Shown here: piece after piece, positions 1 to 64,000 of the stretch
How the letters are laid out: every line of letters begins with the position of its first letter
Numbering within the stretch: the stretch's first letter is position 1
NCBI GenBank assembly: GCA_963674705.1
Contig: OY771506.1
Location: forward strand, 1,504,001-1,568,000
DNA length: 64,000 nucleotides
Direction: 5' to 3'
From: Phycisphaeraceae bacterium
Lineage (GTDB): Bacteria; Planctomycetota; Phycisphaerae; Phycisphaerales; Phycisphaeraceae
The notes under the pieces: generated by a model
The model's input: only the letters and a program-made list of their open reading frames with translations
What the model was told of the DNA's origin: nothing
The model's database searches: none
Program-made: the position numbers and the translations under genes

Positions 1-792
1 GGGCCGACGCGGCTGATAGAACCCGAAGATGACCGACAGCAGCATCTCCGTGCCCAGCAGGATCATGATGGTTGGGATCACGATCGCCAGCGCCGGGAAA
101 AATTCAGCCGCGTTCAGTGCTTGCAGCGATGCGGTGATGATCAGAAGCAGCGTGCCGACAAAGTTACCCATCAGGTAGCTGGCGCCGCCGCGAAGCTGTT
201 GCCATTCGGTAACCTTGGTCATGCCCGCGACGTAGCGGGAGATCAGGAACGCGGGGAACCCGATGATGACGGCAATGATCGCCACCGCTCCGACGCTGTT
301 GCCGGTGAACCCGCCACCGGACATCATCATCTTGCCGATGTCCTGGAAGTACCCCCCCGCTTCGATGTCCTGTGCCGTGCGGAAAGCACCCAGGGCTTTG
401 TTCAGCATGACAAAGCCCATCGCCAGCAGGTAGATACTGACCAATAGGCTGACGATGCTGATGCCGTACTTATAAAGGCGGTCCAGCCGTTTCTGAGCGA
501 TGTGCAACTGTTGGCCGGCTTCATCGAAGAAGGCCGTTGTCTTGGCGTCCTGGGCAGCGAGCTGCTCGGTTTCCAGGGCCTCGACACGCTCCAGGCGGTG
601 CTGGTTGTAGACCAGCCAAAGGATGATCCAGATCGGCAGGCCGCCCAGGTAGTACCAGAACAGGGCGTTGATGCCTTCGGCCCCGGCGTACAACCCCGTC
701 AGCGCAGTCAGGATAGACAGCACCAACTGGGTGATCAGGCCCAGCAACACCGCGTTGCATGCTCTGCGGTAGGTTTCTTGATCGTGACTCAT
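1..792 (-). CDS. Multi-TM membrane protein, probably the N-terminal half of an SPFH/Band-7 (HflK-like) protein; runs off the window start
   Basis: Not in the ORF track; my translation from ATG 792 is open to position 1: MSHDQETYRRACNAVLLGLITQLVL...GGASYLMGN...EMLLSVIFGFYQPRRP, ~7 hydrophobic segments. The family call is from recall of PVC-superphylum HflK-like proteins beside P1B ATPases; the SPFH domain itself would lie outside the window. Confidence 0.6.
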   Translation of the reverse strand, partial: MSHDQETYRRACNAVLLGLITQLVLSILTALTGLYAGAEGINALFWYYLGGLPIWIILWLVYNQHRLERVEALETEQLAAQDAKTTAFFDEAGQQLHIAQKRLDRLYKYGISIVSLLVSIYLLAMGFVMLNKALGAFRTAQDIEAGGYFQDIGKMMMSGGGFTGNSVGAVAIIAVIIGFPAFLISRYVAGMTKVTEWQQLRGGASYLMGNFVGTLLLIITASLQALNAAEFFPALAIVIPTIMILLGTEMLLSVIFGFYQPRRP

Positions 793-958
793 CTCAAATC
801 CTCTAGTGGCGGGTCGGGTTGATCCGACGACCACACGTGGGTTAGCGTACAGTACTCACAGTATCATTTGTGCCGATATCAAACCCCCGAGGCCTAACGG
901 CCGTATGATAAGGACCGTTAGCCCGGCCCGTTTCAAACCCCCGGATACGACGACTGTT

Positions 959-2026
959 ATGTTTCAACAACTCGTGAACATCGCACACAACACGTTCACC
1001 GAATCGATCCGTCAGCCGATCTTCGTGGTCCTGGTCCTGCTCGGTTCGCTGGCGCTCGTCCTGAACCCGCAGCTTGCCGCCTACACCATGGAGGACGACA
1101 ACAAGCTGCTGATCGACATGGGCCTGAGCATGATCGCCTGCACGTGCCTGTTTCTGGCGGCGTTCACAGCCACGGGCGTGTTTTCCAATGAAATCGAAAA
1201 CAAGACCGTCCTGACCGTGATCAGTAAACCGGTCAGCCGCCCGCTTTTTGTCGTCGGTAAATATCTGGGGATCGCAACGGCGATCGCCGTGGCGTTCTTC
1301 CTGCTCAGCATCGTATTCGCGTTGACGATCCGGCATCGTGTGATGTCGACCGCCAGCGACCACTTCGATATACCCGTACTCGTGTTCGGGATCGGTGGCG
1401 CAGTGATCGCGATTATCTTCGCTACTTCCGCCAACTACCTCTATAACAAAGTTTTCAGTTCGACACTGACGGTCGCGCTGCTTCTGACGCAGACCATCGC
1501 GTTCTGCCTGGTGCTGGTGATCAATAAGAAGTGGGGTATCCAGTCGCCATTGACCGAGTTCACCTCGCATGACGGGGAACTGACGCAGGTCGTGATCGGG
1601 CTGGGGCTGGTCTTCCAGGCGATGCTGGTCCTGACCGGCATTGCCGTAGCAGCTTCCACCCGTCTGGGACAGGTGATGACGCTGCTGATCTGCATCGGCA
1701 TTTCTTTCTTGGGACTCGGCAGTAACTCCCTGAGTCAGTCGGTCAACGCCCAATTGTCCATACCGGTCGAAACCGGTTACTACCAGAGCCTGATGGCGAT
1801 CTTCCAGGCGGACTTGGCCTTCTACCAGAAGCTGGTGTACGCGTTCGCCAAGTTGCTCTACATGCTCGTGCCGAACCTTCAGTTCTTCTGGCCCGCCGAC
1901 GCCATCACGCAGGACACACCGATCACGCTTGGGCTGTTCGGCCTGGTCTCGGCCTACGCCGGGCTTCAGATCGTAGCCATCCTCTCCATCGCTGTGGCTC
2001 TGTTCCAGAACCGCGAGGTTGGTTAA
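959..2026 (+). CDS. ABC-2 type transporter permease
   Basis: ATG 959 (MFQQLVNIAHNTFTESIRQP); EIENKTVLTVISKPVSR..GKYLG motif; multiple TM helices; C-terminal FQNREVG. Confidence 0.85.
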   Translation: MFQQLVNIAHNTFTESIRQPIFVVLVLLGSLALVLNPQLAAYTMEDDNKLLIDMGLSMIACTCLFLAAFTATGVFSNEIENKTVLTVISKPVSRPLFVVGKYLGIATAIAVAFFLLSIVFALTIRHRVMSTASDHFDIPVLVFGIGGAVIAIIFATSANYLYNKVFSSTLTVALLLTQTIAFCLVLVINKKWGIQSPLTEFTSHDGELTQVVIGLGLVFQAMLVLTGIAVAASTRLGQVMTLLICIGISFLGLGSNSLSQSVNAQLSIPVETGYYQSLMAIFQADLAFYQKLVYAFAKLLYMLVPNLQFFWPADAITQDTPITLGLFGLVSAYAGLQIVAILSIAVALFQNREVG

Positions 2027-2159
2027 TTCACTCGACCTCTGTCGAGTCGTCGTGATGGATGGGCGGATCAATGACACGGCTGATACGGTTATGGGTTTCG
2101 TTTCGTAGAGGGTGAGTTTTCGGGGTTGATTCAAACATCTCGGCAGCGAGTGCATGAGC

Positions 2160-4172
2160 TTAGGCCATGGCAGGCGTTGCCTGCCCGGATTCTGTGTCCT
2201 GCTCCTGCTGAGGTTTGGCTTGCGAGGCTTGCAGGGCCTGGTGTTCCTGCTGCTCGATTTCCTCGCCGCTGCGGACCAGACGCGCCGAGTTAAACACCAC
2301 GATCAGCGAACTGACCACGTGCAGCAAGGCCGCGACCACCGGCGGAATGTGACCCGTGCCGGCGACGATGAGGAACAGCAGGATGAAGCCGCCGCCGATC
2401 GCCATATTCTGCTTGATCACCGCGCTGGTCTGACGCGAGAGCCGGACCAGGAACGGGATACGGTTCAGGTTGTTGTTCATCAGGGCGATGCTCGCCGAGT
2501 GGATCGCCACGTCACTGCCGGCAGCACCCATCGCGATCGAGATGTCGCCGGCCTTCAGCGCCGGAGCATCGTTCACGCCGTCGCCGATCACCGCAACACG
2601 GTGGCCCGCACTCTTCAAGCCATCCACCATCTCCAGCTTCTGGTGCGGCAGCACCTCGGCCTGGTATTCGGTGTGCATCTGGCCTGCTACTCGCTTGGCA
2701 ACCGATTCGCGGTCACCCGTGACAATGATCAAACGCTTCAGGCCCATCTCACGCAGGTCGTCCATCGCGCCTGCTGCCTGCGGACGGGTATTGTCCGCCA
2801 GACCTAACCAGCCCAGGAATTGGCCGTTACGTATCACGAACAGGGTCGAGAGCCCCTCGGCCTCCGGATCGTTGATGGCCTGCTCGATCTGACCTCGAAT
2901 CTGATCGTCATGTACTTCCTGCGTAATCCAGTTACCCCGGCCGACCAGGATGGTCTGGTTGTCGAACGATGCACGGACACCCTTGCCGGCCTCTTCGTGG
3001 AATTCGTTCGGATCACTGAGGTTCAGCCTCGCTTTACGGGCGACTTCAAACACGGCCCGCGCCACCGGGTGACGTGAACGCTGCTCAGCCGACGCAGCCG
3101 CCAGCAGCAGGTCCGCACCCTCGACGCCCTCGGCCGGGCTCAGACGCGTCACTTCCAACTGCCCCGTCGTCAGCGTGCCGGTCTTATCGAAGACCATCGC
3201 GGTCAGGTTACGTGCGCCTTCCAAATCAGTGACGGACTTGACCAGCACGCCTAATCGAGCGGCAGCGGAGATCGCCGCGACCATCGCGGTCGGCGTGGCA
3301 AGGATCAGCGGGCAAGGACAGGCAATCACCAGCATGGAGATCGCCGCGACCGCAGCCGCTTCCGGATTGGTCTGCGAGGTGTAGAACCAGACGATGAACA
3401 CGATCATCACGACGGTTGGCGTGTACCAGCCGGCATAACGGTCGATCATTCGCATCAAGGGAATCTTGGTCCGCTCGGCCTCGATGATCATGTCTTTGAC
3501 CCGGCCCAGCGTTGTGTCTTCGCCGGCCTTGGTGACCTTGATATCCATCGCACCGGTCAGGTTGATCGTGCCGCCGAAGACCTCATCGCCTTCGATCTTG
3601 TCAGCAGGGAGCGATTCACCGGTGATGTTCGCCTGGTTGACGGTGGAATGGCCCGATTCGACAAGGCCGTCAGCGGGGATGTTGTCGCCCGGCCGGACGC
3701 GGACGATATCGCCGGGGATCAGGTCCTTGGCTTCGACCTCGGTCTCCTGGCCGTTTTCCAGCTTGTGGGCTTTGGTTGGGGTGATGCGGACGAGGGCCTC
3801 GATATCACGCTCAGCACCCAGGGCTGTGCGGTTTTCGATCAGCACTGAAATGATCATGAAGAACGCAATGAAGCCGGCTTCGATGTACCAGCCCTTGGCG
3901 AACGCGGCGAGCACCGCCAGTGCCACCAACTCGTTCATGTGCATGTGTCCCTGCCAAAGGTCCTTCAAGGCCACCCAGACAAGCGGGGTGCCCAGCAGGA
4001 CCGTAGCGATACCGGCAAGCAGGTCCGAGGGGTCGTTGACATCAAAGGTAAGTTTGGCGATCAGCGCGCACATCAGCAACGTGCCGCCAAGCAGCGTCGC
4101 GATGATCTCCAGGCTTACCCGCCCGGTTTTGGATTTCAGGGCAAGGTCTTCTGCCAGATAGTCGTGGGCCAT
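2160..4172 (-). CDS. Heavy-metal translocating P1B-type ATPase (CadA/ZntA-like) without an N-terminal metal-binding domain
   Basis: TGES, intramembrane CPC, DKTGTLT phosphorylation site, HP, TGD and GDGVNDAP motifs. Confidence 0.92.
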   Translation of the reverse strand: MAHDYLAEDLALKSKTGRVSLEIIATLLGGTLLMCALIAKLTFDVNDPSDLLAGIATVLLGTPLVWVALKDLWQGHMHMNELVALAVLAAFAKGWYIEAGFIAFFMIISVLIENRTALGAERDIEALVRITPTKAHKLENGQETEVEAKDLIPGDIVRVRPGDNIPADGLVESGHSTVNQANITGESLPADKIEGDEVFGGTINLTGAMDIKVTKAGEDTTLGRVKDMIIEAERTKIPLMRMIDRYAGWYTPTVVMIVFIVWFYTSQTNPEAAAVAAISMLVIACPCPLILATPTAMVAAISAAARLGVLVKSVTDLEGARNLTAMVFDKTGTLTTGQLEVTRLSPAEGVEGADLLLAAASAEQRSRHPVARAVFEVARKARLNLSDPNEFHEEAGKGVRASFDNQTILVGRGNWITQEVHDDQIRGQIEQAINDPEAEGLSTLFVIRNGQFLGWLGLADNTRPQAAGAMDDLREMGLKRLIIVTGDRESVAKRVAGQMHTEYQAEVLPHQKLEMVDGLKSAGHRVAVIGDGVNDAPALKAGDISIAMGAAGSDVAIHSASIALMNNNLNRIPFLVRLSRQTSAVIKQNMAIGGGFILLFLIVAGTGHIPPVVAALLHVVSSLIVVFNSARLVRSGEEIEQQEHQALQASQAKPQQEQDTESGQATPAMA

Positions 4173-4539
4173 GGGTCGGTTGTTCCTTGGAAGTCCGATA
4201 ACCCAAGTTCGTTTAAAACAGGCGAACAGCGGGTGTTAAACAATACGTCGGGTATGCTAGAAAGTTCGCGCCAAACGTTCCAATCCTCAAATCCAGACCG
4301 ATGCAACGCGACTCATTCTCGGGACAACAGATAATTACATAACTCTAGGTAGATCAAGAGACAAAAGCGTTCAGGCCGGGAATCAGCCTATTACTTTCAG
4401 GTGATTGATATTAAAAATGATTGAAGAAATACCACGGCGGTCAGATCCTGCCACTCTCCTGCTCTCCTGTTCTACCTTCGCCTGCTCTGAACGGCCCGTC
4501 CCTTCGCTGCGCTCAGGACCGGCGTTGGGGGGAAGGAAA

Positions 4540-4569
4540 GCCATTAGCCTTTAGCGATTAGCCATTAGC
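4540..4569. repeat. Four tandem heptamers GC(C/G)(A/T)TTA
   Basis: gccatta gccttta gcgatta gccatta gc. Confidence 0.7.
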
Positions 4570-4597
4570 ATCGCTACACCCCACCCACCCCGCGCGT

Positions 4598-4647
4598 AAA
4601 AATCCCGCAGCCAGATCCGCTATAGATATGCCGGTCTGACTGCGGGA
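4598..4647 (-). terminator. Rho-independent terminator
   Basis: Minus strand tcccgcagtcagaccg...cggatctggctgcggga followed by TTTT(T); ~15-bp stem. Confidence 0.75.
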
Positions 4648-5120
4648 CCACTTGGAGGACTGTTGTGGAATGCGTCGGCTTCTGGTTTTTCAGGTGACGC
4701 TTCCCTCGGAATGGGGTGGGGCTTACATCTTACCCTATTATTGTCGCAGTGGTTGGCGTTTCTGCCGTTTCCCACAAGTTTTTAACTTGTTTCTGCTTGT
4801 TTCTTAATCTCAACCATCCACGTTGCACCGTTTTTTGGCTGATGTACGGGGTGGTTTGTCTGGTTCCTTGTCGCTTGCGTCGACTTCTTCTTCGGCAAGC
4901 CATATATCCGAGTGCGGTGCTCAGCGTTACGCCATACTTCGCATTCGATCTGGCGTCTGCCTTGCCTTCTTCACCGAACCTGTACTGAGCCACGTATGCC
5001 CGCATCACATCACTCGCGGTCTACTAGGCCCTACTACGCCAGGCCACGGTTCCGGTGTTCGCGCTGACACGCCGAGAAACGCAGTTTCCTGGCCCGCCCG
5101 TCGGAGTACGCCTCTGACGC
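4598..5120 (-). ncRNA. Candidate sigma-54-dependent structured ncRNA (~520 nt)
   Basis: Bounded by a consensus -24/-12 promoter and a strong terminator; about 9 hairpins with A-rich linkers; no credible ORF. Confidence 0.55.
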
Positions 5121-5130
5121 CCTTCTTATA

Positions 5131-5147
5131 TGCAAGCGCTGTGCCAA
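5131..5147 (-). promoter_or_regulatory. Sigma-54 (RpoN) -24/-12 promoter
   Basis: Minus strand TTGGCACAGCGCTTGCA = TGGCAC-N5-TTGC; predicted +1 near 5120. Confidence 0.8.
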
Positions 5148-5407
5148 TATCCAAAACAGCCCTCTGGACCAAATATCCCGTATCCAACCGCTTCTCCATG
5201 CTTATGTAATAATCAGTGGCCACTTGCTCGCGCATTTAATAGGCGGATTGGCTAACTGCGTTAAGATCTCATGAGTTAGGATTGGGCAAGACAGGCAAAA
5301 TACGAACCCACTTCGCGGTAGCATGGTAAGAGAACAACACGCGCGATGACTCATTCACATTCATACGTTTAACAAACCTGTAGCGACCCTTCATGGAGAC
5401 TACTGTC

Positions 5408-6079
5408 ATGTCACTGACCATTACCTACCTCGGCCATTCCGGCTTCCTCTTCGATGATGGCAAACACAAACTCGTCGTCGATCCGTTCCTGACAGGCAAT
5501 CCCCTCGCTGTACACAAACCAAACGACATCGCCTGCGATTACCTCGCACTCACGCACGGCCACGCCGACCACTTTGGCGACACGCTCCCCATCGCCAAGC
5601 AAAACAACGCCACCATCATCGCCGCCTTCGAAATCTGTGAGTACTGCGCCGAGCAAGGCATCCAGAAGTGCGACCCCGGCAACCCAGGCGGCCGTGTCTA
5701 CACCGACTTCGGCTACGTCGCCTTCACCCCCGCGTTCCACTCCTCCTCTTATAAGGGGCGATACATGGGCCAACCCTGCGGCCTGGTGATCTCCATGGGC
5801 GGCCACAAGGTCTACCACGCCGGCGACACCGCACTCTTCAGCGACATGAAACTCATCGGCGAAATAGGCCAACCCGACATCGCCATGATCCCCGTCGGCG
5901 ACCGCTTCACCATGGGCCCCAAACTCGCCACCTACGCCGCCGAATGGGTCAAAGCCAAAACCGTTATCCCCGTCCACTACAAAACCTTCCCCCTGCTCAC
6001 CGACGACATCAGCGAATTCAAACCCAAGGGTGTCGAAGTTAAAGAAATGCAACCGGGCGAGACGTGGGTATTTGATTGA
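5408..6079 (+). CDS. Metal-dependent hydrolase, metallo-beta-lactamase fold (UPF0173-like)
   Basis: LGHSGF, DPFL, THGHADH, HSS, HAGDT, PVHY; RBS ggag before ATG 5408. Confidence 0.92.
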   Translation: MSLTITYLGHSGFLFDDGKHKLVVDPFLTGNPLAVHKPNDIACDYLALTHGHADHFGDTLPIAKQNNATIIAAFEICEYCAEQGIQKCDPGNPGGRVYTDFGYVAFTPAFHSSSYKGRYMGQPCGLVISMGGHKVYHAGDTALFSDMKLIGEIGQPDIAMIPVGDRFTMGPKLATYAAEWVKAKTVIPVHYKTFPLLTDDISEFKPKGVEVKEMQPGETWVFD

Positions 6080-6146
6080 TTATTCAAACAACACTCATTA
6101 CACAGCCGCCGTGTCACACGCAGCGGACCTTGACTGGAGGACATCT

Positions 6147-6596
6147 TTGAAGAAGAGCCACTTTCTGCTCTTGTTTTTTCTGGGTCTGCTACTTACCGGA
6201 TGCGGGCATAGAGGCCCCACTTCGGGCAACACACCACAGGAGATGTTTGAATACACGATCCAGAAGCCGATCCCAGCCAGCGTTACCAATCTGCAAGGGG
6301 TCGGTGATACATGGCAGGGCTACAACCTCTACATCCGCTTTCAGGCTTCAGATGCAGATATCGATGCGCTGATTGCTCTGGGCTTTGAGCCAGATACATG
6401 GCAATCAATATCGAATCGCTTTGACATTCCAAATGGATATGACAGTTTCAAACCTGGTTGGAGCCCGGCATCCATAGCAATAAAGGAATGCTATTCTTTC
6501 GATGACGTTAGCAATAGTTGGACAGGTTCTGGTTCGCACTATCTCGTGATCGATCGGAGTACAGGCACCGTGTACTTTTATGGGATCGGTATCTAG
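6147..6596 (+). CDS. Hypothetical lipoprotein
   Basis: GGAGG RBS then TTG 6147; MKKSHFLLLFFLGLLLTG-C lipobox. Confidence 0.75.
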   Translation: MKKSHFLLLFFLGLLLTGCGHRGPTSGNTPQEMFEYTIQKPIPASVTNLQGVGDTWQGYNLYIRFQASDADIDALIALGFEPDTWQSISNRFDIPNGYDSFKPGWSPASIAIKECYSFDDVSNSWTGSGSHYLVIDRSTGTVYFYGIGI

Positions 6597-6918
6597 CGGT
6601 GCATCTGCACATTCGATGCCGGAGGGCTTCACTTTTCACTCCGCGCCAAGCACATCACTCGGCTTATCAAGAATCTGCGTCATCTGCGGATAGCTTCTTC
6701 TCTGCGACCTCCGCGCCCTCTGCGGTGAACTCCCACCGTACAACTTCACATGTAACAGTCTCTTGTTGGAGTCATGTTCATCAATACATACCTTTAGCAC
6801 CGATTGACCCCTCCCCCCTCACCCGCTAGGGTGTCGCCCTTCCATCGTCCTTATATGAAGCTGGCTTGGCTTCTAGCGGCGGACTACCTACTCACCACAG
6901 ATTCCCTGGATCACCACG

Positions 6919-8793
6919 ATGAATTCCACCGCGGCCCGTGTGGCCCAAGTTGTATCGGAACGCAAACCCTGGGTCGCGATCAAACCGATGGTCCCCGCAT
7001 CACCCAAAGCGGACATCCTCTCCGGACTCACCGTCGCGCTCGCGCTGGTGCCGGAAGCGGTGGCGTTTGCGTTTGTGGCAGGTGTCGACCCGATGATCGG
7101 GCTGTGGTCGGCGTGCATCATCGGCTTAGTCACCGCGATCCTTGGCGGCAGGCCCGGGATGATCAGCGGCGCGACCGGGGCGATGGCTGTCGTCGCTGTC
7201 GGCTTAGTTGCGATGCACGGCGTGGCGTACCTGTTCCCCGCGGTCATCCTCTGCGGCATCCTCCAGATCACCGTGGGCCTGCTGCGCTTGGGCAAACTCA
7301 TCCGAATGGTGCCCCACTCCGTCATGCTCGGGTTCGTCAACGGCCTTGCCATCGTCATCGGCCTGGCGCAACTCGGCAGTTTCAAAACGCTCAGTAGCGA
7401 TGGGATGATGCATTACCTGAGCGGCTCGCGCCTTTGGGTCATGCTCTTTCTCGTGCTATTAACGATGGCGATCATCTTTGTCCTGCCCAAGTTCACCAAG
7501 GCGGTGCCTTCGACACTGGTCGCGATCATCACGGTTTCTTTGATCGGGATCGGCCTGAACAGTTCACTCGCCGACCGGCAGACGGGCGAGAAGCCGGTGC
7601 TTACGGTCAAGGACATGCTCGTTGATGGCAGCCGGCACGCCGCAGTTACGCAGGCGGCGCGGCAGCAAGCCACCGAACGATCTGCCGCCGCGGTGAACCT
7701 GATAATGGATGCCGGCTTGGAAGGCCCGGGTGTCAACGTCGCGAGCGCATCGACACTCACCGGCGCCGCGTTGGGTAACGCGATCAAGCAGATGCCCGAA
7801 GCGCAAGTCGCCGGTGCGATTAATAGTGTCGATCCTGACAAGGTTGAACTCAAAGGCGACCTGCCCCTGCCCTACTTCTGGGAGAAGTCGTACAAAGACC
7901 TGCAAACCGCCGGCCTCGCGCCGCAGCTTAACCTGCAAACGCTGTGGATCATCTTCCCGTTCGCCCTCGTTATGTGCGGCGTGGGGCTGATCGAATCATT
8001 GATGACGTTAAGTCTGATCGATGAAGTGACCGAAACGCGCGGCCGAGGCAATCGCGAATGCGTTGGGCAAGGCACAGCCAATATCCTCTGCGGCATGTTC
8101 GGCGGGATGGGCGGTTGCGCGATGATCGGCCAATCGCTGATTAATGTGAAGTCCGGCGGCAAGGGCCGGCTCTCGGGGATCACCGCGGCGCTTTGTTTGC
8201 TCGCGTTTATCCTCGTGCTCGGGCCTTGGATCGAGATGATCCCAATGGCGGCGCTGGTCGGCGTCATGTTCATGGTCGTCATCGGCACGTTCGAGTGGAC
8301 CACGCTCAATACCTGGCACAAAGTCCCGTTGTCTGATGTGTTCGTGATGATCTTTGTCGCCGGTTACACCGTCATCATGCACGACCTGGCGAGCGCGGTG
8401 ATCCTAGGCGTCGTCATTGCCGCGCTGGTGTTCGCCTGGACCAAATCCACTCACCTCTTTGCCGACACCAAGTACAACGAGTTCGGCAGCCGGATCTATC
8501 AACTGCACGGCCCGCTGTTCTTCGCGTCCGTCGAATCCTTCAAGAAACTGTTCGACCCGGCCAACGATCCGGATGATGTGGTCATCGACTTCTATTACAC
8601 CCGCGTGTACGACCAGTCGGGCCTGGAAGCGATCAACTTCATCGCTGAACGATACCTCGCGCAGGGTAAACGCCTGCACCTGACGCACCTCAGCGAGGAA
8701 TGCCAGCAACTGCTGGGTAAGGCGGGCAGCCTGGTTGAGGCGAATATTTCAGACGACCCGCACTACCACGTCGCGACCGACCGTTTGGATTAA
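6919..8793 (+). CDS. SulP family inorganic anion transporter with C-terminal STAS domain
   Basis: [49 protein letters not shown] (STAS); start may be ATG 6988. Confidence 0.93.
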
Positions 8794-8914
8794 CGTTGTG
8801 CTAATACAGTGATTTAAACCGGCGCGCGGTGGTTCGGCTTACGGTTTCTAGAAATGCATCTGTGGCCGATCTACAATCAGGCGTCTGATTCGAGATAGCA
8901 ATGCAGGAGTTGAT

Positions 8915-9358
8915 ATGAAGCGCGTGCGTATGCCCATACGAGTCGTTTGTCTTTGCTTGTTGTTGAACTTTACTGCCGGCTGCGGCGTGGAGCTAGCCAT
9001 GTTGGGGATGGCGACTTCGGCGGCATCGACCGGGGCGGCGGTTTATAAACGTGGCAAACTCGACGCGTCATGGATGGCCTCATTCGAGCTGGTTGCGGCG
9101 GCCGGCGAAGAGGCGTTCGAGGAATTGGGGATGCAGATCACCAAGTCAAAGGGCGATCAAGAGGAAGGCGAGTGGCAGATCGTCGCCGTCGACGACGAGG
9201 GACGGAAGATCAAACTGTATGTTGAACGCCGGACACCGCACCTTACCGAGTTTCAGATCGATGTCAGTATTTTCGGAAAAGAAGCAACCGCCCGCCTGAT
9301 ACTTAAGCGCATGGCGAACGTGATCGACCTTGGTGCCACACGCGACGGCACCAATTGA
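8915..9358 (+). CDS. DUF3568-like lipoprotein
   Basis: Lipobox FTAG-C, Gly/Ala-rich stretch, YKRGKL, ..QIDVSIFGKE; RBS aggag. Confidence 0.7.
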   Translation: MKRVRMPIRVVCLCLLLNFTAGCGVELAMLGMATSAASTGAAVYKRGKLDASWMASFELVAAAGEEAFEELGMQITKSKGDQEEGEWQIVAVDDEGRKIKLYVERRTPHLTEFQIDVSIFGKEATARLILKRMANVIDLGATRDGTN

Positions 9359-9493
9359 ATGGTCTCGATCTCATTGTTTTCAAAGCATCCAGATTACGGA
9401 AGCTCACAGATTGCATCTGTGCACCACCCAGCCATGCAATGGCTGGGCTTTAATGCAATCTATATACATTGTGACCCATTACTGAGACGGTGC

Positions 9494-10303
9494 CTATCGG
9501 TACACAACACTCGCAGCGCTCTTCGGCTTAACATCATGCAATGCCGAAGCGACGTGTGTGAAGTACTCGCCTAGCCCGACCACATCGGCGCCCAGACTCA
9601 GGAATTGATAGCCCAGCTCTACCAGACGCGCGCCGGTTGTGGGCGTTCCTACGGTACCCGCAAACTTGCCGTGCTTGGCCGCCGCCTCAGCAACACGTAT
9701 GCGTGCATCCTCGATCCGTGGATCGTCGAACTTCCCGGGTCGGCCGATGCTTTGGCTGAAGTCGCCCGGGCCGAAGAAAATCATGTCGATGCCTTCAACC
9801 GATGCGATCTGGTCGAGCTCATCCAGCGCTTCGACATCTTCGATCTGTACGATGATGAGTTTTTGTGAATTGGCGTGCTGCATGTATTCGTTGATGTCAA
9901 CCTGGCCGAACGCGCCGTCAGCGTTGCCGCCGTCGAGTGGACGTTGTCCGAGCGGGTGGAAGCGTGTTGTTTTCACGACCTCCTGCGCATCCTTCGCCGA
10001 CATCACGTGCGGGACCATGATCCCCGCAGCATCCATCTCCAGCGGGCGGATCATGTCGGAGTAGCCGCCGCGCATCACACGCACGATCGCGTCGGTGCCG
10101 TGTGCATAAGCAGCGCGTACACAGTTCTCAACATCACGGATCGAGTTCGGCACATGCTCGGTGTCGATCCACACACAATCGATGCCACAGATCGCAGCAA
10201 TCTGCGCAACGCGCGGATCGGCCAGATTCATCTTGATGCAACTGGCTGTGCTGCCGTTTCGAAGTTTGTCCAGAACACGGTTGGGACGTAACAGGTCGGC
10301 CAT
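9494..10303 (-). CDS. HpcH/HpaI family class II pyruvate aldolase
   Basis: WIDTEH, IVRV, GIMVPHV, RFHPLGQR, VQIED, FFGPGDFS. Confidence 0.9.
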   Translation of the reverse strand: MADLLRPNRVLDKLRNGSTASCIKMNLADPRVAQIAAICGIDCVWIDTEHVPNSIRDVENCVRAAYAHGTDAIVRVMRGGYSDMIRPLEMDAAGIMVPHVMSAKDAQEVVKTTRFHPLGQRPLDGGNADGAFGQVDINEYMQHANSQKLIIVQIEDVEALDELDQIASVEGIDMIFFGPGDFSQSIGRPGKFDDPRIEDARIRVAEAAAKHGKFAGTVGTPTTGARLVELGYQFLSLGADVVGLGEYFTHVASALHDVKPKSAASVVYR

Positions 10304-10436
10304 AGCCTAACTCCTTCATATGACCGGCTTGTTGTGCCGGCTTACGGGTTTTACCCGCTTAATTAGTCGTTCTTATCAATCGGTCACAATTAATTATTGA
10401 TCTCGTACTTCACATCTTCGATCAATCAGTTGCACT

Positions 10437-11339
10437 TCAGCGTTCTTTTTCCAGCAAAATCAAACCCTGGGCCGCCCGTATACGCACGTCCGCAACGGAA
10501 TCATCCAACAGTTCGATCAGTTTCGGTTTCAGGTTTTGCAGGCCCGCCTCCCCTGCCACCAGCGCCGCATTCGCCCGGGTCCCAGGTGACTGGCCGGCAA
10601 GTTGATCTTCGATCAGCGTGCGTGCATGCGCATCCCCTATCCGCGCCAGGGCCTGTATGCACGAAAGACGTTCAATCTCTTCGGTATCTTGCCGGTCAAT
10701 GATTTGGTGGAGTTGATCAACCGAAGCTGTGTCGGCTAACAGTCCCGCCGCAAATATCGCATATCGACGGGGTCGATTTTCTTTCAGCTTCAATGATTCG
10801 TGAAGCGCGTTAAGTGCAACTTCATGATCTTCTTCTGAACGCAATAGCGCTGCCGCGGCAAACACGCGGAGGTTTAAATCATCCTCCTGTGTCATAGCCT
10901 CCAGCAGCGCTTGACGTTCACCGATCTCGCCCAGTTTCAATAGTGTCTCCGCTGCGTGCACACGGGCGTTCGATTGTTCATCTTTAAGAGCATCAATAAT
11001 CAACGTGAGTTTGCCGGTATCGCCTGCCCGTACCAATTCGCGCGCCACCCCCACGCGGTGTTGTGGATCCGTTGTTTCCGGCAGTTGTTGTTCAAGACGA
11101 TCACGTACAAGCTCTTCACGTCCAAGTAGGGTCAAAGCCTCGGCGGCATGCATGCTCGGCCAGAACTCGTCGCCGTGCAGTCCTTCAATCAATACGCTTT
11201 CACATCGCTGCATTAATGGATCGGTTACGGGCTTATTGTCTGCCTGCATGCCGGCGCAGCCAGCACACAAGATCACAACCACCACCAGCAGCAGTGATTG
11301 AGCGATATGAACACCGGCATTTTTTGTCATCTGCATCAC
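10437..11339 (-). CDS. HEAT-repeat lipoprotein
   Basis: Lipobox CAG-C; repeated ARVHAAETL / LRVFAAAAL / TRANAALVAG / VRIRAAQGL. Confidence 0.8.
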   Translation of the reverse strand: MMQMTKNAGVHIAQSLLLVVVVILCAGCAGMQADNKPVTDPLMQRCESVLIEGLHGDEFWPSMHAAEALTLLGREELVRDRLEQQLPETTDPQHRVGVARELVRAGDTGKLTLIIDALKDEQSNARVHAAETLLKLGEIGERQALLEAMTQEDDLNLRVFAAAALLRSEEDHEVALNALHESLKLKENRPRRYAIFAAGLLADTASVDQLHQIIDRQDTEEIERLSCIQALARIGDAHARTLIEDQLAGQSPGTRANAALVAGEAGLQNLKPKLIELLDDSVADVRIRAAQGLILLEKER

Positions 11340-12811
11340 GTCGCACTCTGCTCTGAAGTTGCCCTTGCTTCCACCGGTTTAACCAGCGATCCCAATCCCA
11401 CAATCAGCATGCTGACAGCGAACGCCGACGGCGCAACCCACAAGCTTTGCCACGGGCTGAAAGCAATCACCCAGGCAACCACGCTTCCCACCAGCATGCC
11501 CACGATCATAGCTAACGGCTGCACGCGCATCCGCAACAGCGAACACACGATGCATGCCAATAGCGGCCCGAGGAACGCGCCCAACAATGTCTGTGCGATA
11601 TCAAAAATATCCCCCAGATAGCTGACCAGCCCCGCAAGCACTGTCGCCAGCAGGCCAATCAATAAACTGGTGTTGCGGGCATATCTGAGTTTTTGTTTTT
11701 CCGTCATCGGGCTGCCGAACCTTGCGCGGAAGTCCAGCGTGATGTTGGCTGAGAGCGTGTTGATCCCGCTGGTCATGCTACTCATCGTCGCCGCAAGAAT
11801 GGCTGCAAGAACCAGGCCGGTGATGCCCGTTGGCAATTGCGTCGCGATGAAGTACGGGAAAACCTGGTCCGCATCCGCAGGCAGGTCGCTCGCCGGTACG
11901 CTGATGTACCAGGCCGCCAGCCCCAGACCGACCAGGCATAACAGAACGACTACGAGAATCACACCAATCGTATTAATCCCAAACGATCGGCTGGCTGCTT
12001 TCTCACTGCCGCAGGTGATGTAGCGTTGAAGCGACATCTGGTCGGACACGTAACTACTCAAGTTCGCCACCGTGAAGCCGGCAAGCATCGCCCAGATCGT
12101 GAACGGAACGGTAGGATTCAGCGAGAAGTTGGCGACTTTGAGTTTGCCGTTATCCGCCAGGCTTTGAGCCGCTTGCGACCAAGATATCGGCATCTTGGTC
12201 AGGATGATGATAAGTGCCAGCACCAGGCTGCCCGCGATCACGACGAACTGCATCGCGTCCGTCGCAATCACGCCGCGTATACCACCGAGCGAAGCATAGA
12301 CCGTGCTGCTGACACCGATGGTAATCGCGATCGCCCAGAACCAGCCATCCTCTAAACCGATCGCACCCATCAGTGCAACCGTCGGTGCATAGATCAGCGC
12401 CGCCATCCAGCCAACGCGCAATAGCAAAAACATCCCGGCCGCGAGCGTACGCACCTGTATCCCGAAGTGCTGCTCAATCACCTGGTACGGCTCACGCGGC
12501 GGGTTCTTCATATACCTCGGCAGGAACCAATACTTCAAGACAAACCACGACACGATGAAACTGACGAGCACGAAGAAAACAGTAACGCCGTTCTTATACA
12601 CAATGCTCGGGAAAGCGATGAAGCTGATCCCGCTGAATAGCGTCGCGGCGATACTCAAGCCGACGAGTATGTTTTGAAAGGTGCTGGTCATCCGCCCGCC
12701 GCCGGTGAAGTAGTCGTCGGCATCGCGTTGATGCCCGCCGTACCACAAGCCGGTCGCGATTGTCAGCAAGAGGTAAAGAACAATCACAATCCAATCGAGC
12801 GTTGTCAGCAT
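11336..12811 (-). CDS. Sodium:solute symporter (SSS; SiaT-like sugar/sugar-acid subgroup)
   Basis: DYFTGG, GLSIAATLFSGISF, GGIRGVIATDAMQ, SDQMSLQRY, AATMSSMTSGIN. Confidence 0.9.
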   Translation of the reverse strand: MLTTLDWIVIVLYLLLTIATGLWYGGHQRDADDYFTGGGRMTSTFQNILVGLSIAATLFSGISFIAFPSIVYKNGVTVFFVLVSFIVSWFVLKYWFLPRYMKNPPREPYQVIEQHFGIQVRTLAAGMFLLLRVGWMAALIYAPTVALMGAIGLEDGWFWAIAITIGVSSTVYASLGGIRGVIATDAMQFVVIAGSLVLALIIILTKMPISWSQAAQSLADNGKLKVANFSLNPTVPFTIWAMLAGFTVANLSSYVSDQMSLQRYITCGSEKAASRSFGINTIGVILVVVLLCLVGLGLAAWYISVPASDLPADADQVFPYFIATQLPTGITGLVLAAILAATMSSMTSGINTLSANITLDFRARFGSPMTEKQKLRYARNTSLLIGLLATVLAGLVSYLGDIFDIAQTLLGAFLGPLLACIVCSLLRMRVQPLAMIVGMLVGSVVAWVIAFSPWQSLWVAPSAFAVSMLIVGLGSLVKPVEARATSEQSAT

Positions 12812-12920
12812 GTGTCAGTTTCACTTCAACGGGTTAAAACCAAAGCGTCAATACACGATCGGGCACCCGTCGAATCGATCCCCGCTGACAGATAACGTTT
12901 GTCATCTGCGAGCGATCCTG

Positions 12921-14063
12921 TCAGGTCAGGTCCTGCAGGCTCGTAGCCGGGTCGAAGCCCGTCTGGATCTTGTATGACACGGGGCTATTCAGCGGGAGGT
13001 GCCCGTCGATCATCTGCCCAAGCAGTTCGACCGATTTACTGCCCGTGTACGATTCATCAACGATCACGGTCGCCAGCTCGCTTGCGATCACACCGTCGCG
13101 TTGCTGGCCCCCGACCGTCACGATGGATAAATCTTCCGGCACGCGGATGCCCAGGCGCGATGCGATCACATACACCCATTCACCGACCGGCATGAAACTG
13201 GTGAACACGGCCGTCGGCCGATCCTTACTTTTAAGTAGCTTCTCCAGCCACTCGGTAAGTTTGGGTGCAAAACGTTTGGGCACATCCGTAGCCGAAGCGA
13301 TGTCGCCGATGTATGACCAATCCTCATTCCAGGCCACATCCACGTCCCCCATGGCCGCGCGGAGGCCGCGCGCATAACCCATAGTGGCCGCGGATTGCTG
13401 GAAGGAAATAAATCCGATCTTCTCGTGACCGCGCTGAAGCATCGCCCTGCCCGCCGCTTCGCCGATCTCCCTTGCCGGATAGATCAGCAATGGCGCTTCC
13501 ACGCCTTCAACACCACGGTGCAGCAGCACGACGGGCACACCCTGGTTATGCAGCATCTCGATCTGATGGCGCGGCGGCGGCCCGCTCGTGGTCGGCAATA
13601 ACGCGACACCGCTGATCCCCTCGGTCATGATCTGGACCATGATGTCGCCCTGCTTGTGCACATCATTATTACTCGCACAGGCGATCATGCGCCGGCCGAC
13701 CTTCCCGGCCGAGGTCTCGAAAGAGGTCACAAGATTGGGGTAGAAACCGATGTTCAATTCCGGGATGACCAATGCATAAGCGTTGAGCCTGGCCGATCCG
13801 CTTGGCCGGGCCGGCTTCTGTGGTGCGACGACGTGCGTACCGCCACGCTTCTTGGAGACCAGCTTGCCTTCGGAGGCAAGGGCGCTGATCGCCCGGTTGA
13901 TCGTGCTGTACGGCAGGCCCGCCTCCGCCATGATCTGACGGATAGTCGGCAGTTTGTCGCCGTGCTTCAGCCGTCCCTCATCGATGGCCTGCCGCAACTG
14001 GTCGGTCACCTCGCGGGTGGTCTTCGGTGGACGCTGAAAGATCGTTTGGTAAAGGACAGTCAT
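12921..14063 (-). CDS. GntR-family HTH regulator with LacI-type sugar-binding domain
   Basis: GDKLPTIRQI...TINRAISALASEGKL; C-terminal RPTAVF..LGIRVPEDLSIV. Confidence 0.9.
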   Translation of the reverse strand: MTVLYQTIFQRPPKTTREVTDQLRQAIDEGRLKHGDKLPTIRQIMAEAGLPYSTINRAISALASEGKLVSKKRGGTHVVAPQKPARPSGSARLNAYALVIPELNIGFYPNLVTSFETSAGKVGRRMIACASNNDVHKQGDIMVQIMTEGISGVALLPTTSGPPPRHQIEMLHNQGVPVVLLHRGVEGVEAPLLIYPAREIGEAAGRAMLQRGHEKIGFISFQQSAATMGYARGLRAAMGDVDVAWNEDWSYIGDIASATDVPKRFAPKLTEWLEKLLKSKDRPTAVFTSFMPVGEWVYVIASRLGIRVPEDLSIVTVGGQQRDGVIASELATVIVDESYTGSKSVELLGQMIDGHLPLNSPVSYKIQTGFDPATSLQDLT

Positions 14064-14372
14064 GGCTTCACTTCCGGTGCTGAATCAATAAGGATCATTG
14101 ACCAGCCAGTATGGTAACTTTAATCGAATTCCACTAGCCAGTCAATATATTATTCAACATATTGATAATAATATTCATAATTCTACCTGTCATTAACAAC
14201 CCAGGCCCCTTCGCGACCACATCTTATCCTCACACGGGCCGTTCGATCCATATTGAGTTGTAAATAATTTATTAAAAGTAATTTAAGTAAATTTTGCAGA
14301 CGGTTTGGCTTTCTTGGCCGGCACAGTCGCGACGATACGGCCAACTTTGGCTCGAAGTTTTGGATAAATCTA

Positions 14373-14400
14373 TTGACATGAATATTAAACGTGATATATT
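14373..14400 (+). promoter_or_regulatory. Sigma-70-type promoter for the PEP-CTERM/sialidase operon
   Basis: TTGACA, 16 nt, TATATT with upstream TG (extended -10), in an AT-rich divergent intergenic region. Confidence 0.55.
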
Positions 14401-14637
14401 GATTATTAATAAATGTATGATTTGTTCTGATTGTGTTTTTTGTTGCGGCATTTATTCGGCGGGCTGACTGGCTTCCCAGTGTTCTCAAGCAGTCCGCTCT
14501 TGGCCAGAAAGGTGATCGTGAAAGCTTGTACTCGGCCAACCCGCGAAGCAGCACTTGTGCCCGGGTTGGCGTGCGGATTGTCTGCGGAGCGGTTCCGCAA
14601 TACACGCACTTATCTATATAGAGAGGATGGAGAGAGA

Positions 14638-15561
14638 ATGATGAAGCATGAATCGAGAATCAAGCGGTGGGTGATGCCTGGCGCCGTTGCCGGTTTTGCA
14701 TTGGCTTGTTTCGCGGGGTCGGCATCTGCAGGTTATGTCGATACCGTCACCTCGCAATCTCCCGAGTTCTACTGGCGGCTGAACGACACCGCCAAGGGAA
14801 CCATCGCCGTTGAAGTCGACAATAGTGCCACCGCCGACAGCTCCGCTTCCGTGCTGGAAACCAATGACATGACGGTCGGCGACACATCCGGTGTTTCGCT
14901 TTCACCAACCGGCGGTTTTGCTGGCTTCGAGGCGGGTAACTCCTGGTTTACCCTCCCCGGTACAAACTCCAGCGACCTGATCTTCAACCTGACCGATCCT
15001 AAAGGTGTCATGAGCAGCACACTGGGTTCGGTAACGAACTGGATCAAGACCACGACAGGACCGACGCCGACCTATACCTACGGCACCCTGCTGCGCGTCG
15101 ACCAGGGCGGGACCGGCTCGCTTTACACCTTCATCGACAACGAAGGCAAGTTCGGGATCCGTATCACCAACGGCTCCGGTGAAACGATCGTGCTGGCAGA
15201 TGTCCGAACAGTGAACTCATATAACGATGACCAATGGCATCATGTGGCTGCGACTTGGGATGAATCGGCAGGACAGGCGATTATCTATGTGGATGGCGGC
15301 AGCCTGCTCGGCGGCGAGACCGTGATCGGTACCTTCACGGATGGTGTTGATTTTATTTCCAGCGGTCGACATCAGTTCGGCAAGGGCCACAGTAATTCCC
15401 TCCGTTACGTGGGCAGTGCCGATGAATTGGCCATCTGGACTGGTGCTCTCTCTGACCAGCAGATCGCAGCACAGTATCAATCGGCGATCCCTGAGCCGAC
15501 CAGCTCGGCACTGATCGGGTTGGGTGCCTTGGCGCTCTGTCGGCGTTCGGTTCGAGATTGA
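14638..15561 (+). CDS. Secreted LamG/ConA-like lectin-fold PEP-CTERM protein
   Basis: Signal peptide (..SASA), YWRLND, NDDQWHHVAATW..IYVDG, ADELAIW, C-terminal IPEP+TM+RR. Confidence 0.85.
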   Translation: MMKHESRIKRWVMPGAVAGFALACFAGSASAGYVDTVTSQSPEFYWRLNDTAKGTIAVEVDNSATADSSASVLETNDMTVGDTSGVSLSPTGGFAGFEAGNSWFTLPGTNSSDLIFNLTDPKGVMSSTLGSVTNWIKTTTGPTPTYTYGTLLRVDQGGTGSLYTFIDNEGKFGIRITNGSGETIVLADVRTVNSYNDDQWHHVAATWDESAGQAIIYVDGGSLLGGETVIGTFTDGVDFISSGRHQFGKGHSNSLRYVGSADELAIWTGALSDQQIAAQYQSAIPEPTSSALIGLGALALCRRSVRD

Positions 15562-15669
15562 TCTGACGCACCTTCCTCCAAGAGCGGTGGTCACTTGACG
15601 GTGGCCCCCGCCATTAAAAACCAAGGCCGGACTACAAGACCGGCTTAATCAGGTAAGGAAACGCTCAAC

Positions 15670-16824
15670 ATGGCGATACGTGAAGGATTTACCAAAACGC
15701 TGGCAACCGTCCTCCTGTCAACCGCGATGGCTGCATGCACCGCGGTAGCGCAGCAGTCACCTGCGACAGGCAAGAGCGGTATGCCCGCCCGAACTTCGTC
15801 GGGAGAATTAGCCAAACCGACCTTTGCCATCGAAAACGTCTGCGCCTGGCCGAACCTTACGATGCTGGATGATGGAACGATCCTCGCCACAATCTACAAC
15901 AAACCGAGTCACGGCCTGATGCTCGGGGACATCGAAGTCTGGGGTTCTACCGATCAAGGTAAAACCTGGAACAAGCAAGGCGCACCAACCGTACACGAGC
16001 CCGGCGAACCCAACACACGCATGAATCACGCGGTGGGCCTGGCAGGCAACGGCGACTTGATCGTCATTGGTGGCGGGTGGTCTTTGGCGTACAAAGACCC
16101 TGACAATAAAGACAAGGGGTTCAACCGCGTTGCGCGTTTGCGCCCTTGGGTTTCACGCTCAAGCGACAACGGCCGAACATGGCAGGTCGATAAAGAAGGC
16201 TTCCCCGCCAACGCGCCGGACGGCGGCATCCTCCACGGCTTCGGTGACATCGTCTGCGGGCAGGATGGCGATCTGCGCGTCGCGGCTTATACCTACCACT
16301 ACGAACTGAAGAAGGCGATGGGCACTTACGTCCTTCGCAGTAAAGATGATGGCCGCACGTGGGGCGATCCGGTCTTGATCGATCCAGACAAAGAAACTGA
16401 TGAGACTTTCCTGATCCATCTTGGTGAAGGCCGTTGGCTGGCCGCGGTGCGGTCCGGTCGGTTGTTCCTGTATCGCTCGGATGATGATGCCAAACATTGG
16501 GAGCTGGTCGGCCCGCTTACGGAAGACAAGGAAGTCCCCGCTGATCTTCTGAAACTCAAAGACGGCCGGTTGCTTTTCTGTTACGGCCGACGCGTCGAGA
16601 GTGATGAATATGTCGCGGCGCGCATCAGTGAAGATGACGGCCAGACCTGGTCAAACCCCGTGCGTCTCGCGGAATTCATCGGATGGGACGGCGGCTACCC
16701 AAGCACGGTGCAACTGGCGGATGGCTCGCTGCTCACCGCTTTCTACGCACGAAAAACAACGTACCAGAACGGCCATCACATGGGTGTGGTTCGTTGGGAT
16801 GCTGATATGAGCTTTGAACATTAA
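15670..16824 (+). CDS. Sialidase-like BNR/Asp-box glycoside hydrolase (GH33-like)
   Basis: Signal peptide; Asp boxes STDQGKTW, SSDNGRTW, SKDDGRTW, SDDDAKHW, SEDDGQTW; DGGYPS. Confidence 0.85.
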   Translation: MAIREGFTKTLATVLLSTAMAACTAVAQQSPATGKSGMPARTSSGELAKPTFAIENVCAWPNLTMLDDGTILATIYNKPSHGLMLGDIEVWGSTDQGKTWNKQGAPTVHEPGEPNTRMNHAVGLAGNGDLIVIGGGWSLAYKDPDNKDKGFNRVARLRPWVSRSSDNGRTWQVDKEGFPANAPDGGILHGFGDIVCGQDGDLRVAAYTYHYELKKAMGTYVLRSKDDGRTWGDPVLIDPDKETDETFLIHLGEGRWLAAVRSGRLFLYRSDDDAKHWELVGPLTEDKEVPADLLKLKDGRLLFCYGRRVESDEYVAARISEDDGQTWSNPVRLAEFIGWDGGYPSTVQLADGSLLTAFYARKTTYQNGHHMGVVRWDADMSFEH

Positions 16825-16970
16825 CTGATTAATCAATATGTAACGTCAACGTTCTTTAACTCAATCGAATCGTCTTGTTCATTTTAAGTGGTGTTTCAAT
16901 CCTGAACACCCCGGTCAAAACCAGTCTCGCTGATAAGTGGGATCAACAAAAGAACTCTTAGGAGGTTCAC

Positions 16971-18170
16971 ATGTTCGGAGAAGTGAAAGGTCTGACAAAA
17001 AGTGGATGGATTGCGGCACTGCCGTGCAGCGTGTTGGCGTTCGCGTTGGCTACGCAGTCGGCGCAGGCGGGCAACTACTACGACGTCCTTGCCGGCCAAA
17101 CCCCACTGCTGCATTTCGGCTTTAATGAATCAACCAATCCCGGTGACACCTCGACTATCGCAACCGAGGTCGACAACCTCGATCTGCTGCTGGGTGCAGG
17201 CAACTTTGTCGCCGACGCCAACCTGGGTATCGACACGGTTGTAGGCGTTGCGAGCCTCGAACCGTCAAGCGGTTTTGATGGTTTCGATGCCGGCAACACC
17301 GGTTTTAACTTCAATACACTTTCAGGCAACTGCCTCGTTATGAGCCTCACCAACCCCTTGAATTCCATGGGTATGGCCGCCGGCAGCTTCAGCACATGGG
17401 TACGCGCGACCGATCCGAGCCCGGATGGCTTGGGTACCGCCGGCATGTTGTATCTCGGTGACGAAGGCGGCGGCGAGGTCATGAATGTGCGCTTCGCCAA
17501 TCTGCCCGACGGCAGCGGGGTTTTCACCATTGAACTGAGCACGGATGACGTGCCGACGATCTATGCTGAAACCGATGGAACTACCGACTACTCCGATGGC
17601 CAGTGGCACCATGTCGTGGCGACCTGGGGATACGACGGGGTCCTGGATAGCGGATTCCTGAATATCTACGTGGATGGCGGTGACCTGGCGGGCGGCGAAC
17701 AGGATACCGCCACGTTCGATTCCATCTCGTTCCCGAACATCTGGATCGGTGACCAGATCATGGACTTTGACTACCGCCAGCGTATAGGTAAGGGGCGCGC
17801 CAACGCGATGCGCTACAACGGAGACATGGACGAACCGGCGTTGTGGAACCGCGTTCTCACGGCCGAGGAAGTCAAGGCACAATTTGATGCCGCGTTCGCC
17901 GTCGGTGGATTGGATGGCGATCTGAATGGCGACGGCTTCGTCGGCCTGGATGACCTTGACATCATCCTCAGCAACTGGAACCTGAATGTTCCGCCCGGCG
18001 ATGCGGCCGCTGATCCGACAGGTGACGGCTACGTCGGCCTGGAAGACCTGGACATCGTGCTGAACCACTGGAACGAAGGCACCCCGCCTGCTGCGGTCGT
18101 GCCCGAACCGGCGGCCCTGTCTCTGCTTGGCCTGGGTGGCCTGGCACTGATCCGCCGCAACAAGCGCTGA
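16971..18170 (+). CDS. LamG-fold PEP-CTERM protein with dockerin-like EF-hand doublet
   Basis: DGQWHHVVATW..IYVDG; GDLNGDGFVGLDDLD / DPTGDGYVGLEDLD; VPEP+TM+RRNKR. Confidence 0.85.
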   Translation: MFGEVKGLTKSGWIAALPCSVLAFALATQSAQAGNYYDVLAGQTPLLHFGFNESTNPGDTSTIATEVDNLDLLLGAGNFVADANLGIDTVVGVASLEPSSGFDGFDAGNTGFNFNTLSGNCLVMSLTNPLNSMGMAAGSFSTWVRATDPSPDGLGTAGMLYLGDEGGGEVMNVRFANLPDGSGVFTIELSTDDVPTIYAETDGTTDYSDGQWHHVVATWGYDGVLDSGFLNIYVDGGDLAGGEQDTATFDSISFPNIWIGDQIMDFDYRQRIGKGRANAMRYNGDMDEPALWNRVLTAEEVKAQFDAAFAVGGLDGDLNGDGFVGLDDLDIILSNWNLNVPPGDAAADPTGDGYVGLEDLDIVLNHWNEGTPPAAVVPEPAALSLLGLGGLALIRRNKR

Positions 18171-18292
18171 ACATCACCGATACACCACCCGTGCCGGTTA
18201 ACGCCGACACGGGTGATTCACAAAACAGTTAGTAGTCAAAAGGGATGACGTGTCCCTCGCGCTATCCGTACGCACTCATGAAGGACTCAATC

Positions 18293-19084
18293 ATGATCCG
18301 GTCGAAAGGTTTCACACTCATCGAACTGCTCGTTGTTATCTCAATCATTGCGCTGCTGGTCGGCATCCTCCTGCCGGCGCTCGGGGCGGCTCGCCGGACC
18401 GCGATCAGTGTCAAGTGCCTGTCCAACCACCGCCAGATCGCGATCGGTATCGTCAGCTATCAGAATGACTATGAGGATCACTTCCCGAACAAGGTTATCT
18501 ATGAAGAACCCGCCAGCCTGCATGGTGCGGCCCCGATGGTTGCGACGCAGTCCTGGCTGGGTACCGCCGGGAGTGCCGGCGGATACGCCAGGTACGGCGC
18601 TGATGTTCGTTATCTGAATCCTTACGTTGGTGGCCCGTATGCTGATCCCGAAGACTCCGTGCCTGTCGCTGTTTGCCCGGCGGATGAACAGCAGGATGAC
18701 AACTCACTGTTTTATTCCTGGGGCACCTCCTACCGTGCCAATACAGCCCACAAACGCAGCCTGACCCGTAACGATCATGGGCTGAAGTATCAGAACGGCC
18801 GGCTGGCGACCGAAGTGGTCAATCCGTCCAAGACCGTTGCGATGTTTGAGTCCAAGGCTCTTGAGGTTTGTTACCCCGCGAGCAACTTCAACGTGGAAAC
18901 AAACATGACGGCCCGTGACTTCTGGCATACGAATAAGGGCGATTACCGGTTTAATACATCCCTGTGCGACGGGCACGCTGAGATGATCAGCTATGAGCCC
19001 ACGAAGTGGGCCACGGATGCCTATACGTTTAATGTCGATCAATATCAGGAGTATCCGGATCAAGCAAACGAAATCCTCCCCTGA
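18293..19084 (+). CDS. Prepilin-type N-methylation / DUF1559-like protein
   Basis: [36 protein letters not shown]-terminal H-X9-DG-like N..CDGHA. Confidence 0.9.
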   Translation: MIRSKGFTLIELLVVISIIALLVGILLPALGAARRTAISVKCLSNHRQIAIGIVSYQNDYEDHFPNKVIYEEPASLHGAAPMVATQSWLGTAGSAGGYARYGADVRYLNPYVGGPYADPEDSVPVAVCPADEQQDDNSLFYSWGTSYRANTAHKRSLTRNDHGLKYQNGRLATEVVNPSKTVAMFESKALEVCYPASNFNVETNMTARDFWHTNKGDYRFNTSLCDGHAEMISYEPTKWATDAYTFNVDQYQEYPDQANEILP

Positions 19085-19351
19085 CCAAACTTCTCAACCC
19101 TCCAACCTTGATGCCATGCAAACAAAGCGTTTGTGAGGCATCAAGGTTTTTTCATTTCGGCTGGGGCGAAGCGCTACCCGACTATGTTAAACGTGTTGGC
19201 GCGACAGTTCCTTACCGGTGTATACAAACTGTCTCACTACTCAGGAATCGAAAATCAAACAAAAAGCAAGGTCAATCAGCACTTCCTTGATAAACTACAT
19301 GTTCGCGTTCGTAGCCGGGCCGCGTCGTAGCATCATCCGGCGCACCCACGT

Positions 19352-20203
19352 GTGATGCACGAGCGATTGATGTCGCAAACATGTTCAAGGAATTCTGCGA
19401 TGTGCCGATTAGCCTCCTGTTTCCTGTTATCACTGGTATTACTTGTCATCGGTTGCGATCGCGATAGCGAATCCGGCGACCAGGCGCAGGCCGTCAACAT
19501 CTATGCCGCGGCAAGCACCGCCCACGTGCTCGAACCACTGGCCGCCCAATATGAAAAGCAAACGCACCAGACTGTTCGATGCAACGCCGCCGCCAGCTCC
19601 ACGCTTGCGCTACAGATCGAACAGGGCGCACCGGCCGACATCTATCTCTCCGCCAATCAGCGCTGGATGGATCATCTGCTTCAAGCCGGCCTGATCAACG
19701 AACAAACCAAGACCGACTTGCTCGCCAACCAGATTGTCCTGATCGGGTATGCAGGCGAAGAACTCGCAAATAATCCGCCGCAAGACGTCGATATCGTCAA
19801 ACAGTTATCCAGCTACGAAGGCAAACTCGCGATGGGGGATCCCGACCACGTCCCCGCCGGGATGTATGCCAAGTCCGCCTTGCAATCATTAGGCCTCTGG
19901 AGCGCGGTCGAATCAAAGATCATCCCCGCCAAGGATGTACGCTCAGCCTTATTGCTTGTTGAGCGCGGCGAAACACAATTAGGCATCGTCTACAAGACCG
20001 ACGCGGTATCCAGCGATCGTGTTGTCATCCTCGCAACCTTCCCCGATGAAAGTCACAAGCCGATCCGCTACCCCATCGCACTCACAACAACTGCTAACAG
20101 CCACGCTCAAGCGTTCATGGATTACTTGAAAACTGAAGCAAGCCGTAGCGCTTTCGAAGCCGCCGGCTTCAGATTCCTCGGCGGATCAGACGACGTCCAC
20201 TGA
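19352..20203 (+). CDS. modA: Molybdate ABC transporter substrate-binding lipoprotein
   Basis: YAAAS, AASSTLALQIEQGAPADIYLSAN, GDPDHVPAGMYA, DVRSAL..VERGE, GIVYKTDA; lipobox VIG-C; exact start uncertain. Confidence 0.92.
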   Translation: MMHERLMSQTCSRNSAMCRLASCFLLSLVLLVIGCDRDSESGDQAQAVNIYAAASTAHVLEPLAAQYEKQTHQTVRCNAAASSTLALQIEQGAPADIYLSANQRWMDHLLQAGLINEQTKTDLLANQIVLIGYAGEELANNPPQDVDIVKQLSSYEGKLAMGDPDHVPAGMYAKSALQSLGLWSAVESKIIPAKDVRSALLLVERGETQLGIVYKTDAVSSDRVVILATFPDESHKPIRYPIALTTTANSHAQAFMDYLKTEASRSAFEAAGFRFLGGSDDVH

Positions 20204-20490
20204 CACCCGACCGAAGCAAATCACTTTTGTTAACAGGTGTTCGGAGACATGGGTAACACTTTCTGAGGTTACCAGCCGCTTCGCATGCGGGGCGTGCAAT
20301 ACCACCCCGATGAGCGTGCAGCCCCTCCCAGTTCTCATCAAGATGTTCCACCCCAAGAGCATTTCCCCGCCAGTTATTTCAACGTACGAATAAAATATTA
20401 GGCGATTTGTGGCCCGATCTCCCCCATGTTGACATGCTATCGCAACGCAGCGGTCTCAGAGGTTGAGCGGTTGATCCCAAGCCACCGGCA

Positions 20491-22938
20491 CTAGTCTTCC
20501 GCGACGGCGGACCAGTCCATCTTGCCCATGAGTTTGAAGATCAGCACCGTCGCGAGGATGCCGTACAGGCCGTAGATCACGGTCCACAGGTAGTTGCCGA
20601 AGCAGGCATGGCCCAGGCTGAAGATCATCGCAAACAAACCCGTCACGCCCAGCAGCCACCCGGTCCATTCAAGCCCGCCGACACGCAGGTGGTTCGGGTG
20701 GCCCGCCTTATCCGCGATCCGCTTCCAGCCGCCCGGTGGCTGAACCCGCTGATAGAACTTAACGAGGTGTTCATCTGACTCCGGCGGCGTCAGGAACGTC
20801 ACCGTCACCCAGATCGTCGTCGAGATCACCAGGTTTAATGTGAACCGCACCGCGTACTCATCCAGCAGGTACTGATACTCGCCCAACTGAAGCAGCTCGA
20901 ATAACCCGTGGAACAACCGGGTGTAGTTCAACAGGACGAATACCATCAACGACGACGCCATAGCTGCGATCTCGCTCCACGCGCTGATACGCCACCAGTA
21001 CCAGCGCAACAGCACCGCGAAGCCCGCACCGGACATCAACTCGAAGAACGTGAACCAGCCCGTCGCGATGTTGTCCGAGTAGTACGCATACATCCCCGCC
21101 AGGATCGCCAGCACCACTGTCGTGATCTTGGAGACCATCACGTACGAGCGTTCGCTGCCCTCAGGGTTGATGAATCGCTTGTACAGGTCGTTCACGACAT
21201 AGGAGGCGCCGAAGTTCACGTGCGTTGAGATCGTGGACATGTACGCCGCCATCAAAGCCGCGACCATCAGCCCCTTGAGCCCGATCGGCAGGTACTTCAT
21301 CAGCATGATCACGTAGGCGTGTTCGGCGGTGTAGTGTTCGCCATACGCCGTCACATCGGGAATAAGGAACAGCGACCCGACGCCCACCACGATCCACGGC
21401 CAGGGCCGAAGCACGTACATCGCGAAGTTGTACCAGAGCATCGCCAGCATCGAGTGCTTCTCATCCTTGCACGAGAACAGCCGTTGCGCCAGGAATCCAC
21501 CGCCTTCACCCCCGCCCCACCACTGCAAACCGAGGAACACGATCAACGCCCAGATCGCGGTCAATCCGCCATTCTTCACATCGAACGGCGGGAGGAATCC
21601 GGTGATCTTCGACGGCGCAACCACCCGATCCTTGTGTACCGCCGCCAGCATCTCGCTCTTCCGCTCGATACCCACTTCGTCCATCTTCTCGATAAGCTCT
21701 GCTTCACTCAGCGATAGATCCGGGATGCGGTAGTAACCCAGCTTCCCGCCCTTCGCATCGCGGTCTTCTCTTAATAAACCGGCCGCGACAAGACGGTCCG
21801 CGATCCCCTTTTCCTCGAACAATTCACGCCCGACCGTGTAGGCCCCTTCCCACAAGCGCATCACCGCGCCTACGGCCTTGTCCGGCATCGTGCCTTCCAG
21901 CATCGCTCGCACCGCCGCGGCATCCAGGTCGGTTGCTGTCCAAACGTATTGCGTGTCGTTATCTGCGACCGGGCGGATCAGGTTCTGCTGAACCAGGTCG
22001 GCAACAACGGAATCTCCTGCCTTGTGCTGGGCTTCGGCCGTCGTGCCTTCTTTGGGCGGCTCCACCGCATCGAGGATGGCCTGCGCGCTGATCGATTGCC
22101 TGTCCGCCGGCGCGACGTTCCTGACTTCTCCGTTGTTCACCGCCGCGACTGCCTGGTCCACCAGTTGTGTCGGCCCGTTCGCCACCGCGAACACCACGAA
22201 CATCAGAATAATCGTACCCGTCATCGCTAGGCAGAACTGGAACACGTCCGTCGCCATCACGCCCCACAACCCGGATATCGCGCTGTAACCGGCCGCGACC
22301 GCGAAGCACACGATGATGCCCGTTGCCTTGGCGGAGATGATCGCCTCGCCATAACCGGGGATCGACAGGATCGACGCCGGGTCTATCCGTGACGCGATCT
22401 CAACACCCTTGGGGATAAACTCCGGCATCCACTGACCCGAAACGAAAACGATCGACGGGATATCCAGCGTCACTTCAAGGATCTTCACCATCGCCAGCGT
22501 TACCCAGCCCATCACCAGCGTGTTCTGGATGATCGACCGGTACGAGGCGTGGAACATACGCAAGCCCGCCGCCGGCGCACCGGCGTAACGAAGCTCCACA
22601 AACTCGACATCCGTCAATAGCTTCGCCCTTCGCCAAAGCCTCGCGAAAAAGAACGTGCACAGCATCATCCCCATGATGCCCCCCCACCAGAACCAGTTGC
22701 GCTCGAGCCCGACCGTTCGCATCCAGCCGGAGATCACCAACGGCGTATCCGCTGCGAAACTCGTCGCCACGATCGATGTGCCCGCCACCCACCACGTCAT
22801 CTTCCTGCCCGCGACGAAGTAATCATCCAAACTGGCCTTGGCGCGTTTGGAAAAGTACAGCCCGATCGCCAGCGTCGCAGCAAAAAACGCCGCGATGATC
22901 ATCCAGTCCAGCAACTCAAGCCCGGGGAGTGTCAGCAT
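20491..22938 (-). CDS. Sodium:solute symporter family protein with a large soluble insertion
   Basis: ATG 22938; DYFVAGR, GTSIVATSFAADTPL, GLWGVMATDVFQ, AQRLFSCKDE, AAYMSTIST, LLRWYWWR. Confidence 0.9.
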   Translation of the reverse strand: MLTLPGLELLDWMIIAAFFAATLAIGLYFSKRAKASLDDYFVAGRKMTWWVAGTSIVATSFAADTPLVISGWMRTVGLERNWFWWGGIMGMMLCTFFFARLWRRAKLLTDVEFVELRYAGAPAAGLRMFHASYRSIIQNTLVMGWVTLAMVKILEVTLDIPSIVFVSGQWMPEFIPKGVEIASRIDPASILSIPGYGEAIISAKATGIIVCFAVAAGYSAISGLWGVMATDVFQFCLAMTGTIILMFVVFAVANGPTQLVDQAVAAVNNGEVRNVAPADRQSISAQAILDAVEPPKEGTTAEAQHKAGDSVVADLVQQNLIRPVADNDTQYVWTATDLDAAAVRAMLEGTMPDKAVGAVMRLWEGAYTVGRELFEEKGIADRLVAAGLLREDRDAKGGKLGYYRIPDLSLSEAELIEKMDEVGIERKSEMLAAVHKDRVVAPSKITGFLPPFDVKNGGLTAIWALIVFLGLQWWGGGEGGGFLAQRLFSCKDEKHSMLAMLWYNFAMYVLRPWPWIVVGVGSLFLIPDVTAYGEHYTAEHAYVIMLMKYLPIGLKGLMVAALMAAYMSTISTHVNFGASYVVNDLYKRFINPEGSERSYVMVSKITTVVLAILAGMYAYYSDNIATGWFTFFELMSGAGFAVLLRWYWWRISAWSEIAAMASSLMVFVLLNYTRLFHGLFELLQLGEYQYLLDEYAVRFTLNLVISTTIWVTVTFLTPPESDEHLVKFYQRVQPPGGWKRIADKAGHPNHLRVGGLEWTGWLLGVTGLFAMIFSLGHACFGNYLWTVIYGLYGILATVLIFKLMGKMDWSAVAED

Positions 22939-22996
22939 CGGCAGAGTGTCTTTCGTTTTAAAAGCATTCGAGCGTATAAACCCTGAGCGTTGCGAT

Positions 22997-23080
22997 ATGG
23001 GTGCCACACTTTGACCCGCAGGGCAAAGTGTGCGTGCAACAGCAAACCTTGTCGCTGCGCGATCAAGATGTGCCACCCAT
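22997..23080. repeat. ~85-bp REPIN/MITE-like element, copy 1
   Basis: Ends ATGGGTGCCACA...TGTGCCACCCAT; internal hairpin cacactttg..caaagtgtg; homologous to 34550-34634. Confidence 0.75.
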
Positions 23081-23168
23081 CAAACGCTACAGTCGGATTC
23101 ATGTCACAAAAAGTGTTTGGGGTCGGTGAGTATGTTGGCACGGCCGATCGACGGCTTCACCACTACGC

Positions 23169-24353
23169 TCAGCTCTGCACGCTGACGGAATTCACGATGC
23201 CCGGCTGCTCATAATCGGCCGGCACCTGACCGACGCGCGGCTGCTCGCCTTCAACGATCTGGATCGCATCGATCGCGGCGAACGCGGCGCCCATGGAACT
23301 GCCGAAGTCGCTGTACGTGGAACATCGCGCCTCGACGTAGCGGTTGGGTAGCGAAACGATCGTCTGGTTGATCACCGATTCGATCGTCTTAAGTACTTGC
23401 TTATTCGTGATGATCACGTTGCCGCCCAGGATCACCGCTTCAGGATCAATCAGGTTCACCACACTCGCCATCGTGTGCCCAAGGTCCGTGCCGATGCGGA
23501 TCAGCTCCGGCGTCAACGGCCCGTCAGGCTCCGCCAGCAATTCAAGCTGGTCCGGCGTGACACATTCGGTCGGGTCCGGATCGAGGATCGCGTCAACTTC
23601 ACCCGCGCCGAAGTGGACGCCGCGATGAAGCTTGTGGTTGATGAAGTACGTCGAACCCAGGCCGTAGATCTGGATCACATCGTTGTGCTGCTGCGAACTT
23701 ACAAAGAAGTAGATGAACGTGCCAAGATCGCGGGCGCTGCCCTGGTGCGCCTCCGCTACAGCAGCGAAGTTCGCATCGTTATCAACAAGCACAGGCACGC
23801 CCAGTGCATCGCTGACCATCCGGCCCATCGGGTAGTTCTTCGTGTTCAACCACGTCGACGTTAGCAACACGCCACGCGTGTAATCCACCACGCCCGGCGT
23901 CGCGATCCCGACGCCCAGCAGCTTCTTCATCGATTCATCGTGCGCCGTCGCCCACGATCGGACATGGCTGGACAGTTGCCGGGGGATGTCGTCCACGCTG
24001 TGGCCCGTCGCCATGTGCTCCTGGCCCAGGACTTTGCCGGCCGCATCTAGGTAAGACAGCGTCATCGAATCACGGTCGATACTCAGCCCGACCACCCATC
24101 CCAGGTCCGGGTTGATCTCCAGCAGCAACTGCTTCTTGCCCACCGTCTTGGATTCCGCCTTGCCGACCGTTCGCACGACCTGGTTTTCCAATAGTTCGCG
24201 GACGATATAGGTCAGTGTCGAGTTACGCAGGCCCGTGATCTGGGCAAGCTGTTGGCGCGATAGCACCCCGTGGTGACGCAGCAACTGCACCGCCAGCCGA
24301 CGGTTATGAACCGCCGAAATGGTCTGAGTCGATTTTTTAACGGCACCACGCAT
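23169..24353 (-). CDS. ROK family transcriptional regulator
   Basis: N-terminal HTH (LSRQQLAQITGLRNSTLTYIVREL); GVGIATPG, DNDANFAAVAE, GAGE, NLIDPEAVILGG. Confidence 0.9.
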   Translation of the reverse strand: MRGAVKKSTQTISAVHNRRLAVQLLRHHGVLSRQQLAQITGLRNSTLTYIVRELLENQVVRTVGKAESKTVGKKQLLLEINPDLGWVVGLSIDRDSMTLSYLDAAGKVLGQEHMATGHSVDDIPRQLSSHVRSWATAHDESMKKLLGVGIATPGVVDYTRGVLLTSTWLNTKNYPMGRMVSDALGVPVLVDNDANFAAVAEAHQGSARDLGTFIYFFVSSQQHNDVIQIYGLGSTYFINHKLHRGVHFGAGEVDAILDPDPTECVTPDQLELLAEPDGPLTPELIRIGTDLGHTMASVVNLIDPEAVILGGNVIITNKQVLKTIESVINQTIVSLPNRYVEARCSTYSDFGSSMGAAFAAIDAIQIVEGEQPRVGQVPADYEQPGIVNSVSVQS

Positions 24354-24484
24354 GAGTTGTTATCCAGTCAACGAAAAGTTCAAGTCAATCGAGCGGATTT
24401 ATGTCCCATTTATACCTGAAAAAACCGACTATCTGCAACGTTAATCCTGATTTATAGAATCCCAACGCTGTTTTTCAGGCGTCG

Positions 24485-25294
24485 TTACGGCAGGTCAGGC
24501 CGGACGTGACGCTTCAGCACCGAGTCCATCGAGCGTTTTTCCACGTGGCCGTCGAAGAACGAGAAGGTCGCTGAATTATTACCCCCGTGCCGCCAACGGA
24601 TGTCAGCACTGCCAAAACCGGAGGTTTCTCTGTCCTCGTTTTGACCGGGATCGATCGCATCTTCGTTATCGTCAGCCTGCGGGTTGAACCAGCAGCCGGG
24701 CAGCGCCGGATTACGCCGTGCCATGAACACCGAGTTGTTATCAAGCCGCAATGCCGTGGCGTAGACGTTGTATTCCGTGATCTCGCCGGTATCCGGGTCC
24801 ACAAAGTTGCGATCCTTGAACTGGATACCGTCCATGATGTAAACCAATTCCGTCTGGCGCTTGATCATGTCCAGCGTGAAGTATGGCGGGACATTCTTGC
24901 CGCTGGCGATGGCGGCAGCCGTATCCAGCGGGTCGTATCCGATCACCGGGTGGATTGAGTAATGCAGGATGCCCTGGTCGATCGTGGCCGCGGGGCATTG
25001 GAACATCTCGCCGTGCTCTGTCTCACCGGTGCCTGTCTGCATCGTGTAATCGTTGATCAGAACCGACCAGTAAATCGGCGGGCTGCTGTTGGTGTACCCG
25101 ATCGGCAGGATCTCGCGGTTGTCCGTCGCATACCCAAATACCCCGATCATCTGCTGGCGGACGTTCGAGGAGCACTTCACATCCTGTGCCACGCGCCGTG
25201 CAGCGCCGAGGGCGGGAAGCAGGATCCCGACCAATAACGCGATGATCGAGATGACCACGAGAAGTTCAATAAGCGTAAAACCTTTGCGTTTCAT
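24485..25294 (-). CDS. Prepilin-type N-methylation / DUF1559-like protein
   Basis: [36 protein letters not shown]....FFDGHVE. Confidence 0.9.
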
Positions 25295-25425
25295 GATTTA
25301 TCCTTTTCATCACGGCACTTTTGGCCCGGAGAAACCTCTGGACCCGGGTTTTCCTTCACAACGAGATCAATTGTAAAAGGACAAGCTTGCCATGTCAATA
25401 AATTTTCATTGCGTGTATAAAATAA

Positions 25426-27420
25426 TTATGCGCCAGTCCACGCCTGCGACGCCGCCGCGTGACGGGTCGCCAGCTCGATGTTCCGATTGTTCCGCCGATA
25501 CAGCTTCGCCAGCCAGTGATGCGCCCCGCGGTGCGTCGGGTCCATCCCCAGGCTCGTTTGCAGCGCCAGGATCGCCTGATCGTCCATGCCCAGCTCCGCC
25601 AGCGCCTGGCCGAGTGTCCGGTGGGCCCGGGGGAACTGATGGAACAGCCCGACCGCCTGTAGCGCCAGCTCGACCGCGCGTGCGTGTTCGCCATTGGCGA
25701 TGCACACCTCTGCCAGGCTGTTCAGCGCTGTGGGATTGTCCGGATCGGCTTCAAGCACACGCCCGAGCACCGACTCAGCCTCATCCCAACGCTTCTGCAT
25801 GCAGTACACCTTGCCCAATCGCTGAAGCAATCCCGCAGCATCAGGCGTCGCTTTCTTCACTTCATCAAAACACTTCAGCGCACCGTCGATATCCCCCCGC
25901 GCCAGCATCGCATCACCCATGACAAGCTGGATCGTCGGGTGCGCGATCTGCTGCTCATCAAATGCTTCACGCAACACGCGCTCGCAATCGTCTGCATAGC
26001 CCTGCCCCAGGTACGCACGCGCAAGTTTCATCTGGAAGTAGCTGCGATGTTTTTCATCAGCAAGCTCGATCAGCTCCTGCCAGACCGGGATCGCCTCGGC
26101 CGCGCGCTTGCTGTCATCGAGCGCCCGCGCGAGGTTGTGTTTCATGTCCATGGTTGTGTTGTGGATCGCCTTCTCCGCATCGTCGCCCGGGTCTTCGATG
26201 TAACCGAGTTCGACGAGTTGCCTGATCGCCTCGGCTGCGGCGACGGGGTCTTCGCAGTGTTCGCCTTCATGCGTACCGCTGTCGCCTTCGATCTCATCCC
26301 AGCTCATCACACGCTCGATCTGCACCGGCGGGTCCATGATCTCAAGCCAAGGCCGACCATCCATGTCCGCACCGACCGGCAAACCCAACAACGTAAGAAT
26401 CGTCGGCGTCACATCCAATAGCGTCGCGCCGTACAAGCGCTCCTGCTTCTTGATGCCGGGCCCGCTTGCGACCGCGATACCGTACGGGCTGTGCCAACCC
26501 TCGGGATTGTCCATCCCGTTGGTGCTCGGCCGATCTTCTTCGTTATGAAAACCGTGATCGCTCACAACGATGACGGTTGTATCTTCACCCGCCATTTCGA
26601 GTGTCGCCTGCAGCATCAAATCCTGGAAGCGATACACGCCGTTCATCACATCACCGAAGATCTGCGCATCTTCATCGCTGATGCCCGGCATCTGCGGCGG
26701 GTGGTACGGCATGAACGCGTGGCCGAAGTGATCGATCGCATCGAAGTAGATCGCGGTAAAGTCCCAAGGCTCTTTGTACATCAGGTAATGCGCCGCCGCC
26801 TGTACGGTCGCCATGCGCGAAATCAACATCGCCAGTTGCATCAACCGGTTGTCTTTGGTTTGATCGATGCGCGCCGCTTGTGGCACGAAAGGTGTCAGTG
26901 CGTCGCTATCCAGCAGTGTTGGATCGACAACCAGCTCAAGCAGCTTCTCTGCTAACTCGGGCGGATGACACAAGCCCGGCTTGGCCTCGCGCATACTCGC
27001 GTGCACCTTGCACAGCGCCGGATAACGATCCGTCACGATCGCGCCGTTGATCGGCTCTGCCGGTTCGGAAGCAAACCAGCTCACGATGTTCGACCGCATG
27101 CCGTTCTGCGTGAGGATATTCCAAAGCGCTTTGCACTTTCGGCTCGTGCTGGTCACGGGGCGCACGCCCGTGCCGTCGGGATTTGGTTCCATGAAGCCGT
27201 GAATCCCGTGCTTGTCGGCACGTTTGCCGGTCGCGATCGAGTTCCAGAGCATCGGCGACAGGATCGGGCGGATGGTCGCCAGGTTGCCGCTTACGCCGTT
27301 GTCGATCAGGCGTTTAAGGTTGGGCATCCAGCCTTTTTCTATCAGCGGATTGATGATCTTCCAGTCGGCGGCGTCCCAGCCGATGAGTAACACTTTGCTT
27401 GCACTTCGTTGCCCGCTCAT
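25426..27420 (-). CDS. AlkP-superfamily phosphodiesterase/sulfatase-like enzyme with C-terminal TPRs
   Basis: LLIGWDAADW, SPMLWNSIATG, DAIDHFGH, VSDHGF, LLDVTPT, LVELGYI, then TPR helices; start 27420 or 27438. Confidence 0.85.
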   Translation of the reverse strand: MSGQRSASKVLLIGWDAADWKIINPLIEKGWMPNLKRLIDNGVSGNLATIRPILSPMLWNSIATGKRADKHGIHGFMEPNPDGTGVRPVTSTSRKCKALWNILTQNGMRSNIVSWFASEPAEPINGAIVTDRYPALCKVHASMREAKPGLCHPPELAEKLLELVVDPTLLDSDALTPFVPQAARIDQTKDNRLMQLAMLISRMATVQAAAHYLMYKEPWDFTAIYFDAIDHFGHAFMPYHPPQMPGISDEDAQIFGDVMNGVYRFQDLMLQATLEMAGEDTTVIVVSDHGFHNEEDRPSTNGMDNPEGWHSPYGIAVASGPGIKKQERLYGATLLDVTPTILTLLGLPVGADMDGRPWLEIMDPPVQIERVMSWDEIEGDSGTHEGEHCEDPVAAAEAIRQLVELGYIEDPGDDAEKAIHNTTMDMKHNLARALDDSKRAAEAIPVWQELIELADEKHRSYFQMKLARAYLGQGYADDCERVLREAFDEQQIAHPTIQLVMGDAMLARGDIDGALKCFDEVKKATPDAAGLLQRLGKVYCMQKRWDEAESVLGRVLEADPDNPTALNSLAEVCIANGEHARAVELALQAVGLFHQFPRAHRTLGQALAELGMDDQAILALQTSLGMDPTHRGAHHWLAKLYRRNNRNIELATRHAAASQAWTGA

Positions 27421-27519
27421 GTTCGGTCCTGCTTGCATACGGTTTGTTCAAACAACGTTGGGCGGAGACTTTCATCTCCGCCCAACACGCTGCATTCATA
27501 CATAACAACCGGAGGTTAC

Positions 27520-28239
27520 TTAAGACGCTCGACGGCGCAGGCCGATCGCACCGGCGCCCATCGCCAGCAGAGCAAGCGATGTCGGTTCGGGGATGACCAA
27601 ACCGGTGTCCGGCTGGTCTTCCCAGATCATCAAACCAAGCGTGACGCGCACCGGATCGGTCGAGAAGTCGCCGACGCCGTGCGGATCTCCGTCGCCGGTC
27701 TGATCCAGCGAACCGAGCCCGGCCAGTTCCTTGATCTGGATCGCACCGAAGTGTGTTTGACCCGCGATCTTGAACTTCACGCCGACCCAGTCGCCGTTTT
27801 GCGTGTGGAAGATCTGATAGCGATATCCGCCGTAAAGCGGAACGTACGGCGTGACGAACATGAAGTTCAAGCCGCCGCCGGCCATGTCGCTGCTGCTGTC
27901 GACGGTGTCACCTGTCTGGAAGCCGACGACGTAGTAGGCCAGCGAGCCCGTGGTGCTGTCTGACAGCACGGCATTGCCCGGGAAGCCGGTCATGCTGATC
28001 GCGTTCAGGAACACGCCCATACGTGTATCGTTCGCGCCGTCGCCGTTGATGTCGATATCGACGGTGTAGTCGTCGCCGTTGGACGCTAGGCCGGTGTGGG
28101 CGAACGTCGTGTTGAGCAGAGCCGTGCTTTCCTGCACCGCGGCCTGTGCGCCGGTGCCCATGGCAAATGCGCCCATACCCGCAGCAGCCGAGTAGGCCAT
28201 CAGCCTGCCGGTTGAACTCCGATCAAGAACCTGTTTCAT
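27520..28239 (-). CDS. PEP-CTERM protein with LMAYSAAAG leader
   Basis: Signal ..AQA; YYVVGF; THFGAIQI; IPEP+TM+RRR. Confidence 0.85.
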   Translation of the reverse strand: MKQVLDRSSTGRLMAYSAAAGMGAFAMGTGAQAAVQESTALLNTTFAHTGLASNGDDYTVDIDINGDGANDTRMGVFLNAISMTGFPGNAVLSDSTTGSLAYYVVGFQTGDTVDSSSDMAGGGLNFMFVTPYVPLYGGYRYQIFHTQNGDWVGVKFKIAGQTHFGAIQIKELAGLGSLDQTGDGDPHGVGDFSTDPVRVTLGLMIWEDQPDTGLVIPEPTSLALLAMGAGAIGLRRRAS

Positions 28240-28474
28240 TTTTCTCTCCTTCCGTTAGGGACCGGCGGACGCCGACACGACGCCCCTCTCACCGCTCACC
28301 CGTTAACTGATATGACTTTCATGACAATCCGTGGATCACGCGTCCATCGGGTACTGGTAACTGCATCCTTATGTCGTTTAATTGGGTCGGTCGGTCTGCC
28401 GTTGACATACGCCGCCCCGGAAGACGGCGTGCTGCAAGCTGCACACCGTCCGACCCGGGCCGACATTTTTTGAT

Positions 28475-29563
28475 TTAGTTAGACCTGCGCCGACGCAGAC
28501 CCAACGCGCCGTAACCACCTGCCAGCAGGACCAGCGACGCCGGTTCGGGAACCGCGGCACTATTTGTCGGTGGGGTTCCGGCATTCCAGTTGCCTAGCAC
28601 AGCATCCAGGTCATCCAAGCCGACGAAGCCGTCGCCACCGCTCATCCCCGAGGCGCGACCGGAATCATCCGGCTGGATGTAGCCCGCGATATCACCACTT
28701 GCCCAGTCGCCGTGATCGACATTCTGATTCCAGTTGCTCAGCACGATGTCCAGATCGTCCAGCCCGACGAAACCGTCGAAGTTCAGATCACCCATCATCG
28801 GCGTAGAAATCGGTGTGTCCGGTTCGGTCTCGATCGCATAGCTGTGGAACTTCGCGGTGGTGAAAGTAGACGGGCCGGTTTGACGGCCGACCTGTACCCA
28901 ACCGTAGTGCGTGCCATCCGTGCCCTCGAAGCTGAAGGCCACGAACCCACCCTGCACGACATGTGTCGACGCGTCGTTATCGCCCACGCCGAAGCTGCCG
29001 AGCATGGTCAGGAAACCGGTGTAGTAGTCATAGTTGATGACGCCGACGGTTTTCTGCGTGCCGTCGATCGTAACTTCGGGACCGAAGCCAACGACGTAGT
29101 ACGTGTTGTTTGCCCACTCGGTGGTATAGAACGGGTCCGACGGATCGAGGTTCGCCGCGTTGTCCGGGTCCAGATCCACTTGGGATGAGAACACGAAGCT
29201 GGTCACGCCAGCAAAACCGGGCGTGTCACCCCGGCAACCGGGATAGTTGGCGCTGTCGCACCACGGGCTGACCTGCACGCCGAACTTGCCGGCGTTGATG
29301 AAGTGGTCGTAGCCGTTGGGATTGGCGCTGGTCTGCAGATCGAACGACAGACCTGCATCCCAGTTGATGTAATTGAAGTCGTCGCCGGCGGCGCCGTTCG
29401 GCGGGTTCGGGTTCGCGGCAACGCTCCATTCCAGGTCCAGGTTAAGGTCTTGAACGAAAACCAACGCCTGAGCATTCGGTGTGACCGCGTAAGCCCCCAA
29501 GCCTGCGGCGGCAGAATAGGCCATCAATTGCTGAAAACTGCTGCGACTGATCCGATCTGGCAT
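28475..29563 (-). CDS. PEP-CTERM protein with LMAYSAAAG leader and dockerin-like doublet
   Basis: RBS gaaggag before ATG 29563; YYVVGF; THYGWVQV; GDLNFDGFVGLDDLD / GDGFVGLDDLD; VPEP+TM+RRRR. Confidence 0.85.
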   Translation of the reverse strand: MPDRISRSSFQQLMAYSAAAGLGAYAVTPNAQALVFVQDLNLDLEWSVAANPNPPNGAAGDDFNYINWDAGLSFDLQTSANPNGYDHFINAGKFGVQVSPWCDSANYPGCRGDTPGFAGVTSFVFSSQVDLDPDNAANLDPSDPFYTTEWANNTYYVVGFGPEVTIDGTQKTVGVINYDYYTGFLTMLGSFGVGDNDASTHVVQGGFVAFSFEGTDGTHYGWVQVGRQTGPSTFTTAKFHSYAIETEPDTPISTPMMGDLNFDGFVGLDDLDIVLSNWNQNVDHGDWASGDIAGYIQPDDSGRASGMSGGDGFVGLDDLDAVLGNWNAGTPPTNSAAVPEPASLVLLAGGYGALGLRRRRSN

Positions 29564-30032
29564 CACCCCTTCTCCTTCATCTATTTGTTGTTTGAACACC
29601 TGTGAGACACAGTTTGGTTAAGTGGATTCCCAGTCAGCGCCACGCCATCTGTCGCAGAACCGACATTACCGATGCTCATATATAACACCGCACACTCTTT
29701 GAGTCAAGAATTTTATTTCGTTGACTGAAATTTATATTTCACCCCCCGAACATTCATTCCCGCTTCTACCGGTCGGCGTAAACCCATTGGGCGAGGGTTT
29801 AAATCGTTGTTTTGCAAATATATGAAACATTATTGCCGGATTCCTGGGTTGGCCCGCGCCGATACGCCATAAAAGCTGCTCACAGCAGCATCCAAAAATC
29901 ACACGGCCACAACAACCCATTTTGACTATCAATACCTTGACAATTGGTCAATAGTTCATATGATGAAGAAAAATATATACCCCATCTCTCTTCATGGCAA
30001 TTAACCAGACTGTGAGCAGATGAGGACGTTTT

Positions 30033-31112
30033 ATGGTGTCAGGAGCACTCAGTAACAGCATGAAATACCCCCATCTCCGCTTGTTCTGTCCCACACACCA
30101 CTTACGTGTGATCAGCCCGAACGCGATCGGGTTCGGCCGCTGGCGGACCATCGTTTTACTCACCGTGTGTCTGTTGACTTGCCTCTCCACCGCCAAGGCG
30201 GATCAGGGAGCTACCCCTGCCCAGGCTAACAACAGTCATATCAAAGGGATGTGGGTCTGGCACAGCCAGTTCATCTTCGACCCAGTGCAGCGCCAAGACA
30301 TGCTCGCGTTCTGTCAGCGCCAGGGCATCAACCTGCTGCTCGTGCAGGTCCACTACGACAAGCAGGCCGACCCGATCGTCATCAAGAACCCGCAGGCCTA
30401 CATCGACCTGGTCCAGGAGGCCCACGAACGTGGTATCCGCATCGAGGCGCTGGACGGCGAAAAGTCCATGGCCCAGTCGCACAACCAGCCCAAAACCTTG
30501 GCCGTGCTGCACGCTATCCTTGATCTGCATGCGCAAATGCCTAAAGGGAAGGGCTTTGCGGGCGTTCACTACGACATCGAGCCTTACATCCTCGACGAAT
30601 GGTCCGACCCCGCCCAACGCACCGTCATCCTCCGGGACCTGCTTACCTACTACGACAAAGCCAAGCAGGTGATCCGCGAGGCGGACCCCGACCTGACACT
30701 CGCCTGCGATATCCCCTTCTGGTTCGACACGCAGAAAACCGAGGACGGCCTGCCGATGGCGGTCGAATATGCCGGCACGACCAAGCCCGCGCAGCAGCAC
30801 ATCCAGGATATCTGTGATTACATCGGCATCATGTCCTACCGCCGCGACGCCGTCGGGCCGAACTCGATCAGCGGTGTGGTCCAGGACGAACTGGCTTACG
30901 CAAAACGTATCGGTAAAGGGATTTGCGCTTCGGTGGAAACCGTGCCCTACCCGGAAGTGCCGACGATCTCGTTCCACGGCCAGCCGGCGTCGCTGTTTAA
31001 CGAACGTTTCGCCCAGGCCTGGCAGACGCTCGAACCTGAGCCCGGTTTCGCGGGCATGCTGATCCATTGTTATCCAAATGTTCGCGAACTGATCGAGCCC
31101 GATGCCGACTAG
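30033..31112 (+). CDS. Secreted putative TIM-barrel glycoside hydrolase-like protein
   Basis: Signal-like hydrophobic stretch ending AKA; GMWVW, GVHYDIEPY, DIPFW, IMSYR, SVET; family not assignable by eye; true start probably downstream (30060). Confidence 0.55.
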   Translation: MVSGALSNSMKYPHLRLFCPTHHLRVISPNAIGFGRWRTIVLLTVCLLTCLSTAKADQGATPAQANNSHIKGMWVWHSQFIFDPVQRQDMLAFCQRQGINLLLVQVHYDKQADPIVIKNPQAYIDLVQEAHERGIRIEALDGEKSMAQSHNQPKTLAVLHAILDLHAQMPKGKGFAGVHYDIEPYILDEWSDPAQRTVILRDLLTYYDKAKQVIREADPDLTLACDIPFWFDTQKTEDGLPMAVEYAGTTKPAQQHIQDICDYIGIMSYRRDAVGPNSISGVVQDELAYAKRIGKGICASVETVPYPEVPTISFHGQPASLFNERFAQAWQTLEPEPGFAGMLIHCYPNVRELIEPDAD

Positions 31113-31175
31113 GAGCGTGTATATGATTGTGCACCCGGTCGGAGTGGGGCCGATTGGCAGGAGTATTGATTCAGT

Positions 31176-33842
31176 ATGACAACGTCAGCCATCACCCCCG
31201 ATTCCCAGCCCGCCGGCCTGCGCGGTGCTGTCGATTGGATCATCGAGTCTGCCCGGGCGCTGGATAAGTCGCGGCTGAAGATCGATGCAGACAACAAGAT
31301 GCCCGGCGGCGTCTACGTGCTCGATCGCAACCACCTGCTGGCCTATCCCAGAGACAACGGCGACAGCCGATTCCCCTACGGCCAGGGCGGTTTCAACTTC
31401 TGGGTCCACGCCTCGGGCTACATGCACAGCAACGAAGGCCTGTTCTCTCACTTCGTCCGCTCCGCGCACGGTCAGGAACCGAACATCGCGTTTTTCGCAG
31501 GCTTACCCCGTGGTGATTCGTTCCAGCCTGTTCCGTTGCTATCGGTTCCGGTGATGGATGAAGATTCGGATACACCTGTCACGCGCTACACCGTGCTTTC
31601 CTATGCGGCCGCTTACTTCATCACCGAAGTGGACGGCCTGCGTTTTGTCGTTCGTGCGTTTGCCAAACCCAACAATGATCTGTGCTTCACGCTTTACGCG
31701 GAGAACCGTTCACCCAGCGACCGGTCGGTCTATCTTTCCTCGTACTTCAATCCGTTCCTGCGCCACCAGCTATTTCAAAGCGATGAAGACCCGTGGTTCA
31801 AAGAGATTCAGGTAGTCAGCCGGTTCAAGAGTTCGCCGCGTACGCTTGAAAGCTTTATGGTCCGGGTGAACGAGGACCTGGACCGTACACGTTCGTTCTC
31901 GAACTGGGGTATCTTGCGTCGTGCGTTAACGCCCAGCAGTCAATGCACACTGACGCGCAAGGAAGCCACGACCGCGCGCGGGCAATACGTCGGAGGCTCG
32001 CGTCACAGCCTGCATACCGCCAAAGCGCTGAAGGCGGGCACGTTCGGTCGGGGCCAGAACGTCTGCACGTTTGTCGACCAGGCGATCGCCGCCGACATGC
32101 TGCACCTGCACATGCCGGCCATGGAGCATGCTCGGATCGACATCGTGTTCAGCCAGGCCGAAACATCCGCCGACGCCAAACGCCTGGTCGAAGAACCGGT
32201 CGACTGCATCGAAATTGATAAGCAACTGGACAGCCTGATCGCGGACGATGAGCTTCGGCACAGCAGTCTTGAGCTGACGGTCGACAAGGCCGACACGCAG
32301 GTGCTGCGCCAGCCGGTGTTCAACACGTTCCTTGAATGTCTCAAGCGGCAGGTTGAGTTCTGTGCGTTGATCAAAGGCTACATCCAGGTCACGCCTAACT
32401 CGCTGATCGGCGTGCGCGATGTCAGCCAGGCGATCGAAGCGCTCGCCGTCTGGCGGCCCGACGCGGCGCGGGACAAGCTGCTGGAGATGCTCGGTTTCAC
32501 CGCGCCAGACGGACGGTGCTTCCGACAATACTCCTTGCCTGCAAGCGACGGCTCGGCCGGGCAGATGGACCTGCGCCCCTTCATCGATCAAGGCTCGTGG
32601 GTGATCTCCTGCCTCGTCAGCTACATCAAGTTCACCGGCGACTACAACATCCTCAACGAACAGGTCGGCTATCACGAGATCATCGACGAGCCCGCCGGCG
32701 TCGTGGAAAAATCCAACAAGCAGGACAGTGTGCTCATGCACATGTTCAAGATCATGCAGTACCTGCTGGACCATCGCGACCACAGCCACACCGGCTGCGT
32801 CCGTGCGCTCTACGGCGACTGGAACGACGCGATGGACGGCTTAGGCATCAGCCTCGATCCGTCGCAAAAGTTCGGCACAGGCGTCAGCGTCATGGCGACG
32901 CTGCATGTCTTGCAGAATTGTACGGAGATGATCGACCTGCTTGCCGCTCTGGATGACCAGCGATACGACAAGTATGTCACGGCATACAACGATGCCTCGC
33001 AAAACCTGCGTCAAGGGCTCAATGAATACGCCGTCGAACGCAACGACAAGGGACACACACGCATCCTCCACGGCTGGGGCGATCGCCGCTCCTATCTCGT
33101 CGGCGGATTCAAAGACCCCGACGGCGTACCACGCGATGGGCTGACCTCCAACGCCTTCTGGGTGCTCTCGGGCATGCTCGAAGAAAAGTCGCCGCTACGC
33201 AGCATCATCCTCGATGCTTTCGATCGGCTGGACAGTAAATACGGTTTGAAAACCTTCGCGCCCGCTTTCCCGCCAAACACGCGCGGCGTCGGACGCATCG
33301 GCAAGCTGCCGCCCGGCACCGCCGAGAACGGCGCCTGCTACATCCACGCGACCGCATTTGCGATCATGGCCCTGTTCCAGATGGGCCAGTCCAAACGCGC
33401 GTGGGAACAGCTCTACAAGATACTGCCCTTTACCGATATCCATGAAAACCTGTCGCACTCGCCTTTCGTCATGCCCAACTCCTACGGGCACAACCCCGGC
33501 AAGTCGATCGACGGCCAGAACATGAACGACTGGCAGACCGGCAGCTCCAACGTCGTGCTCAAGACGCTCATCCGTTTCGTCTTCGGCATCGAACCCGCCT
33601 TCGACGGATTGTGGATACAACCCGCTGCCAACGCGCCGTTCGAGCACTTCCACGCAAAGGCGACCGTCCAGAAGTGTCAGATCGACCTGACCTGCAAGAC
33701 TACAATCGCACGCGGCCGAAAGTTCACCGTCAACGGCCAGGCCGTCGATGGCGTGTTCGACCCAAAGATGCAGATCGACCGCCTGTGGATCCCCTCTGAA
33801 CAACTACGCGAAAAACGCCTGGATATCAGTATCAGTGATTAA
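31176..33842 (+). CDS. GH94 glycoside phosphorylase (cellobiose phosphorylase-like)
   Basis: GVRDVSQ, YGDWNDAMD (catalytic Asp motif), PPGTAENGACYIHA, WQTGS. Confidence 0.85.
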   Translation: MTTSAITPDSQPAGLRGAVDWIIESARALDKSRLKIDADNKMPGGVYVLDRNHLLAYPRDNGDSRFPYGQGGFNFWVHASGYMHSNEGLFSHFVRSAHGQEPNIAFFAGLPRGDSFQPVPLLSVPVMDEDSDTPVTRYTVLSYAAAYFITEVDGLRFVVRAFAKPNNDLCFTLYAENRSPSDRSVYLSSYFNPFLRHQLFQSDEDPWFKEIQVVSRFKSSPRTLESFMVRVNEDLDRTRSFSNWGILRRALTPSSQCTLTRKEATTARGQYVGGSRHSLHTAKALKAGTFGRGQNVCTFVDQAIAADMLHLHMPAMEHARIDIVFSQAETSADAKRLVEEPVDCIEIDKQLDSLIADDELRHSSLELTVDKADTQVLRQPVFNTFLECLKRQVEFCALIKGYIQVTPNSLIGVRDVSQAIEALAVWRPDAARDKLLEMLGFTAPDGRCFRQYSLPASDGSAGQMDLRPFIDQGSWVISCLVSYIKFTGDYNILNEQVGYHEIIDEPAGVVEKSNKQDSVLMHMFKIMQYLLDHRDHSHTGCVRALYGDWNDAMDGLGISLDPSQKFGTGVSVMATLHVLQNCTEMIDLLAALDDQRYDKYVTAYNDASQNLRQGLNEYAVERNDKGHTRILHGWGDRRSYLVGGFKDPDGVPRDGLTSNAFWVLSGMLEEKSPLRSIILDAFDRLDSKYGLKTFAPAFPPNTRGVGRIGKLPPGTAENGACYIHATAFAIMALFQMGQSKRAWEQLYKILPFTDIHENLSHSPFVMPNSYGHNPGKSIDGQNMNDWQTGSSNVVLKTLIRFVFGIEPAFDGLWIQPAANAPFEHFHAKATVQKCQIDLTCKTTIARGRKFTVNGQAVDGVFDPKMQIDRLWIPSEQLREKRLDISISD

Positions 33843-33940
33843 GCGATCTTGGTAGTATGCACTGCGCTCGACGCGGGTCTGCCGACCTCGTCGATCTTAG
33901 ACATGCCAACCGCTTTCTATCAATACGTGGGATTCCAAGC

Positions 33941-34453
33941 GTGAATAAAGACATCGTCATTCGACCCGAAATCGAAGCTGATAGGGATGCAATCACGCAA
34001 GTCACCCAGGAAGCATTCCGCACACTTAAAGTCAGTAATCAAACGGAACACTTCATCATCAATGCGTTGCGTGATGCCGGCGTGCTGACGGTATCGCTGG
34101 TCGCGGAAGCGGACGGGCAAGTGGTGGGACACATTGCCTTCTCCCCGGTTGTTATGTCTGATTGTTCGCAGAACTGGTACGGACTCGGCCCGGTCTCCGT
34201 CTTGCCCGAACACCAACGCCAAGGCATCGGCAGCAGCTTGATCGAGCAAGGCCTGTCACAACTCAAAGCGCTTGGCGCCCACGGCTGCTGTGTGGTGGGT
34301 CATCCGGAGTATTACCCGCGATTCGGCTTCAAGAACACGAACAACCTCACGCTTGAAGGCGTCCCGCCGGAGGTCTTCTTCGTGCTGACGTTCGATTCAG
34401 ATGTGCCAAAAGGTACGGTCCAATTCCACCAGGCGTTTATGGCGCAGGATTAA
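33941..34453 (+). CDS. GNAT N-acetyltransferase (YhbS-like)
   Basis: VVGHIAFSP, LGPVSVLPEHQRQGIGSSLI, VVGHPEYYPRFGF; GTG start 33941. Confidence 0.9.
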   Translation: MNKDIVIRPEIEADRDAITQVTQEAFRTLKVSNQTEHFIINALRDAGVLTVSLVAEADGQVVGHIAFSPVVMSDCSQNWYGLGPVSVLPEHQRQGIGSSLIEQGLSQLKALGAHGCCVVGHPEYYPRFGFKNTNNLTLEGVPPEVFFVLTFDSDVPKGTVQFHQAFMAQD

Positions 34454-34471
34454 TGCGAAGATAGTACGCGC

Positions 34472-34518
34472 TCGGCGCGGGTCTCACGACCCTGCCGAAC
34501 TTGCGACCGAAGGTCTCC
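34472..34518. repeat. Intergenic palindromic REP-like element
   Basis: tcggc gcggg tc tcac ga ccct gccga hairpin followed by gaccgaaggtctcc; resembles planctomycete intergenic repeats (recall). Confidence 0.4.
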
Positions 34519-34549
34519 TGTAGCACACTCAATACATCTGCAGCGATTG

Positions 34550-34634
34550 ATGGGTGCCACACTTTGACTCCGCAGGAGCAAAGTGTGCGAAGGACCAGCA
34601 CACCTTGTTGCTTCACAATCAAGATGTGGCACCC
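34550..34634. repeat. ~85-bp REPIN/MITE-like element, copy 2
   Basis: Perfect 10-bp terminal IR GGGTGCCACA/TGTGGCACCC; same internal hairpin and accttgt..atcaagatgtg core as copy 1. Confidence 0.75.
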
Positions 34635-34657
34635 GATACACAGAAAGGTAAGCTGCG

Positions 34658-37600
34658 CTACTGTTCCGTCCCCAGCGCCCGCAGGAAGCTTTCTGATGCT
34701 TCGCGCCAGTTGCCTTCGTGCTGCTGGATCAGGCCCATCAGGTGATGTGCTTCGCGCAGGTCCGGGTCGGTTGCGAGCAATTGTTCAACAATCGTCTTCG
34801 CTTCCTGCCAGCGCTGCAGCTTGATGCTGGCCCGCGCCCGCAGGATCGAGGCGGTCTGTTCATTGACGATGTCGCTTGGCACACGGTCAAGCATGTCGAT
34901 CGCTTCACCCGCTCGATCCGTAGTGATCAACAGGCCTATCAGTTCTTCATGGAACGCACTTCTTTGCGGATACAGCTCGATCGCTTCGGATAAAGCCTGC
35001 TCTGCACGTTTGGGTTTGCCTTCCTCGATTAACTGTCGCGCGACGCGCAGGTACTGATCCGAATCAATATCCGTATGCTGGCCCACGACGCCCGGCTCTA
35101 ACGGCTGAATAACCGACGCCATCGCCTCGTCCTGGTTGGCTAGATCAATGTACGCTTCCAGTTTCATCGCAAGCGACTGAGGCGCCCCGTCGATGCGCGC
35201 CATCTCCTTGCCGTCCGATTGGATGATCTGCACGATCGGCCGGGCCTTGATCTGCGATATGTTGACCATCGACTGCTCTTCTTGCACGACATGCCACGAC
35301 GGATCGCACGCCTCATGGATCGCGTCCGCACGTTCAACAGCTTTCTCACCACTGACAATCAGTACGACCTGAAGATTCTGACGTCGCGGGATCGCCTTGC
35401 GCACCGCTTCAACCGTGTCGATGTCATCGCCCGGATCCGCCCGCATGAACAATAACAGCGTCAGCCGCTCCGCGTCCGGCACCGCCACCTCATCGCCAAG
35501 CGAATCCGTTGCATGCCAACGCACCTCAAGCTTACTTGCAGCGCTAAGCCGAATCCGCCGCATCGCTTCACCCGCTTCGCGCTGCTTCACATACGCGACC
35601 GGCGAAACACGGTCGTAAGAAAACGGCAGGTGACAACCCGTCACGCACCGACCGCCCGTATCAGTCAGCGTCAGATCGAGCGGAGCCTCCCACTTCTGAT
35701 AAGGCACCGCGGTACGCACCAGCTTTTCGTTCTCGCCCGTGTGCGTTTCATGGCAGATGTTGCAACTGCGCCCCACGCCGCTGCTGACATGCAGGTAATG
35801 CAGGTTCAGTTCGCCGTTGCGGAACTGTGTCGGCGAATCTTCCCCGATGGATACATTGGCATCCGTCGCCAAGGCCTTCTCGTGACACTGGAAACACAGC
35901 TCAAACGAATCAAGATCAAAAGGCGCGTAAAGCCCGACCGGGAAGCTGCCAGTCAGCAGCAGCGGCCTCTCGCCGCCGTGCGGATTGTGGCAGCCGCTGC
36001 ATTCGCCCTCGTTGATCTGTCCGTGTTTGAATAGATCAGCGGACAATACATCGTCCATCGCGCCGATCACCCGGCCGTCCGCCGTCTCGACCGCTTCCCT
36101 ATGACATGTCACGCAGACTCTTGCAGGCAAATCACGCATCAGCGATGCCAGGTCGCCGCCGTGCGGCGTGTGGCATGTCATGCATGACGAGCCCTCGGTT
36201 GTCGGGCTGTGTGCAAATGCTTCCGAGACAAGTTGATCGTTCAATGATTCATGGCAATCGAGGCACAATGCCGGCACCGGCGCCGTTAACGACAGCGGGA
36301 ACATCGAGCCATGCGCATCGTGACAACGTATGCACCGTTCGTCCATCGCCTTGTGCACGAACTTGACCTGCCCCAACTGCTGGCCAAATTCATCGTGACA
36401 CGTGATGCAAAGATCGGGCCCGTACGCATCCAGCAGCTTCGGGTAACGCGAAGCATGAGGCGAATGGCACGACACACAATAGCCGTCATTCACCGGCGTA
36501 TGCAAAAACGCCTGCTGCATCGTCACCGATTCATGACAACGGTTGCATAGCGATTCGATTGATACATCGCGCGTGATGGATTGATCCCGCCCGCCATGCG
36601 GATTATGACAACCAAGACATTCGCCGTTGCGTGTTGGTGCATGCACGACCGGCATCGCGTCGACATCAAACTCGTGGCAATACGTGCACAGCGCCGCTCC
36701 TTCGCGCGCGACCTTGAATTGATGTTTCTCTTCGTTTGCCAGTTCATGGCAGATCCCGCACGCATCGATCGCGACCGGGCCGTGTACCACGTCGTATGAC
36801 TTGATCGCGACGTGGCATTCAGAGGTGACACAACTTTCGCTGATCGTCGTCGGACGATCGATCGTCTTCATCTTCACGCGATCCGGAGCATCAGGCATCG
36901 GCGTCGGTGCATGGATGATGCTCTGGCTGATGCCGGTTTCTTCGGCTCGCCCCACCCGGGGCGCGACACCGATCACGCTCGATAGCGTCTGCCGCCGCAC
37001 GCCGGGGAACGCCGTCGCGATCTGCTCGCCGGGCCGTTTGTCCGGATACGCCGCAACCTCAGGCGACTTATGACACGAGGCATCGCCACACGTCGGCGTC
37101 GCGGTGAACTGCACGCTGCCGTGACACTCACGGCAGAGTAGCTCGTTGTGATTTTCATCGAGCAACTGTCCGGTCATGCGGTGTTCAAACAGCGGCGGCG
37201 GGTTGTCCGCTTCCTTATGATGACAGTGGTCGCAACTCTGATGATCGTGACACGCCAGGCAAGGCTCGTGGCTCATCCGCCAGGAGTCGCTCGGTTTCAA
37301 GGGCTTATGGCTGTTGATGTCGCCGTTTTCACTATGACACGTGGCGCAACTGTCGTTGCGATGGCATTCGGCGCACTTGAAACCAAACGTCTTTACGTGT
37401 TCATCATGGCGGAACGTCACGTACTTCCCGGCGTCCGGTACGTAACGCGATTCGTAAACCACCTCTTCCGGCGTATCGGCCGGCGGGTGCATCCGACCAA
37501 GCACCTCCGCGGGCGTCGGCATCTCCGTCGCAGGCGCTTCGCCTACCGATTTGGGTTGATGGCAAACCGAACAGCTCTTTTCCCGATCCCAATCCCGGTG

Positions 37601-38032
37601 ACAATCAAGACACTGCCTGTGATACGCAGCGTTCAGCGAAGGCATTCGGATATTGCCATCTACTTCCTCAATACTGTGGCACGACTTGCACGCGGGTATC
37701 TCCGCCGCCTCGTCTTGGGTGTGCGGTTTCAATCCGCCGCTGACGATGTCGGATAAATGTGCGTTGCCGTTGGGCGTGTGATGGTGGCAGACTTCGCAGC
37801 CCTTACCCATCTCCGCCATTTCGGCGTGCATACGGTGCTCGAACGGCACGGGCGTGTACAGGTCCTCCAACTCATCAAGGATCACCACGTCGGGCACATT
37901 TTCAAGTTTGGGCGTCGATTCCTGGCCATGCACGAATGACCAGCCGCCGACCCACGCGATAACAAGCCCGGCAAACAGCCAGGCACCAAGCCTGATTCGT
38001 CCGCGATCTTTACACATCTGACCTAGCCTCAA
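34658..38032 (-). CDS. Large multiheme cytochrome c (~25 heme sites) with C-terminal thioredoxin-like and TPR regions
   Basis: 22 CxxCH, 2 CxxxxCH and 1 CxxxCH counted by hand; N-terminal c3-like block (FEHRMH..CEVCH); repeated CxxCHxPH units; N-terminal signal/TM. Confidence 0.9.
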   Translation of the reverse strand: MRLGQMCKDRGRIRLGAWLFAGLVIAWVGGWSFVHGQESTPKLENVPDVVILDELEDLYTPVPFEHRMHAEMAEMGKGCEVCHHHTPNGNAHLSDIVSGGLKPHTQDEAAEIPACKSCHSIEEVDGNIRMPSLNAAYHRQCLDCHRDWDREKSCSVCHQPKSVGEAPATEMPTPAEVLGRMHPPADTPEEVVYESRYVPDAGKYVTFRHDEHVKTFGFKCAECHRNDSCATCHSENGDINSHKPLKPSDSWRMSHEPCLACHDHQSCDHCHHKEADNPPPLFEHRMTGQLLDENHNELLCRECHGSVQFTATPTCGDASCHKSPEVAAYPDKRPGEQIATAFPGVRRQTLSSVIGVAPRVGRAEETGISQSIIHAPTPMPDAPDRVKMKTIDRPTTISESCVTSECHVAIKSYDVVHGPVAIDACGICHELANEEKHQFKVAREGAALCTYCHEFDVDAMPVVHAPTRNGECLGCHNPHGGRDQSITRDVSIESLCNRCHESVTMQQAFLHTPVNDGYCVSCHSPHASRYPKLLDAYGPDLCITCHDEFGQQLGQVKFVHKAMDERCIRCHDAHGSMFPLSLTAPVPALCLDCHESLNDQLVSEAFAHSPTTEGSSCMTCHTPHGGDLASLMRDLPARVCVTCHREAVETADGRVIGAMDDVLSADLFKHGQINEGECSGCHNPHGGERPLLLTGSFPVGLYAPFDLDSFELCFQCHEKALATDANVSIGEDSPTQFRNGELNLHYLHVSSGVGRSCNICHETHTGENEKLVRTAVPYQKWEAPLDLTLTDTGGRCVTGCHLPFSYDRVSPVAYVKQREAGEAMRRIRLSAASKLEVRWHATDSLGDEVAVPDAERLTLLLFMRADPGDDIDTVEAVRKAIPRRQNLQVVLIVSGEKAVERADAIHEACDPSWHVVQEEQSMVNISQIKARPIVQIIQSDGKEMARIDGAPQSLAMKLEAYIDLANQDEAMASVIQPLEPGVVGQHTDIDSDQYLRVARQLIEEGKPKRAEQALSEAIELYPQRSAFHEELIGLLITTDRAGEAIDMLDRVPSDIVNEQTASILRARASIKLQRWQEAKTIVEQLLATDPDLREAHHLMGLIQQHEGNWREASESFLRALGTEQ

Positions 38033-40286
38033 TCCGCGCCGGTTGGCTGATCACCGGCAAGTAAAGCACACACGCCCGGTACACCAGCACCAGCATCGCG
38101 ATCAGGCCAACCGTCACCGCGATCTCCGTGAACGATGGCACGTACGCGCCTTGGGCGTCCGGCGGGGTGTAGCCGATCAGGAATACATTGATCCGGTTCA
38201 GCGCCACGCCCAGAACCACCAGCGCCGCCGCGATGAACAACATCATTGGCGACCGCCGCACCTTCACTGTTAACAACATCAACATTGGCAGCACCACGCC
38301 TAATCCGACTTCAACCAGCCACGCAAAGCTTTCCAAAGAGCCGTCGCCGAGATACACCCACGTGCCGCGTACGACCATGTCGCCGATCTTGAACGCTAAA
38401 TACAACCCCAGGAACGCCGGCACATACCGTGCTAACGGCTCCAGCACGTCAAGCTCAGGCTTGAATTTGAATGAACGCGACGCCAGCAGCGACTCGAAGA
38501 TGATCATCGGGAAACCCACCGCGATCGCTGACATCAGGAACAATAGCGGGGAGATCGGCGTCCACCAGAGCGGATGCAGCTTCGTCGGCGCGATCACCAT
38601 CAGGTTGCCCAGCGATGACTGGTGCAGGCATGACAACACGCAACCCGCGATGATCAAAAGGAACATCACCTTCTCAAGACGCACCCGAACCCAGCCCGCC
38701 AGCCTTGCCAGCCGTGGACGATTCTCCATCGTCTCCACGCGCTCGCACACGATCGGCGCGAACTCGAGGTACAACACGTTCAGGTAACACATCACACAGA
38801 TGCCCACCTCGAACAAGACGCTGTTGCCCTGCCACATGAACATCGGGTGCCAGACGTTGTAGTATCGGCCGAGGTCCGCCTGCAGTCCGATTACGACGAA
38901 CGTGTAGCCCAGCATTGCGGTCAGTAGCGCCGGCCGAACGATCGCGTGATAGTGTTCACGATTGAATACGTGTGCCAATGCGCCGGATGTAAAACCGCCG
39001 GCCGCAAGTGCGACGCCCGTCGCCACATCCACCGCGATCCACAAACCCCACGGGTATGAATGATCCAGGTTCGTCGCAGCCTGTAGCCCGTAGATAAACC
39101 GGTACAACATCCCTGCCGCGCCGACTAATGCAATCGCTACCAGCACCCAAACACCCGGGGTAAAAAACGGTTGTGCTACAGGCTCAGGCTTGTGATGCTC
39201 CGCGTGAGCTTCTTCGGTCGCAATCACCGGCGGTTCATCTGCTGCCGATTCGATTGCTTCGTCTTCAATCACTCGGTCGATAAGCCGCTCGCCCGTCGGC
39301 CGATCCAATACTCGATCAGCCGGCTCGTGCACTTTGGTGCGTGTTGATTCTCGCGCCATTCGACCGCGCTCTAGCGCCTCGATCTCTTCAGTAATCGCGC
39401 TGTCCGCTTTGCGACGCGTGGTAAACATCACCAGGCCGAGTAGACCGTACAACGCCAGCGGCGGCAGACCATACTTGAACACGCCGTGTTGGATGCTTTC
39501 CGTAAGCTCCGGCGGCGCTTCATTACTTAACGTCTTGAAGCCGACTTCCTCGAACGGTACGGGCGATAAGTACATCCACGATGTCCCGCCGACCTCGTGT
39601 TCGCCATAGACATGATTCACGTACTTGTCCGGATGTTTTGCGATCCGTTCGTGTGCCAGTTCAAGCAACTCGCCGCGCGTCCCGCACACCATCGCCTCGC
39701 GCGGGCATGCAGCTACACACGCGGGTGTCCCGTTGCCATCCTTATGCTGGTTGCACAACGTGCACTTACGCACCTCCGGCGTATACGCATCGTCGTAATC
39801 ATAGGATGGCACCTGGAACGGACACGCCACCATGCAATATCGACAGCCGATGCACTTCCACGCATCGTACGTCACCGCACCGTTTTCCTGTTTGGTCAAA
39901 GCGCCCACGATGCACGCCGACACGCACGCCGGATGATTGCAGTGCATGCAGTTCGACTTGGCATATACCGGTAGCGGATAATCCGCCGGTTTGTATTCGT
40001 TGATTACCGTAAAACGATCGGGCTCAAGCCCACGTTTATCTTTGAATACCGAAGTATCATCGTACGATTCCAACGGCCCGGTCTCGATGCCGTTGGATTC
40101 ACGACAAGCATACTCGCACAACCGACAACCGATGCACATGCCAAGGTCGACCAGCACTGCTTTGCTTTGCGAATAGTCTTTGTGCTCCGCGCTGCTTGCC
40201 TTGGCTGCACACGTACTGCACAACCCCGCGCCCGCCGCCGCGACACCCGTCATCTGCCGAATAAACTGCCGCCTGTCCGTACGCAT
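38010..40286 (-). CDS. Fused HybA/HmcB-like 4x[4Fe-4S] subunit + HybB/HmcC-like NrfD-family membrane subunit
   Basis: Tat signal DRRQFI; CIGCRLCEYAC, CMHCNHPACVSAC, CIGCRYCMVACP, KCTLC..PACVAACP; YGEHEVGGTSW; then YPWGLWIAVDV, DLGRYYN, LHQSSLG, RINV. Confidence 0.9.
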   Translation of the reverse strand: MRTDRRQFIRQMTGVAAAGAGLCSTCAAKASSAEHKDYSQSKAVLVDLGMCIGCRLCEYACRESNGIETGPLESYDDTSVFKDKRGLEPDRFTVINEYKPADYPLPVYAKSNCMHCNHPACVSACIVGALTKQENGAVTYDAWKCIGCRYCMVACPFQVPSYDYDDAYTPEVRKCTLCNQHKDGNGTPACVAACPREAMVCGTRGELLELAHERIAKHPDKYVNHVYGEHEVGGTSWMYLSPVPFEEVGFKTLSNEAPPELTESIQHGVFKYGLPPLALYGLLGLVMFTTRRKADSAITEEIEALERGRMARESTRTKVHEPADRVLDRPTGERLIDRVIEDEAIESAADEPPVIATEEAHAEHHKPEPVAQPFFTPGVWVLVAIALVGAAGMLYRFIYGLQAATNLDHSYPWGLWIAVDVATGVALAAGGFTSGALAHVFNREHYHAIVRPALLTAMLGYTFVVIGLQADLGRYYNVWHPMFMWQGNSVLFEVGICVMCYLNVLYLEFAPIVCERVETMENRPRLARLAGWVRVRLEKVMFLLIIAGCVLSCLHQSSLGNLMVIAPTKLHPLWWTPISPLLFLMSAIAVGFPMIIFESLLASRSFKFKPELDVLEPLARYVPAFLGLYLAFKIGDMVVRGTWVYLGDGSLESFAWLVEVGLGVVLPMLMLLTVKVRRSPMMLFIAAALVVLGVALNRINVFLIGYTPPDAQGAYVPSFTEIAVTVGLIAMLVLVYRACVLYLPVISQPARIEARSDV

Positions 40287-41102
40287 GACTCGCTAACACC
40301 TCAACAAGAAACAGAGGTTTACATGGATCCGCCACAGGTACATGATACAAGTTTATCTTTATATTGCTCGGCTTTGTAATTGACTTTGATGCAAAATGTT
40401 GAAGTGTTTTTCGATCAGCTTCTATACCGCACCAAATGATTGCGGAATACTTACGCGGTAACGCTTGGCGCTGTGTGCGTAGATATAAAAAGCAACAATA
40501 GATAACAACGCATTCTCAAATTTGAGATTTATAAAAAGTTGAACCATTGATTACTGCGCCGACCCAACATGGTGGTTGAATCGTCGCGCGTGCATGATTG
40601 ATTGAATGAGTTTTGTTTCGTCTTCGGGTTTCAAGTAACCAAGTTGAAGTGCAAGCGCGCTTCCCGGCTCTCGACTCGCGCGCGCTCATCGATCCGCAAG
40701 CGATGATGGCGCGATTTGCGAGAAGCAATAAACAATAAAAAAATAATTAAAATATTTGGGCCCCCCGGCTAGACCAGATCCCACTCACTGGCAAATCCCG
40801 ACCTTGCCGACACCCACTTATCCACCACACATGGTGCGCACGGTCCTGTCCGGATTTGTACGTGTGCGCATGAACGCGGTTTATTTGCCCCGCTCAGGCA
40901 TGCCAATGCGCACAATGCCGGTTAAATGCGAATAACGCCGAAAAGGCATCGACCGATCCTGCCAATCCGCCGATCTGTCCGTGTCGCGCCGGCTCCGCGC
41001 GGGGCATTCAATATGATGGATGATGAACTGCATGTGCGAGTCGCTTACACTGGGCCGACATATACCACGCATCCGGGTTGGCCGGAAGATAGGAGATGTT
41101 TC

Positions 41103-42200
41103 ATGTCGTTTGCCTTGCCGACGTATTGCCCGCCCGACTTCACCCAATCGCCGTTAGCCGAAGCGCCGACCGTCCGGACCGAACCTGCGCCGCATGATGG
41201 TGTTGCGCCCGACGAGTTCCACGCAACGAGCAATCACCCGGAGTACGTTCACCTTGGTGATGGTAACTGGCATCTGGTGCGCGAGAGCCGGATGGACTGC
41301 GTGATGGTGTTGCGCGATTCTGAGGTTGAAGTCGTTGAACCACGCCGATTGAAGCAAGGCGATCAGGTCGTGATCGGCCGAACCGAAAACGGCGAGGACG
41401 GCGTGTACGTTCACGTCGATGGATTCAAAGCGCCCAGCAACAAAGCAACGGATAAGTTCTCGTTCCGTACACGCGGCACGCGCGAGAGTCCGTTCTCGCG
41501 CAGTTACGACGAGCTGTACGAACTGCTGCGACATGATCGCGAGCACGGCCACATCGCCTGGGTGCTCGGGCCCGCAGTTGCGTTCGACAGGGATAGCCGG
41601 TGCGCGATGCAGGGACTGATCGAAGAGGGTTACTGCGATGCATTGCTTGCGGGCAATGCCCTGGCGACGCACGACCTTGAAGCGGCGTGCTTCGGTACCG
41701 GGCTCGGTTGCGACATCTACTGTCAACGGCCGCAGACGCTCGGACACTACAACCATCTTGATGTGCTTAACCGTGCTCGCTGCGTGAAGTCGCTTAACGA
41801 AGCGATCGATCATTTGAAGGTGACCGATGGCATCATGTGGGCGTGCCGTAAGCATGATGTGCCGGTCGTCTTGGCGGGCAGTATCCGTGACGATGGCCCT
41901 TTGCCGGAGGTGTTGCCCGATGTGTATGAAGCGCAGAACGCGATGCGCGAACACGCACGCAAAGCCACCACCGTCATCTGCATGGCCACCCAACTGCACT
42001 CGATCGCCTTCGGCAACATGACCCCCGGCTACCACGTCAACCCCGACGGCTCCGTCCGCCCCGTCTACTTCTACATCGTCGACATGACCGAGTTCAGCGC
42101 CGACAAACTAGCCAACCGAGGCTCCGCCCAAGCGACGGCCATCCTGACCAACGTTCAGGACTTTCTGGTGAATCTGTGGAACAACCTGAAACGGGAGTAG
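41103..42200 (+). CDS. LOR/SDH-domain (TIGR00300-like) protein, possible ornithine cyclodeaminase
   Basis: DGVAPDEFHATSNHP, SRMD, WVLGPA, LLAGNALATHDLE, LAGSIRDDGPLP, ATQLHSIAFGNMTP, KLANRGS; RBS aggag. Confidence 0.8.
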   Translation: MSFALPTYCPPDFTQSPLAEAPTVRTEPAPHDGVAPDEFHATSNHPEYVHLGDGNWHLVRESRMDCVMVLRDSEVEVVEPRRLKQGDQVVIGRTENGEDGVYVHVDGFKAPSNKATDKFSFRTRGTRESPFSRSYDELYELLRHDREHGHIAWVLGPAVAFDRDSRCAMQGLIEEGYCDALLAGNALATHDLEAACFGTGLGCDIYCQRPQTLGHYNHLDVLNRARCVKSLNEAIDHLKVTDGIMWACRKHDVPVVLAGSIRDDGPLPEVLPDVYEAQNAMREHARKATTVICMATQLHSIAFGNMTPGYHVNPDGSVRPVYFYIVDMTEFSADKLANRGSAQATAILTNVQDFLVNLWNNLKRE

Positions 42201-42409
42201 ATGATTGTGCCGTGGAAGTGTTAGAAGGTGGAACAAGGATTAACGCTGATGAACACAGATAGCGCGATGTGTATTCTTTAATTACTGGTTACTGTGTTTG
42301 ACACTTCATGATCAAACTTTTATTTTTTGTGTGGTTTGCTGATTCCGAGGCCTTTACCAGCGGTGCCGCTTGGGGTACTCGGGGCAGATTTGAGAATTCG
42401 GAGGGCTGC

Positions 42410-42979
42410 ATGTCTAGGTATTTACATTTCGGTAGTACATTGTTGGTCGTCGGGTGTTTCGCCTCAATATCACAAGCATCTATTTGGGCTACTGGTGTTT
42501 ATGATTCTTATGTTCCAAGTACGATGAATACTCATCCGTTAGAGAATGCTCTGGGGCCGGCAGATTACCCGGATGGTGCGGGCTACACATTGGAGGTGCT
42601 TAACCAATATGTGGCGTCAGTGGGGCAAGATGGGTACGTTACTTACAGCTTTGATCAGGCATTTGTCGACGGGCCAGGAGATGATCTGTTTCTCTGGCAC
42701 ATCGGAGGCGGATCGCCCGAAACGGGTGAATTGCTTGTCAGCGCGGACGGCATTAACTTCACTTATGTCGGTCTGATTGATGATAGCGTTGGTGTCGGAT
42801 CTGTAGGATATGATCTTGCAGGTATCATTACCGATCCTGTCAGTTATGTTAAGATCGCTGACTTGGCAGACGACAACAACGCGGTTGATATCGATGCTAT
42901 CGAAGCCAAGTATATACCAGAACCCGCCGTGTTTAGCCTGTTATCTCTGGGTGCATTGGCTTTTATGCGTCGACACTAA
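42410..42979 (+). CDS. Small PEP-CTERM protein (AT-richer than its neighbours)
   Basis: Signal ..SQA; NALGPAD, DGPGDDL, VSADG, DIDAIEA; IPEP+TM+RR. Confidence 0.85.
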   Translation: MSRYLHFGSTLLVVGCFASISQASIWATGVYDSYVPSTMNTHPLENALGPADYPDGAGYTLEVLNQYVASVGQDGYVTYSFDQAFVDGPGDDLFLWHIGGGSPETGELLVSADGINFTYVGLIDDSVGVGSVGYDLAGIITDPVSYVKIADLADDNNAVDIDAIEAKYIPEPAVFSLLSLGALAFMRRH

Positions 42980-43010
42980 ATAGTGAGATATTGATAATCT
43001 ACATGACATC

Positions 43011-43037
43011 GGGCGGTTCAATGAACCGCCCTTTTTT
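43011..43037 (+). terminator. Rho-independent terminator
   Basis: gggcggttca a tgaaccgccc tttttt. Confidence 0.8.
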
Positions 43038-43288
43038 GATAAAGAATCTTTTAGGATTGATTTTGTTCCCGACGAAGTGCACGATTTTGAGTATGCCTGG
43101 CGGCAGGTAATAGGCAACAGGCGGGGGATCATTGATTTGCACATATTGACACTAATCAAGCGATGGGGATTAGTGTGGATTAGCCTTCTAAGTGGTTATG
43201 GATTTGTTGTTCTGCCGTGGTGGGTTGCGCTTCGCTTGGCCGCAGCCTGCAAATTACAAGTACGCATGCTGCTTACTGAGTACGGCGT

Positions 43289-44713
43289 TTAGTTCTCATC
43301 GGAATCCGTGTTGTAAGCAAGTGCTCGGATATGCTGGGGGGATAATTGCAGGGGATGGGTGCGTTCTACGATCAGGCCGTTTCGTATTACGAAAGCGGTG
43401 GGATAACCTGTAATACCGTACGCGACGAACATCGACTGATCTGTGTCACAACCGATCCAGGAATGTATCGGCGTCTCTTTCACAAAGCGTTCTACGACAT
43501 CGGGTTCATCGAATGTTACCGACAAGAATTCGATGCCCTCGGGGTGCAACGCTTGATAGAGATGATTCATGTGCGGGATAGACTTAACGCATCCGGTGCA
43601 CAACGTGCTCCAAAACTCAATCACGATCGTTTTGTTTTCAAGGTTATCCCAGGATAACTGCAAACCTGCCGGCGTATTCAGCATATGCTTGATGCTGATG
43701 GGTGGTGCGGGATCGCCGGGCCCCACTTGCTTTGGGGGTGCGGTGAAGTACGAGAGGGCATCCTCATCGAACATTGACTGAGGGGGGATGATGTCCTGGT
43801 CAATGAGTATTCGTTGTTGTCTGACAGACTTTACCGTTTCAAATCCGTTTGCGGAGCGCTTGGGCCGTTCGGTCTCGTACGTATTGACGAACCGGCTGGC
43901 ATACCAGGTGCCGGTGTGTGTCTGTTGAACCTCTGCCACGCATCTTTCTATGCGGAACCCGCGAGGGAATGTGCCGGTTATATCGCCTTCTCTTACATGA
44001 CGCATCAGTACGTAATTCTTGCTCTTGTCGAACCAATACGTATCACAACTTTGGGTGGGTCGGCCGACATCCTTGCGGTTGGCTGTCGTTTTAACCTTTA
44101 ATCCAATCCAGTTCGGGTCCTCATCTGAATCCGGATCCAACAGGTCCAGCTCGAAGTGACGTGTCGGCGATTGGTTTGCCAATAAATCAACGACCCGCCA
44201 CATGAGATTCTCGGGAACAGATCGCTCAGGATGCCGATCGTGAGTCGAGTGCGTCCTATCGCCGTTCTGTAGAACTTCAAATACCCGCCCATCAATACAG
44301 GCAATCTCACGATAGGTTGGAAGCTCGGATTCGTACGAGATGAATTCGGATGTTGTGAGGCTTGACCAATGCTGTTTAAGGTCGGCGGGTATACCCGGGA
44401 TGTCGGGATTGTTTCCGGCATAATACTGCTTAGATATCACCTTGTTATCCAGCCGCCGCACGAGACACACATTCATCGGCGCCCAGCTATCCCCTTCTGC
44501 CTTTGATTCAATAATCAATCCACTGTAATCGCCCAACCCCGCTTTGTACTGCCGGCCGATCTGTTCAAGCAGCTGCATTTTCATACCCCCCATTAGCGAC
44601 AGGTTTCTTCTGTAGATTATAGTGCTTGAGGGGGTAAAAGGTGATGGGCGTGGTGTTTTCCGGCTTGGGATTGTTGATAGCGTTCCGTGGCTCGTAACGG
44701 TGTTTGATCCCAT
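43289..44713 (-). CDS. Protein with C-terminal TlpA/redoxin domain; 5' end uncertain, possibly truncated
   Basis: GDPAP, VIEFWSTLCTGC..IPHM, YGITGYPTAFVI; no signal peptide, N-terminal ~40 aa look non-coding. Confidence 0.65.
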   Translation of the reverse strand: MGSNTVTSHGTLSTIPSRKTPRPSPFTPSSTIIYRRNLSLMGGMKMQLLEQIGRQYKAGLGDYSGLIIESKAEGDSWAPMNVCLVRRLDNKVISKQYYAGNNPDIPGIPADLKQHWSSLTTSEFISYESELPTYREIACIDGRVFEVLQNGDRTHSTHDRHPERSVPENLMWRVVDLLANQSPTRHFELDLLDPDSDEDPNWIGLKVKTTANRKDVGRPTQSCDTYWFDKSKNYVLMRHVREGDITGTFPRGFRIERCVAEVQQTHTGTWYASRFVNTYETERPKRSANGFETVKSVRQQRILIDQDIIPPQSMFDEDALSYFTAPPKQVGPGDPAPPISIKHMLNTPAGLQLSWDNLENKTIVIEFWSTLCTGCVKSIPHMNHLYQALHPEGIEFLSVTFDEPDVVERFVKETPIHSWIGCDTDQSMFVAYGITGYPTAFVIRNGLIVERTHPLQLSPQHIRALAYNTDSDEN

Positions 44714-44754
44714 TTCCCTTTTTCAAGTGGTTTGTGGGTGTGTTGTTGTGCTGT

Positions 44755-44785
44755 GGTGGGTAGTGCTTTGCTCCACCCACCCTAC
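44755..44785 (-). repeat. GTAG-type REP palindrome
   Basis: Minus strand GTAG ggtgggt ggagcaaagcact acccacc. Confidence 0.5.
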
Positions 44786-44863
44786 AAAGTGCAAGTACCC
44801 ATGCTGCTTGCTGGAGGAGGATGAGTAAGCGATGCGCCTCTTTGCGCCATACTACCGTCAAGG

Positions 44864-45085
44864 CTACTCAGTACTCGTGTCCTCGCTGAAAGTGAACACG
44901 TCTTCGACTCGACAGTTGAAACTGCGAGCAATGCGGAATGCCAAGGCAAGCGATGGTGTGTACTTGCCAGCCTCAAGCGCAATGATGGTCTGCCGGGTAC
45001 AGCCTGCTTGCTGTGCAAGTTCTTCTTGCGTCATCTCATTATGGTCGAAGCGAAGACGCCGAATGTTGTTTGTGATCTCAGGCAT
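44864..45085 (-). CDS. XRE/Cro-family HTH transcriptional regulator
   Basis: [40 protein letters not shown]. Confidence 0.92.
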
Positions 45086-45488
45086 CGGAAGCCTCCACGT
45101 GACGGCCATAGAGAACCAGGATCGCAACACTCCGAGTGAAGAAGAAGACGATGGCACCGAGCATTGTGATTGTCCCGAGCACATGCACCCATACCTGCTC
45201 CTGACGTTGAAAAGCAAAAACGACGAACCATGTGCCCATACACCCAATGACGAACGCCATGTAGGAGGCCATAGCACCTGCCAGAGTAGCCCTTCGCGCA
45301 ATGTGCGTGTCGCGTTCGTCGACTGCTTCATGGCGACCGATCAGGCCAGCGAATCCATTGATGCCGTAGAAGGCAAAGGCCGCAGTCGCGACAACTGGCC
45401 CGAAGAGTGGAAGCAGCACAAAGTACCCCAGTACACAAGCACTCATCGTTACTACGCCAAGCCAAGCTCGTTTCTGTTCTGCGTTCAT
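45078..45488 (-). CDS. Small membrane protein (DUF2178-like), overlapping the XRE gene
   Basis: 4 TM helices with central DERD..I..RA motif. Confidence 0.7.
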
Positions 45489-45589
45489 TTTGGGTCTCCT
45501 GTGTATGCTGTGACAAACATAATGTACGCTATATAATACTTAATGTCAAATCTATTTTACATCATTTCTGCAAAAAAGAAACGTAAACT

Positions 45590-45780
45590 ATGCCCTCGGC
45601 CCGTGGCATCCGAGCAGGATGCGCTTTCGTCGAGCTTTTCGCCGACGACACCAAGCTCGTGCGCGGGTTGCGCCGGGCGGAGAAGCGACTCAAGGCCTTC
45701 GGCGACCGCATCCGCAACTTCGGGTTGAAGATTGCGGATCTCGGTACGGCCATGCTCACGCCGATGCTCGGCGCGGCCAC
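45590..45780 (+). pseudogene. N-terminal remnant of a phage tail tape-measure protein
   Basis: MPSARGIRAGCAFVELFADDTKLVRGLRRAEKRLKAFG resembles tape-measure N-termini (G-AFVEL-AD pattern, recall); only ~65 plausible codons. Confidence 0.6.
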
Positions 45781-45954
45781 CGACTGCGAGGTATTCATGC
45801 TGAAAGAACTCCACGATCAGGGCCTCATGACCCACATGCCGTTCCTCACGCCCGGCGAGGATGGACATTGCGGGCTCCTTGCGGAAGCGCCCACAACGGC
45901 CTTCGCTTGGCGACCGGCTCGCTGTCTGGCTAGGTCAAGATGGTGGGGTAGTAA

Positions 45955-46797
45955 TCAATTACCCGGCGCGAGTTCGAAATGGCGGTAGGTTCCGAAAGCA
46001 ACCCGGCTGTTAATCAGGCTCGATCTGTTGACGTGTCTCATATCGGGGCCAGGCGCCGTTTTCCCCAAGTAATATAAGATTGCTTCTAATGCTCGACGCA
46101 TGTCCGTGATGAAGTCGGTTGGAGGATTATCCATCAATTCGAAACCAGGGAAAGCACCCCATTCGAAGGCATGACGAATATAAGCGATAAAACCAAAACC
46201 ATGTCTCTCATTCAAGATGAGTGAATCGGCCGCAGGGAGCATCGTGCCTATCGAATAGGGTACTCCCCCACTGATATTTGCCTTGTGGATATTATCAGGG
46301 GCGAAGGCGAGTTGGAATGGGCCATCTTTGTCTGCGCCGCTCTCAACGCGATCATATTCCCAAGCCTCAAACTCCGACTCGATATACTCACGGCTGAGAT
46401 CGACAACGAGGGGATCGGTATAGAGTGTTTCGCCTTCTGCAAGGCCGTGGTATCCCACAAAGTCCCATTCCGGCGCGGTTCCTCTAAGATCGACAGTGCC
46501 CACCTCGTAAAGCCATGCGATCAATGCTACAGGTATGTTGATCCCCTTTTCTGTGAAGTACGCCGGCCAATCTGCAATATCTGGGGGCGGGGGTAAGTGA
46601 ATCCGTTGGGGGTCGGCGAATACATAGCCACGTGCATGAAGGCGCTGCACGATCATTTCCACGTTCGTTCTTGCCTGGCGCATTATTGAGCGAGCCACCT
46701 CGAGGGCTTCGTAGTAAAACTCGATATTCTCAAGCCTGTGTTGCTCGGATACGATGTACGCCCAGTGCATCTGTTTATGCCATAGATCCTGACTCAT
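45955..46797 (-). CDS. Hypothetical protein, possibly SMI1/KNR4-like immunity type
   Basis: ~280 aa ORF with conserved-looking PVALIAW..VGTVD, DPL, APD.IHKANISGG.PY, F..Y.R.AF.WG.FPG. Confidence 0.55.
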   Translation of the reverse strand: MSQDLWHKQMHWAYIVSEQHRLENIEFYYEALEVARSIMRQARTNVEMIVQRLHARGYVFADPQRIHLPPPPDIADWPAYFTEKGINIPVALIAWLYEVGTVDLRGTAPEWDFVGYHGLAEGETLYTDPLVVDLSREYIESEFEAWEYDRVESGADKDGPFQLAFAPDNIHKANISGGVPYSIGTMLPAADSLILNERHGFGFIAYIRHAFEWGAFPGFELMDNPPTDFITDMRRALEAILYYLGKTAPGPDMRHVNRSSLINSRVAFGTYRHFELAPGN

Positions 46798-46867
46798 GTG
46801 ATTTACCATACGCAGTTCTACTGGACATGTCAGCCCGGTGTTGGATTGTGTAAAAACACTCAACCAG

Positions 46868-47194
46868 TCACAGCCGTTTAAGCAGATCAAAGTCGCCTGC
46901 GGCGAGGGCGCGTTTTTTGGCTCGGGTCCAGCGTTTGAGTTGGCGTTCGCGTTGTTCGGCTTGGCTGCGGCTGGTGAAAGGTTCGACGTGGATGACGCGC
47001 TTGGGTGGGTGGGTTTTGGTGAAGCGGGAGCCGCCTTGCTTGTGTTCGGCCCAGCGGCGCAGCAGGTGGTTGGTGCAGCCGACTTAGAGCCAGTTATCTT
47101 GGCATTCGAGGATGTAGACGTAGGCGACGATCTTTTCGCCTTTCTTCTTTCCCTTCGACTCGCTTTGCTTGCTCAGGATTGGTTGGCTGGACAT
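46868..47194 (-). pseudogene. GIY-YIG (UPF0213/YazA-like) nuclease with in-frame TAA
   Basis: YVYILECQDNWL*VGCTNHLLRRWAEHKQG-GSRFTK..AEQRERQLKRWTRAKKRAL; TAA at 47086-47084 replaces the Tyr of Y(I/V)G. Confidence 0.85.
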
Positions 47195-47684
47195 GGCAGG
47201 CTCCCGGTACCCGATTGACCCGTTCGACTCGCTGCGCTCGCTCAGGGTTCTTCGACTTGGGCCCGGAATGGACGCTGTAAACGACAACTCGCTACGGTCA
47301 CTCAGTTTAGAATTCTGAGCGAGCGTAGCGAGTCGAAGAACTCCCCGGGCTGGATTCGAACCAGCAACCAAGTGATTAACAGTCACCTACTCTACCGTTG
47401 AGCTACCGGGGATTCTGGATGTCGGGCCGTAAAGGGTAGCATTTGTATCGGGGTTTTCAAGTGGGGACTTCGGCTCGCTTTGCTCGCTCAGTGTTGGGTT
47501 TGGGGGTTGGGGACTGGGGGTTGGGGCGAGGAAGGGTTATCGGACTAGGCTGGGTTGGAGGGGGGATGACGTCGGGCCTTGGGATGGCTGGGGGCCCACA
47601 GACGGCGTCTGTGGGCTTCGGGGGGGGAGACGGGGGTTTGGTTGTGATTGTGTGGGGGGGCTTCGACTTGCTGGGCTCGCTCAG
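47151..47684. repeat. Cluster of ~24-nt CTTCGACTCGCTNNGCTCGCTCAG repeats
   Basis: Copies at 47151-47177, 47219-47247, 47287-47305 (degenerate), 47315-47338 (inverted), 47468-47491, 47661-47684; short variant at 4500-4517. Confidence 0.8.
47341..47412 (-). tRNA. tRNA-Asn: tRNA-Asn(GTT)
   Basis: TCCCCGGTAGCTCAACGGTAGAGTAGGTGACTGTTAATCACTTGGTTGCTGGTTCGAATCCAGCCCGGGGAG; full cloverleaf, CCA not encoded. Confidence 0.97.
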
Positions 47685-47870
47685 TATGGGACTTTTTGAT
47701 TGGGCGGGGGCTAAGCTTTGTGGGTGTCGTGGGTTGTGGATTTTTAGGGGGGAATCCTGGGCGAGCGCGGTGGGTGTGGCGAGTCGAGGGGGTCGATGAG
47801 GGCGGTTTGCGGTGGTATACTTGAGGGTTTATAGCGCGGCGAAGACCGCCCGGCGGCGAGGATATTTGCA

Positions 47871-48632
47871 ATGGCGACCAGCTTTGGTGCCCTGTGCACC
47901 GACTTCTATATCAATCAGAAACTCTCGCTGAAGATGGACTTACCGTCTGAGCGGGACACGCTGTTGCACTTCTTCGACCAGGTCCGCAAGACCCAGCCGG
48001 GGATGACGCGGTTCAGGCGGTACGAGGGGGAGCTGAGCCTGGAATCGAGCAGGCGTGAGGCGGAGTACACCTGGCTGAGCCTGCAGCAGAACAGCATCCG
48101 CACGGGGCATGTGAACCCGGACGCGATGGAAGATGCGTATGCGTATCACCAGCGGATGCTGGAGATTGCGCCGTTCTACCTGACGCTGAGCCCGCTGGAT
48201 GTGGATTATGTGGAGCTGATGTTCGGGTTCGATATCGAGTGCAAGGAGGACCACGACGAGGTGGTGTACCGGGCTCTGTATGAAGATACGAAGGTTGGCG
48301 GGTTGCTCCAGCCGGCGGGTCTGTCGAAGGACGCGAGCGTGCTGGATGTGCAGCCTGTGTTCGGGCTGAACCTGGCGGAAGACGGGCAGTTGCAGGCGTA
48401 CTTCGAGGTGAAGACGCGCAGGCGTTCACGACGCGGATCGGGCAGGCGGTACTCGCAGGAGCCGATCAGCCTGTTCGTGACGATCCGCAACTACGGCCCG
48501 ATCGACAAGCTCGACGACCTCAAACAAATCACAACCGAACTGGGCAAGTACTGCGAGGCGCTGGCAACAGAGCGGCTGATCCCGAACCTGTTGAACCCGA
48601 TCGTACAGCACATTTCGCCGAGCAGTCGTTGA
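47871..48632 (+). CDS. Conserved planctomycete-type hypothetical protein
   Basis: MATSFGALCTDFYINQKL..DLP..LHFF, VNP, PFYLTLSPLDVDY.ELMFGFD; RBS gagga; family from recall. Confidence 0.75.
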   Translation: MATSFGALCTDFYINQKLSLKMDLPSERDTLLHFFDQVRKTQPGMTRFRRYEGELSLESSRREAEYTWLSLQQNSIRTGHVNPDAMEDAYAYHQRMLEIAPFYLTLSPLDVDYVELMFGFDIECKEDHDEVVYRALYEDTKVGGLLQPAGLSKDASVLDVQPVFGLNLAEDGQLQAYFEVKTRRRSRRGSGRRYSQEPISLFVTIRNYGPIDKLDDLKQITTELGKYCEALATERLIPNLLNPIVQHISPSSR

Positions 48633-48677
48633 GGATGGGGTGTGGGGGTTGGGGTAAGGCATATCACCGGGACGTTA

Positions 48678-50402
48678 CTACTTCACCTTTTCCAGCGGGA
48701 TGAAGCGTTGGGGGATGAGTTCGTCTTCGAACGCATCGAGGGGGACGGCGATCATGGTGTCGCCCTTGAGGTGGTCCTTGCGGACGTTGATCGGGCGTTT
48801 GACGGCGAGTTTGTCGTCGTGTTTGACGATGAGCTGGACCTGGAGGGTGGATTTATCGACTTTGTAGAAGCTGCCGTTGAACCATTCCCATCGGGTTTCG
48901 CGGCTCCATGCCTGGCTGGGGATGCGTGACATGAGGACTTCGGCATCGGGTTGCTGATGGTTCCAGCCGTCGATGGCGATGGCGACGACGTCGTCGCGGT
49001 CGGCGCCGGTGTAGGCGTCGGAAGGCAACTGATTGTTTGCGATGATCTGCGCTTCGAGGGCTTTAGCGCGTTGTTTGATTTGCTGGCGGACTTCTTCAAG
49101 GCGGTCGACGTAGGGTTTGGCTTCCTCTTCGCCGAAGGCGCGGATGACGATGAGTTTTTGTTCAGCCCAGCCGAAGCGTTGCTCGATGCCGCTGTTAGTC
49201 CCGAAGTACATGGCGTTCTGCTTGGCGACGCCTTCGTCGGCGAGTTTGACGGCTTCTTGTAAGTCGGCTTCGAAGAGTTCGGGTAGTTGCTGTTTGTATG
49301 CGATCAGCGACTGGGCGAACTGGTTGCGTTTGGTCTGGAAGTGGTTGAAGAGTTTTTCGAGTTTGTCGCCTTCCTGGGTGCGCTGTTCGACGAGGGGGAG
49401 GTAGGTCTTGGCGATGCGCTGTATTTCGGACATGACCTGGCTGTCCTCTGCGATGACCTTGGCGAGCTGTTCGGGCTGCTGGACGGACATGTTGAAGTCG
49501 TAGTATCGACGGGCGAAGTCGCCGAGCAGTTCGTAGTCTTTGTCGTAGTTGGGGTAGTGCTCCATGCCGGTGAGTTTGGCGAGTTCTGTGTTGATGGCTG
49601 TGAGACGCGAGTCGAGTGCGCCGATGCGGTCGCCGGCCTGTTTGACGGCGTCGGCGACGGGCTTGACCTGTGGATGATCGGCGGGGAGTTGCTCGATGTA
49701 GCCGACGGCGAGCTTGTGTTTTTCCTTGCCGGTGGCGACGTTCTGCAAGGCATCGCGGACTTCACGGTGTACGGGCTTGGGCTCATCGCCTTCGGCATCA
49801 AACCTGGCGAGGACGGCGGCGGCTTTGTCGGCGTAGCTGTTGGTTTCGCGGACGTACCAGTTGGCATCCTTGACGAGTTTTTCCTGTGTGTAGTGGAGCT
49901 TGGGCGCTTGTTCGGGTTGCGCGGCGGGGGCTGGGTCGGCAGAGGAATCACTGCTTGAATCATCAACGGACTCGCTATCCGCGGGTGCTTGTTCTTTGTT
50001 GTCGGCCGGGGGATGGATGATGGCGTTGACTTCTTTGATGCCGGCAGCGACGGCGTTGTACGATTCGAGCACCGGGGTAACGGCATCATCATCTGCGGGA
50101 AGTTGATCGAGCGATTCCTTAGCCTGGCCGAGGCGCTGCTGCGCGGACTGTAAGCGCATCTCGGTGAGTCGGACGCGACTGCCTTTGGCGGGGTTGGATG
50201 GGGTGCCGGCCGAGCTGCGCGCGGCTTCGAGGTCGGCGTTGGCGTTCTTGATGTAGTTCTGCGCCTGGGCGAGTACCGCTTGTTGTTGATCGTCTAGCGC
50301 GAGGCAGGCGGATGAACTGAATAGTGTTGCGGTGATACAAACAACAGCCAGTACCAGGTTGGTCAATGTCTGCTGCGAACGCTTGGTTGGATATGCCCAC
50401 AT
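48678..50402 (-). CDS. Secreted alpha-helical/coiled-coil hypothetical protein
   Basis: Signal peptide ..ACLA; long amphipathic helices; acidic Ser/Pro linker; RBS aggag. Confidence 0.75.
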   Translation of the reverse strand: MWAYPTKRSQQTLTNLVLAVVCITATLFSSSACLALDDQQQAVLAQAQNYIKNANADLEAARSSAGTPSNPAKGSRVRLTEMRLQSAQQRLGQAKESLDQLPADDDAVTPVLESYNAVAAGIKEVNAIIHPPADNKEQAPADSESVDDSSSDSSADPAPAAQPEQAPKLHYTQEKLVKDANWYVRETNSYADKAAAVLARFDAEGDEPKPVHREVRDALQNVATGKEKHKLAVGYIEQLPADHPQVKPVADAVKQAGDRIGALDSRLTAINTELAKLTGMEHYPNYDKDYELLGDFARRYYDFNMSVQQPEQLAKVIAEDSQVMSEIQRIAKTYLPLVEQRTQEGDKLEKLFNHFQTKRNQFAQSLIAYKQQLPELFEADLQEAVKLADEGVAKQNAMYFGTNSGIEQRFGWAEQKLIVIRAFGEEEAKPYVDRLEEVRQQIKQRAKALEAQIIANNQLPSDAYTGADRDDVVAIAIDGWNHQQPDAEVLMSRIPSQAWSRETRWEWFNGSFYKVDKSTLQVQLIVKHDDKLAVKRPINVRKDHLKGDTMIAVPLDAFEDELIPQRFIPLEKVK

Positions 50403-50812
50403 GGGATAGCTCCTGATTACCAGGCCATGCGGTTTGCCCGCACGGTTATGAATACACTTTTGAATACCACGCCCCGAGTCGCAGGTGACTCGAATGAATC
50501 ATCTTAGCATAAACCCGGATATGCGCTATGTCTTTTGCAGGAAAGATATGTTTATTCGCTGAGAGATTAGCAGACTTTTCAGTGTTGTTTGTGTGGCGAG
50601 TTCCGGTCAAGCCGTGGCGGGAAGTAGGGCAAATACTCATAACGGCTCAAACAATCAGGCCGGTTTTAACGGTTGCGATGATTGATGTGCTGACTGGTTA
50701 ACGTGTGCGGTCGCATTAAGCTTTTACCTGACTGCAAGCGTCTAACGTCCGATTTGAGATGGACCGATCTTGTGACAATACAGTGCGGACGGTTTTTTGG
50801 GAGACACCGTCG

Positions 50813-52075
50813 GTGATCCTATGTGCGATTGAAGATATCAGTGAAGGGATGCGGACGGCGGCGGCGGTATTCCACCCGCGCCGGCCGGACATGGAGCTGT
50901 TGGCGGCCGATGTCCCGCTCGATCGCAAGCTGCTGTACAAGCTGCCCAAGCTGGGTATCAAGCGCGTGTGGGTATCCGACGAAGCCACGGACGATCTGAA
51001 CGATCTGATCCTTGCCAAACCCAGTGAAGCTTTAAACAAAGCGTTCAGCACGCTCAAGGAAGACTTCGCCGCGATGTCCATGCAGACCGTCTCGGCGGGC
51101 AGCCTGCGGACGTATCGCCAGATCATCATGGACCTGATGTGCGAGTTGATCGCCAACCGGGATGTGGCTTGCGTGACCGAGCAACTGATCGGCGGGCCCG
51201 GCAGATTGTTCACGCACTCGGCGAACGTGGCGTACCTGTCCGTCCTGATCGGGATCGATCTGGAAACCTACATCGTGCAACAGCGCAGCCGACTGGACCA
51301 GCACCACGCGCGCGACATCACCGCGCTGGGCATGGGCGCGATGATGCACGACATCGGCAAGTCCATCCTGGAAGAACGGGCGGACACCGAAGTCCACGAG
51401 ATCGACATGGATGGCGATGAACTCACCGACGAGCAGCGCGATGACTACAAGGATCATGTGCTCAACGGGTACCGGATGTTGCAGGGGACGCGTGCACCGG
51501 CGTCTGCAATGCAGATCGTGCTGACGCATCATCAGCGCTGGGACGGCGAGGGGTTCCCGGATATGTCCGGCCCGACACGCAACCGTATCCGGGGCATGCA
51601 GCGCGGGGTTGATATCCATATCTTCAGCCGGATCGTCGCGGCGGCGAACCTGCTGGAAAACCTGATGACGCGCCTGGGCAATAAACGTCCCGCCATCTTC
51701 GCGCTGCATGAATTAAAAGACAAGCGATACGACGGCTGGATCGATCCGATCGTCCGCGACTCGGTGTTGCGGAGGATCCCTCCCTTCCCGGTCGGCGGGA
51801 TGATTACACTCAGCGACGGCAGGCCCGCGGTGGTCATCACGCCTAACCTGGTCCAGCCATGTCGGCCGATCGTGCGTCTGCTGGCGGAGGCCGATCGGTT
51901 GCCCGACGGTAAGCGTCCTCACCTGGACCTTGCGGAGCATCACGAACTGCATGTCAGCAACTTTGCCGGGGAGGATGTTGAGAAGCACCTGTTTTCGCTG
52001 GTTGAGGATCAGCCACTATCGACGAAGATCGTGCTTGAGTCGGATAACGCCCAGAAAAGACGCGAATCCGCCTGA
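50813..52075 (+). CDS. HD-GYP domain protein (degenerate motifs)
   Basis: HSANVA, MHDIGK, HHQRWDGEGFP, RIVAAAN; C-terminal PFPVG..LSDGR.AVV..P.RP.VR; GTG start after ggaga. Confidence 0.85.
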   Translation: MILCAIEDISEGMRTAAAVFHPRRPDMELLAADVPLDRKLLYKLPKLGIKRVWVSDEATDDLNDLILAKPSEALNKAFSTLKEDFAAMSMQTVSAGSLRTYRQIIMDLMCELIANRDVACVTEQLIGGPGRLFTHSANVAYLSVLIGIDLETYIVQQRSRLDQHHARDITALGMGAMMHDIGKSILEERADTEVHEIDMDGDELTDEQRDDYKDHVLNGYRMLQGTRAPASAMQIVLTHHQRWDGEGFPDMSGPTRNRIRGMQRGVDIHIFSRIVAAANLLENLMTRLGNKRPAIFALHELKDKRYDGWIDPIVRDSVLRRIPPFPVGGMITLSDGRPAVVITPNLVQPCRPIVRLLAEADRLPDGKRPHLDLAEHHELHVSNFAGEDVEKHLFSLVEDQPLSTKIVLESDNAQKRRESA

Positions 52076-52193
52076 GCCAAGGCCTGTTGCGGCTTAGCGA
52101 CCCCACTGGTTATCAATTCCGATACGATGTCGATGTGCATCACACGCTGATTGTGTATGTGCCTGCCGACCATACGAATCGAAGGAACCAGCT

Positions 52194-53105
52194 TTGAACC
52201 TCTCAGACATCCAGATCCGCGATCCTTATATCCTTCCGGTTGATTCCACGGGCATGTATTACCTCTACGGCACGACGGATAAGGAGCCTTGGGGGCAGCG
52301 CGGCGTCGGTTTTGATTGCTACCGCAGCAAGGACCTTCGAAACTGGGAAGGGCCGATCGAAGCGTTCAGGCCTTGGCAGGGATTCTGGGCGACGCGGCAC
52401 TACTGGGCGCCGGAGGTGCATGCGTACAAGAGCCGATACTTCATGTTCGCATCGTTTGTGTCGAATGAACGATTGCGTGGGACACAGATCCTTGTTGCGG
52501 ATAAACCGGAGGGGCCGTTCGAGCTTTGGAGTGATGGGCCGGTGACGCCGGAGGATATGCAGGCGCTTGATGGGACGTTGCATATTGATGATGAGGGTAA
52601 GCCGTGGATGGTGTTCTGCCACGAGTGGGTACAGGTGCTGGACGGTGCGATGGTCGCGATGCGCTTGAGTGATGATCTTAAGCAAGCGGAGGGCGAGCCG
52701 GTGACGCTGTTTCACGCCTCGGCGGCGCCGTGGGTGAAATCGTTCCGCGTGGATGATCCGAAGCGGTTAGTCAATCCCGATCCGAAAAGCATCGAAAAAG
52801 ACTTAACGGTGACGGATGGGCCGTTTTTATATCGCACAAAAAGCGGCACTTTGCTGATGCTCTGGTCGAGTTTCGGCAATAAGGGTTACGCGATGGGATT
52901 GGCGCGATCCGAATCGGGCAACATTCTTGGGCCATGGGTGCAGGATGCAGAGCCGTTGTGGGCCGAAGACGGCGGACACGGCATGTTCTTCCGCACGTTT
53001 GAAGGCGATCTCTACGTTACGCTGCATCAACCAAACAACACGCCGAACGAACGCGCGGCGTTTTATCGGTTGGTGGAGATGGGCGATGTTTTACGCTTGG
53101 CGTGA
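52194..53105 (+). CDS. Glycoside hydrolase family 43 protein
   Basis: IRDPYI, YYLYGT, WAPEV, LDGTL, HEW, DGPF, GGHG. Confidence 0.9.
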   Translation: MNLSDIQIRDPYILPVDSTGMYYLYGTTDKEPWGQRGVGFDCYRSKDLRNWEGPIEAFRPWQGFWATRHYWAPEVHAYKSRYFMFASFVSNERLRGTQILVADKPEGPFELWSDGPVTPEDMQALDGTLHIDDEGKPWMVFCHEWVQVLDGAMVAMRLSDDLKQAEGEPVTLFHASAAPWVKSFRVDDPKRLVNPDPKSIEKDLTVTDGPFLYRTKSGTLLMLWSSFGNKGYAMGLARSESGNILGPWVQDAEPLWAEDGGHGMFFRTFEGDLYVTLHQPNNTPNERAAFYRLVEMGDVLRLA

Positions 53106-53116
53106 ATCCTATGGCC

Positions 53117-53647
53117 CTAGCGCAGTGTATTCATGTCGCGCACGCGTCTTTCATGATTCACTTGCGAAAGCGCGGCCGGTTCTTTTTGCAATAGTTTGAC
53201 CAACTGTGATGAACTGACGCCCAGTACTGCGGCGGCTTTGCTGTGGTCGTAGCCCATGGCGGCGAGCAGGTCCATGGCTTCGGCGAGCAGTGTCGGGAAG
53301 TCGGTGTGGTCGGCGCTGAGGATTATTTTTTTGTCCTTGATGCGTGATTGCCACAGCGCGCTGGGCGGATCGGTCGGGTCTGGTAACTGCTCGCAGCGGT
53401 ACTCGATCGCGAGCTTGAGTCGCAGGCGTTTTAAGGCGATACGTTGATTATCCTGCTGGCTTCGGCGCTCGGTGGCGTTGGCGATCAGGCCCGTCGGCGT
53501 GTGCGAGAGTTCGATAGCGGTCTCGACCTTGTTGCGGTGCTGGCCGCCCGGGCCGGAGGCTTTGAATCGGCGGACTTTGCACTGCTTGAGCAGGTCGTCG
53601 GGGTCGAGGGCTGCGGGGTGGCGGCGGGATGGCTTTTGCTCGGACAT
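53117..53647 (-). CDS. Peptide chain release factor-like (GGQ) peptidyl-tRNA hydrolase
   Basis: ASGPGGQHRNKVETAI.L.H.PTG..ERRSQ..N; C-terminal HTH-like AAAVLGVSSSQLVKLL. Confidence 0.85.
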   Translation of the reverse strand: MSEQKPSRRHPAALDPDDLLKQCKVRRFKASGPGGQHRNKVETAIELSHTPTGLIANATERRSQQDNQRIALKRLRLKLAIEYRCEQLPDPTDPPSALWQSRIKDKKIILSADHTDFPTLLAEAMDLLAAMGYDHSKAAAVLGVSSSQLVKLLQKEPAALSQVNHERRVRDMNTLR

Positions 53648-53732
53648 GCGTCTATGGTATCGCGGTTGGACGTGATGCTTACACGCGGATCTGCGATCCG
53701 CCGCTAAACGTGGTTGGATGGAAAGGTAAGTA

Positions 53733-54659
53733 GTGCCGGACGCTGAACAAACCAAGGTAGATGGTAACCAGGCGGGGCTGCTTGCGGGGCTCGACAGGAC
53801 GATGAGCCATGGGCCGGGGATGGTCCGGATCGGGCCGTTGCTGTTGTGGGTGGCTTGCATGTTTGTGGTTGGGCTGGCACGCGATTGGGACTCGCGGACG
53901 CTTCCCTTTCTATATGGTTTGCAGTGTGTGCTTACGACCGCGATGCTTTGGCGGTACCGCAAGCATTTGCCGGAGATGACGCTGTGGTTCCACTGGACGG
54001 TGATTCCCTCGGCGGTGTTCCTGGTGGTGGGTTGGATCTTCCTGGGCTGGCTGATGGGCGGGCAACTGTCCGAGCGCATCGTCTGGCTCAAGGACGGCAT
54101 GCCGATCGATCATGCGCTGAACAGCAAGGGCGAGCCGCACTACTTCCAGACGATGAGTGGTGAGTACCCGGTGACGTACCAGGTGTCGATTTTCTTGCGC
54201 TTGCTGGGGATGTCGCTGATCGTGCCGTTTGTGGAAGAGATTTTTAATCGCAGCTTGTGTTTGCGTGCGATGCACTCTGCGAAGAAGACGAAGATCGCGT
54301 TTCTGCAGGTGTTGCACGACATGCCGGGGCTTGGCGACGTGTTGATGCACAAGCCGGCGGTGCGAGCGGCGGCGCAGCAGGAGCCGATGTTTACCAAGCA
54401 GTTTTACGAAACGCCGCTGGGGAAGGTGAGTGTGTTTGGAATAGCTGCCAGCACATTGATATTCATGCTCAACCACGTGCCACGCGATTACGTCGGCTGC
54501 ATCATGTGCGGCGTATTGTGGTGTTTGATGGTGAAGTGGACGAATGGCGAATCTCGCAAACGCAAACTCGGATTGGGCCCGGTGATCTGGTCGCACGGAT
54601 TAACCAACGCGCTGTTGTGGTGGTACACGATCGCTAGCGGGGATTGGCAGTTTCTTTAA
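53733..54659 (+). CDS. CPBP (CAAX prenyl protease-related) intramembrane metalloprotease
   Basis: VPFVEEIFNRS, F...H, SHGLTNALL, GDWQFL end; multi-TM. Confidence 0.8.
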   Translation: MPDAEQTKVDGNQAGLLAGLDRTMSHGPGMVRIGPLLLWVACMFVVGLARDWDSRTLPFLYGLQCVLTTAMLWRYRKHLPEMTLWFHWTVIPSAVFLVVGWIFLGWLMGGQLSERIVWLKDGMPIDHALNSKGEPHYFQTMSGEYPVTYQVSIFLRLLGMSLIVPFVEEIFNRSLCLRAMHSAKKTKIAFLQVLHDMPGLGDVLMHKPAVRAAAQQEPMFTKQFYETPLGKVSVFGIAASTLIFMLNHVPRDYVGCIMCGVLWCLMVKWTNGESRKRKLGLGPVIWSHGLTNALLWWYTIASGDWQFL

Positions 54660-54774
54660 ATCTCGGTGCAAGAATATGGCACCCCGGGGTAGCCCACACT
54701 TTATTTGTGCACAATTTGTTCACAACAAGTTGCGTTATTGGCTGATTATTTCGCGGCAGATCGTGCTTTTTGTG

Positions 54775-54802
54775 TTGACTTTATTTCCTGTAGTGGTAGA
54801 TT
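54775..54802 (+). promoter_or_regulatory. Sigma-70-type promoter of candidate sRNA
   Basis: TTGACT, 16 nt, TAGATT with upstream TG. Confidence 0.5.
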
Positions 54803-54808
54803 TGAATT

Positions 54809-54948
54809 GCACCAGGGACCGGAGGCCGGACAGACTTCCGGCAACCGGGGATACGCAAGAAACCGGACCCTGTCTAAGCCGACCGTATAAAGCCGAGTGG
54901 CCCAAACCAACGGACCCAACCGACTTTGTGTGGTCGGCTGTTTTTTTT
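54809..54948 (+). ncRNA. Candidate ~140-nt GGA-rich sRNA
   Basis: Own promoter and terminator between convergent genes; six GGA; three-way junction. Confidence 0.45.
54920..54948 (+). terminator. Rho-independent terminator
   Basis: ccgac tttgtgtg gtcgg ctg tttttttt. Confidence 0.7.
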
Positions 54949-54976
54949 ATTCCGGTTTAGTCAACATGCGTATTAG

Positions 54977-55582
54977 TTAAATGCGCTTTGTGTGTCGTGT
55001 CTTGTAGTCCGGGCCTTGGGGGGTGAGGCGGGATTCGATCAGTTTGATGGTTTTGACTTTGATCGAGCCCAGACCGATATCGTGCGAATCGTTGATCATT
55101 TGTCTGATGCTTTCAATCACGCGGCGGTCGGGGCTTCGTCGGCGTTTGACACGCGCCAAGGTGATGTGCACCGCGAACGGTTTATCGCGTGTTGGGATAG
55201 GTAGCCCGAGTGAATCAATCTGTCTATCTAATCTTTGTGTGATCTTCGGCAGACATCCAAGTTCGCTCGGCGCGGCAAAGACAACGCGCGGCTGCTGATT
55301 GGTTTTGCCTGGGTGCAGCTCGGGGAAATTTCCGACGTGTGTCAGCTTCAGATCGAAAACAGAAAGCCAGCCTTCGTTGCACGCATCTTCAACGGCAGAG
55401 TCGATTGCAGCGCAAAGTTGATCAATGTTTTCGTTGTCGACTTCATCCAGAAATCGCAGCGTGATGTGCATCGCGTCGGGCCGGACCGGTCTGACACTTG
55501 GGCCCATGTGCGAGAGCTGGTCGATCCGCTTTACGAGCGGCGCAAGCAGCGGGACATCCAGGCCGATGAACAGTCTTGCCAT
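54977..55582 (-). CDS. thpR: RNA 2',3'-cyclic phosphodiesterase (2H family)
   Basis: MARLFIG, two HITL motifs (HITLRFL, HITLARVK), PRV, S.LTPQGPDY. Confidence 0.9.
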   Translation of the reverse strand: MARLFIGLDVPLLAPLVKRIDQLSHMGPSVRPVRPDAMHITLRFLDEVDNENIDQLCAAIDSAVEDACNEGWLSVFDLKLTHVGNFPELHPGKTNQQPRVVFAAPSELGCLPKITQRLDRQIDSLGLPIPTRDKPFAVHITLARVKRRRSPDRRVIESIRQMINDSHDIGLGSIKVKTIKLIESRLTPQGPDYKTRHTKRI

Positions 55583-55681
55583 GGCGTCATGCTAACATGA
55601 CATGGCGGGTGGCTGGCACATTGTCCGGATGGGATAATGGTGACCAGGATCTGTGCCGAACTATTTTGGGAAACCACCTGT

Positions 55682-56785
55682 ATGACCACCTCCTGCAACA
55701 CACACCCGCGAACCGGACACTTTGATCGGTTGAACCAGCCTAAGACCTCGGCGGCGGCGTTGGGCTACCGGATGCCGGCCGAGTTTGAGCCTTTGGACTG
55801 CGTCTGGCTCGCGCCGCCGGATAACGAAGAAACCTGGCCCGGCTGCCTGGAGCAGGCGCAGCGGCAGTTTGCCGACTGGATGGACAAGCTGCGACAAGTG
55901 GTGACGGTGCGGACGACCCGTGAGTTGAATATCCCGGTCAATGACTCGTGGATCCGGGACTTCGGGCCGATCTTTGTGACGCGCGGCAAGTCGGCTTCTG
56001 CTTCATCGTCATCAGCGAACATTCCGGCCGGTGCGGCACTTACCGCCGGCTCCGCCCCCCCGCTTGCCTGCCATGACTTTCACTTCAATTCGTGGGGTGA
56101 GAAGTACGAGGTCCGGGACCTGGATGATGTGGTGCCGCAGCATGTCGCGAAGGTGCTGGGCCTGCCGATCTGGGTGCACGACTTTGTGCTGGAAGGCGGA
56201 TCGATCGAGGTGAACGGCCGAGGTACGGTCCTAACCAGCGAGCAATGCCTGCTGAACGCGAATCGCAATCCTGAGATGAGTCGCAAGCAGATTGTGGACA
56301 AACTGCACGAGACGCTGGGTACGCGACACGTGATCTGGCTGCCCGGGGGGATCGAGGGCGACGATACGGACGGGCATATTGATGATGTCGCTCGTTTCAT
56401 TTCGCCGGACACGGTTGCCATTATCGCCGCCGATCCGGGCCACCCGGACCATGCCATGACCCAAGCCAATATTGAGGCTTTGAGAGGTTCGACCGACCAG
56501 GACGGCAACGCGCTGAATATCGTTCAACTGCCTATGCCACAACCGGTTATGTATGAATACCCCGAGGGGAAATCACCTGTGCCGGCCAGTTATGCCAACT
56601 TCCTGATCGCGAACAAACATGTGTTTGTGCCGGTGTTCGGTCAGGTGTCCGATGAGCAGGCGCTACGGGTGCTGGATGATGTAATGAGTAGCTACAGCAT
56701 TGTCCCGATCCGGGCGGAGCACCTGGTCGTAGGGCTGGGTGCGCTGCACTGTTTAAGCCAGCAGCAGCCGGCGGTGGTTGTGTAA
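55682..56785 (+). CDS. aguA: Agmatine deiminase family protein
   Basis: MPAEFEP, WIRDFGP, LEGGSIEVNG.GT.LT, DTDGHIDD, SYANF, GALHCLSQQQP. Confidence 0.9.
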   Translation: MTTSCNTHPRTGHFDRLNQPKTSAAALGYRMPAEFEPLDCVWLAPPDNEETWPGCLEQAQRQFADWMDKLRQVVTVRTTRELNIPVNDSWIRDFGPIFVTRGKSASASSSSANIPAGAALTAGSAPPLACHDFHFNSWGEKYEVRDLDDVVPQHVAKVLGLPIWVHDFVLEGGSIEVNGRGTVLTSEQCLLNANRNPEMSRKQIVDKLHETLGTRHVIWLPGGIEGDDTDGHIDDVARFISPDTVAIIAADPGHPDHAMTQANIEALRGSTDQDGNALNIVQLPMPQPVMYEYPEGKSPVPASYANFLIANKHVFVPVFGQVSDEQALRVLDDVMSSYSIVPIRAEHLVVGLGALHCLSQQQPAVVV

Positions 56786-56928
56786 ATCTTGATTCGCCAG
56801 ACGTTTTCAGTAACATGAGATGTCCCGATTAGCTTGTGTTGGGCTAATCGGGTTATAATTGAAGCCGTCCTTACCTCGGGGTGGGGGCATCAAACCGTGG
56901 TATATGCATCAAATATGGAGACCTGAAT

Positions 56929-57180
56929 ATGTTGCGTCACACACTGATTCTGAGCTTGGGCCTGTTGGCCGCGATCACCTTGGGCTGTGAGAAGAAGAAG
57001 GAAGCCCCCGCCGCAGCGGATAAACCTGATACTGCGCAGATTGAGAAGGATGCGGACAAGGCTATGGATGAAGCCAAGGACACGATGGAAGAAGCCAAGG
57101 ACAAGGCTGGAGAAGTTGCTGAAGAAGCCAAGGACAAGGCCGATGATGCTGTGGATGCCATGAAGAAGGCGACCGAATAA
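56929..57180 (+). CDS. Small Lys/Glu/Asp/Ala-rich lipoprotein
   Basis: RBS ggag; lipobox TLG-C; repeated EEAKDKA units. Confidence 0.75.
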   Translation: MLRHTLILSLGLLAAITLGCEKKKEAPAAADKPDTAQIEKDADKAMDEAKDTMEEAKDKAGEVAEEAKDKADDAVDAMKKATE

Positions 57181-57205
57181 GCAGCAGTTGAACACGATTC
57201 AAAAT

Positions 57206-57237
57206 GAAAAACCCACGGTTTTGGCCGTGGGTTTTTC
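57206..57237. terminator. Bidirectional Rho-independent terminator
   Basis: gaaaaacccacgg ttttgg ccgtgggtttttc between convergent genes. Confidence 0.85.
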
Positions 57238-57261
57238 TATTTTAACAATTAACCTTGCGGT

Positions 57262-58041
57262 TCAATGCAGCGACTGATCGACTTCGTGCTCGGCCGCGAT
57301 CGGGCTCAGGGGTTTGTCGATGCAGGGAGCGTCCAGACGGACCGGGGCGCTGGAGCGTGACGGGGCGACATGCAACACCGCGTTGGCGAGGACCCGGCGG
57401 ACATCCTTGTGGTAGTAGATCGGGAAGGTCTCGTGGCCCGGGCGGAAGTAGAAGACCTTGCCTTTGCCGCGGTTCCAGGTGCAGCCGGAGCGGAAGACTT
57501 CGCCGCCCTCGAACCAACTGACGAAGATCAGCTCATCGGGGGTGGGGATGTCGAACAACTCGCCGTACATCTCGGTATGTTCGATCTCGAAGTACTCATC
57601 TTCCAGGCCGTCGGCGATGGGGTGGCCGGGCATCAGGCACCATAGCCGTTCCTTCTCGGCTGCCTCGCGCCAGCGCAGGGAGCAGGTCGTTCCCATGAGT
57701 TTCTTGAAGATCTTCGAGTAGTGGCCGGAGTGCAGGACGATCAGGCCCATGCCTTCCAGGACGCGCCGGTGGACCTTCTCGACGATCTTGTCGTCAACCT
57801 GGTCGTGGGCACAGTGGCCCCACCAGGTCATGACGTCGGTCTCGGCGAGCACCTTGTCGGTCAGGCCGTGCTCTGGTTCTTCCAGCAAGGCGGTGCGGAC
57901 CTGGACCGATTTGCCGAGATACTCTTCGATCGCGGTCTTCATCTCGGTTTGCATGCCTTTGGGATAAAGCTTTTTAACTGCATCGTTGGTGCGGTCGTGG
58001 ACGTGTTCGTGCCAGACTGTTACACGGATCGGGGCGGGCAT
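57262..58041 (-). CDS. thuA: ThuA-like trehalose/glycoside utilisation protein
   Basis: [54 protein letters not shown]. Confidence 0.9.
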
Positions 58042-58196
58042 ATCGGGGGTCCTGTCATAAGGGGTGGTTAGTATCCAGTCGGAACATGAGGTTTTATAGC
58101 CGATCTACTCTGACCGCAAACCGCCGGGCGCAAGCCGGTTCCGGGCAGAGTCGCCCCCACGTTCCCGGGTATGCAGTGGCGTTTAGGTCTATAATC

Positions 58197-60008
58197 ATGC
58201 CCATGACCGGCCGCACCCTACGCACGCTGTTCTGGGCCCTGTTGGCGTTGCTGATCGTAGCACAATCAGGCGCTACCGAACCAGAGACCACCCCCGCCGA
58301 TCCCGCCCTGCCGACCGAGCAGGTGCAGACGACGGACGCTCTACCTTCAGAGAATCCACAGGCTGATGCGGATGCATCCGAGCAGGTCGATCTATCAACA
58401 TCGACCCCGGCCCGGATGCCCAGCTCCAACATCGTCATCCCCTCCGGTGCGGACATCGCGGTGATTCCTATCTCTGGTCTTATCTATGACTTCACGCTGG
58501 AGAGCCTGGAGCGCCGGGTCGACAAGGCGATTGATGGCGGTGCGTCGCTGATCGTCATCGAGCTGGACACGCCCGGCGGCGTGGTGACCAGCGCCTTGAA
58601 GATGAGCAAGTACATCAAGGGGCTGTCGGTTCCCACCGTTGCGTGGGTGCATAATGAAGCGTACTCCGCGGGGATCATGATTGCTGCATCGTGCGATGAG
58701 ATTGTGATGTCACCCTCCTCGGCAACTGGCGATTGTGCACCGATCGTGCCGGGGATGAATCTCGATCCGACGGAACGCGCCAAGGCGCTTTCGCCGATCC
58801 TCGAAGAGTTTCGCGATAGTGCGCAGGTGAATGGTTACGACTATGCCATGTTCCATGCGATGTGTGTGCTGGGCGTCGAACTCTACATGGTGGAGAAGAA
58901 CGACGGCTCCGGCGAGCGGATGCTCGTGAACAAGGTGGACTACGAGGTGATGGTAAATGGCGATTCCCCGCAGGATCAGCCGTCGTCGGCACCGAACCTG
59001 CCAAGCGCCAAGGGGACGTCTTTGCCGGAGGTGAAAGATGTCGGCGCGGTGACGTTGAGTGTTGCCACGAGCGCTGACCGGGGCGCCTGGCACGCGGTGG
59101 AAGAATTACCGAGCGGTGCGAAGATTCCGGACGGCCGAGTGCATGATGGCAAAACACTGCTGACATTGAACCAGACGCGAGCGCTGGATGTTGGTTTATC
59201 CAAGCAAACGGTAGCGACGGAGTCGGCAATTAAGAGCCGGTACAACGCCGCCAATATTGTCACGATCACGCCGACGTGGAGCGAAGGCGTCGCCGCGATC
59301 CTGACATCGTGGTGGATGCGCATCATCCTGATCGTTGTGTTCCTGGTTGGCGCATTTCTTGAAATGCAGGCGCCGGGGCTTAGCCTGCCGGGCGGTGTTG
59401 CGATCGTGGCGTTGGGGCTGCTGATCGGCGCGCCGTTTGTCATCGGGCTGGCGGAGGTCTGGCACATCCTCATGTTTATCATCGGTTTTGTGCTGGTGAT
59501 CATCGAGCTGGTGATGATGCCGACCTTTGGCATACTGGGCGTGGTCGGATTGATGATGATGTTTGTGGGGATCGTGCTAAGCGTCGTGCCCTCGGGGCCG
59601 GGCTGGCTGCCCCCACCGGAGATGCAGCAGGTGATGATGCACTCGATCTTCGCCACGACCGTCGGGCTGATACTCAGCGGCATCGGGTTCTACTACATCA
59701 CCAAGCACTTCGGCAGCATCCCCGGGCTGAACCGGCTGATCCTCAATCACGTTCAACCGTCTGCGGCGACCGTCGGCATGGATGCGGCGGGGAACCCGAT
59801 CAAGGTCAGCGGCGATGAAGTACTCGGCGTAGGTCTGGTCGAGGTCGGCTCTGAAGGCAAAGCACTGACCGATCTTCGCCCCACCGGTGTTGCGGACTTT
59901 GACGGCAACCAGATCGACGTCGTGACCGTCGGCTCATACATCGAACAGGGTGAACGTGTTAAAATCGTCGAACTGCAACGTTACCGTATCGTTGTCGACA
60001 AAGCCTGA
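58197..60008 (+). CDS. NfeD family membrane-bound ClpP-class serine protease
   Basis: LDTPGG, AYSAG, E..APG TM region, C-terminal OB domain TDLRPTG..IDVVT.G.YIE.G. Confidence 0.85.
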   Translation: MPMTGRTLRTLFWALLALLIVAQSGATEPETTPADPALPTEQVQTTDALPSENPQADADASEQVDLSTSTPARMPSSNIVIPSGADIAVIPISGLIYDFTLESLERRVDKAIDGGASLIVIELDTPGGVVTSALKMSKYIKGLSVPTVAWVHNEAYSAGIMIAASCDEIVMSPSSATGDCAPIVPGMNLDPTERAKALSPILEEFRDSAQVNGYDYAMFHAMCVLGVELYMVEKNDGSGERMLVNKVDYEVMVNGDSPQDQPSSAPNLPSAKGTSLPEVKDVGAVTLSVATSADRGAWHAVEELPSGAKIPDGRVHDGKTLLTLNQTRALDVGLSKQTVATESAIKSRYNAANIVTITPTWSEGVAAILTSWWMRIILIVVFLVGAFLEMQAPGLSLPGGVAIVALGLLIGAPFVIGLAEVWHILMFIIGFVLVIIELVMMPTFGILGVVGLMMMFVGIVLSVVPSGPGWLPPPEMQQVMMHSIFATTVGLILSGIGFYYITKHFGSIPGLNRLILNHVQPSAATVGMDAAGNPIKVSGDEVLGVGLVEVGSEGKALTDLRPTGVADFDGNQIDVVTVGSYIEQGERVKIVELQRYRIVVDKA

Positions 60009-60081
60009 TACCCACTCACTTCAGTATCCGTGACAACGACAGGCTGGTGAATCAAAACTTCCAGCTCCCCGGAGGCACATC

Positions 60082-62370
60082 ATGATGAATCCCGCTCGAT
60101 GGCTGGCCCTGTGCGCGGTCTGCTGCTTATTGTTTGCCTGTTCAACACCAACCGATGCCCGTGAATCGCAGGACGGGCCCGGGGCAAACAGCATCCCGGT
60201 GCATCCGTTATCCGGTCATGACGTTATTCGCAGTTGGGTAGTGTTGGGTCCATTTCCCAACCCTCAACTGGATGAACCCGACAGCCAAGGCGCGATGCAC
60301 GGCGGATTCAATAAGGATTACCTTGCAGAGATCGGTGGCGAAGCGTCGGCTCAGTTGATGAGTGGTTTGCGTGTGAAGTCGAATGCATCGGCGGATGGTT
60401 CCGGGCAGGTTACTGCTCAAATCGTCAACGCCCCCGCTTCCGGGGTTGTCGATCTCGATGCGATGTTCGGCGGGCAGGATTACCTCGTTGCGTATGCGTA
60501 TACGACTGTCGATTCAGATAAGAAACAAACCGTGAACTTCTTCTTCGGCTCGGATGACGGCGCGAAGGTCTGGGTGAACGGCGAGCTGGTGCATCAGATC
60601 TACATGGGCCGGGGATTGACGATCGGGGGCGATACGTTTGAAGCGGAGTTTAAGGAAGGCGTGAACACGATACTCGTGAAGGTCGCTGAGCGTTGGGGGG
60701 CGTGGGGCTTTGCGATGAGTATCGCGGATGAGCAAGGGATGCAGGTTATCCGAGCGGAGCAGGAAGCCAGGCAGTTGCGCGATGCGTTTAAGAACGCGCG
60801 CGTTGAACCGCCCTACTCTTTCATGATGGTGCCGGGCGATTTCCCGCAGCTTTCGTGGGATCAGCCGGAGGCGGTGAAGCAGGCGGTCGGCGGTGCGCTG
60901 CTGAAGGTGCGCTGGTTCGATGCTGAGTTGAACGAGGTGACGAAAGCAAAAGCTCCGGGTCGGTATGCGTTTGTCGCAGAAGCCACCAGCGGGGACGGCC
61001 GACACATCGAACGCGCCGGGACGGTGTATTGCATCGATCCATCATGGGCGATGTGGCGTGAAAGGCCGATGGGTCGGATCTCCGGTATCGCACCGCAATC
61101 TATCGCGCCTGAAACCTGGGAGCAGAACGGCGAAGCGGTGTCTTCATACCTGGGCCGCATGTTGGGCCAGATGATCGCGATGCATGAAGACGGGGCTATC
61201 CTCTTTTCATACCTGCATGACATGGAAGCCTCCGGTAAGGAGCCGACCAAGTCGGATACACCGTTAGCGCGTGAGCAGGATTACCAGATTGCCTTGCAGC
61301 GGAAGCTGCTGGGTGTTGAAGATAAATGGCCCGCAATCGCGCCGCCGCGCAAACTTGAAAAACCTGCACGTGTATTGCGTGAAGGGACACCCGAAGAAGC
61401 CGGTATGAAGCCGGACGTTGCCGAGCAACTTCACGCGGTATGTGAAGAATGGTACGAGCAGAGCGGCGAACCTTTTATCACGCTCGTTGCGCGTCATGGT
61501 GTGATCGTCTATCACGAAGCGGTCGGCGAAGGGCCTATGGGCAAGGTGACGCTGGATACGATGATGCCGCAGGCTTCGATCACCAAGGCGATCACCGGCA
61601 TGGTCTTTGCGCAGTTTGTCGATCAGGGATTGATCGGGATCGATGACGCGGTCGCGGATTATTTGCCGGGCTTCGATGCGAGCGGTGAGAAAGCGATCAC
61701 GATTCGGCAACTCTTCACGCACACGACCGGCCTTGAAGGTCACGGCGAATGGGGCGGCATCCATAACCCGCGCCTCGAAAACGTCATCGCCAGTTGTCCG
61801 GAAGACCTCAAACCCGGCAAGGTTCATATCTATAACGGCATGGGGTACGACCTTGCCGGCAAAGTGATATCGATGGTGGCGGGTAAAGGCATCATCCGCA
61901 TCCTGCGCGAGCAGTTGTTCGATCCGATCGGCGCGAAGAACACGTTTGTTGAAGAAGACCTCGGTTACAGTTGCAACACGACCGCCTACGACCTGGCGAT
62001 GTTCGGGCAGATGATGGCCAATCATGGATCGTACGGCGACCTGCAATTCTTCTCACCGCAGACGTTCGAGAAACTGCTGCCCGTGCCGTTGAATCAGTAC
62101 TATCCGGATATCCAGGTGGAATGGGGCATCGGTTTTACATGGATGCCGCAGGTCGATCCACGTGCGGGCAAGGACGGCATCCCCAACGGCGCGACGCTCT
62201 TAAGCGATCGGGTGATCGGCCACGGCTCGGCGACGTCGTGTGTGTTGCGTATCGATCTGGATAACGACCTGGTGATCACACAGGTGCGCCGGGGCGCCGG
62301 CGAGCATTACGATAAGTATCTCGCCGAGTTGATTCTTGCGGTCGATCAGTCGTTGATAAAGGATGAGTAG
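60082..62370 (+). CDS. Beta-lactamase-fold serine hydrolase lipoprotein with N-terminal PA14-like domain
   Basis: Lipobox LFA-C; WVVLGPF, GSDDGAKVWVNG; ASITK (SxxK), LFTHTTG, Y.G, GHGS. Confidence 0.85.
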   Translation: MMNPARWLALCAVCCLLFACSTPTDARESQDGPGANSIPVHPLSGHDVIRSWVVLGPFPNPQLDEPDSQGAMHGGFNKDYLAEIGGEASAQLMSGLRVKSNASADGSGQVTAQIVNAPASGVVDLDAMFGGQDYLVAYAYTTVDSDKKQTVNFFFGSDDGAKVWVNGELVHQIYMGRGLTIGGDTFEAEFKEGVNTILVKVAERWGAWGFAMSIADEQGMQVIRAEQEARQLRDAFKNARVEPPYSFMMVPGDFPQLSWDQPEAVKQAVGGALLKVRWFDAELNEVTKAKAPGRYAFVAEATSGDGRHIERAGTVYCIDPSWAMWRERPMGRISGIAPQSIAPETWEQNGEAVSSYLGRMLGQMIAMHEDGAILFSYLHDMEASGKEPTKSDTPLAREQDYQIALQRKLLGVEDKWPAIAPPRKLEKPARVLREGTPEEAGMKPDVAEQLHAVCEEWYEQSGEPFITLVARHGVIVYHEAVGEGPMGKVTLDTMMPQASITKAITGMVFAQFVDQGLIGIDDAVADYLPGFDASGEKAITIRQLFTHTTGLEGHGEWGGIHNPRLENVIASCPEDLKPGKVHIYNGMGYDLAGKVISMVAGKGIIRILREQLFDPIGAKNTFVEEDLGYSCNTTAYDLAMFGQMMANHGSYGDLQFFSPQTFEKLLPVPLNQYYPDIQVEWGIGFTWMPQVDPRAGKDGIPNGATLLSDRVIGHGSATSCVLRIDLDNDLVITQVRRGAGEHYDKYLAELILAVDQSLIKDE

Positions 62371-62440
62371 GTAGGTCGTACTTTATATCAGTAGCGGGCG
62401 CCGGTTTTGAACGTGCGGCTTCGTGCTATTCACACATGGT

Positions 62441-63196
62441 TTAAGCTTCAAATGAACTCAACGAGATGATCGGCCGAAGCACCCCGCACATGCCAAGCGC
62501 CGACTCATCGCCGCGCCTGCTCAGTTTAACCTCAGGCTCAACGTTCGATTGATTGGGTAAGTTTTCAATGCGCCTGTGTGTCTTACGCGCCCAGGCCATC
62601 GGCCCGAGTTCCACATTGTTAAGAAGCTCCGGTGCAATCGCCCGCATTGCCCGGCAATGACAATTAAAAAAACGCCGCAGGTCTGCGAAGTAGGCATCAC
62701 GATCGTTATGCCAGAACTTCATAAGCTGCATATAGCCCTCGACCGCTTTGTCGCGCCGTTGTAGCGCACCTTCCAGACCGAGTTGTTTCGGCAGACCGAC
62801 GTACTTCGCGAATAATTCAGGATCGTCATCCACCATTTTGCCGAAGTAGATCCGCGCTTCGCCCGCTTCTGCCAAACCCGCGTTGCCCATCATGCCGAGG
62901 ATGATCAACTCACCATCCGAAATCAGCCTATGCATCACCAATGGTGGGAAGTGTACGTACTGGCCCGGCTCAAGCGAAAGCTTGCGGTAACCATGCTCCA
63001 GATCGTGAAACTCAACAGAGCCTGTACCTTGTAATACGAAGTAACCCTCATCCGTCACGGCATGCACGTGCGGACAGCCTGAATACAGCCCGTCCGGCGC
63101 TGCGTGCTGCGCATAGACCTGTACCTCGGTCAGGCCGATCCCGCCGATCAGCCCGATCGGTTCTTCGGGGTCAACTTTTGGTTGCGCCTCACTCAT
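62441..63196 (-). CDS. Cupin domain protein
   Basis: GCPHVHAVTDEGY..G.G, P..MHRL; ATGA overlap with the upstream gene. Confidence 0.75.
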   Translation of the reverse strand: MSEAQPKVDPEEPIGLIGGIGLTEVQVYAQHAAPDGLYSGCPHVHAVTDEGYFVLQGTGSVEFHDLEHGYRKLSLEPGQYVHFPPLVMHRLISDGELIILGMMGNAGLAEAGEARIYFGKMVDDDPELFAKYVGLPKQLGLEGALQRRDKAVEGYMQLMKFWHNDRDAYFADLRRFFNCHCRAMRAIAPELLNNVELGPMAWARKTHRRIENLPNQSNVEPEVKLSRRGDESALGMCGVLRPIISLSSFEA

Positions 63197-64000
63197 GCAT
63201 CCAGTTCCTCGCGCGTGCATGTTCGGCCGCTCTGGATCGATCGCACCATCATCTCGCACGCAGCCATCGTCTCCAGGTTGTTCCGGACGCTGATGCCCGG
63301 TTCGATGCCTTGCGTGATATACGCATGGAAGTCGCGCAGCATGTCGGACTCGCCATGCGCCTCAACATCGGGCACGTTCACGATCGGCCGGGTGCCGAAC
63401 TGTTCGAGCGGGCGTTCGTTAAATGTTGTGCCGGTTTCGTTGTGGATCAGCGCGCCACGTTCGCCGTGGATCTGCACTTCAAACGTCGCACGCGCGGCAT
63501 CATGAGTGTGGATGTAGTGGCAACGCGCGCCTGTATTGAATGCGATCTGTGCCGAAGTGTTGTTGTCGTACGGGTAAGCCGACCAGTTCGCCGCCCAGCC
63601 GAACGCCGCCATCTCTTTCATCGACCCTATCCAAGACATGAGGTTGTCGAAGTGATGGCAGGACATATCCCAGACCGATGCGAAAGGATACGTCAGCGTG
63701 CGCGGGTTCGGCCGAACGCGGTTCTGTGTGTACATGACCAGGTGCACCTCGCCGGGATGCGCCGGGTTGTCCGGGTCCTTGATCGCCTCTGCGAGCGTGC
63801 GCTCGATCGGGTTATACCGGTAGTTCTGCGCAACACATGCGACCGCATTGTTTTCTTTAACAGTTGCTGCAAGCTGCTGTGCGCTTTGCCAGTCGGGCGC
63901 CATCCCTTTTTCGACCAGCACGGGCAGGCCCGCTTTGATCGCTCTGGTTGCCAACTCCACATGCAGCATGGTCGGCGCACAGATAATCACGCAGTCCACT
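63193..64000 (-). CDS. Gfo/Idh/MocA family oxidoreductase (5' end outside window)
   Basis: D.VIIC.P..LH, VLVEKG, QNYRY, DMSCHHFD, IHGERG. Confidence 0.85.
   Translation of the reverse strand, partial: VDCVIICAPTMLHVELATRAIKAGLPVLVEKGMAPDWQSAQQLAATVKENNAVACVAQNYRYNPIERTLAEAIKDPDNPAHPGEVHLVMYTQNRVRPNPRTLTYPFASVWDMSCHHFDNLMSWIGSMKEMAAFGWAANWSAYPYDNNTSAQIAFNTGARCHYIHTHDAARATFEVQIHGERGALIHNETGTTFNERPLEQFGTRPIVNVPDVEAHGESDMLRDFHAYITQGIEPGISVRNNLETMAACEMMVRSIQSGRTCTREELDA

What the first reader, a model, noticed from the sequence alone, without database searches (positions are those of the whole stretch)
4598..5147. Sigma-54-driven, ~520-nt highly structured non-coding transcript with its own terminator
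Seen: a perfect RpoN promoter (TTGGCACAGCGCTTGCA, minus strand, +1 ~5120) points into a 520-nt stretch ending in a ~15-bp stem plus U-tract at 4598-4647, about 430 nt short of the ATPase start. The stretch folds by eye into consecutive hairpins: ggcca..tggcc enclosing gaaac/gtttc; tgcgg-gctcag..ctgagc-accgca enclosing acgcca/tggcgt; gcttgc/gcaagc; aaccacc/ggatggtt; acaagtt/aacttgt; ggaagcgtc/gacgcattcc. Loops and linkers are A-rich (gaagaagaag, aagaaacaagcagaaacaag). The only ORF (92 aa, GTG start) has no clear RBS or recognisable domain. Established: Pseudomonas CrcZ/CrcY are sigma-54-dependent, A-rich protein-sponge RNAs of a few hundred nt. Inference: an uncharacterised planctomycete large sRNA, possibly a protein decoy. 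I do not recognise it as tmRNA, RNase P, 6S or SRP RNA.
Basis: partly seen in the sequence, partly recalled or inferred. Interest (0 to 1): 0.8.

Follow-up and report, generated by a model that had tools for sequence, protein, structure and literature searches.

The report
Small-protein gene with anti-ribosome-site RNA tail
This stretch is not one large folded non-coding RNA: it holds a conserved sigma-54-type promoter, a short reading frame that evolves like a protein gene, and an invariant 12-base tail motif that recurs behind unrelated genes in relatives and likely acts as a small regulatory RNA covering the ribosome-binding sites of other messages.

Summary
The sigma-54 motif and terminator are real and are kept at the same locus in 6 of 11 genomes of this Phycisphaeraceae genus. 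The 'highly structured non-coding' reading fails. Without the terminator the fold is no better than shuffles (z -0.5). Five of nine named helices are damaged in a 92%-identical relative, with no compensatory change. The 91-codon ORF shows purifying selection (dN/dS 0.22, p 0.002, frame-keeping indel). Three relatives carry a two-helix membrane protein in its place. The genome has no detectable Hfq and the A-rich motifs are not conserved, so this is not a CrcZ. What is conserved is the 3' end: an invariant GUCCUCCAAGUG directly before the terminator. UCCUCCAAGUG also ends the sigma-54-type hsp20 gene in two relatives and a third, unrelated gene; this hsp20 was found in the same 6 genomes. Best reading (0.5): an mRNA for an orphan small protein whose 3' UTR supplies an Hfq-independent anti-Shine-Dalgarno sRNA, like cpxP/CpxQ or glnA/GlnZ. 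Expression, processing and targets are untested. The scan noted other CU-rich Phycisphaerae sRNAs on other DNA, but not this module.

The parts
5199..5215 (-). 17-bp imperfect palindrome TGATTATTACATAAGCA, 68 bp upstream of the sigma-54 motif; candidate activator site (function inferred)
   Evidence: Near-identical at -68 to -70 in G000, G004, G007, G009; a related sequence at -95 in G005, G006; not seen in the 4 intergenic regions that lack the unit; only one other near match in G000
5131..5147 (-). sigma-54 (-24/-12) promoter motif; predicted +1 about 5120
   Evidence: Conserved in 6 of 6 orthologous units; rpoN and 13 strong sigma-54 activator domains in the genome
5099..5119 (-). 5'-terminal hairpin starting at G(C/U)GUC
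   Evidence: A hairpin is predicted at the same place in 6 of 6 units from different sequences; GCGTC also follows the hsp20 sigma-54 motif in 5 of 6 genomes
5006..5120 (-). 115-nt 5' leader (115-152 nt in the six units)
4730..5005 (-). ORF for a 91-aa basic orphan protein (MRAYVAQYR...; 20 K+R, no transmembrane helix)
   Evidence: G000 vs G004: 11 synonymous and 9 non-synonymous changes, 13 of 20 at third positions, dN/dS 0.22, p 0.002, one 3-nt indel; N-terminus MRAY.AQ.R shared with G009 through synonymous codon changes, global shuffle p 0.005
4661..4729 (-). 69-nt variable part of the 3' UTR, ending in an A/C- or A/U-rich stretch before the motif
   Evidence: Stop-to-motif distance 52-113 nt in the six units; 4 of 40 aligned columns before the motif invariant
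4649..4660 (-). Invariant 12-mer GUCCUCCAAGUG, complementary to (C)ACUUGGAGGAC-type ribosome-binding sites; candidate sRNA seed
   Evidence: 12 of 12 columns invariant in 6 of 6 units; UCCUCCAAGUG also directly precedes a terminator behind hsp20 in G007 and G009 and behind an unrelated gene in G010
4598..4648 (-). Intrinsic terminator, 14-bp stem plus U-tract
   Evidence: 96% of cells paired, 1 pair with a two-sided change, slid controls 29-42%; 0 differences in 63 nt between G000 and G004
4455..4570 (.). Dispersed intergenic repeat lying between the terminator and the ATPase promoter; not part of the unit
   Evidence: 86 BLASTN hits at E<1e-8 in the genome, 61 of them at least 60 nt
4254..4283 (-). 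Separate sigma-70-like promoter motif of the ATPase gene (TTGGAA-18-TAGCAT; assignment by eye)
   Evidence: Conserved in 10 of 10 genus loci examined, including the 4 without the unit
2160..4172 (-). Downstream neighbour: P-type ATPase
   Evidence: PF00122, PF00702
5393..6079 (+). Divergent upstream neighbour: metallo-beta-lactamase-fold hydrolase
   Evidence: PF13483, PF12706

Best explanation
The locus carries a conserved sigma-54-type promoter, a 91-codon reading frame under purifying selection and an invariant GUCCUCCAAGUG motif directly before a terminator, and it is likely transcribed as one ~520-nt mRNA whose 3' end likely works as an Hfq-independent antisense RNA that pairs with UUGGAGG-type ribosome-binding sites of other mRNAs. 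Shown by comparison: promoter, ORF and 3' module are syntenic in 6 genomes; the ORF is coding; the interior has no conserved structure; the same motif plus terminator ends other, unrelated genes, notably the sigma-54-type hsp20. Inferred: a sigma-54 activator switches the unit on, probably under the same stress as hsp20. The small protein is made; it is a two-helix membrane protein in G005, G006 and G007 and a basic soluble peptide here. An RNase E/G-type cut in the A/U-rich stretch before the motif would release a 60-90-nt seed-plus-terminator RNA, or the whole mRNA may pair directly. The seed would block translation of GGAGG-led mRNAs, which in this genome are a minority rich in PEP-CTERM and prepilin-type exported proteins. 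My odds: coding mRNA 0.85; the 3' motif is a functional RNA element 0.75; it acts in trans on ribosome-binding sites 0.5.
For: Coding: dN/dS 0.22 (G000/G004, p 0.002; other sense frames 1.17 and 5.7) and 0.16 (G005/G006). Synonymous divergence 0.18 lies between those of the flanking genes, 0.09 and 0.23. Every unit has an ORF starting M(R/K)A 115-152 nt after +1. The membrane form is a family: 17 clusters and 6 representatives at E<=0.001. RNA element: 12 of 12 invariant unpaired columns against 4 of 40 upstream, across two separate subclades (one-clade tree rejected, AU p 9e-5). UCCUCCAAGUG plus terminator occurs behind hsp20 in G007 and G009 and behind a 279-aa gene without Pfam match in G010. 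All 6 hsp20 orthologues have a sigma-54 motif and a C/U-rich tract directly before the terminator. This hsp20 was found at E<=1e-30 in the same 6 of 11 genomes as the unit. G000 has four copies of a related UUUCUCCCCUCCG-plus-terminator module behind different genes. An RNase E/G gene is present. GGAGG occurs upstream of 127 of 391 crudely called PEP-CTERM genes against 316 of 3882 other genes.
Against: No expression, processing or binding data. No conserved target was shown. Shuffled seeds that keep CCUCC find as many or more strong sites in G000 (66 genes below -15 kcal/mol for the real seed, 59-193 for 8 controls). TTGGAGGA-ATG sites also occur in genomes without the unit (1.7-5.3 per Mb against 3.4-7.2). 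The PEP-CTERM/prepilin enrichment of TTGGAGG (34 of 65 against 102 of 387, p 6e-5) is matched by TA-, AT-, CA- and GA-GGAGG, and paralogues are not independent. The seed is only partly unpaired in predictions (0.38-0.58 in full transcripts). The G000 protein has no homologue in the protein databases and no significant similarity to the membrane form (hhalign probability 0.3%; shuffle p 0.01-0.8), so that link rests on position. Its dN/dS rests on one pair and 20 changes. Several genomes are incomplete MAGs, so the co-occurrence with hsp20 may be overstated. Hfq was not found and no chaperone is identified.
Confidence: 0.5

Rival explanations
1. The unit is a small-protein mRNA and the conserved 3' motif acts in cis: a binding site for a protein or nuclease that sets the stability, 3' trimming or location of the mRNAs that carry it.
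For: The motif always abuts a terminator and recurs behind different genes, which fits a portable stability element equally well. No specific trans target emerged.
Against: All variants (UCCUCCAAG, UUCUCCCCUCC, UUCCAUCCCCUUC) are anti-Shine-Dalgarno-like. A conserved non-coding RNA in 10 of 11 genus genomes carries invariant purine tracts that pair with the UUUCUCCCCUCCG variant at about -21 kcal/mol, which points to base-pairing as the mode of action for this class.
Confidence: 0.25
2. An ordinary sigma-54-type small-protein gene; the 3' conservation is a terminator with a flank kept by chance or copied between loci without function.
For: One further plain terminator also matched between G009 and G000 in the control. 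CTCC in the 16 nt before 306 predicted terminators is only mildly enriched (15 against 9.7).
Against: The 12 unpaired bases are invariant while the protein is below 35% identical between subclades. The same 11-mer sits at the same place behind non-homologous genes in 3 genomes. The reversed control pattern gave 5 hits in 144 genomes.
Confidence: 0.1
3. One reading: a ~520-nt structured non-coding RNA that sponges an RNA-binding protein (CrcZ- or CsrB-like).
For: Sigma-54 motif, own terminator and similar length in 6 genomes (467-622 nt). The genome has three CsrA-family genes. The G000 protein is an orphan with a weak ribosome-binding site (-6.2 kcal/mol).
Against: Coding signature. Of 58 predicted pairs inside the ORF, 11 are broken and 0 compensated in G004. 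z is -0.52 without the terminator. AAnAAnAA counts are 1,0,0,0,0,0 and GGA is below expectation in all six. No Hfq found. Interiors do not align across subclades. The relatives' ribosome-binding sites score alike (-4.8 to -7.2).
Confidence: 0.06
4. A type I toxin-like mRNA whose 3' anti-SD folds back on its own ribosome-binding site.
For: Long leader, 5' hairpin, small hydrophobic protein in 3 of 6 genomes, and a 3' CCUCC.
Against: The 12-mer pairs poorly with its own start region (-4.2 to -6.3 kcal/mol), and its best internal site differs in every genome. The G000 protein is not hydrophobic. The same motif ends hsp20. Single copy.
Confidence: 0.05
5. A 5' leader or attenuator of the downstream P-type ATPase.
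For: Same strand, 186-425 nt upstream of the ATPase start in all six.
Against: The ATPase has its own conserved promoter-like motif in 10 of 10 loci. Four genomes and one metagenome contig have the same neighbours without the unit. A dispersed repeat separates the two here. No metal riboswitch match.
Confidence: 0.04

Closest known systems
3'UTR-derived sRNAs: GlnZ from glnA (PMC9731577; abstract and section 14 read) and CpxQ from cpxP (as described in that section; its envelope-stress role is recalled)
   Same: An mRNA whose 3' UTR holds a conserved seed just before the terminator, with a variable stop-to-seed spacer; an RNase E/G gene is present. The glnA operon is NtrBC-activated (10.1101/2022.07.25.501400, search listing).
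   Different: No sequence relationship; no Hfq found in this genome; the seed is anti-Shine-Dalgarno; the same seed sits behind several unrelated genes; processing is not shown.
C-rich anti-SD sRNAs such as the cuckoo/CcsR/NfeR1 family and S. aureus RsaE or RNAIII (recalled; NfeR1 seen only as a search listing, 10.1101/2025.11.14.688489)
   Same: A CCUCC-type unpaired motif complementary to ribosome-binding sites.
   Different: One motif at the foot of the terminator rather than in hairpin loops; embedded in an mRNA; no Rfam match.
CrcZ/CrcY of Pseudomonas (PMC5113210; passages read)
   Same: RpoN-type promoter; a few hundred nucleotides long.
   Different: CrcZ antagonises Hfq/Crc and lies downstream of cbrB. 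Here Hfq was not found, no activator gene is adjacent, A-rich repeats are not conserved and the interior is coding.
Dual-function sRNAs such as SgrS/SgrT and SR1 (recalled; definition read in PMC9731577 section 14)
   Same: One transcript with a small ORF and a separate base-pairing region at the 3' end.
   Different: Longer ORF (55-105 aa) that has turned over between a membrane form and a basic form; whether the full-length RNA or a cut fragment pairs is unknown.

Membership tests
CrcZ/CrcY | Sigma-54 promoter | tested here: met
   Motif conserved in 6 of 6; rpoN present; dependence not tested
CrcZ/CrcY | Multiple A-rich AAnAAnAA sites (motif recalled) | tested here: not met
   1,0,0,0,0,0 in the six units
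CrcZ/CrcY | Hfq as partner | tested here: not met
   PF17209 not found in G000, 96.6% complete; control rang in 5 of 14 genomes
CrcZ/CrcY | Match to the Rfam model; non-coding | tested here: not met
   No such hit; ORF dN/dS 0.22
CsrB/RsmZ-type sponge | Many GGA motifs in hairpin loops | tested here: not met
   GGA 3-11 per unit against 8.4-13.2 expected; ANGGA 1-3, although CsrA genes exist
tmRNA / RNase P / 6S / SRP | Match to family models | tested here: not met
   No hit in the region; tmRNA at C1:4163111, RNase P at C1:3526071, a weak 6S-like hit at C1:3994574; SRP not searched elsewhere
3'UTR-derived sRNA (GlnZ/CpxQ type) | Parent transcript is an mRNA | tested here: met
   Coding signature; translation itself not tested
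3'UTR-derived sRNA (GlnZ/CpxQ type) | Conserved seed before an intrinsic terminator | tested here: met
3'UTR-derived sRNA (GlnZ/CpxQ type) | Stable processed 3' fragment (RNase E) | not testable with these tools
   RNase E/G gene present; no cleavage data
3'UTR-derived sRNA (GlnZ/CpxQ type) | Conserved trans targets | tested here: inconclusive
   Complementary sites exist but are not more than for shuffled seeds or in genomes without the unit
3'UTR-derived sRNA (GlnZ/CpxQ type) | Hfq dependence (typical of the enterobacterial members) | tested here: not met
   PMC9731577 section 14 notes 3'UTR-derived sRNAs regardless of Hfq function in Gram-positive bacteria
Type I toxin mRNA | 3' end sequesters own ribosome-binding site; short hydrophobic toxin | tested here: not met
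   -4.2 to -6.3 kcal/mol to own start region; G000 protein maximum 19-residue hydropathy 0.17

The most novel reading that the evidence does not exclude
Phycisphaeraceae, lacking Hfq, run a distributed antisense system: several sigma-54-type stress mRNAs (hsp20, this small-protein gene, others) each carry an interchangeable anti-Shine-Dalgarno seed-plus-terminator module, released to throttle the minority of SD-led mRNAs, mostly PEP-CTERM and other exported proteins, and buffered by purine-tract sponge RNAs. At this locus the protein has drifted from a membrane protein to an unrelated-looking basic peptide while the RNA seed stayed invariant, a snapshot of an mRNA turning into an sRNA carrier.
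Probability: 0.25. Interest if true: 0.75.

Novelty: new variant of a known kind. Interest (0 to 1): 0.5.

Why it matters
My two paper searches on planctomycete small RNAs (open-access library only) returned no study of a Phycisphaerae sRNA, and this genome has no detectable Hfq. A seed module that recurs in the 3' UTRs of unrelated sigma-54-type genes gives a concrete 12-nt handle for testing how base-pairing regulation works in this phylum and how 3'UTR sRNAs arise and move between genes. It also adds an uncatalogued, genus-restricted small-protein gene. It is not a new large ncRNA class, and 3'UTR-derived and anti-SD sRNAs are established concepts.

Tried and rejected
Rfam at E<=10 on the region and E<=5 on five orthologous loci: only noise. 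Pattern search for 3' module paralogues with 3 mismatches: 71 of 144 genomes hit, close to the reversed control. Of 13 non-orthologous hits fetched, none had a terminator context. The exact 21-mer in 185,579 genomes gave 6 hits: 5 orthologues and 1 Pirellulaceae hit inside a coding-like stretch with no terminator, which I count as chance. JGI metagenome scan for motif plus terminator: 0. Scan for the ATPase promoter motif: 1 contig, lacking the unit. G000 protein, alone or aligned with G004 and G009: no homologue. Membrane family: no family shared by more than 1 of 18 members in Pfam, or 1 of 6 in NCBIfam and PHROGs; Atlas hits under 0.9; AlphaFold model a low-confidence helical hairpin (pLDDT 64, pTM 0.31) with no PDB match at E<=0.001. 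Profile search in 144 family genomes: 3 real hits, all in the genus, and 3 weak ones at E~0.005 not followed. An antisense mini-ORF after the plus-strand GGAGG is not conserved: a start codon follows in some units only, and one stops at once (sequences). The 285-nt sponge-like RNA as specific partner of this seed: the 10-bp match (-16.7) is present only in G000 and G004, 2 of 10; rejected. Pairing with the ACGGA-loop element (-14) relies partly on non-conserved bases; not pursued. Sequencing runs: no RNA holder listed, which says nothing on expression. Of 23 listed runs I laid 4, all contigs: they gave a G004-like allele and one contig sharing only 4598-4661; the other small-share runs were not examined. 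Weak covariance-model hits in G014 and G150 resemble the module, with mismatches, and are not counted.

Full report
Observation. The minus strand carries TTGGCACAGCGCTTGCA at 5147-5131 and a 14-bp stem with a U-tract at 4648-4598, 425 nt upstream of a P-type ATPase; a metallo-beta-lactamase-fold gene diverges on the other side. The strict sigma-54 motif occurs once in the 5.54-Mb genome. rpoN and 13 strong sigma-54 activator domains (16 hits in all) are present. Rfam gives only noise; tmRNA and RNase P lie elsewhere. Record titles of orthologous loci name Phycisphaeraceae or Phycisphaerales.

Orthologues. BLASTN over 101 genomes matched 7: G000, G004 over the whole length, four more only over the last 60-66 nt, and one chance 26-mer. 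In each of the four, a sigma-54 motif lies 494-649 nt from the end of the terminator, between the same two neighbours. The unit is thus in 6 of 11 genus genomes. G002, G003, G008 and G010 have the neighbours without it, as does one metagenome contig, and G001 is broken at the locus. The six fall into two subclades on an ATPase tree (single clade rejected, AU p 9e-5). Outside the genus the locus was not syntenic in the 19 best ATPase loci examined. The ATPase has its own conserved promoter-like motif in 10 of 10 loci, so the unit is not needed as its leader.

The interior is not a conserved structure. The whole-unit z of -2.62 falls to -0.52 without the terminator; one relative, G009, still gives -2.86. 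Against G004 (92% identical), 11 of 58 predicted pairs inside the ORF are broken, 3 are kept by a one-sided change, 2 are lost to a gap and none is compensated, while 18 of 18 terminator pairs are unchanged. A-richness, AAnAAnAA and GGA motifs are not conserved or enriched. Hfq was not found; three CsrA-family genes were.

The interior is coding. The ORF ATG5005-4730 (91 aa) shows 11 synonymous and 9 non-synonymous changes against G004, 13 of 20 at third positions, dN/dS 0.22 (binomial p 0.002), and a 3-nt indel; the other sense frames give 1.17 and 5.7. This rests on a single pair. G009 encodes a 55-aa peptide sharing MRAY.AQ.R through synonymous codon changes (global shuffle p 0.005, local 0.02). 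G005, G006 and G007 encode 99-105-aa proteins with two hydrophobic helices (dN/dS 0.16 for G005/G006). That form has 17 database clusters and 6 representatives at 50% identity and no known family or fold. The G000 protein is basic, lacks a membrane helix and has no database homologue. Its kinship with the membrane form is positional, with a shared M(R/K)A start. Statistical tests are mostly negative (hhalign 0.3%; pairwise p 0.08-0.8) and only the profile-versus-shuffle test is marginal (p 0.014).

The 3' end is the conserved RNA element. GUCCUCCAAGUG is invariant in 6 of 6 units, against 4 invariant columns in the 40 before it. The stem after it is 96% paired with one two-sided change (not significant alone, 37 of 500 shuffles). 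As a control I compared 394 kb of four relatives (156 unmasked segments of at least 100 nt) with G000. Of 41 non-coding hits most were tRNAs, repeats or unmasked coding sequence, and by eye only this module, one other motif-plus-terminator and one plain terminator were single-copy 3'-end hits (the regions were chosen around this locus). A covariance model over 144 family genomes matched 9: the 6 orthologues and weak hits in G007, G010, G014 and G150. The G007 hit is the 3' UTR of an Hsp20 gene and the G010 hit follows a 279-aa protein without Pfam match; both have exact UCCUCCAAGUG directly before a terminator hairpin. The pattern search found 10 distinct loci in 144 genomes: 6 orthologues, those 2, and 2 without a hairpin, against 5 hits for the reversed control.

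Link to hsp20. The close hsp20 orthologue was found at E<=1e-30 in the same 6 of 11 genomes (the cut-off was mine, and not found is not absent). All six have a sigma-54 motif, five with GCGTC at the predicted start as in this unit. All six end in a C/U-rich tract before the terminator: UCCUCCAAGUG in G007 and G009, UUUCUCCCCUCCG in G000 and G004, UUCCAUCCCCUUC in G005 and G006. G000 has the UUUCUCCCCUCCG module behind hsp20, an HtpX-like gene and a ROK-like gene (both names from my reading of the sequences, not from a call), and at the end of a non-coding RNA. That RNA was pointed out by earlier finding e1-9581398. I confirmed it in 10 of 11 genus genomes, with invariant purine tracts pairing to the UUUCUCCCCUCCG variant at about -21 kcal/mol, but its match to this locus's seed is not conserved. 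The upstream palindromes of hsp20 and of this unit differ, so a shared activator is not shown.

Targets. Only 452 of 4319 crudely called genes have GGAGG upstream, and they are rich in PEP-CTERM-like genes (127 of 391 against 316 of 3882 others). The best seed matches include many such exported and prepilin-type proteins (28 of the top 66) and a flagellin-like gene. But shuffled seeds do as well, other A/U-flanked GGAGG sites are as enriched, and genomes without the unit also have these sites. No specific target is established.

Mechanism and comparison. The best reading is an mRNA with a 3'UTR-borne anti-Shine-Dalgarno sRNA, working like GlnZ or CpxQ but without Hfq; an RNase E/G gene is present. 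For GlnZ I read the abstract and section 14 of PMC9731577; CpxQ details beyond that section, and the C-rich sRNA families, are recalled. For CrcZ I read passages of PMC5113210; the AAnAAnAA motif is recalled. Passages of PMC12316311 link sigma-54 to chaperone, stress and CsrA genes in Planctomycetota and contain no sRNA. Searches found no paper on a Phycisphaerae sRNA; subscription journals are not covered, and no supplements were read. Transcription, translation, processing and pairing are all untested.

Verdict. Observation partly confirmed; the large-ncRNA-sponge interpretation is not supported, though the unit is real. New variant of a known kind. Interest 0.5; the bolder case has probability 0.25 and interest 0.75.

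Noticed in passing
G000:C1:1490135-1490216 (about 14 kb before the window); loci L144-L152: A hairpin with an ACGGA loop (CsrA-type site, recalled) plus terminator; its 30-nt core is identical in 9 of 11 genus genomes. It is the 3' UTR of a PEP-CTERM gene in 5 genomes and stands without that gene in 4, including G000: a strong separate candidate for a 3'UTR-derived RNA.
   Followed up: partly
G000:C1:5104091-5104710; loci L193-L198: Sigma-54-type hsp20 gene whose 3' UTR always ends in a C/U-rich anti-SD-like tract, in three interchangeable variants across six genomes.
   Followed up: yes
G000:C1:3196390-3196670; loci L181-L190: Conserved non-coding RNA with invariant GGAGGAGGAG and GGAGGGGAA tracts and a 3' UUUCUCCCCUCCG plus terminator, in 10 of 11 genus genomes; noted before as e1-9581398.
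   Followed up: partly
window 4455-4570: Dispersed intergenic repeat family with (GCTAAYG)n heptamers and a GC-rich core; 86 hits in the genome.
   Followed up: partly
window 19088-19153 (+): CUUCUCAACCCUCCAA directly before a terminator, behind a prepilin-type gene: a possible further member of the C/U-rich 3' module class.
   Followed up: no
G000:C1:5247603-5247748: Single-copy non-coding stretch 83% identical to G009 over 147 nt; unidentified.
   Followed up: no
G000:C1:234319 (-), 4073595 (-), 1800278 (+), 1706131 (-): More C/U-rich tracts abutting terminators behind different genes or in intergenic DNA.
   Followed up: partly
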